From assembly GCA_035502095.1 (NCBI GenBank), contig DATJUX010000031.1, positions 1 to 18,804 on the forward strand: a stretch of DNA of 18,804 bases, written 5' to 3'. Positions within the stretch are counted from its first letter, which is position 1, and each line of letters begins with the position of its first letter. This DNA comes from Burkholderiaceae bacterium. GTDB lineage: Bacteria > Pseudomonadota > Gammaproteobacteria > Burkholderiales > Burkholderiaceae_F. The translations under genes and the position numbers were made by a program. The notes beneath the pieces are model-generated. The model saw nothing but the letters and a program-made list of their open reading frames with translations, had not been told where the DNA came from and searched no databases. Below are positions 1 to 18,804 of this stretch, piece by piece.

Positions 1-323
1 AGCGCCACCATGGACGGTCGGGCACCTCTCGCTTCCGCGCCCGGCAAAGAAAGCAAGACGAGCGCGAGCGCTGGCACGGTCGCGAGGTTTGAATGAGGAC
101 GCTTTAGCTCAAACCCGTCGTGCGCAACCACTGCGAATGCAATGAAATCTGAAGCCCTGAAGCTTCCTTCAGCGCTACTCAAGGCGAGCGTCCGCGTGGT
201 GGTGGCGTGGATTGCGCATGCGCAGGACCGCTGAACCGGAACGTGGCGAAACCGGCTGCCGCCGATGCCAAGCCAACCACGGCAAGAGCGAGGATGCGAC
301 GCATACCCGCATCCTACTTCGCT

Positions 324-348
324 CGTGGCACGGCGCCGTGCCGCCACG
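324..348 (-). terminator. GC-rich hairpin just downstream of the COG4315 gene stop. It is terminator-like but lacks a U-tract.
   Basis: CGTGGCACGGCGCCGTGCCGCCACG contains a perfect 16-nt palindrome GGCACGGCGCCGTGCC (327-342) nested within CGTGGC/GCCACG arms. It lies 14 nt after the stop at 362. Confidence 0.25.
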
Positions 349-361
349 TGCCGCAGATACT

Positions 362-721
362 CTAAGGCTTCGCGACGTGCCAGACGTTGTTGACGCCATC
401 TCCGGTCTTGTCGCCCATCTTCTGGTCCTTGCTCCACGAGTAGAGCGGCTTGCCCTTGTAGGCCCACTGCTTGGCGCCGTCGTCGCGTGTGATGACCGAC
501 CAGTCGCCGCTTGCCATGGCATTGCCGGTCGCCGCAAGCGGTGGCCAGTTCGTCGCACACGGCCCGTTGCAGGCGCTCTTGGCGCCGCTGTCCTTGTCGA
601 AGGTGTAGAGCGTCATGCCCGATGCGTTGACCAGCATGCCGTCGACGGTCTTTGCCGGTGCCTGCGCAAACGCCAGCGGCGCGAACAGTCCCAGCGCCAG
701 GAAACCGATGGCTCGTTTCAT
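362..721 (-). CDS. Secreted protein of the COG4315 / PF03640 'secreted repeat of unknown function' type (119 aa). The signal peptide ends AFA|Q and contains no lipobox Cys.
   Basis: ORF track 362..769 trimmed to the internal ATG at 719-721 (MKRAIGFLALGLFAPLAFAQ...). Strong SD GGAGAAACA immediately upstream on the minus strand. Motifs typical of the family recalled from memory: DGxxLvnasGmTLYtFdkD, CnGpCAtnWPP and WsWskdQ. High GC3 codon usage. Confidence 0.7.
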   Translation of the reverse strand: MKRAIGFLALGLFAPLAFAQAPAKTVDGMLVNASGMTLYTFDKDSGAKSACNGPCATNWPPLAATGNAMASGDWSVITRDDGAKQWAYKGKPLYSWSKDQKMGDKTGDGVNNVWHVAKP

Positions 722-783
722 TGTTTCTCCTCGTTCGAGTCGCGCGGATACGCCCGCACGTACTAACACAACAGCACAGCCCG

Positions 784-800
784 TGCGCGTATTCCGCGCA
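784..800 (-). terminator. Candidate intrinsic terminator after the flotillin gene: hairpin TGCGCG-tattc-CGCGCA followed on the minus strand by a UG-rich tract.
   Basis: Perfect 6-bp GC stem with a 5-nt loop, 33 nt downstream of the flotillin stop at 833. The minus-strand trail is cugugcuguuguguu, an imperfect U-tract. Confidence 0.3.
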
Positions 801-832
801 ACACTTTTCTCGATTTCGGCCAGAATGCCGCC

Positions 833-2788
833 CTATTCGCCACCGTGTCTCCCGTTGAGCGCTGTTGCCGCCGCACCCTGGCCGGCGAGAACGAGCGCCG
901 CGATGGCATCGACCGCATTGGCGCCCTTGCCGTCGCCGCCCACTACGACGTTCGGCACCACCTGCAGGCGCGCCTCGGCGATCGCCTTGGTGATCGCGGT
1001 GGCGATCTCCTGCGCCAGCCGGATCTGCGGCCCGCCGAACGCGTCGACCTGCTGCCGCGCCGCGGTGGCCGTCGCCGCGCCTTCCAGCTCGATGCGCCTC
1101 GCGTTGGCGGTGCCGATCGCCACGATCTTGTCGCCCTCGGCTTGCGCCACGGCGCGGATCTTCGCGGCTTCGGCCCTGCCCTGATTGCTCTGCCGGTTCA
1201 CCTCGGCCAGCCCGTTGTTCTCGGCGATGCCGATCGCGATCTTCGACTCCGTCAGGGTGCGCTGCTGCGCCGCCACCGCCTCGGCCTCGCGCAGCGAGCG
1301 TTCCCGCGTCGCGGCCTCTTCCTGGCGCTGGTAAGTCTCGAGCTTCTCGCGCGCGATCTGGCGGTCGCGCAGCTGGGTGAGGATCGTTTCGATCTGCCTG
1401 TCGCCCGCGGGAGACTGCGGCGTGCCGATCAGCACCTCCTGCAGCTCGAGGTTGTAGGCAGCGAACTTCTCGCGCATGTCTTCCAGCGCGCGTTTCTGGA
1501 TGTCGGCGCGCTCCTGCAGCAGCTCGATCAAGGTCTTGGTCTGCGCCGTATTCTTGAAATACGCCGACACCATCGGGTCGAGCGTCTGCTCGACCAGCTG
1601 CTGGATGTTGCCGAAGCGCTGGATCACGCGCGAGGCCTTCTTGTAGTCGATGTGCACGACGACCGACAGCGGCAGCGTCGGCTCGAACGCGTCGCGCGTG
1701 ATGAGCGAGATCTCCTTTAGGTTCTCGTCGAACTTCGAGCCCTGCTCACCGGCCTGCCACTTCAGGATGAAGTTCGTGGTGGGGACCTCGATCACCTTGC
1801 CCGCGTACGTGTTGAACGGGTACTTGCCGGGCAGCAGCGGCCGCTCCCAGACGCCGCGTTCGCCTTCCAGCACCAGCTCGCCGTGCTGGTAGTCCTCGCC
1901 CGAGAGGTCGGTGCCCTTGCGGCCCGTGTACGAGATCACGACGCCGACGTTGCCGATCGACACGACGGTCTTGGGAATGATGTCGACCGTCGCGAACAGG
2001 CGATTGAGGTAATAGGTGCCGTCGACCAGCACCTGTTGCTGGCGCCCGCGGTAGCCGGCGGACTGGATGAAGCGGTCCGGCTCCTGGAAGCTCGCGTGCG
2101 TGGAGTGGCCGTCGGTCTTCTGCCCGACCACCGGCGCGATCAGCTCGCCGACCGGCAGCGGCGGACCGTCGTGGACGGTGACCACGCCGAGCACGTCGTT
2201 CCTGCTGTCAATCATGAGCGGACGGAACCCGTCGCGCTCCTTGATCAGGGTCTGCATCGCACGGATCGCCTCGAAGTCGGACTCGGCGAGGCGGAGCGCG
2301 TAGACCTCGTTGTCGACCAGCACCACGAACTGCGCGGTGTTGATGGCATAAAGGCCCTCGCGCAGGATCCGGCGCTGCGGGCCCTTGTTGCCCGCGGCCT
2401 GCAGGAAGCCGCGCACGTCCTCGAAGCTTTGTCCTTCGACGCTCGAACCCAGCGTCTGCCCCGGCGGCAGCGGAATGCCGTCGCGCGCGAACACGTAACC
2501 GATCTCGCTCTGCGGCACGAAGACCAGGTTCTTCTTGTGCACGCGGTACATGAACGGAACCAGCAGGTGAAAGCCGCCGCGCAGCATCTCCGGCTCGAAA
2601 CCGGCTTCGCCGTTGAGGGCGATGATGCCGCCCTTGACCGAGCCCTTGGGCGACCAGAGTCGCTCCTTGATGCCGACCCGGTTGTTCGGCACGTAGACGA
2701 GCGCCGACTTGAGCAGGACCAGGGCGACCAGGGCGCCGAAAAGGATGAGCAGATTCGACCCGGTCAACACGTCGCTGAACGATGACAT
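833..2788 (-). CDS. Flotillin-like SPFH/band-7 family membrane protein (651 aa, YqiK/FloT-like). It has an N-terminal TM helix, an SPFH domain, and a long Ala/Glu/Gln-rich coiled-coil with a Gly/Ala tail.
   Basis: Full-length ORF. ATG at 2786-2788 is preceded by GGGAGGGAGG (SD) on the minus strand. The N-terminus LLILFGALVALVLL is hydrophobic. Internal KxxALxxMREKFAAYNLELQEVLIG and extended EA/QR-rich segments resemble flotillin C-terminal regions. This is a family-level assignment from memory. Confidence 0.8.
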   Translation of the reverse strand: MSSFSDVLTGSNLLILFGALVALVLLKSALVYVPNNRVGIKERLWSPKGSVKGGIIALNGEAGFEPEMLRGGFHLLVPFMYRVHKKNLVFVPQSEIGYVFARDGIPLPPGQTLGSSVEGQSFEDVRGFLQAAGNKGPQRRILREGLYAINTAQFVVLVDNEVYALRLAESDFEAIRAMQTLIKERDGFRPLMIDSRNDVLGVVTVHDGPPLPVGELIAPVVGQKTDGHSTHASFQEPDRFIQSAGYRGRQQQVLVDGTYYLNRLFATVDIIPKTVVSIGNVGVVISYTGRKGTDLSGEDYQHGELVLEGERGVWERPLLPGKYPFNTYAGKVIEVPTTNFILKWQAGEQGSKFDENLKEISLITRDAFEPTLPLSVVVHIDYKKASRVIQRFGNIQQLVEQTLDPMVSAYFKNTAQTKTLIELLQERADIQKRALEDMREKFAAYNLELQEVLIGTPQSPAGDRQIETILTQLRDRQIAREKLETYQRQEEAATRERSLREAEAVAAQQRTLTESKIAIGIAENNGLAEVNRQSNQGRAEAAKIRAVAQAEGDKIVAIGTANARRIELEGAATATAARQQVDAFGGPQIRLAQEIATAITKAIAEARLQVVPNVVVGGDGKGANAVDAIAALVLAGQGAAATALNGRHGGE

Positions 2789-2847
2789 GGGTGACCTCCC
2801 TCCCGAGATGGACCCGATCCGGCGATGCTTTTAGCGCAGTCGACGTA

Positions 2848-2877
2848 TGTGCGCCGTTAATTTCTTTCGTGCGCACA
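2848..2877. promoter_or_regulatory. Inverted repeat TGTGCGC-N16-GCGCACA with an AT-rich centre (cgttaatttctttcgt), 60-90 nt upstream of the flotillin start. It is a candidate operator.
   Basis: 7-bp perfect arms seen directly. It sits in the 183-nt intergenic region between the dehydrogenase stop and the flotillin ATG. Confidence 0.25.
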
Positions 2878-2939
2878 AGTGATTGAAGCCAAAGCGTTGC
2901 GCGAGCAATTCACGCCGCGCGCCTGCGCCCCCACCCCAA

Positions 2940-2959
2940 CCTCCCCGCCTGCGGGGAGG
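2940..2959 (-). terminator. GC hairpin (CCTCCCC-gcctgc-GGGGAGG) 13 nt downstream of the oxidoreductase stop. It is flanked by C-rich and G-rich runs and has no U-tract.
   Basis: Seen directly. ccccaccccaaCCTCCCCgcctgcGGGGAGGggg. It could be a Rho-independent-like or REP-like element separating the dehydrogenase from the flotillin gene. Confidence 0.2.
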
Positions 2960-2971
2960 GGGATACGGCGA

Positions 2972-3901
2972 TCAGATGAAATGCGGCGCGACGATGCGCC
3001 GCTCGCCGATCAGGAACGCATCCGCGACGAGTTGAAACGGCCGCCAGTCCACTTCCGACCTGGCCTCGGCGCAGAGCGCGGCGAAGCGCGCATACAAGCG
3101 TGGATATTCGCCCTCGAGGCCGCCGGCGGCCGACACGGCCCTGCCGTCGAGTTCGAGCGTCGCGCCGCCCTGCGAGAGTTTCAGCCGGCCGGAGGTGGTG
3201 ATGAGCTCGATGTCCCAACTCTGTTCGCCCTTCTGGCGGAAATCGAACTCGGCATCGACGGCGACGCCGGCTTCGCCACGCAGACGCAGGCTCGCCGCGA
3301 TCGGTGCCTGCTGGTTCTCCGGGAACTGCAGGACCGCGGTCTCGACACAGACCTCGTCCGCGAGCACTTCGGTGAGGACCGAGAGCGCGTTGATGCCGGG
3401 ATCGAACACGCCGAAACCGCCCGGCTCCCAGATCCACTGCTGCCCGGGATGCCAGTGATGCACGTCTTCCTTCCAGACGATCCGCCCGCCCGTGAGCGTG
3501 CGCCCGCGCAGCCACTCGCGCGCGGCGTCCACGCTCGCTGCGAAACGCGAGTGCCAGGTCTGGAACAGCGTGCGGCGGTGGTGCGCCGCCTCGTCGGCAA
3601 GCAGCGCGATCTGCCGCGTCGTCGCGGCGGGCGGCTTCTCGAGCATGACGTGCCGGCCCGCCCGCAACGCGGTGCGCACGGCGGCGAAGTGCGCCTGCGG
3701 CGGCGTGCAGATGGAGACGCAATCGAGTTGCGGCAGTCCCGCCAGCATCGCCTCGAGATCGGGAAAATTCGCCACCCCGTCGACCCTGGCGTTGCGGCTC
3801 GCGCAGGCGACGAGTTCGAATTGCCGGCTGGCCCTCAACGCCGGAATGTGTTGGTCGCGCGCAATCTTGCCAATCCCGACCAGGCCAAGTTTCAACGGCA
3901 C
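2972..3901 (-). CDS. Gfo/Idh/MocA-family NAD(P)-dependent oxidoreductase, similar to D-galactose or L-arabinose 1-dehydrogenase (309 aa, GTG start).
   Basis: N-terminal Rossmann motif LKLGLVGIGKIARDQHIPAL, then EKPPA and the downstream fold pattern typical of Gfo/Idh/MocA sugar dehydrogenases. The start codon is GTG at 3899-3901, with GGGGGAA (SD) 6 nt upstream. Stop is TGA at 2972-2974. Confidence 0.75.
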   Translation of the reverse strand: MPLKLGLVGIGKIARDQHIPALRASRQFELVACASRNARVDGVANFPDLEAMLAGLPQLDCVSICTPPQAHFAAVRTALRAGRHVMLEKPPAATTRQIALLADEAAHHRRTLFQTWHSRFAASVDAAREWLRGRTLTGGRIVWKEDVHHWHPGQQWIWEPGGFGVFDPGINALSVLTEVLADEVCVETAVLQFPENQQAPIAASLRLRGEAGVAVDAEFDFRQKGEQSWDIELITTSGRLKLSQGGATLELDGRAVSAAGGLEGEYPRLYARFAALCAEARSEVDWRPFQLVADAFLIGERRIVAPHFI

Positions 3902-4075
3902 GCCGATTCCCCCGATTGATTGCGCCCTCGCTCGAACCCGCCGGATTCACGCGCACCCGGCGCCCGGTTCGAGCCCTCCTCGCCCGCCGATCTTACCGAG
4001 GGGCCGCACGTCCCATCCGGGTTCGTCAAATCTCCGGCGCGACCAGCGCGTGCCGGTCGCGCCGCCGCCTGTCCG

Positions 4076-5323
4076 CTACGGATACGGCTGGAAGGCGAAG
4101 TACGGGCCGTTGCCCGCCGGCGTCGTGCTTTGCTCGAACGCGGTGAAAACGCTGTTGCCGAAGAAGGACGGCACGCCGAAGTCGAACGCATTGGTCAGCG
4201 TCGTCGCGGTCGGCCCGCCGAGATTGCTGAACGCGTTCAACGTGGAGGCGTTGGCCTGCGTGAGCAGGAACTGCGCGTTGGCGAGGGTCAGCGACGCGGT
4301 GGCGGTCGCGCCGTTGCTGCCGGTCAGGGCAACGCTGATCGGAGTGGCCGAGAGCGATGCCGCCGTGCCGGGACAGTAGAGGGAAGACAGCGTCGACGCC
4401 GGGCAGGTCGGGATGCTCGAGTCATCGAAATACAGCGCTGCCGAGCCGCTGTCGAAGAAGCTGTTGGCATACGTGTTGCCGTTGTAGACGGCCGTGAACG
4501 AACCGGCGCCGGCGCCGGACGCCGGCACGCCGATCGCCGCCGTGCTCAGCATGTTGTTGGTCTGGGTGCCGATGCCGAACAGCATTGTGCCGTTCGCCGA
4601 GGTCGCGCCGGTGGCGGCGACAGCGGGCAGCTGCAGCACGACGCCGTTGTTGTCCTGCGCGAAGAACCCGGCCGGGTTGCTCGGCTGCAGCGCAAGCGAG
4701 ATCGCGGCTTCGGTGCAGGTGCCGCCGCTCGTGCAGGTATAGAAGTACGGGCTGATGTTGAGCGCGCAATAGGGTCCGCAGTCCTGCAGGAACGTGCCGA
4801 TGCCGAGGATGCCGTTCGCGCCGAGTGCGGTGAGGCCGTCTTCCGCCGTGCCTTGCGACGCGCAGGTCGCGGGTATCGCCGGCCCGACGCCGTTGTCCTG
4901 GATCAGCTGGATCGACATGGAGGGTGCAACTTCACCCGCGAGTTGTACGTCGGCACTGGCGAGCGGTCCCCACACGAATCCATCGGCGAAGGTCGCGCAT
5001 TCGCTGTAGTTGCCGCCGCTGCCGGCGACGGCGGGCAGCGCAAGCGTCACCGCCGATGCGAGCAGGCGCAGGCCGGTGGAGCCGGTATCGACCTGCACGT
5101 CGGGGATGGTCTGGCACGCTCCGGTCCCGGGAACGCAGATCGTCACTGACGTCGTCATCATGTTCGCGAACTCGCCGGTGGGACCGCCGCTCACGATGAT
5201 GGGCTGCGTATTGGAGACCGGGCCCGTGGCGCCGTTCGACGCCGAGGTCGGTGCCCCGTTGCCGCCGCACGCGACGAGCAGCGCGACGAGCGACGCGAGC
5301 GCGGTGAACCGGAGCGCTCTCAT
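4076..5323 (-). CDS. Lipoprotein carrying the motif set of a bilobed pepsin-like (A1-type) aspartic protease (415 aa). It possibly corresponds to a DUF3443-type protein.
   Basis: Track ORF 4076..5539 trimmed to the ATG at 5321-5323 (MRALRFTALASLVALLVAC, lipobox LVAC with Cys19). GGGAG lies 9 nt upstream. Motifs were checked codon by codon: VQVDTGSTG (D79 at 5087-5089), GILGIGTF (res 171-178), FFDSGSAAL (D291 at 4451-4453) and the C-terminal FFGNSVFTAFE. These match FDTGSS, DGILGLAY, IVDTGTS and ILGDVFIRQYF of pepsin. There are many Cys residues. Confidence 0.65.
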   Translation of the reverse strand: MRALRFTALASLVALLVACGGNGAPTSASNGATGPVSNTQPIIVSGGPTGEFANMMTTSVTICVPGTGACQTIPDVQVDTGSTGLRLLASAVTLALPAVAGSGGNYSECATFADGFVWGPLASADVQLAGEVAPSMSIQLIQDNGVGPAIPATCASQGTAEDGLTALGANGILGIGTFLQDCGPYCALNISPYFYTCTSGGTCTEAAISLALQPSNPAGFFAQDNNGVVLQLPAVAATGATSANGTMLFGIGTQTNNMLSTAAIGVPASGAGAGSFTAVYNGNTYANSFFDSGSAALYFDDSSIPTCPASTLSSLYCPGTAASLSATPISVALTGSNGATATASLTLANAQFLLTQANASTLNAFSNLGGPTATTLTNAFDFGVPSFFGNSVFTAFEQSTTPAGNGPYFAFQPYP

Positions 5324-5787
5324 CGGATCGCTCCCAGCGACACGGTCGCGGGCACGAGTTCGGGGAGATACGCTCTGCCGGCGAAGGCGCGCATGCGACC
5401 GCCCGATTCGATCACGAGGTCCGGTGCATGCACCGCCAGCATGCGGTGGTCGGCATGCCGTTGCCTGCCTGCGGCGACGACACGCGGGAAGTAGTCGCCG
5501 AGAAGCTGACTCAGGTCGGGCTTGAAGGGTCCCCGCCACGTCACCGCGAACACCGCGCCCGACGGCGCCAGGAACTCGCGCACCACGGTGCCCGAGTTGA
5601 GCGTGAGCTCGTGCACCGCGTAGCCCGCGCGCGAGCTCGTGACGTGCTGAACCGCCTGCAGCTTGACGGCATCGTCCTGCAGGGTCGTGGCCGCACCACC
5701 CAGCGCAGCCGCGGCCGGCGAGGTCGCCAATCCGGCTGCCGCCAGCAGCGGCAGCCAGCGGACGAGGTAAGTCGACGACAGATTCAT
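5320..5787 (-). CDS. Small secreted protein (155 aa), possibly DUF2844-type, translationally coupled to the downstream pepsin-like lipoprotein.
   Basis: Track ORF 5320..5871 trimmed to the ATG at 5785-5787 (MNLSSTYLVRWLPLLAAAGLATSPAAAALGG, signal peptide with AxA site). AAAGGAA (SD) lies 3-4 nt upstream, with GGAG further up. The TGA stop at 5320-5322 overlaps the ATG at 5321-5323 of the next gene (ATGA). Confidence 0.6.
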   Translation of the reverse strand: MNLSSTYLVRWLPLLAAAGLATSPAAAALGGAATTLQDDAVKLQAVQHVTSSRAGYAVHELTLNSGTVVREFLAPSGAVFAVTWRGPFKPDLSQLLGDYFPRVVAAGRQRHADHRMLAVHAPDLVIESGGRMRAFAGRAYLPELVPATVSLGAIR

Positions 5788-5976
5788 TTCCTTTGCTCCG
5801 TGAATCGAGCGCGCCGTCCTGGCGCAGCAGTCCAATCCAATCGCATCGACGGCGAATTCGCCATCACGCATCGGCGCGCCGACGCTCAGATGACACCTGA
5901 ACCGAAGCGCTCGGCCGCTTGTCAGATTGTTGCCGGATCCTGACGCGAGCGCAGCGTGCGCGCAGGCACGCCGGAC

Positions 5977-6735
5977 TCAGTACAGCGACTCGACGTCGCT
6001 TGCCAGCCGGTAGCCGGCGCCGCGCTCGGTGACGATGAGCGTGGGGTTGGCGCGCGCGGGTTCGATCTTGTCGCGCAGCCGGCGCACCTGGACATCGATG
6101 GTGCGGTCGTAGACCTCGGCCTCGTGCAGGCGCGACATCGAAAGCAGCTGATCGCGCGTGAGCACGCGTTGCGGCGCGCGGCAGAACGCGGCGAGCAGGC
6201 TGAACTCACCATTGGAAAGCTCGACCAGCTGGCCCGTGGGCGACGTGAGCCGCCGCGTGCGCAGGTTCAGCTCCCAGCCGGAGAAGCGGAATGCGCGCCG
6301 CGCGCTGTCGCGCTCCGGGAGGGTGGCCTGCACGTGGTAGCGCCGCAGCACGGCGCGCACGCGTGCCAGCAGTTCGCGCGCGCTGAACGGCTTCGTCACG
6401 TAGTCGTCGGCGCCGAGTTCGAGTCCCATCACGCGGTCGGCCTCTTCGCTGCGGCCGGTGAGGAGCACGATCGGCACGGTGCCCCGCTCGCGCAACCTGC
6501 GCGCCAGCTGCATCCCGTCCTCGCCCGGCAGCTTCAAGTCGAGCAGCACGAGGTCGATCGCCTCGCGATCGAGCACTTCGAACATTTCGCGGCCCGACGC
6601 GCGTGCCGTCACGCGCATGTCGTTCTTGCCGAAATACTCCGCGACGAGCTCGCGGATGTCCGCGTCGTCGTCGATCACGAGGACATGCGGCAGTGTCGTG
6701 GCGATGCTGGGCGCGGCGGCGGGATCGGCGGGCAT
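5977..6735 (-). CDS. OmpR/PhoB-family two-component response regulator (252 aa). It is an orphan: no cognate kinase is adjacent.
   Basis: Receiver motifs VLVIDDDADIREL, LVLLDLKLPGEDG and TKPF, followed by a winged-helix DNA-binding output (LTxxEFxLLxxF...TIDVQVRRLRDKIE...RGAGYRL). The track ORF carries an implausible Arg/Ser-rich 186-aa extension. The first in-frame ATG before the receiver is at 6733-6735, with a weak SD. Confidence 0.85.
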   Translation of the reverse strand: MPADPAAAPSIATTLPHVLVIDDDADIRELVAEYFGKNDMRVTARASGREMFEVLDREAIDLVLLDLKLPGEDGMQLARRLRERGTVPIVLLTGRSEEADRVMGLELGADDYVTKPFSARELLARVRAVLRRYHVQATLPERDSARRAFRFSGWELNLRTRRLTSPTGQLVELSNGEFSLLAAFCRAPQRVLTRDQLLSMSRLHEAEVYDRTIDVQVRRLRDKIEPARANPTLIVTERGAGYRLASDVESLY

Positions 6736-6982
6736 GGCGCGAACAATCGTAGCCGATGCCGCGCACAGCTCCGGTGCGGCGGCGTGGCATGACTTCTCGC
6801 CCAACCCGCTCCAGCAGCACGGGCTGGCGCGCCTGCACGCATCGTGACGTTCCCGCTCGCGCGCGGTGGATTGGCACCGATGCCGCCACCCTCGCTCGTC
6901 ACAGCCGATCTGAGTGGCGGGCCGCCGTTCAGCCTTCGCGCTCGGCGAACGGCGGCGCCGGCGCGATCGGTCCGCTCGGGAA

Positions 6983-7333
6983 CTACCGGCGCGGCGCCCA
7001 ATAACCCTGGCGCAGGTGCCAGCCCGCACCGCTATGCACCCAGACGCTGGGTTCCCAGTAGTAACCGGGCCGCGGTGCGCTCCAGTGACCCGCGACCCAG
7101 ACGTGCCTGCCGCCCACCCAGTTCCAGTAGCCGCCGATCCAGATGTAGCCCGGCACCGGCGCGACGCCCATGAACTCGGCCTGCGGCGGCGGCGGCGCCA
7201 TGCCGATGGGCTCGCCTGGCGGCGGCGGCGCGACCGGCACGACGCAGCCCGCCAGGCCCGCGAACAGCACGATCGAAAGCGCAGCCAAGGCACCGCGCAG
7301 GGATTGCTTGTTTCGTGTAGTCGACACGCTCAT
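6983..7333 (-). CDS. Small lipoprotein with a polyproline segment and W-x-x-G-x-W / YxW repeats (116 aa, WXXGXW-repeat type).
   Basis: Trimmed to the ATG at 7331-7333 (MSVSTTRNKQSLRGALAALSIVLFAGLAGC, lipobox LAGC), with AGAGGA (SD) 6 nt upstream. The mature part is PVAPPPPGEPIGMAPPPPQ followed by GYIWIGGYWNWVGGRHVWVAGHW ... GYYWEPSVWVHSGAGWHLRQGYW. Confidence 0.65.
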   Translation of the reverse strand: MSVSTTRNKQSLRGALAALSIVLFAGLAGCVVPVAPPPPGEPIGMAPPPPQAEFMGVAPVPGYIWIGGYWNWVGGRHVWVAGHWSAPRPGYYWEPSVWVHSGAGWHLRQGYWAPRR

Positions 7334-7533
7334 CGAGATTCCTCTGAAGTTGGTGACAAATCGCAACCGCCGCCCTCCTCGCGACGCACGCGTACTGACG
7401 CAACGGCGGCGGGCGGACGACGGACGACATGCGTACGTACTACCGCCGCGTCGTCTGTCACAAGAGGCCCGCAGTGCCGCGCGCCTCCTCCCTCGCCGTC
7501 CGCCGCGGGCCAGAGAGGGAATGGTCACGTCAG

Positions 7534-8118
7534 TCACGAGCACGTGACGAGCATCGTCATCGATCCGCCGGCGGCGATGGTCCCGCTTCCGTTCCTGACG
7601 ACGCAGGTCTGGCCCGCGGGTTGCACCGCGACCGTGACGTCGTAGGCGGTGCCCACGGGCAGCGTGCCGGGGAACGCGAACGCACCGTTGACATCGACCG
7701 GCAGCGGGGTCGTTCCGTTGGCAAGCGTGACGCTCGTGCCCGGCGCGAGGCCGGAGATCGTGCCGCCGAGCGACGACGTCGTGGTGCACGTCACCGCGAC
7801 GTTGTCGACCGGATCCCCTTGCGCATCGAGGGTGCCGCTGCCGTCGGCGACGGCGCATGTCTGGCCCGCGGGCTGCGTGAGCACCGTGATGCTGTATGTG
7901 CTGCCCCCGGGCACGACGGTCGGAAAGTGAAACGCGCCGTTTTCGGTCAGCGTCAGGTTGTCATCGCCATTGTTCTGCAGCGTCACGCTGGCACCCGGGT
8001 TCAATCCCGACAGTGCGCCGCCGACGCTGGTCAGGTTGTTGCCGGTACAGGCGGCGAGGGCAAGCGACAGCGAGACGGCGATGCCCCGCGCGCGGATCGA
8101 TACGCGCATGAGCGTCAT
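7534..8118 (-). CDS. Lipoprotein built from two tandem ~80-aa Cys-containing repeats (probable Ig-like beta-sandwich domains), 194 aa.
   Basis: Lipobox LALAAC. Repeat 1 is LSGLNPGASVTL...NGAFHFP...YSITVLTQPAGQTCAVADGSGT...VAVTC. Repeat 2 is ISGLAPGTSVTL...NGAFAFP...YDVTVAVQPAGQTCVVRNGSGT...MLVTC. It starts 12 nt after the htrA-like stop at 8131. The alternative start M4 (8107-8109) is possible. Confidence 0.6.
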   Translation of the reverse strand: MTLMRVSIRARGIAVSLSLALAACTGNNLTSVGGALSGLNPGASVTLQNNGDDNLTLTENGAFHFPTVVPGGSTYSITVLTQPAGQTCAVADGSGTLDAQGDPVDNVAVTCTTTSSLGGTISGLAPGTSVTLANGTTPLPVDVNGAFAFPGTLPVGTAYDVTVAVQPAGQTCVVRNGSGTIAAGGSMTMLVTCS

Positions 8119-8130
8119 GCCGGTGGCCGT

Positions 8131-9585
8131 CTACCCCAGGCGCACGGGCACGTACATCCTCTGGTCGCCGCGCTGGACCAGAAGCGCCACCGCGTTGTCG
8201 AGCCGGCCGAACGCCGCATTCGCGTGCTCGACGCTCGTCACCGGGTGGCCGTCGACGGCGAGGACGATATCGCCCGGTTGCAGGCCCGCGCGTGCAGCCG
8301 GGCCGCTCACCGCTTCGAAGAGCAGTCCGAACGCGACGCCCGACTGGCGACTCTCCTCGGCTTGCAACGGGCGCAGAGCGAATCCCAGCCTGCCTCGTGC
8401 GATCGGAACGGCAATCGTCGCTTGCGCGGACGCCGGCGGCGGTTCCTCCAGCCGAAGGTGTACCGAGCGCGGCGCACCCGCGTGCCAGAGGTCGAGCGTC
8501 AGCTCGTCGCCGGGCTGCGCCAGGCCAAGCATGGCCGGCAGCTCGCCCGACGACTCGATCGCATGTCCGTTGACCGCCAGCACGATGTCGCCGCTCTGCA
8601 GCCCGGCGGTTTCGGCCTGGCTGCCCTGCTCGACGCTCGCGATCAGCGCGCCGCCTGGCCTGGCGAGCTTGAATGCTTCGGCGAGCGTCTGATCGACCTC
8701 CTGCACGGCGACCCCGAGCTTGGCGTGGTGCACCACGCCGCTCTTGAGGATCTGCTGCGCGACGCGCTGCGCGATGTCGATCGGAATCGCGAACGAGAGC
8801 CCCTGGTATCCGCCGGAGCGCGTGTAGATCTGCGAGTTGATGCCGACCACTTCGCCGCGCAGGTCGATCAGAGGGCCACCCGAGTTGCCCGGGTTGATCG
8901 CGGCGTCGGTCTGGATGAATGGAACGAAATCGCCCGGCAGCGACCGGCGCGTGGCACTGATCACACCCACCGTGACGGTGTTCTCGAAGCCGAACGGCGA
9001 ACCGATCGCGAACACCCAGTCGCCGACGCGCAGCGGCGTCTGCGCGGAGGCGAGGGCGGCGACCGGCAGGTCGCGCGCTTCGATCTTCAGCACGGCCACA
9101 TCGGAGGGTCTGTCGAGCCCGACGATCCTGGCGCGAAACTCGCGACGGTCGGTGAGCTTGACGATCACCTCCTGGGCGTCGTTCACCACGTGGGCGTTAG
9201 TGAGGACGACGCCGTCGCCGCGGACGATGAAGCCGGAGGCCTGCACCTGCAGCGGCACGCTGATCTTCGGCGGCAGGCCGCCGAACTGCTGCTGGAAGCG
9301 GCGCAGGAAGTCGCGCATCGGGTCGACGTCGGGCGCGTCGTCGCCGTCGTCGTCGGCATCGGCGACCGTCGCGATGTCGCGGCTGCCGCTTGCCGTAATG
9401 TTCACCACGCTCGGGCCGACGCGGGCCGCGAGGCCGGCGATGTCCGGCAACGCCGCCGGCCCGGCTGCAGTCGCCGCGGTCCGTTTGCCGTCGGGCGGCT
9501 GTGCGGAGGCCTCGGCCCGCGCGCACGCGACGGGACCGGCACAAAAAAGCGTGAAGGCTGCGCACAGCGCCAGGTTGCGCCACAT
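8131..9585 (-). CDS. DegP/HtrA (Do/MucD-type) periplasmic serine endoprotease with two PDZ domains (484 aa).
   Basis: Track ORF 8131..10014 trimmed to the ATG at 9583-9585 (MWRNLALCAAFTLFCAGPVACA, signal peptide), with GGGAG 10 nt upstream. The catalytic triad is in canonical context: TNAHVV (His), DVAVLKI (Asp) and GNSGGPL (Ser). Two PDZ-like segments follow (GALIASVEQGSQAETAGLQSGDIVLAVNG and AVSGPAARAGLQPGDIVLAVDG). An acidic insert DADDDGDDAPDVDP precedes the protease domain. Confidence 0.9.
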   Translation of the reverse strand: MWRNLALCAAFTLFCAGPVACARAEASAQPPDGKRTAATAAGPAALPDIAGLAARVGPSVVNITASGSRDIATVADADDDGDDAPDVDPMRDFLRRFQQQFGGLPPKISVPLQVQASGFIVRGDGVVLTNAHVVNDAQEVIVKLTDRREFRARIVGLDRPSDVAVLKIEARDLPVAALASAQTPLRVGDWVFAIGSPFGFENTVTVGVISATRRSLPGDFVPFIQTDAAINPGNSGGPLIDLRGEVVGINSQIYTRSGGYQGLSFAIPIDIAQRVAQQILKSGVVHHAKLGVAVQEVDQTLAEAFKLARPGGALIASVEQGSQAETAGLQSGDIVLAVNGHAIESSGELPAMLGLAQPGDELTLDLWHAGAPRSVHLRLEEPPPASAQATIAVPIARGRLGFALRPLQAEESRQSGVAFGLLFEAVSGPAARAGLQPGDIVLAVDGHPVTSVEHANAAFGRLDNAVALLVQRGDQRMYVPVRLG

Positions 9586-9845
9586 GCCAGAAGCTCCCGG
9601 GCGGCGCGCAGTCTGCGGCGCTCTGAGTCCCGCCCGATGGCAAATGCCACACAATCCGAGACAAGTGTCGCGCAAGGGGAGCCCGCAAGGTAAACGCAAG
9701 CTGAACGACCGTCCCGCAACGGGAAATGGTCGTGCTCCGATCCACGGCGCCGCTTCTCCGGTTGTGGAGCGGTGTTGCAGCCCGCGCCCGCGTTGTGCGA
9801 TCCGCACCGGCAGGCGCAACCCACGCAGGCGCGAGCGCGGCGGAA

Positions 9846-10307
9846 TCAACCGGGCTCGCTCTCGCTGCGGACGGACTCGGCGCGGCGACCCTGCAAGCGC
9901 TGCACGAGCATCGCGACCAGTACCGCGGCCGCCGCCGAGGCGGCGGTGGCAGGGGAAGCCATGAGCGCGGGCCCCAGCCAGTCGACCGCGTCGAGGCCCG
10001 CCTCCTGCGCGCAATCGGCAAGTGCGACCACGTCCGCACTGCGCACGTGCGCGATGTCATCGGGACGCACCACCGGGTCCTGCAGGCCGCCGCGCAACCG
10101 CATCCGCGCGAACACGCCGTTGGCGATGGCAGAGAGCGCCAGCACGCCCAAGGGGCGCAGCAACGCCTCGATCATGTAGCCGCGCTCGGCCGGCGGTGCA
10201 TCCTCGTAGACCTTGCCCACCAGCTGCGCGACCGTCAGTTCCGACACCTCGAACGCCGGTTGCGGGGACCGGGTCTCGACGGGGACCGCGCGAAGATCGA
10301 CCTTCAT
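9846..10307 (-). CDS. Hypothetical protein (153 aa) with no recognisable family, lying between the hybrid kinase and the htrA-like gene.
   Basis: Complete ORF with ATG at 10305-10307. Strong GC3 bias (nearly every codon ends in G or C) and no low-complexity Arg runs, unlike the antisense artefacts. The SD is weak (AAGG). No signal peptide is evident. Confidence 0.4.
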   Translation of the reverse strand: MKVDLRAVPVETRSPQPAFEVSELTVAQLVGKVYEDAPPAERGYMIEALLRPLGVLALSAIANGVFARMRLRGGLQDPVVRPDDIAHVRSADVVALADCAQEAGLDAVDWLGPALMASPATAASAAAAVLVAMLVQRLQGRRAESVRSESEPG

Positions 10308-10466
10308 GATCGCCTTGCTGCCGTCGCCTCCATGGCGCGCGTCGCAATTGTTGTACGCGACCTATGCGCCGCCGCGACGAAACGCCGCCGCGTGCGTGTC
10401 ATCTGACTTGGAATCGCATCTCACGCGTCACGCACCGGGCTGCACCGGCGCGCGCGCCGCTGCGGC

Positions 10467-12539
10467 TCAGCGCAGCAGGTCGGCGAGCGCGCGCGCGAGG
10501 TCGACGCGCTGCAATGGCTTGGCGAGCACGCGTGTCACGCCCACCGCGGCCGCGCGTGCTGCGAGCAAGGCGCCGCCGTAGCCGCTGACGAGAAGCACGG
10601 GCACGCTCGGCGCCACCGCGCGCAGCTGCTCGGTGAACTGCGTCCCGTTCAGGCGCGGCATCACTTCGTCGGTGATGACCGCGGCGAAACGCTCGGGCTG
10701 GGCGCGCACCGCGTGCAATGCCTCGACCGAATCGCTGAAGCCGATCGGCTGGTAGCCCAGTCCTTCGAGCATCTCCTGCGCGAGCGCGACCAGCGCGGGC
10801 TCGTCGTCGACCACCAGCAGCGCCTGTCCCGCACCGCGCGGGGCGAGTACCGGCGGCGGCGCGGGTGCGCCGAGCGCCGCGGCGGTCTCGGGAAAATAGA
10901 GCGTGAAGCGCGCGCCCTGCCCGGGTTTGCTCTGCACGTCGATCGCGCCGCCGAATTCGGCGATCACGCCGTGCACGACGGCGAGCCCGAGCCCGGTGCC
11001 CGACTGGTCGCCGCGCGTGGTGAAGAAAGGCTCGAACAACCGCTCCATCACCGCGGTGGAGATGCCCTTGCCCTGGTCCGAGATCGACAGCGCGAGGTAG
11101 TCCCCTGCCCCGAGGCGGCTGTGCGACAGCACGCGCGTTGCCGCCACGTGCGCGCGCGCCAGGCCGACGCTGACGGTGCCGCCTTCCGGCATCGCCTGCA
11201 TCGCGTTCGTGCAGAGGTTCATGATCGCCTCGAAGGCCTGGGTGGGATCGCCGCGCACGTTGCCACCAGCCGCATCGAGGGCGCGCTCGAGCACGATGCC
11301 GGGCCGCAGCGAACCGGAAAGCAGCGTCAGCACCTCGCTCACCACTGCTTCGAGCTCGAACACGGTCGACGTGCGCGCGCCGCCCCGGCTGAACGCGAGG
11401 ATCCGCTCGGACAGCGCCTTCCCGCGCAGCGCGGCCCGCATCACCTTGTCGAGCTGCCGCGCCTGGTCGCTGCCGGGCGGTGCGGAATCCTGCGCCAGTT
11501 CGCCGAAGCCGATGATCGACGCGAGCAGGTTGTTGAAGTCGTGCGCCACGCCGCCCGCCAGCGTCCCCAGCGATTCGAGCTTGCTCGCGCGCGCGCGTTG
11601 CGCGTGCAGCGCACGCTGCGCCTCCAGCCGGCGGCGGTCGGCGCGTTGCACGAGATGCACCGACGCAACCAGGATCGCGAGCAGGATCACCGTCCCTGCC
11701 GCGGCGACGCCGGCCGCCTGCTGCCAGGGCGCGAGCACCGCCGGCAGATCGCGCGTGAGCACGACGCTCAGGCCGTATCGCTGCAAGGCGTGGAAGCTCA
11801 CCAGCCGTTCGCTGCCGTCGTGGAACTTGCGCACCTCCATGCCGCGCATGACGGCCAGCCGTTGCGCCACGGTAGCTTCATCGAGCCGCGGGTTGGCCAC
11901 GATCGAGCCGGCGAGACGCACGCCGTCGTCGCGGAACACGGCCATCCGCGCGTCGGACGCGGGCGAAGCCGCCGAGAACGCGCCGAGCAGCGCCGGCGCC
12001 GGCAGCGCCGCGAGGATCCACCCATCGGTGGCACCTTGCGGGCCCGTGAAGCGATAGGCGAGCGCGACCACCGACTGTTTTGCGCCCGGTTCGATGAACG
12101 GGCGGCTCACAGCGAGCGTGCGGTCAGCCAGCCGGCCGAGCGCGGGCTGGAACGACTGCAGGTCGGGCGGCGGCGCCTCGGCCGATGCCGACAGCACGCG
12201 GCCGGTGTGGTCGACCAGCCAGAGCGTCTGCACGAGCGGCATCAGCTGGGCGCGGGTCTGCAGCGCCTCCGCCGCGTCGGCGCCGAGCAGCGTCGCCGGG
12301 TGTTCGCGCAGTTCTTCGCTGATCGCGCCGAGGCCCGCTTCGGCGCCTCTCAGCCCGCGGTCCAGGTCGTCGGTCAACGCGAGCGAAAGCAGTCCGAGTT
12401 CGCGCGCCTGCACGTCGACCGCGTCGCCGCGCAGATGCCAGAGCAGGACCGCAGCCGCGGCGGCCGCGGCCAGCGCGATCCCGAGCGCCGCCCACGTCAG
12501 GGGCGACACGTTCAGCAGTTTCGAGATCACGCCTTTCAT
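10467..12539 (-). CDS. Hybrid sensor histidine kinase (690 aa). It has two TM helices flanking a ~240-aa periplasmic sensor domain, a HisKA domain, a HATPase_c domain and a C-terminal receiver domain. There is no Hpt domain.
   Basis: Track ORF trimmed to the ATG at 12537-12539 (MKGVISKLLNVSPLTWAALGIALAAAAAAAVLLW). The second TM is AAGVAAAGTVILLAILVASVHLV. H-box is LAGGVAHDFNNLLASI, N-box is NLCTNAMQAM, G-boxes are DQGKGI and GTGLGLAVV. The receiver has LLVVDDEP, VITDEVMP and LAKP. Confidence 0.85.
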   Translation of the reverse strand: MKGVISKLLNVSPLTWAALGIALAAAAAAAVLLWHLRGDAVDVQARELGLLSLALTDDLDRGLRGAEAGLGAISEELREHPATLLGADAAEALQTRAQLMPLVQTLWLVDHTGRVLSASAEAPPPDLQSFQPALGRLADRTLAVSRPFIEPGAKQSVVALAYRFTGPQGATDGWILAALPAPALLGAFSAASPASDARMAVFRDDGVRLAGSIVANPRLDEATVAQRLAVMRGMEVRKFHDGSERLVSFHALQRYGLSVVLTRDLPAVLAPWQQAAGVAAAGTVILLAILVASVHLVQRADRRRLEAQRALHAQRARASKLESLGTLAGGVAHDFNNLLASIIGFGELAQDSAPPGSDQARQLDKVMRAALRGKALSERILAFSRGGARTSTVFELEAVVSEVLTLLSGSLRPGIVLERALDAAGGNVRGDPTQAFEAIMNLCTNAMQAMPEGGTVSVGLARAHVAATRVLSHSRLGAGDYLALSISDQGKGISTAVMERLFEPFFTTRGDQSGTGLGLAVVHGVIAEFGGAIDVQSKPGQGARFTLYFPETAAALGAPAPPPVLAPRGAGQALLVVDDEPALVALAQEMLEGLGYQPIGFSDSVEALHAVRAQPERFAAVITDEVMPRLNGTQFTEQLRAVAPSVPVLLVSGYGGALLAARAAAVGVTRVLAKPLQRVDLARALADLLR

Positions 12540-12787
12540 ACGCTGTGGTTGGCCGCGAAACAGCGCCGCCCGCTGCTCTCCCCGCGGCTCATCGCCCGGG
12601 CCGCGCCCATCGATGTGTCGACGCGCTGCACACTCCCCTGATCGACAGCCCGAGGTGCGCCTCCGCGGGTCGGTATTTCGACGCGGACATTCAATCGCCC
12701 TTCCCGCTCCAGCCAGTGGCCCGCCGAACGCCGCCGATCCTGCCAAGCCCCGTGGCGGGTTTCGGTGTCAGGCCGGAGCAGGGCTTG

Positions 12788-12842
12788 TGACATTTGACCC
12801 AAGCGGGTAACGCCCGCCGTTTTGGTTCGGGGTCATTTGTCA
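12788..12842. promoter_or_regulatory. Two copies of a CATTTG-centred 11-nt motif (TGACATTTGAC at 12788-12798, GTCATTTGTCA at 12832-12842), 44 nt apart, in the divergent HK/efflux intergenic region. A candidate extended -10 (TGgTTAAAT, 12892-12900) lies downstream.
   Basis: Seen directly. The 442-nt intergenic region lies between the hybrid HK start (12539) and the OMF start (12982). Confidence 0.2.
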
Positions 12843-12981
12843 TCGAAGCACCCGCACCTTGTAACACACGTGTCCCGGTGAACGCTCAGGCTGGTTAAAT
12901 GAGTGTCTTCGGACTTCCTTTGCTCCGCTTCATGACGATCGCCATGAACCCGCCCTGCGCTGCAAGCACGCCGTCCGCGCC

Positions 12982-14409
12982 ATGTCCCGACGTCACCGGC
13001 TTGCGTGCCTGACGGCTGCGGCAGGGTTTCTTGCCGGCTGCGCGGCGGGTCCTGACTACGTCCGCCCTCGCATCGAGGCGCCCGCCGCCTACAAGGAGGC
13101 CGGCCCTTGGAAAGACGCCGAGCCGAGCCAGGTCGACGCCGCGCACCCGTGGTGGACCCAGTACGGCGACGACAAGCTGAACGAGCTGATCGACGAAGCC
13201 AACAAGGCCAACGAGAACATCCGCCTTGCCGAGGCGCAATACCGCGCGGCACGCAGCGCGACGGACGCCGCCCGCGCCGGCTACTACCCGACGCTGGGTG
13301 CGACCGCCGCCGCCGGACGCGCGCGTACGATCTCGAATGGCGTGATCGAGCTCGGCAACTCGGCGAGCGTCGCGCTCGTCACGAGTTGGGAGCCCGACCT
13401 GTGGGGCAGCGTGCGCCGCTCGGTCGAGGCGGGTACGGCCGGCGAGCGTGCGAGCGCGGCCGACCTGGCCGCCGCGCGCCTCAGCGTGCAGGCGCAGCTG
13501 GCGCAGGACTATTTCCTGCTGCGCGCCACCGACGAAGGTATCGACCTGTTCGCCCGTACCGTCGAGGCCTACACGCACGCGCTGAAGCTGACGCAGGACC
13601 AGTACAAGGCGGGCATCGTCCTGCGCTCGGACGTCGCGCTTGCCGATACGCAGTTGCAGTCCGCCGACGCGCAGCGCATCGACCTGCTGGCGCAGCGCGC
13701 GCAACTCGAGCACGCCATCGCTTTCCTGCTCGGCCGTGCGCCCGCTACCTTCACGCTGCCGCCGGCCCAGCCCACGGCGCGCATCCCGGTGACGCCCGCC
13801 GGCGTGCCGTCCGACCTGCTCCAGCGCCGGCCCGACATCGCAGGCGCGGAACGCCGGGTCGCACAAGCCAACGCGAACATCGGCGTGGCCCGCGCGGCGT
13901 ATTTCCCCAGCCTGGTGCTCGCGGCGAGCGGCGGCTACGACAGCAGCCACCTCGCTCCGCTGCTCGAGGCACCGGTCCGGGTCTGGTCGCTCGGTGCGGC
14001 GCTTGCGGGCACGCTGTTCGACGGCGGCCTGCGCGCCGCACGCGATGCGCAGGCGGTCGCAGCGTACGACGCCACCGTGTCGCAATACCGGCTTACCGTG
14101 CTCGGGGGCTTCCAGGAGGTCGAAGACAACCTGGCCACCCTGCGCGTGCTCGACGAGGAAGCGACCGTGCAGGAGCGCGCGGTCCAGTCCTCGCAACTTT
14201 CGGAACAGATGGCCCTCAGGCAGTACCGCGCCGGCACGGCGACGTACCTCGCGGTCGTCACCGCGCAGACCCTGGCGCTCGGCAACGAGCGCACGCTGGT
14301 CCAGCTGCGCGCGCGCCAGCTCGTGGCCTCCGTGGCGCTGGTCAAGGCGACGGGCGGCGGCTGGGAAACCGCGATGCTTGAAACGGAAGCGGCCGCGCCG
14401 GCACGCTGA
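12982..14409 (+). CDS. RND efflux outer-membrane factor lipoprotein (NodT/OprM family, 475 aa).
   Basis: Lipobox FLAGC. The AAGPDYVRP motif follows immediately after the lipid-modified Cys, which is the hallmark of OMF lipoproteins. Two TolC-like repeats and QAQLAQDYF / LRQYRAGTATYLAV signatures are present. TGA stop at 14407-14409. Confidence 0.9.
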   Translation: MSRRHRLACLTAAAGFLAGCAAGPDYVRPRIEAPAAYKEAGPWKDAEPSQVDAAHPWWTQYGDDKLNELIDEANKANENIRLAEAQYRAARSATDAARAGYYPTLGATAAAGRARTISNGVIELGNSASVALVTSWEPDLWGSVRRSVEAGTAGERASAADLAAARLSVQAQLAQDYFLLRATDEGIDLFARTVEAYTHALKLTQDQYKAGIVLRSDVALADTQLQSADAQRIDLLAQRAQLEHAIAFLLGRAPATFTLPPAQPTARIPVTPAGVPSDLLQRRPDIAGAERRVAQANANIGVARAAYFPSLVLAASGGYDSSHLAPLLEAPVRVWSLGAALAGTLFDGGLRAARDAQAVAAYDATVSQYRLTVLGGFQEVEDNLATLRVLDEEATVQERAVQSSQLSEQMALRQYRAGTATYLAVVTAQTLALGNERTLVQLRARQLVASVALVKATGGGWETAMLETEAAAPAR

Positions 14410-14429
14410 TTCGAACTCGAGAGGCATCC

Positions 14430-15611
14430 ATGACTCCCGCCCGCGCCCGCCGCTACGCGATACCCGCCGCCGTTCTCGTCGTCGTCGTGCTGGGCGCGGT
14501 GTGGGCGCTGGCCCATCGCGCCAGTGCGGAGAATCCGCCCGCCGCCAAGGTCACGCCAGCGGTACCGGTCACGTCGACGCTGGTACGCGAGCAGGACGTG
14601 CCGCTTTACCGCACAGGCGTCGGCACGGTGGTCGCCGCAATGTCCGTGACGGTCAAGCCGCGCATCGACGGCCAGCTCGACAAGGTGGCCTTCACCGAGG
14701 GACAGGACGTCAGGGAAGGCCAACTGCTGGTGCAGATCGACCCCCGCACGTTGCAGGCGCAACTGCTGCAGGCCAAGGCACAGAAGGACAAGGATGAAGC
14801 GCAGCTCGTCAACGCACGCGCCGACCTGGCGCGCTACCTCATGCTCATCGGCGAGGACGCCGCCACCCAGCAGCAGGTCGACACGCAGAAGGCCCTGGTC
14901 GCGCAGCTCGAGGCGGCGATCAAGACCGACGCGGCGCAGATCAACTTCGCCGAGGTGCAGCTTACCTACACCACCATCACGGCACCGATCAGCGGCCGGG
15001 TCGGCGCACGCCTGGTCGACCCGGGCAACATCGTGCACGCCGCCGACCCGGGCGGCCTGCTCGTCATCAACCAGATCGATCCGATCTCGGTCGTCTTCAC
15101 GCTGCCGGAGGACGTGGTGCAGCAGATCAATGCCGCGCAGCGCGCGAGCCGCACGCCCCTCACCGTGGTGGCGTATCCGCGCATCGGCGAGAACCCGATC
15201 GCCACCGGCCGGCTGATCCTGCTCAACAACCAGATCGACACGTCCACCGGGACGGTGCAGCTCAAGGCGAGGTTCGCGAATCCCGACCACCAGCTGTGGC
15301 CGGGGCAGTACGTCAACGCCAGGCTGATGCTCGGCCGCCGCAGCCGGGCCATCACGGTGCCCGCCGCCGTCGTGCAGCGGAGCCAGGACGGCACGTTCGC
15401 GTACGTGGTGGACAGCGACAAGACGGTGCGCACCCAGCCGGTCGTCGTGGCGCAGATCCAGGACGGCATGGCCGTGATCGACAAGGGCCTCGCCGCGGGC
15501 GAGCGCGTCGTGGTCGACGGACAGTTCAAGATCAAGCCCGGCATCAAGGTGGTCGAGACCTCCGGCGCTGCGCAGGCGCCGGCGGCGCCGCCCGCGGAGG
15601 CTTCCAAGTGA
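14430..15611 (+). CDS. RND efflux periplasmic adaptor (membrane fusion protein), MdtA-like, 393 aa.
   Basis: GAGAGG (SD) lies 5 nt before the ATG at 14430. An N-terminal TM anchor is present. Motifs recalled from MdtA: YRTGVGTVVAAMSVTVKPRIDGQL, AKDKDEAQLVNARADLARY, ITAPISGRVG, QIDPISVVFTLPE and VQLKARFANPD. Confidence 0.9.
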   Translation: MTPARARRYAIPAAVLVVVVLGAVWALAHRASAENPPAAKVTPAVPVTSTLVREQDVPLYRTGVGTVVAAMSVTVKPRIDGQLDKVAFTEGQDVREGQLLVQIDPRTLQAQLLQAKAQKDKDEAQLVNARADLARYLMLIGEDAATQQQVDTQKALVAQLEAAIKTDAAQINFAEVQLTYTTITAPISGRVGARLVDPGNIVHAADPGGLLVINQIDPISVVFTLPEDVVQQINAAQRASRTPLTVVAYPRIGENPIATGRLILLNNQIDTSTGTVQLKARFANPDHQLWPGQYVNARLMLGRRSRAITVPAAVVQRSQDGTFAYVVDSDKTVRTQPVVVAQIQDGMAVIDKGLAAGERVVVDGQFKIKPGIKVVETSGAAQAPAAPPAEASK

Positions 15612-18600
15612 ACGTCTCCGCCAACTTCATCAAAAGGCCGATCGGCACGACCCTCCTGTCGGCGGCGATCCTGCTCACCGGCATCGCGGCCTTTCCGCTG
15701 CTGCCGGTCGCGCCGCTGCCGCAGGTGGACTTCCCGACGCTGCAGGTCTCGGCAAGCCTGCCCGGGGCGAGCCCGGAGACGATGGCCTCGAACGTCGCGC
15801 AGCCGCTGGAGCGCCAGTTCTCGCTCATCTCGGGGCTGTCGCAGATGACGTCGCTCTCCGGCATCGGCTCCACGCAGATCACGCTGCAGTTCGACCTGGA
15901 GCGCTCGATCGACAGCGCCGCGCTCGACGTGCAGACGGCGATCAACGCCGCGTCGGGTCAGCTGCCGCCCAACCTGCCCAGCCCGCCGACCTACCGCAAG
16001 GTCAATCCCGCCGACGCGCCGATCATGCTGATCACGGTGCAGTCGAAGACGCTGCCGCTGATCAAGGTCAACGACTACGCCGACAACATCCTCGCGCAGC
16101 AGATCTCGCAGATCTCCGGCGTGGGCCTGGTCAACATCGGCGGCGCGCAGAAGCCCGCCATCCGCATCCAGGTCGACCCGACCCGCGTGGCCGGCATGGG
16201 GCTGAGCCTGGAGGACCTGCGCACCGTCATCGCCAACATCTCGGTGAACCAGCCCAAGGGCACGGTCGACGGCGCCGCGCAGGCGTTCACCGTGTACACC
16301 AACGACCAGCTGCTGACGGCGGCGCCCTGGAACGACGTCGTGCTCGCGTACAAGAACGGCGCCCCGGTGCGGGTGCGCGACATCGGCGTCGCCATCGACG
16401 CGCCGGAAGACCGCAAGGTCGCCGCGTGGGCCTACAAGGGCGCTGCCGCGCCGCCCGAAAGCGCCATCGCCAACGATCGCTCGATCCTGCTGGTCATCTA
16501 CAAGGAGCCCGGCGCCAACGTCATCGCGACGGTGGATCGCATCCGCGCGGCCCTGCCGCGCCTGCGCGCCGCGATTCCGCCGACGATCGAGGTGCACACG
16601 CTGGTCGACCGCACGCAGACGATCCGCGCCTCGGTGCACGACGTCGAATCGACGCTGATGCTGACCATCGCCCTGGTGGTGATGGTGATCTTCCTGTTCC
16701 TGCGCAACCTCGCGGCCACCGTGATCCCGAGCGTGACCGTGCCGCTCGCCCTGCTCGGCACGTGCGCGGTGATGTATCTCGCGAAGTTCAGCCTCGACAA
16801 CCTGTCTCTGATGGCGCTGACGATTTCGGTCGGTTTCGTGGTCGACGACGCGATCGTGATGCTGGAGAACATCTACCGCCACGTGGAGGAGGGCAAGTCG
16901 CCGCTGGAGGCCGCGCTGCAGGGCGCGGGCGAGATCGCCTTCACGATCATATCGATCTCGGTCTCGCTGGTGGCCGTCTTCATCCCCCTGCTCCTGATGG
17001 GCGGCGTCGTCGGCCGCCTGTTCCGCGAATTCGCGCTTACCGTGACCATGGCCATCGCGGTCTCGGTGTTCGTCTCGCTCACGCTGACGCCGATGCTGTG
17101 CTCGCGGTACCTCAAGCACGTCGAACCCGGCCGGCACGGCCGCGTTTACATGCTGGCCGAACGGTTCTTCGAGGCGATGCTCGGCGGCTACAAGCACGGG
17201 CTGGACGTGGTGCTGCGCCACCAGTTCGCCACGCTGTGCGTGTTCCTGCTCACGATGGCGGCCTCGGTGCTTCTCTACGTCTACGTCCCCAAGGGCTTCT
17301 TCCCGCAGCAGGACACCGGGTTCATCTTCGGCAACGCGCAGGCGGCGCAGGACTCGTCGTTCGCGGCGATGAATCGCCGCATGATCCAGATCGCCGACGT
17401 CGTGCGCCAGGACCCGGACGTGAGCGGCCTCGGCATGTTCGGCAACTCCTCGACCTACAACACGGGCAACTTCTTCATCGTGCTGAAGCCGAAAGCCGAA
17501 GGCCGCACGCTGAGCGCCGACCAGATCATCGCGCGCCTGCGCCCGAAGCTCGCCGGGATCGAAGGCGTGACGCTGTTCATGCAGGCCGGCCAGGACATCA
17601 ACGTGGGCGGCCGGCTGGCACGCACGCAGTTCCAATACACCCTGACCGACGCCGACCTGAACGAGCTCAACGAATGGGCGCCCAGGGTGCTGGCGCGATT
17701 CCAGCAGCTGCCGCAGCTGACCGACGTCGCCTCCGACCTGCAGAACGCCGCCAGCACCGCCACGCTGACGATCGACCGCGACCGGGCCTCGAGCTTCGGC
17801 ATCTCGCCCGCAACCATCGACGCCACCATCTACGACGCGATCGGGCAGCGGCAGGTGAGCCAGTTCTTCACCCAGATCAACAGCTATCACGTCGTGCTCG
17901 AAGTCACGCCGGAACTGCAGACCGATCCGTCGCTGTTCAGCAAGCTCTACCTGACCTCGCCGTTGACCGGACAGCAGGTCCCGCTATCGACGTTCGTCAG
18001 CGTCGATACCAACAAGACCGCCTACCTGTCGATCAGCCACCAGAGCCAGTTCCCCGCGGTCACCCTGTCGTTCAACCTGGCGCCGGGCGCGGCGCTCGGC
18101 GACGCGGTCAACGCGATCAACAAGGCGCAGGCGCAGATGGGACTGCCGCAGGCGCTCACCGGGTCGTTCCAGGGCACGGCGAAGGCATTCACCGATTCGC
18201 TCGCCACGCAGCCGTACCTGATCGCTGCCGCGTTGATCGCCGTCTACATCGTGCTCGGCCTGCTGTACGAGAGCTACATCCACCCACTCACCATCCTTTC
18301 GACGCTGCCTTCGGCCGGCGTCGGGGCGCTGCTAATCCTGATGGCCGGCGGTTACGAGCTCACGGTCATCGCGCTGATCGGCATCATCCTGCTGATCGGC
18401 ATCGTCAAGAAGAACGGGATCATGATGGTCGACGTCGCACTCACCGCCGAGCGCGAACACGGACTCGCGCCGCTCGAAGCGATCAGGCACGCCTGCCTGC
18501 TGCGCTTCCGCCCGATCATGATGACCACGATGTGCGCGCTGCTCGCGGGTCTGCCGCTGATGCTCGGCCACGGCCAGGGATCGGAACTGCGGCGGCCGCT

Positions 18601-18757
18601 CGGCTACGCGATGGTGGGCGGACTGCTGCTGTCGCAGGCGCTGACGCTGTTCACGACGCCCGTGGTTTATCTCTACCTCGATCGCCTTCACTACTGGTAC
18701 ACGCGCCGGCGCCACGAGGCGCCGCGTCCGGTCGCCGCGCCGGTCTCCGGCGAGTAG
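15608..18757 (+). CDS. RND multidrug efflux permease of the HAE-1 family, MdtB/MdtC-like (1049 aa, GTG start overlapping the adaptor stop).
   Basis: GTG at 15608-15610 overlaps the TGA of the adaptor (GTGA). GGAGG lies 7 nt upstream. N-terminus FIKRPIGTTLLSAAILLTGIAAFPLLPVAPLPQVDFPTLQVSASLPGASPETMAS closely matches the MdtC N-terminus as recalled. 12 TM helices and two large periplasmic loops are present. The track ORF extension to 15296 is a read-through of the adaptor C-terminus in another frame. Confidence 0.9.
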   Translation: MNVSANFIKRPIGTTLLSAAILLTGIAAFPLLPVAPLPQVDFPTLQVSASLPGASPETMASNVAQPLERQFSLISGLSQMTSLSGIGSTQITLQFDLERSIDSAALDVQTAINAASGQLPPNLPSPPTYRKVNPADAPIMLITVQSKTLPLIKVNDYADNILAQQISQISGVGLVNIGGAQKPAIRIQVDPTRVAGMGLSLEDLRTVIANISVNQPKGTVDGAAQAFTVYTNDQLLTAAPWNDVVLAYKNGAPVRVRDIGVAIDAPEDRKVAAWAYKGAAAPPESAIANDRSILLVIYKEPGANVIATVDRIRAALPRLRAAIPPTIEVHTLVDRTQTIRASVHDVESTLMLTIALVVMVIFLFLRNLAATVIPSVTVPLALLGTCAVMYLAKFSLDNLSLMALTISVGFVVDDAIVMLENIYRHVEEGKSPLEAALQGAGEIAFTIISISVSLVAVFIPLLLMGGVVGRLFREFALTVTMAIAVSVFVSLTLTPMLCSRYLKHVEPGRHGRVYMLAERFFEAMLGGYKHGLDVVLRHQFATLCVFLLTMAASVLLYVYVPKGFFPQQDTGFIFGNAQAAQDSSFAAMNRRMIQIADVVRQDPDVSGLGMFGNSSTYNTGNFFIVLKPKAEGRTLSADQIIARLRPKLAGIEGVTLFMQAGQDINVGGRLARTQFQYTLTDADLNELNEWAPRVLARFQQLPQLTDVASDLQNAASTATLTIDRDRASSFGISPATIDATIYDAIGQRQVSQFFTQINSYHVVLEVTPELQTDPSLFSKLYLTSPLTGQQVPLSTFVSVDTNKTAYLSISHQSQFPAVTLSFNLAPGAALGDAVNAINKAQAQMGLPQALTGSFQGTAKAFTDSLATQPYLIAAALIAVYIVLGLLYESYIHPLTILSTLPSAGVGALLILMAGGYELTVIALIGIILLIGIVKKNGIMMVDVALTAEREHGLAPLEAIRHACLLRFRPIMMTTMCALLAGLPLMLGHGQGSELRRPLGYAMVGGLLLSQALTLFTTPVVYLYLDRLHYWYTRRRHEAPRPVAAPVSGE

Positions 18758-18786
18758 ACCCGCGACGCAGGTCGCCGATCGGGCGG

Positions 18787-18804
18787 TGCCGGGGCGCCCC
18801 GGCA
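18787..18804 (+). terminator. Perfect 18-nt palindrome TGCCGGGGCGCCCCGGCA 30 nt after the RND permease stop. It is a putative terminator stem, truncated by the window end.
   Basis: Seen directly. The downstream U-tract cannot be assessed because the window ends. Confidence 0.3.

Follow-up and report, generated by a model that had tools for sequence, protein, structure and literature searches.

Proteases of the pepsin-like A1 family are considered to be essentially eukaryotic enzymes. In the reference survey, 953 of the 960 prokaryotic genomes lacked a homologue, and the few bacterial homologues, which are recognisable A1 members from seven species only, have no signal peptide and are predicted to be cytoplasmic (PMC2761423). 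Shewasins, which belong to the bacterial pepsin homologues, carry both catalytic aspartates and have a proven pepstatin-sensitive activity (PMC4814920). The mycobacterial PecA (PE_PGRS35), comparable to the C-terminal domain of PE_PGRS16 (PDB 4ehc), is delivered by type VII secretion via N-terminal PE and PGRS domains, and the retropepsin-like envelope proteases (PA0462/Rlo enzymes of P. aeruginosa, APRc of Rickettsia) are single-lobe proteins acting as obligate dimers.

Here, we analysed a window of 18,804 nucleotides (the whole stretch of DNA under study) encoding a 415-amino-acid protein of the Pfam family DUF3443. Like shewasins A and D, the members of this family are bacterial, bilobed and free of a prosegment; they differ by a putative export signal with a lipobox, by ten conserved cysteines, by the absence of an A1 profile match and by their apparent spread over thousands of lineages. 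PecA is a non-lipoprotein encountered only in mycobacteria, whereas DUF3443 proteins have a lipoprotein signal peptide and a broad distribution; in place of a PE domain or PGRS repeats, the protein studied here has this signal peptide and DUF3443 as its sole Pfam match. We know of no DUF2844-like partner for PecA. Unlike the retropepsin-like enzymes, DUF3443 proteins have their two lobes fused. Fungal and animal pepsins (A1/PF00026: polyporopepsin 1wkr, penicillopepsin 1apt, endothiapepsin, porcine pepsin) share no significant sequence similarity with DUF3443. They are soluble and secreted, whereas DUF3443 proteins would be lipid-anchored; they have a prosegment and a zymogen form, Tyr75 and Trp39 where DUF3443 has Phe and Arg, and three disulfides at positions unlike those of the ten DUF3443 cysteines. 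The spacing between the two aspartates is ~30 residues longer in DUF3443 than in pepsins and, in contrast to the latter, DUF3443 comes with an obligate partner gene, DUF2844.

The locus and the DUF3443 family

The open reading frame proposed in the preliminary description is real, and the strand had to be specified: the product is encoded on the minus strand (Table 1), the plus-strand frame, with its Arg/Gly-rich translation, being an artefact of the high GC content. The tentative assignment to DUF3443 proved correct, as PF11925, whose gathering cutoff is 25, scored 379.9 bits (E=1.5e-113) over the full-length model, from position 3 to position 367 out of 367. Clustered at 50% identity, the family amounts to some 2,900 groups; it is present in at least 568 species-level genomes of Acidobacteriota, Beta- and Gammaproteobacteria and Myxococcales, all sequences seen being bacterial. 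Members occur in Burkholderia thailandensis, B. cenocepacia, B. glumae and B. vietnamiensis; in B. thailandensis, DUF3443 and DUF2844 are represented by WP_045598844.1 and WP_045598846.1, respectively. The family is often encountered in genomes of peat, bog and acid-environment origin. Neither the DUF3443 protein nor the DUF2844 protein had a model in NCBIfam or a defence-system match in PADLOC. A literature search returned no paper on DUF3443, DUF2844, PF11925 or PDB 9iy9, a protein of B. fragilis, and no description of a pepsin-like protease that is a lipoprotein of Gram-negative bacteria.

Table 1. Features of the DUF3443/DUF2844 locus, in window coordinates.
Feature	Position	Strand	Basis or remark
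DUF3443 gene, 415-aa lipoprotein with predicted bilobed pepsin-like fold	4076..5323	-	stop codon included
Type-II signal peptide, residues 1-19, lipobox L16-V17-A18-C19, Gly at +2	5267..5323	-	sequence reading
Flexible Gly/Ser/Ala/Thr tether, residues 20-37, anchor to catalytic domain	5213..5266	-	low pLDDT
N-lobe catalytic motif D79-T80-G81-S82	5078..5089	-	conservation; aligns with pepsin D32-T-G-S
Predicted flap beta-hairpin, residues 104-128, Phe112 at the pepsin Tyr75 position	4940..5014	-	model strands, hhalign
N-lobe psi-loop motif N170-G-I-L-G174-I-G176 (hydrophobic-hydrophobic-Gly)	4796..4816	-	G174 conservation
C-lobe catalytic motif D291-S292-G293-S294	4442..4453	-	conservation; aligns with pepsin D215-T-G-T
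C-terminal segment D381-F-G383...F387-F-G389-N-S-V-F-T-A-F-E397, C-lobe psi-loop and final strand	4133..4183	-	conservation
DUF2844 gene, 155 aa, secreted partner, translationally coupled to the DUF3443 gene	5320..5787	-	Pfam PF11005
DUF2844 signal peptide, residues 1-27, A-x-A site	5707..5787	-	cleavage site inferred from the A-x-A rule
ATGA overlap, DUF2844 stop/DUF3443 start, GGAG 9 nt upstream	5320..5323	-	sequence reading

Predicted fold and catalytic motifs

The protein was modeled by AlphaFold2 with a pLDDT of 93.3 and a pTM of 0.88, and the model displays the bilobed pepsin fold, with two homologous beta-barrel lobes. A Foldseek search of this model against the PDB gave 464 matches at E<=0.001, the best 50 of which were all A1 proteases, in agreement with the pepsin-like bilobed fold that had been proposed from motifs. 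Fungal pepsins rank first among the structural matches, sharing 14-20% identity with the protein once superposed, and the highest structure-based identity (22%) is with the bacterial PE_PGRS16 of Mycobacterium tuberculosis. The view of the remaining sequence as low-complexity is true of its composition, 49% of the protein being Ala, Gly, Ser or Thr, and not of its order, since 371 of the 415 residues have a pLDDT of at least 90.

Ordinary sequence searches did not find this kinship. The suggested profile check supported DUF3443; a Pfam scan of all 115 members at E<=10 gave no match to Asp (PF00026), TAXi_N, TAXi_C or retropepsin. Searching all PDB sequences with the protein (phmmer) and with the 115-sequence profile (hmmsearch) returned no relevant match, the lone hit being an ATP synthase (E=0.78) that was rejected as chance, and hmmsearch against the PDB sequences gave no sequence-level match between DUF3443 and PecA/PE_PGRS16. 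The weak sequence-level link to A1 stands against the reading of DUF3443 as a pepsin-type protease.

With hhalign, a 200-sequence DUF3443 multiple alignment and three PDB-verified pepsins were aligned collinearly over 295 columns with P=0.0094 and a probability of 4%, still short of significance for a database search; with one pepsin sequence only, the probability obtained for the profile was 1.3%. Within this alignment D79 is paired with D32, R86 with W39, F112 with Y75, NGILG with DGILG, D291 with D215 and S294 with T218; the N-lobe psi-loop motif stands opposite pepsin D118-G-I-L-G-L, VFTAFE opposite YTVFD and, in a low-confidence region, CATFA opposite SITYG. Comparison of the N-lobe profile with the C-lobe profile (P=0.0049) superposed the two D-[TS]-G-S motifs, one per lobe as in pepsin. 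Judging from the superposition of both lobes on pepsins and from the collinear alignment, Asp79 and Asp291 would face each other.

The four motifs noted in the preliminary description lie exactly where it had placed them: VQVDTGSTG at residues 76-84 (D79), GANGILGIGTF at 168-178, FFDSGSAAL at 289-297 (D291) and FFGNSVFTAFE at 387-397. Based on the composition of the protein itself, ~0.06 D-[ST]-G-[ST] motifs are expected per 415 residues, with P~0.002 for two occurrences, and a chance origin of the pair appears unlikely. Both aspartates are 100% conserved in an alignment of 115 sequences and in 83 sequences from species-representative genomes, and they are kept in 149 of the 150 rows of an alignment of the query with 149 representatives of 50%-identity clusters. 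Conservation in the 83 genome sequences extends to the rest of the N-lobe motif (D79 and T80 100%, G81 92%, S82 99%), where a few members have A, M or Q instead of G81, and of the C-lobe motif (D291, S/T292 and G293 100%, S294 99%).

Regarding the psi-loops, the N-lobe assignment was retained: I172-L173-G174 aligns with pepsin I-L-G, and G174 is 100% conserved in the sets of 115, 83 and 150 sequences. For the C-lobe, the segment initially named contains only one of two candidates, F382-G383 (G383 100%) and F388-G389 (G389 96-99% in the 83 and 150 sequences), and the invariant G383 of D-F-G, rather than G389, may be the glycine of the psi-loop. The flap is modeled as strands 104-112 and 115-128. 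Its residue 112, aligned with pepsin Tyr75 in a low-confidence region, is Phe in 98% and Tyr in 2% of the 83 genome sequences, and Phe in 138 and Tyr in 9 of the 150 aligned sequences. Given the replacement of Tyr75 by Phe and of Trp39 by Arg, the mechanics of the flap should be unlike those of classical pepsins, which, like the variation at residue 81, speaks against the protease reading.

Predicted envelope export and the DUF2844 partner

The N-terminus of the protein (MRALRFTALASLVALLVAC19GG) has a charged n-region (M-R-A-L-R), a hydrophobic h-region (LVALLVA) and a lipobox (L-V-A-C), consistent with the 415-residue, Cys19-anchored lipoprotein described initially. In the 115-sequence alignment C19 is 97% and G20 96% conserved, and [LVI]xx-C-GGG lipoboxes are found in most of the genome homologues. 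Residues 1-40 have a pLDDT of 53-75 and the first beta-strand of the domain begins at residue 39. Only 18 low-confidence residues separate this strand from Cys19, and a prosegment is absent. In some relatives, Ig-like spacers (Big_2, DUF11, ASH) are inserted after the anchor and before the domain. The cysteines do not simply cluster near the first catalytic aspartate, as had been thought, but span residues 63-317, ten of them (63, 70, 109, 154, 182, 186, 197, 203, 307 and 317) being conserved in the sets of 115, 83 and 150 sequences. Like pepsin, the mature protein is extremely poor in basic residues, with no Lys, no His and one Arg against 18 acidic residues.

The upstream gene was assigned to DUF2844 (E=3.2e-40), and its product is 100% identical to a 155-residue protein of a Burkholderiaceae MAG. 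DUF2844 is located immediately upstream of DUF3443 in 81 of 84 loci; reciprocally, DUF3443 is downstream of DUF2844 in 72 of 80 loci, the other eight being contig ends. The commonest spacing between the two genes is the -4 overlap (21 loci), others being 9-14 nt (17 loci) and -1 (7 loci). In two alignments of DUF2844, A27 is at least 90% conserved and L29 and G30 are invariant, the predicted mature N-terminus being a near-invariant (A/S/T)-L-G-G. Clustering of the neighbours over 81 loci and four long contigs revealed no third conserved gene, only lineage-specific ones (FkbO-like, beta-propeller lipoprotein, BamC, GGDEF). The OmpR, hybrid-kinase and DegP genes beside the pair in the window were considered as a conserved unit and rejected as a general feature, because the response regulator and hybrid kinase recur near the pair in Caenimonas only. 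Proteases and their inhibitors are encoded together in operons such as those of the serralysin-type AprA with its periplasmic inhibitor AprI, and of staphopain with staphostatin. By analogy, the DUF3443/DUF2844 pair would likewise associate an exported protease with a small secreted beta-rich protein, encoded beside it and co-expressed.

Proposed function, alternatives and significance

We propose, with a probability of roughly 0.78, that the protein is an envelope-anchored aspartic endopeptidase with a bilobed pepsin fold, and that DUF3443 is a large family whose kinship with pepsins is visible at the level of structure and not by ordinary sequence searches. The precursor would be exported and lipid-modified at the Cys19 of its lipobox, the Gly at +2 making sorting to the outer membrane by the Lol system probable. 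The 18-residue flexible tether would then hold a catalytic domain of ~375 residues in the periplasm or on the cell surface, an oxidising compartment where the ten conserved cysteines could form up to five disulfides. With one aspartate contributed by each lobe, Asp79 from D-T-G-S and Asp291 from D-S-G-S, the pair would, as in pepsin, activate water to hydrolyse the peptide bond under the hairpin flap bearing Phe112. The paucity of basic residues in the mature protein and the frequency of the family in acid habitats would fit an enzyme active at times when the surroundings of the cell, and with them the periplasm, turn acidic. The secreted 13-kDa DUF2844 protein, encoded by the coupled upstream gene, might be devoted to the protease, controlling or assisting it, perhaps as a trans-acting inhibitor or a foldase in place of the missing propeptide.

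The conservation of the motifs bears directly on another reading, in which an envelope protein of pepsin fold has lost its proteolytic activity and serves in binding or inhibition, comparable with TAXI, soybean basic 7S globulin and Bla g 2, with DUF2844 as ligand or co-receptor. TAXI is a plant xylanase inhibitor and Bla g 2 a cockroach allergen, and in non-catalytic pepsin homologues the catalytic motifs are degenerate. However, both D-T/S-G-S motifs are 99-100% kept across ~350 sequences from two phyla, including the "fireman's grip" Thr/Ser and the Ser after each Gly, and such purifying selection is expected of catalysis and not of a binding scaffold, which makes this reading improbable in our view. 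The Phe at the Tyr75 position does not favour it either, as the same replacement is present in some bacterial A1 homologues (PMC2761423).

The fungal pepsins at the head of the structural matches raise the question of the origin of the family, which could be a divergent ordinary A1 member acquired from a fungus or another eukaryote rather than a separate bacterial lineage; horizontal transfer has been considered by Rawlings and Bateman for some bacterial pepsin homologues (PMC2761423). We judge this very improbable, given that similarity to PF00026 is undetectable in any of the 115 members, that the large family seen is bacteria-only, that its bacterial lipobox, ten-Cys pattern and bacterial partner gene are its own, and that the top structure-based identity is with a bacterial protein. 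That the resemblance itself would be artefactual, arising from tetrapeptides that occur by chance in a protein of low complexity and from a wrong AlphaFold model, could draw on the Ala/Gly/Ser/Thr-rich composition and on the failure of the pepsin sequence searches, and we give it almost no credence.

AlphaFold models are now used routinely to assign folds to DUF families, and the pepsin fold of DUF3443 may have been noticed by database curators and left unpublished. The family is publicly named only "DUF3443", yet the model predicts the complete two-lobed architecture of a pepsin, with both catalytic aspartates retained. The envelope-anchored endopeptidase proposed here would provide DUF3443 and DUF2844 with a hypothesis testable by mutation, that of an envelope acid protease and its constant small partner, and would represent a predicted new class of envelope proteases for abundant soil and peat bacteria and Burkholderia species. 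It would also bear on the timing of the origin of the two-lobe pepsin gene, and the pair could be a case of a protease "propeptide" function supplied in trans. Going further, we suggest with considerable reserve that DUF3443 and DUF2844 might constitute a so far unrecognised bacterial "pepsin system" of two components, ancient in origin and widely distributed, in which DUF2844, a periplasmic protein encoded separately and co-translated, takes the place of the missing prosegment by folding the protease and/or keeping it inactive as long as the envelope has not become acidic. In that case, bilobed pepsins would not be a eukaryotic invention with rare bacterial strays but would include a deep bacterial lineage, and the event of lobe duplication and fusion would shift into bacteria.

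The DUF3443 gene and its family

The true ORF at 4076–5323 lies on the minus strand and encodes a 415-aa product whose N-terminus (MRALRFTALASLVALLVAC19GGNG) is a signal peptide of the lipoprotein type in textbook form, with L-V-A-C (Cys19) as lipobox. The preliminary description had reported a lipoprotein with four pepsin-type motifs here, and this is confirmed: the ORF and the lipobox are present, the Cys being conserved at 97% in an alignment of 115 DUF3443 homologues, and the motifs VQVDTGSTG (76–84, Asp79), GANGILGIGTF (168–178), FFDSGSAAL (289–297, Asp291) and FFGNSVFTAFE (387–397) occupy the positions assigned to them. From the composition of the protein itself, the calculated expectation for D-[ST]-G-[ST] is about 0.06 and the probability of two copies about 0.002. 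The plus-strand frame of this segment was rejected as an artefact of GC-rich DNA, and an in-frame upstream GTG extension to 487 aa is unsupported, the homologues beginning at the lipoprotein signal peptide. The high G+C gives rise to many long spurious ORFs that overlap genuine genes on either strand, such as those at 3920–5149 (+) and 4076–5539 (-); one of 409 aa runs antisense across the DUF3443 gene.

The whole protein matches the Pfam family DUF3443 (PF11925, E=1.5e-113), as the preliminary description had guessed, and the overlapping upstream gene encodes a DUF2844 protein (PF11005, E=3.2e-40). NCBIfam holds no model for either protein, public sources name the homologues only "DUF3443 family protein", "DUF3443 domain-containing protein" or "hypothetical protein", and our literature search found no paper mentioning DUF3443, DUF2844 or PF11925. 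HTT12228.1, from a Burkholderiaceae MAG, shares a 90%-identity cluster with the DUF3443 protein, and a Burkholderiaceae MAG encodes a protein that matches the DUF2844 product at 100% identity.

A profile run against 1.84 billion cluster representatives returned 2,900 clusters at E<=0.001 (1,625 at E<=1e-30), and a scan of species-representative genomes at least 568 DUF3443 loci. Among the matches listed are Terriglobia, Vicinamibacteria, Steroidobacteraceae, Ferrovaceae, Neisseriaceae, Myxococcales and Competibacter, together with the Burkholderiales Paraburkholderia, Trinickia, Pararobbsia, Curvibacter and Ramlibacter; isolate labels with bog, palsa or SPRUCE, or taxon names beginning Acido- or Ferro-, appear in many of the record titles. 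The family also occurs in cultured Burkholderia thailandensis, B. cenocepacia, B. glumae and B. vietnamiensis.

The DUF2844 partner and the genomic neighbourhood

The stop codon of the DUF2844 gene overlaps the DUF3443 start as ATGA, with GGAG 9 nt upstream. In 81 of 84 DUF3443-centred loci a DUF2844 gene of the same orientation stands immediately upstream; one of the other three has no upstream contig, leaving a Curvibacter MAG (L005) and a Ferrovaceae MAG (L053) as real exceptions, the sole such loci with enough upstream contig, where no DUF2844 was detected upstream even at E<=10. Conversely, DUF3443 directly follows in 72 of 80 DUF2844-centred metagenome loci; in the other eight the contig ends within 250 nt. 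The spacing from stop to start is most often -4 (21 loci), -1 (7 loci) or 9–14 nt (17 loci), and comparison of homologous loci revealed no third conserved gene near the pair. We regard DUF2844 as an obligate partner of the DUF3443 family. In L053 and a further locus, L077, the reading frame extends upstream of the DUF3443 domain into a conserved segment that lacks a lipobox, which points to another N-terminal architecture, and in a gammaproteobacterial MAG (L068, 3668–6441) two tandem DUF3443 genes with nearly identical signal peptides stand behind a single DUF2844.

In the window, the genes upstream of the pair and on its strand (5977–12746) look like an envelope-stress neighbourhood, followed by a tripartite RND efflux operon (12982–18757). 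In Caenimonas terrae, too, the pair is flanked by a response regulator and a hybrid kinase, which are absent beside it in the other relatives examined. The pair is annotated merely as DUF2844 and DUF3443 in B. thailandensis and B. glumae. In the Burkholderia lineage it adjoins a divergently transcribed bamC, annotated as an outer-membrane protein assembly lipoprotein (B. thailandensis L167, 1–4113, plasmid p2002721643); an ISL3 transposase is inserted between pair and bamC in B. thailandensis, and a lipoprotein cluster recurs at the bamC-equivalent position in six Burkholderia/Paraburkholderia loci.

Features of the window around the DUF3443 gene
Feature	Position	Strand	Context
DUF3443 lipoprotein	4076-5323	-	
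DUF2844 protein	5320-5787	-	directly upstream of DUF3443
OmpR-type response regulator	5977 to ~6700	-	upstream of pair
WXXGXW-repeat protein	6983-7858	-	upstream of pair
DegP/HtrA-like serine protease, two PDZ domains	8131-10014	-	upstream of pair
Hybrid histidine kinase	10467-12746	-	upstream of pair
Outer-membrane factor (OEP)	12982-14409	+	RND efflux operon
Membrane-fusion protein (HlyD family)	14430-15611	+	RND efflux operon
AcrB-family pump	15296-18757 (ORF as listed; true start probably later)	+	RND efflux operon

Predicted pepsin fold and putative catalytic residues

Standard sequence comparison does not link the protein to pepsin. Searches of all PDB sequences with phmmer and with the 115-sequence profile gave nothing relevant, and at a cut-off as lax as E<=10 none of the 115 DUF3443 members matched PF00026, TAXi_N, TAXi_C or a retropepsin model. 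Comparison by hhalign of a 200-sequence DUF3443 alignment with porcine pepsin, penicillopepsin and endothiapepsin (sequences identical to PDB chains 1psa/1f34, 1apt and 1e5o) gave P=0.0094 as a single pre-specified comparison, with a probability of only 4%. At permissive thresholds the alignment is collinear over 295 columns (query 45–408, pepsin 2–325) and pairs D79-T-G-S with D32-T-G-S, R86 with W39, F112 with Y75, N170-G-I-L-G with D118-G-I-L-G, D291-S-G-S with D215-T-G-T and VFTAFE with YTVFD. The N- and C-terminal halves of DUF3443 also align with each other (P=0.0049) in such a way that their D-[TS]-G-S motifs coincide; this is the duplication within the chain by which bilobed pepsins are defined.

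The AlphaFold2 model built from the 115-sequence alignment is of very high confidence (mean pLDDT 93.3, pTM 0.88, 371 of 415 residues at pLDDT >=90) and uncertain only in the signal peptide and tether (residues 1–37). Foldseek returned 464 PDB matches at E<=0.001, the best 50 of which without exception belong to the A1 aspartic proteases, among them rhizopuspepsin (E=5.5e-10), endothiapepsin, BACE1, pepsin, renin and plasmepsins; the structure search proposed earlier did recover the pepsin fold. From the superposition of both lobes and the alignment, Asp79 and Asp291 are predicted to lie close together.

Conservation was assessed in three independent samples, namely 115 homologues at close to medium distance, 83 proteins encoded by species-representative genomes, and 149 50%-identity cluster representatives with the query (150 rows). 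D79 and D291 are both conserved at 100%, 100% and 99%, respectively, T80 at 98–100%, G81 at 92–99% (rare A, M or Q), S82 at 98–99%, G293 at 100% and S294 at 93–99% (the remainder mostly Thr), while position 292 is Ser or Thr except in one sequence (Ala, 150-row sample). R86, F112 (Tyr in 2–6%), W118-G119, G174, D181 and G383 are invariant or nearly so, and ten Cys (63, 70, 109, 154, 182, 186, 197, 203, 307 and 317) are all conserved. That the D-T/S-G-S pair is kept entire with so little variation favours catalysis over a simple scaffold role. A minority of members carry D-T-A-S, D-T-M-S or D-T-Q-S in place of D-T-G-S in the N-lobe and keep D291-S/T-G-S; their activity may be altered or lost.

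Predicted export, classification and predicted activity

Since Gly follows the lipobox Cys, the usual Lol rule would direct the protein to the outer membrane. In the AlphaFold2 model a tether of 18 Gly/Ser/Thr residues precedes the first strand, leaving no room for a prosegment. Longer relatives have Ig-like spacer domains (Big_2, DUF11, ASH/DUF1573) in place of the tether, an arrangement typical of cell-surface or extracellular proteins. In some relatives (P0244, P0271, P0288, P0317 and P0362) 100–1,400 extra N-terminal residues, made up of Ig-like domains (Big_2, I-set-like, DUF11, ASH/DUF1573), precede the predicted catalytic domain, and P0299 is instead extended at its C-terminus, by about 550 residues without Pfam match. 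The ten invariant Cys fit an oxidising compartment. The mature protein (residues 20–415) has neither Lys nor His and only one Arg (the invariant R86), with 18 acidic residues (12 Asp, 6 Glu), and is thereby more extreme still than porcine pepsin with its four basic residues (1 Lys, 2 Arg, 1 His); across the family the medians are 12 basic and 23 acidic residues. We read this low-basic composition as a pepsin-like sign of adaptation to acid.

Active A1 members are defined by Asp32, Tyr75, Asp215 and two psi-loop hydrophobic-hydrophobic-Gly motifs, and pepsin homologues, none of them with a signal peptide, turned up in no more than 7 of the 960 prokaryotic genomes surveyed (Rawlings and Bateman, PMC2761423); a cytoplasmic location was shown for shewasin D (PMC4814920). 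The earlier remark that an exported bacterial pepsin would be unusual is largely right for Gram-negatives, but is tempered by the mycobacterial surface pepsin-like protease PecA (PMC6819658) and by periplasmic retropepsin-like enzymes of bacteria (PMC11957051). DUF3443 resembles pepsin in fold and motifs but differs from the A1 family in lacking significant sequence similarity and a prosegment and in having Phe for Tyr75, and we therefore place it in clan AA as a pepsin-fold family that is new and separate from A1. As regards fold and catalytic residues the pepsin-like reading is supported, and we put the probability that the protein is enzymatically active at roughly 0.78. We propose that DUF3443 is a prosegment-free bacterial pepsin-fold family, predicted to be lipid-anchored, with an obligate partner.

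Follow-up and report, generated by a model that had tools for sequence, protein, structure and literature searches.

A conserved gene pair encoding a predicted periplasmic DUF2844 protein and a predicted pepsin-fold DUF3443 lipoprotein

The window analyzed here, a stretch of 18,804 nucleotides from a Burkholderiaceae bacterium, carries on its minus strand two overlapping genes, a small one for a secreted protein and, downstream of it, a larger one for a lipoprotein. The features of this locus are as follows:

5977-6735, minus strand: OmpR-type response-regulator gene (Pfam Response_reg and Trans_reg_C)
5788..5976, minus strand: intergenic region of 189 nt from the ORF map, presumed promoter region
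5320..5787, minus strand: DUF2844 gene, stop codon included, for a 155-residue secreted protein (ORF reading and Pfam)
5707..5787, minus strand: codons 1-27, predicted Sec (signal peptidase I) signal peptide (sequence reading and family alignment)
5331..5335, minus strand: GGGAG, a putative Shine-Dalgarno-like motif (direct reading)
5320..5323, minus strand: ATGA junction, with the DUF2844 stop codon TGA (5322-5320) over the DUF3443 start codon ATG (5323-5321)
4076..5323, minus strand: DUF3443 gene, stop codon included, for a 415-residue lipoprotein (ORF reading and Pfam)
5267..5278, minus strand: lipobox Leu16-Val17-Ala18-Cys19 (sequence reading)
5078..5089, minus strand: first catalytic motif, Asp79-Thr-Gly-Ser (codons read)
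4442..4453, minus strand: second catalytic motif, Asp291-Ser-Gly-Ser (codons read)

Direct reading of the minus strand places the DUF2844 start codon at 5787-5785, with a GGAG 8 nt upstream, and bears out the 4-nt overlap between the two genes described in the initial annotation. As the GGGAG motif precedes the DUF3443 ATG by 7 nt and falls within the DUF2844 gene, at its 3' end, the locus appears to have the layout of a coupled pair, that is, a stop/start overlap together with a ribosome-binding-site-like motif for the downstream gene inside the upstream one. RNA folding revealed nothing unusual at the junction (z = -0.06), and a lone ATGA overlap is frequent in bacterial operons and unremarkable by itself. 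The 189-nt region separates the response-regulator gene from the downstream pair. A simple promoter and terminator scan of positions 3800-6300 found no sigma-70-like promoter; its one terminator-like site, which falls within the DUF3443 gene but on the plus strand, was dismissed as no more than shuffled sequences give.

Pfam assigned the 155-residue protein to DUF2844 (PF11005; E 2e-40, 138.2 bits against a cut-off of 22.4), residues 25-152 aligning with profile positions 1-128 of 130, so that the family initially guessed for this protein proved to be the right one. The 415-residue protein was assigned to DUF3443 (PF11925; E 1.5e-113, 379.9 bits against a cut-off of 25; residues 36-411 on profile positions 3-367 of 367). 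The public gene calls P0001 and P0121 are 100% identical to the DUF2844 and DUF3443 proteins, respectively. Neither protein matched NCBIfam or the PADLOC anti-phage defence models, and a full-text literature search found no paper for DUF2844 or DUF3443.

As read from the sequence, the DUF2844 signal peptide consists of an n-region that includes Arg10, the hydrophobic core WLPLLAAAGLA and an A-x-A site (AAA/ALGG). Cleavage after A-x-A is predicted to leave the mature N-terminus Ala28-Leu29-Gly30; the run AAAA in the protein of the window leaves the exact cleaved bond ambiguous by one residue. In the family alignment, alanine occupies position -3 in 112 sequences and position -1 in 128, and the site is followed by Ala, Thr or Ser and then by Leu-Gly, both of which are kept in 133 of 133 ungapped sequences. 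An invariant X-Leu-Gly at the mature N-terminus is unusual for a secreted protein. The mature part carries GAVFAVTWRGPF and, as claimed at the outset, contains no cysteine. With n-, h- and c-regions, an A-x-A site and no lipobox cysteine, the protein has the features predicted for a Sec-exported, soluble periplasmic protein.

An AF2 model of DUF2844 (pLDDT 86.4 overall, about 90 or higher across residues 31-155) predicts two tandem units, each made of one helix and three to four antiparallel strands; the family conserves a WxGPxxPD loop, and Arg70 and Arg133 are invariant. Searching the PDB with this model, Foldseek returned no match below E 0.08, and the sequence matches to solved structures were designed repeat proteins (E at least 0.003), which we set aside as low-complexity noise. 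The fold neighbours, all with low scores, include BLIP/BLP, YpeB PepSY domains, YdcD, Rhs/T6SS immunity proteins and BamE/OsmE; only one DUF2844 repeat aligns to BLIP (57-59 residues), with a low score and no sequence relation. Since the fold is simple and recurrent, function cannot be transferred from BLIP-like, PepSY-like or 'double-wing' modules. No likeness in fold or sequence to the aspartic protease inhibitors PI-3/aspin and IA3 was found, and the sequence and Foldseek searches yielded no unrelated known family that fits the protein; a clear assignment to such a family was what the initial annotation had named as speaking against a partnership of the two proteins.

The DUF3443 protein begins MRALRFTALASLVALLVAC and follows the bacterial lipoprotein pattern (MRALR..LVALLVAC), from which lipidation is predicted. 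Among orthologues, the lipobox cysteine is kept in 140/142 and the glycine at +2 in 136/143. According to the established +2 rule for lipoprotein sorting in E. coli, this glycine argues against retention in the inner membrane, and we infer that the protein is probably located in the outer membrane. The family has, apart from the lipobox cysteine, ten conserved cysteines, which would form five presumed disulfides.

The AF2 model of DUF3443 (pLDDT 91.9, pTM 0.88) supports the initial description of the lipoprotein as pepsin-like: all 50 of the 50 matches listed by Foldseek against the PDB are family-A1 aspartic proteases, the best being rhizopuspepsin (1uh7; E 2.4e-10, probability 1.00), followed by BACE1 and endothiapepsin, and the listed A1 matches have TM scores of 0.42-0.60 at about 14% identity. 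Both catalytic motifs, DTGS and DSGS, are near-invariant. In ungapped orthologues, D79 is kept in 143/143, T80 in 142/143 and S82 in 142/143, while the second motif retains D291 in 143/144 and G293 in 144/144, so that each lobe appears to supply one catalytic aspartate within D-T/S-G, as in family A1. The family is further marked by two hydrophobic-hydrophobic-Gly motifs, the psi-loops (PMC2761423). DUF3443 has two candidate counterparts, recognised by sequence, namely I172-L173-G174 (glycine in 145/145) and F387-F/Y388-G389 (glycine in 144/145). In the model, residues 104-128 form a hairpin at the distance after D79 expected for the pepsin flap; this candidate flap has conserved Phe112, Asp114, Trp118 and Gly119 and no conserved tyrosine.

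At the level of sequence, membership in A1 had to be rejected. Pfam at E values up to 10 found nothing besides DUF3443 in the lipoprotein, and in particular no Asp domain (PF00026); a profile search of PDB sequences with DUF3443 found no A1 chain, its one hydrolase match being attributable to chance (E 0.41); and hhalign of DUF3443 against porcine pepsin, using an approximate pepsin sequence, gave a probability of 1.2%. Because homology to A1 was not detected in this way, we class DUF3443 as a predicted pepsin-fold protein rather than an A1 member, and retain the relation at the level of the fold.

The failure of these three sequence comparisons, together with a candidate flap in which no equivalent of Tyr75 is evident and Phe112 and Trp118 are conserved instead, is what could be expected if DUF3443 were an inactive pepsin-fold binding protein like the plant TAXI xylanase inhibitors, and the pair a non-proteolytic envelope complex. 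We give this little credence, since the aspartates of D-T/S-G-S are essentially invariant, the pattern expected if catalysis is under selection, and the hydrophobic-hydrophobic-Gly motifs are conserved too. The extreme acidity of the protein likewise matches that of acid proteases: the mature DUF3443 protein of the window has one arginine, no lysine and no histidine against 18 aspartates and glutamates, the pI is below 5 in 117 of 117 family members, and the net charge of the protease is negative in 122/123 pairs.

DUF3443 lacks a prosegment in cis. Only about 18 residues separate Cys19 from the strand that opens the fold (39-45), and these are rich in Gly, Ser and Thr, of low complexity and modelled with a pLDDT below 50. 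Given that both catalytic aspartates are conserved and that there is no prosegment, DUF3443 is predicted to be an active enzyme that is exported without a built-in brake.

The initial annotation had treated the two genes as a compact module and had named conservation of the pair in other genomes as a check, and on both counts the comparison was favourable. In genomes, scanned for DUF2844 loci with a 14-sequence alignment, DUF3443 adjoins DUF2844 at 79 of 80 loci, the sole exception lying at a contig end with 232 nt of DNA downstream. Conversely, with DUF3443 as the seed, every metagenome locus that allowed the test (73 of 73) has DUF2844 as the neighbour. Taxonomically, the loci range over Beta- and Gammaproteobacteria, Acidobacteriota and one Myxococcales MAG, and independent gene calls agree with the pairing. 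The pair has no conserved third companion: when the flanks were clustered de novo, every other family was confined to at most 16 loci. Flank clusters with higher counts were discarded as antisense shadow ORFs over the DUF3443 gene. An Ig-like lipoprotein of the window (7534-8118) was considered as a third component and rejected, its homologues, present at 20/80 loci, being fusions or lineage-specific neighbours.

DUF2844 lies directly upstream of DUF3443 in 134 of 145 complete pairs, across several phyla. In these 134 directly adjacent pairs, the lipobox cysteine codon follows the DUF2844 stop codon by a median of 65 nt and there is thus space for a signal peptide alone. A start codon is available at -4 in 47/134 of them and at -1 in 23/134 (together 70/134), the spacer is at most 30 nt in 49/134, and independent gene calls have the same 4-nt overlap at loci L161 and L162-L164. 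A tight or overlapping junction is a trait of the family. What goes beyond chance is the conservation of an ATGA-type junction and not the single overlap. The conserved same-strand order, small gene then large, and the short junction favour co-translation and balanced amounts of the two products.

Because their genes travel together in all the soil-bacterial genomes checked, DUF2844 and DUF3443 almost certainly work as a pair, in which DUF2844 most probably holds or shapes the protease, and, as no third gene is conserved, the function of DUF2844 must concern the protease itself. Operon neighbours are not required to interact physically, and the invariant N-terminal X-Leu-Gly could serve as a processing or recognition site; DUF2844 might therefore be a substrate of the protease, a precursor that the protease processes, or a periplasmic protein that shares the operon but is otherwise unrelated. 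We regard this as very improbable, as the compact domain of 127 residues, confidently folded in the model, makes an unlikely dedicated substrate, and near-obligate pairing across phyla, with no other conserved neighbour and a conserved junction, speaks against a casual association.

Other features bear indirectly on the role of DUF2844. Its mature part is basic, with a pI of 9.8 in the window, a family median of 9.1 and values above 8 in 82/120 members. The charges of basic DUF2844 and acidic DUF3443, as calculated from sequence, are complementary, as in pepsinogen; the net charges of partner and protease covary only weakly, short of significance (rho -0.17, p 0.06). The invariant N-terminus recalls inhibitors that insert their own N-terminus into the cleft of a protease, among them the serralysin inhibitors. 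Another is Ascaris PI-3, acting on pepsin (see PMC3916234). These grounds, namely the lack of a cis prosegment, a basic partner beside an acidic enzyme, the invariant N-terminus and fold neighbours that include inhibitors, are indirect and none is decisive, but they tip the balance toward DUF2844 binding the protease, inhibiting it or acting like a prosegment.

The same co-occurrence and junction data would fit equally well an obligate accessory subunit that is not an inhibitor, such as an activator or cofactor, an adaptor that recruits substrates, or a factor for lipoprotein sorting or surface exposure, and they do not discriminate inhibition from activation or targeting. The DUF2844 gene lies upstream, so that its product would be made first, the order expected of a protein that helps in assembly or targeting; the conserved WxGPxxPD loop, together with the invariant Arg133 and Arg70, points to a surface for specific binding; and among the low-probability Foldseek matches are the lipoprotein-binding folds of LolA, LolB and RseB type (probabilities of 0.08-0.25). 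However, the LolA-type matches fall short of significance (TM 0.16-0.27), the DUF3443 monomer is modelled completely and with confidence by itself, so that its fold appears to need no completion, and no membrane or outer-membrane component is conserved beside the pair. We rate an accessory subunit as rather unlikely. It is more improbable still that the main task of DUF2844 is to fold the five-disulfide protease, as a dedicated foldase needed once and not retained as an inhibitor, along the lines of lipase-specific foldases and of the chaperone role of protease propeptides. Such a role is hard to tell from a prosegment-like one, given that a prosegment commonly combines the two; for a foldase that acts catalytically, however, equimolar, coupled synthesis would be unnecessary.

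Our working proposal, held tentatively and somewhat short of an even chance, is that DUF2844 acts on DUF3443 in trans, in the periplasm and in stoichiometric amounts, as an inhibitor resembling a prosegment or as a partner in folding. One operon would yield two envelope proteins in roughly equal amounts, the first being soluble periplasmic DUF2844 and the second DUF3443, an outer-membrane-anchored, disulfide-rich and very acidic aspartic protease of pepsin fold. DUF2844 would bind the protease one-to-one and do in trans the job that the prosegment of eukaryotic pepsinogen does in cis, keeping the newly exported enzyme inactive, and possibly aiding its folding, until the enzyme arrives at its destination or the pH falls, whereupon DUF2844 would be released or degraded. 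Within this proposal we infer the binding, the inhibition or chaperoning, the pH control and the outer-membrane location. A more specific version, which would make DUF2844 the first case in bacteria of a protein devoted to regulating a pepsin-fold protease, a clamp on an outer-membrane acid protease that is released at low pH, seems to us possible but doubtful; here the invariant N-terminal X-Leu-Gly, the invariant arginine or both would be placed in the catalytic cleft.

Like pepsinogen-type zymogens, the A1 enzymes with a basic N-terminal prosegment, the DUF3443 system combines a predicted bilobal pepsin fold, one D-T/S-G-S per lobe and candidate hydrophobic-hydrophobic-Gly motifs with a very acidic enzyme that has almost no basic residues and a basic polypeptide that is made alongside it. 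In view of this likeness, a pH-sensitive electrostatic brake on DUF3443 is a plausible working model. In contrast to the prosegment of pepsinogen, a cis extension of about 45 residues, the candidate brake is a separate, secreted and folded domain of 127 residues, and DUF3443, unlike pepsinogen, comes from bacteria, is a predicted lipoprotein, has another set of five presumed disulfides and shows no sequence relation to A1.

Several operon-encoded protease inhibitors offer a further comparison. The serralysin inhibitors Inh/AprI, streptococcal Spi for SpeB and the staphostatins are small proteins co-transcribed with one protease, and are thought to protect the producer from its premature activity; AprI/Inh is periplasmic and places its N-terminus in the active-site cleft, and Spi resembles a propeptide acting in trans. 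However, these inhibitors act on metallo- or cysteine proteases, have unrelated folds and are usually encoded downstream of the protease, and sequence and Foldseek searches detected no homology of DUF2844 to any of them. We know of no such operon-encoded inhibitor for an aspartic protease in bacteria. Ascaris PI-3 and the nematode aspins resemble DUF2844 in their size of about 150 residues and in having two alpha+beta domains, in each of which a helix lies on an antiparallel sheet. In PI-3, it is the N-terminal residues that are implicated in pepsin inhibition (PMC3916234, which cites the PI-3-pepsin crystal structure), and the invariant mature N-terminus of DUF2844 is a comparable trait.

The bacterial pepsin homologues described so far, from seven species, have neither signal peptide nor prosegment and are cytoplasmic; of the three disulphide bridges of eukaryotic A1 enzymes they keep the first at most, their sequences identify them as A1 members, and no partner gene is reported for them (PMC2761423, PMC4814920). 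Shewasins A and D and the set of Rawlings & Bateman 2009 share with DUF3443 a bacterial origin, a two-aspartate site of pepsin type and the lack of a prosegment (PMC2761423, PMC4814920). In contrast to that set, DUF3443 is predicted to be exported and lipidated, has ten conserved cysteines, is widespread in soil lineages and is always paired with DUF2844.

The window and hundreds of related loci thus appear to encode an exported, lipid-anchored, disulfide-rich and extremely acidic pepsin-fold protein with conserved catalytic aspartates, as against the published cytoplasmic homologues. If DUF2844 is indeed a regulator in trans, exported pepsin-fold enzymes would occur widely among bacteria, at odds with published work, which portrays a few cytoplasmic homologues. 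The pair would then answer how a bacterial pepsin-type enzyme without a zymogen form is controlled, and a new class of proteins that inhibit or chaperone aspartic proteases would be added. Both proteins are small and should express readily, which makes the hypothesis directly testable. If DUF2844 is such a clamp released at low pH, soil bacteria of several phyla would moreover have an acid-switched surface protease. Since the host lineages, Acidobacteriota, Paraburkholderia and Steroidobacteraceae, are dominant in soils and peat, the pair could matter for protein turnover and nitrogen acquisition in these environments.

Direct reading of the minus strand showed that the small gene runs from an ATG at 5787 to a TGA at 5322–5320 (155 aa) and the large gene from an ATG at 5323–5321 to 4076 (415 aa), the start codon of the second overlapping the stop codon of the first by 4 nt (ATGA), as the initial annotation had claimed. 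GGAG lies 8 nt 5′ of the first ATG, and a GGGAG motif (5335–5331, within the small gene) lies 7 nt 5′ of the second. Both gene models agree in length and sequence (100% identity) with public gene calls: P0001, labelled 'MAG TPA: DUF2844 domain-containing protein [Burkholderiaceae bacterium]', and P0121, respectively. RNA folding revealed no unusual structure at the junction, and a simple scan detected neither a promoter-like site in 5788–5976 nor a terminator-like site on the gene strand.

The small protein belongs to Pfam family DUF2844 (PF11005; E 2e-40, 138 bits versus a cut-off of 22.4), the type that had been guessed for it, and the large protein to DUF3443 (PF11925; E 1.5e-113). Relaxing the Pfam threshold to E 10 brought up no further family for the two proteins, NCBIfam and PADLOC had no matching entry, and a literature search found no papers naming DUF2844 or DUF3443. 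Both have long been listed in Pfam as DUFs, and the pepsin fold could be recognised from predicted structures.

The main test put forward initially, conservation of the pair in related genomes, gave a positive answer in both directions. Scanned against one genome per species, a DUF2844 alignment yielded 80 loci, 79 of which contain a DUF3443 homologue; the lone exception (L027) has merely 232 nt of DNA downstream. Scanning metagenomes with a DUF3443 alignment yielded 80 loci, and in 73 of these DUF2844 adjoins DUF3443 on the same strand (72 upstream, 1 downstream). In each of the other seven the contig ends less than 90 nt upstream; the pair is therefore present in 73/73 testable metagenome loci. 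Four further contigs, with independent gene calls and precomputed Pfam labels, likewise have DUF3443 directly behind DUF2844, the two genes overlapping by 4 nt. The DUF2844-seeded loci come from Burkholderiales (Caenimonas, Janthinobacterium, Trinickia and many Paraburkholderia), Sideroxydans, a Neisseriaceae isolate, numerous Steroidobacteraceae along with further Gammaproteobacteria, Acidobacteriota (including many Terriglobales) and a single Myxococcales MAG. Peat, palsa, fen or soil is the source of many of these loci.

The small gene is directly upstream in 134 of 145 complete pairs. In these, the distance from its stop codon to the lipobox cysteine codon of DUF3443 has a median of 65 nt (5th–95th percentile 53–107 nt), leaving space for a signal peptide only. 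Among these adjacent pairs, 47 offer a start codon at −4, 23 at −1 and 49 within 30 nt. The tight junction read in the window recurs, 70/134 having a start at −4 or −1. The few exceptions include two Sideroxydans loci (L022, L025) and the metagenome locus L081, which have the genes in reversed order. In L003 the two genes are roughly 3 kb apart, and the DUF3443 protease of L080 carries a fused N-terminal domain. In three Acidobacteriota loci (L050, L061, L071), the one DUF2844 gene lies between two DUF3443 paralogues, and its product may serve both proteases. Two loci (L042:6405–7629 and L058:6430–6953) have a DUF3443 homologue split over several reading frames beside an apparently intact DUF2844 gene; these homologues could be pseudogenes, or their frames could be broken by errors in long-read MAGs.

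When all flanking ORFs were clustered de novo, no third family reached more than 16/80 loci; the module thus comprises two genes, as had been suggested. We consider it improbable that DUF2844 is a substrate, a precursor or an unrelated operon mate of DUF3443. The DUF2844 family is sizeable, with 2,358 clusters (50% identity, E ≤1e-3); the best 150 are all single-domain proteins of 122–288 aa with the domain C-terminal, none of them fused to DUF3443.

The flank clusters with higher counts (75, 60 and 38 loci) were shadow ORFs antisense to the high-GC DUF3443 gene. Such ORFs also lie antisense to 4076–5323 in the window, for example a 409-aa ORF at 3920–5149 (plus strand); we rejected them as genes, since they arise from GC-rich codon usage.

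The genes surrounding the pair in the window are as follows.

5977–6735, minus strand: OmpR-type response regulator, directly upstream of the pair
6983–7333, minus strand: WXXGXW-repeat lipoprotein (PF12779, E 7e-7), 116 aa, lipobox LAGC, proline-rich linker
7534–8118, minus strand: Ig-like-repeat lipoprotein, 194 aa, two Ig-like repeats
8131–~9600, minus strand: DegP/HtrA-type protease with two PDZ domains, upstream of the pair
10467–12746, minus strand: hybrid histidine kinase, upstream of the pair
Plus strand: AcrB-type pump
Downstream of the pair: GFO/IDH/MocA oxidoreductase and SPFH protein

The regulator, DegP/HtrA protease and kinase constitute an envelope-stress-like neighbourhood in this genome. 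This setting is not conserved around the pair in other loci; a response-regulator homologue occurs in 6/80. The Ig-like lipoprotein (7534–8118) has a weak CarboxypepD_reg match below Pfam's threshold. Its Ig-like domain is fused to the DUF3443 N-terminus in L080:6474–8450, L025:4292–5833 and L022:4346–5848, and is also the N-terminal part of lactonase beta-propeller proteins whose genes adjoin the pair in divergent orientation in about 16 Steroidobacteraceae/Gammaproteobacteria loci.

The DUF3443 protein begins with a lipoprotein signal, MRALRFTALASLVALLVAC, having the lipobox LVAC and glycine at +2. Under the E. coli +2 rule, this glycine argues against retention in the inner membrane, and the presumably lipidated protein is probably anchored in the outer membrane. 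Its AlphaFold2 model (42-sequence alignment) has a pLDDT of 91.9 and a pTM of 0.88, and all 50 among the PDB matches listed by Foldseek are family-A1 aspartic proteases (probability 1.00, TM 0.42–0.60, identity ~14%), the best being rhizopuspepsin 1uh7 (E 2.4e-10) and others including Candida Sapp2, BACE1, endothiapepsin and penicillopepsin. Conservation was assessed in two sets, 145 orthologues taken from the scanned loci and 120 homologues from databases. Asp79 (VDTGS) occurs in all ungapped sequences (143/143 and 117/117, respectively), and Asp291 (DSGS) in 143/144 and 119/120; the glycine of I-L-G (172–174) is invariant in both sets, and that of F-F/Y-G (387–389) is found in 144/145 and 118/119. 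For active A1 peptidases, Rawlings and Bateman list one Asp per lobe and two hydrophobic-hydrophobic-Gly motifs (PMC2761423); DUF3443 has the Asp pair, and its I-L-G and F-F/Y-G are candidate counterparts of the two Gly motifs. The flap tyrosine has no evident counterpart; the residues conserved instead are Phe112 and Trp118. That the pair forms a non-catalytic pepsin-fold complex, a reading that overlaps the other alternatives, seems to us quite unlikely.

A DUF3443 profile search of PDB sequences returned no aspartic protease, and hhalign against porcine pepsin gave a probability of 1%, which argues against A1 membership by sequence. We therefore treat DUF3443, judging from its model, as a family of pepsin-fold proteases separate from A1 at the sequence level; the earlier description as pepsin-like stands for fold and active-site motifs and fails for sequence family. 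Only ~18 low-complexity residues (pLDDT <50) separate Cys19 from the first strand (39–45), leaving no prosegment. Ten cysteines are conserved besides that of the lipobox. The mature window protein has a single basic residue among 397 aa (1 Arg, 0 Lys, 0 His versus 12 Asp and 6 Glu), and pI is below 5 in 117/117 homologues tested.

The DUF2844 protein has a Sec signal peptide, as read from its sequence (Arg10, hydrophobic core WLPLLAAAGLA, Ala-rich c-region), and its mature part, as initially described, lacks cysteine and contains the core motif GAVFAVTWRGPF. Its AlphaFold2 model (pLDDT 86, and at least ~90 from residue 31) consists of two tandem units, helix 33–42 with four antiparallel strands and helix 92–107 with three strands, and ends in a short C-terminal helix. 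Modules named beside this fold are DUF4309 YjgB, PepSY-type YpeB, BamE and OsmE. Foldseek gave no E below 0.08; the higher-probability matches were Bacteroides periplasmic proteins and one BLIP-like protein, and known aspartic-protease inhibitors were absent. DUF2844 fits neither an unrelated family, an assignment that would have counted against the proposed partnership, nor a known inhibitor family. A non-inhibitory accessory subunit, whether activator, adaptor or sorting factor, is a somewhat unlikely alternative.

In the family alignment, [A/T/S]-Leu-Gly comes after the A-x-A of the predicted signal-peptidase site (residues 27–30 of the window protein), with Leu and Gly in 133/133 ungapped sequences, so that mature residues 2–3 are invariant; such conservation is unusually strong for the start of a mature secreted protein. 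Invariance also extends to the SGTVVRE strand, the F-x-x-x-W-x-G-P-x-x-P-D loop, and G130, R133, G137 and A139. Mature DUF2844 is usually basic (window pI 9.8, family median 9.1, 82/120 above 8), with ~17 basic residues in 126, ~4 of them His.

Because each protein is Sec-exported separately, the two can meet only in the periplasm. There, a protease with an intact catalytic pair, an acid-protease build and no zymogen segment would encounter a basic, dedicated partner, putatively made in stoichiometric amounts and never found without it. It is on these properties that we tentatively favour DUF2844 as a candidate for the role that the prosegment plays in pepsinogen, here exercised in trans: it would inhibit the protease, help it to fold, or both, and may be let go at low pH. 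A pure foldase is a doubtful alternative. In its invariant mature N-terminus, DUF2844 is reminiscent of inhibitors that insert theirs into the protease cleft. The serralysin inhibitors are one such group. Another example is PI-3 with pepsin (discussed in PMC3916234). The prosegment-equivalent reading is weakened by the weak fold similarity of DUF2844 to inhibitor modules, by lineages in which it is not basic, by the lack of significant charge covariation between partner and protease (rho −0.17, p 0.06), and by the position of the helper gene upstream, not downstream.

Operons combining a protease with a dedicated inhibitor or foldase are a known kind of system, and to our knowledge none has been described for a bacterial aspartic protease; our literature search found none. 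The characterised bacterial pepsin homologues (the shewasins and the seven-species set) are described as confined to seven species, cytoplasmic and devoid of signal peptides and prosegments, and their authors noted that other regulation must make up for the missing prosegment (PMC2761423, PMC4814920). In contrast, DUF3443 carries signals for export and lipidation, is presumably rich in disulfides, is widespread in soil lineages and always has its partner, and thus lies outside this published picture of bacterial pepsin homologues.
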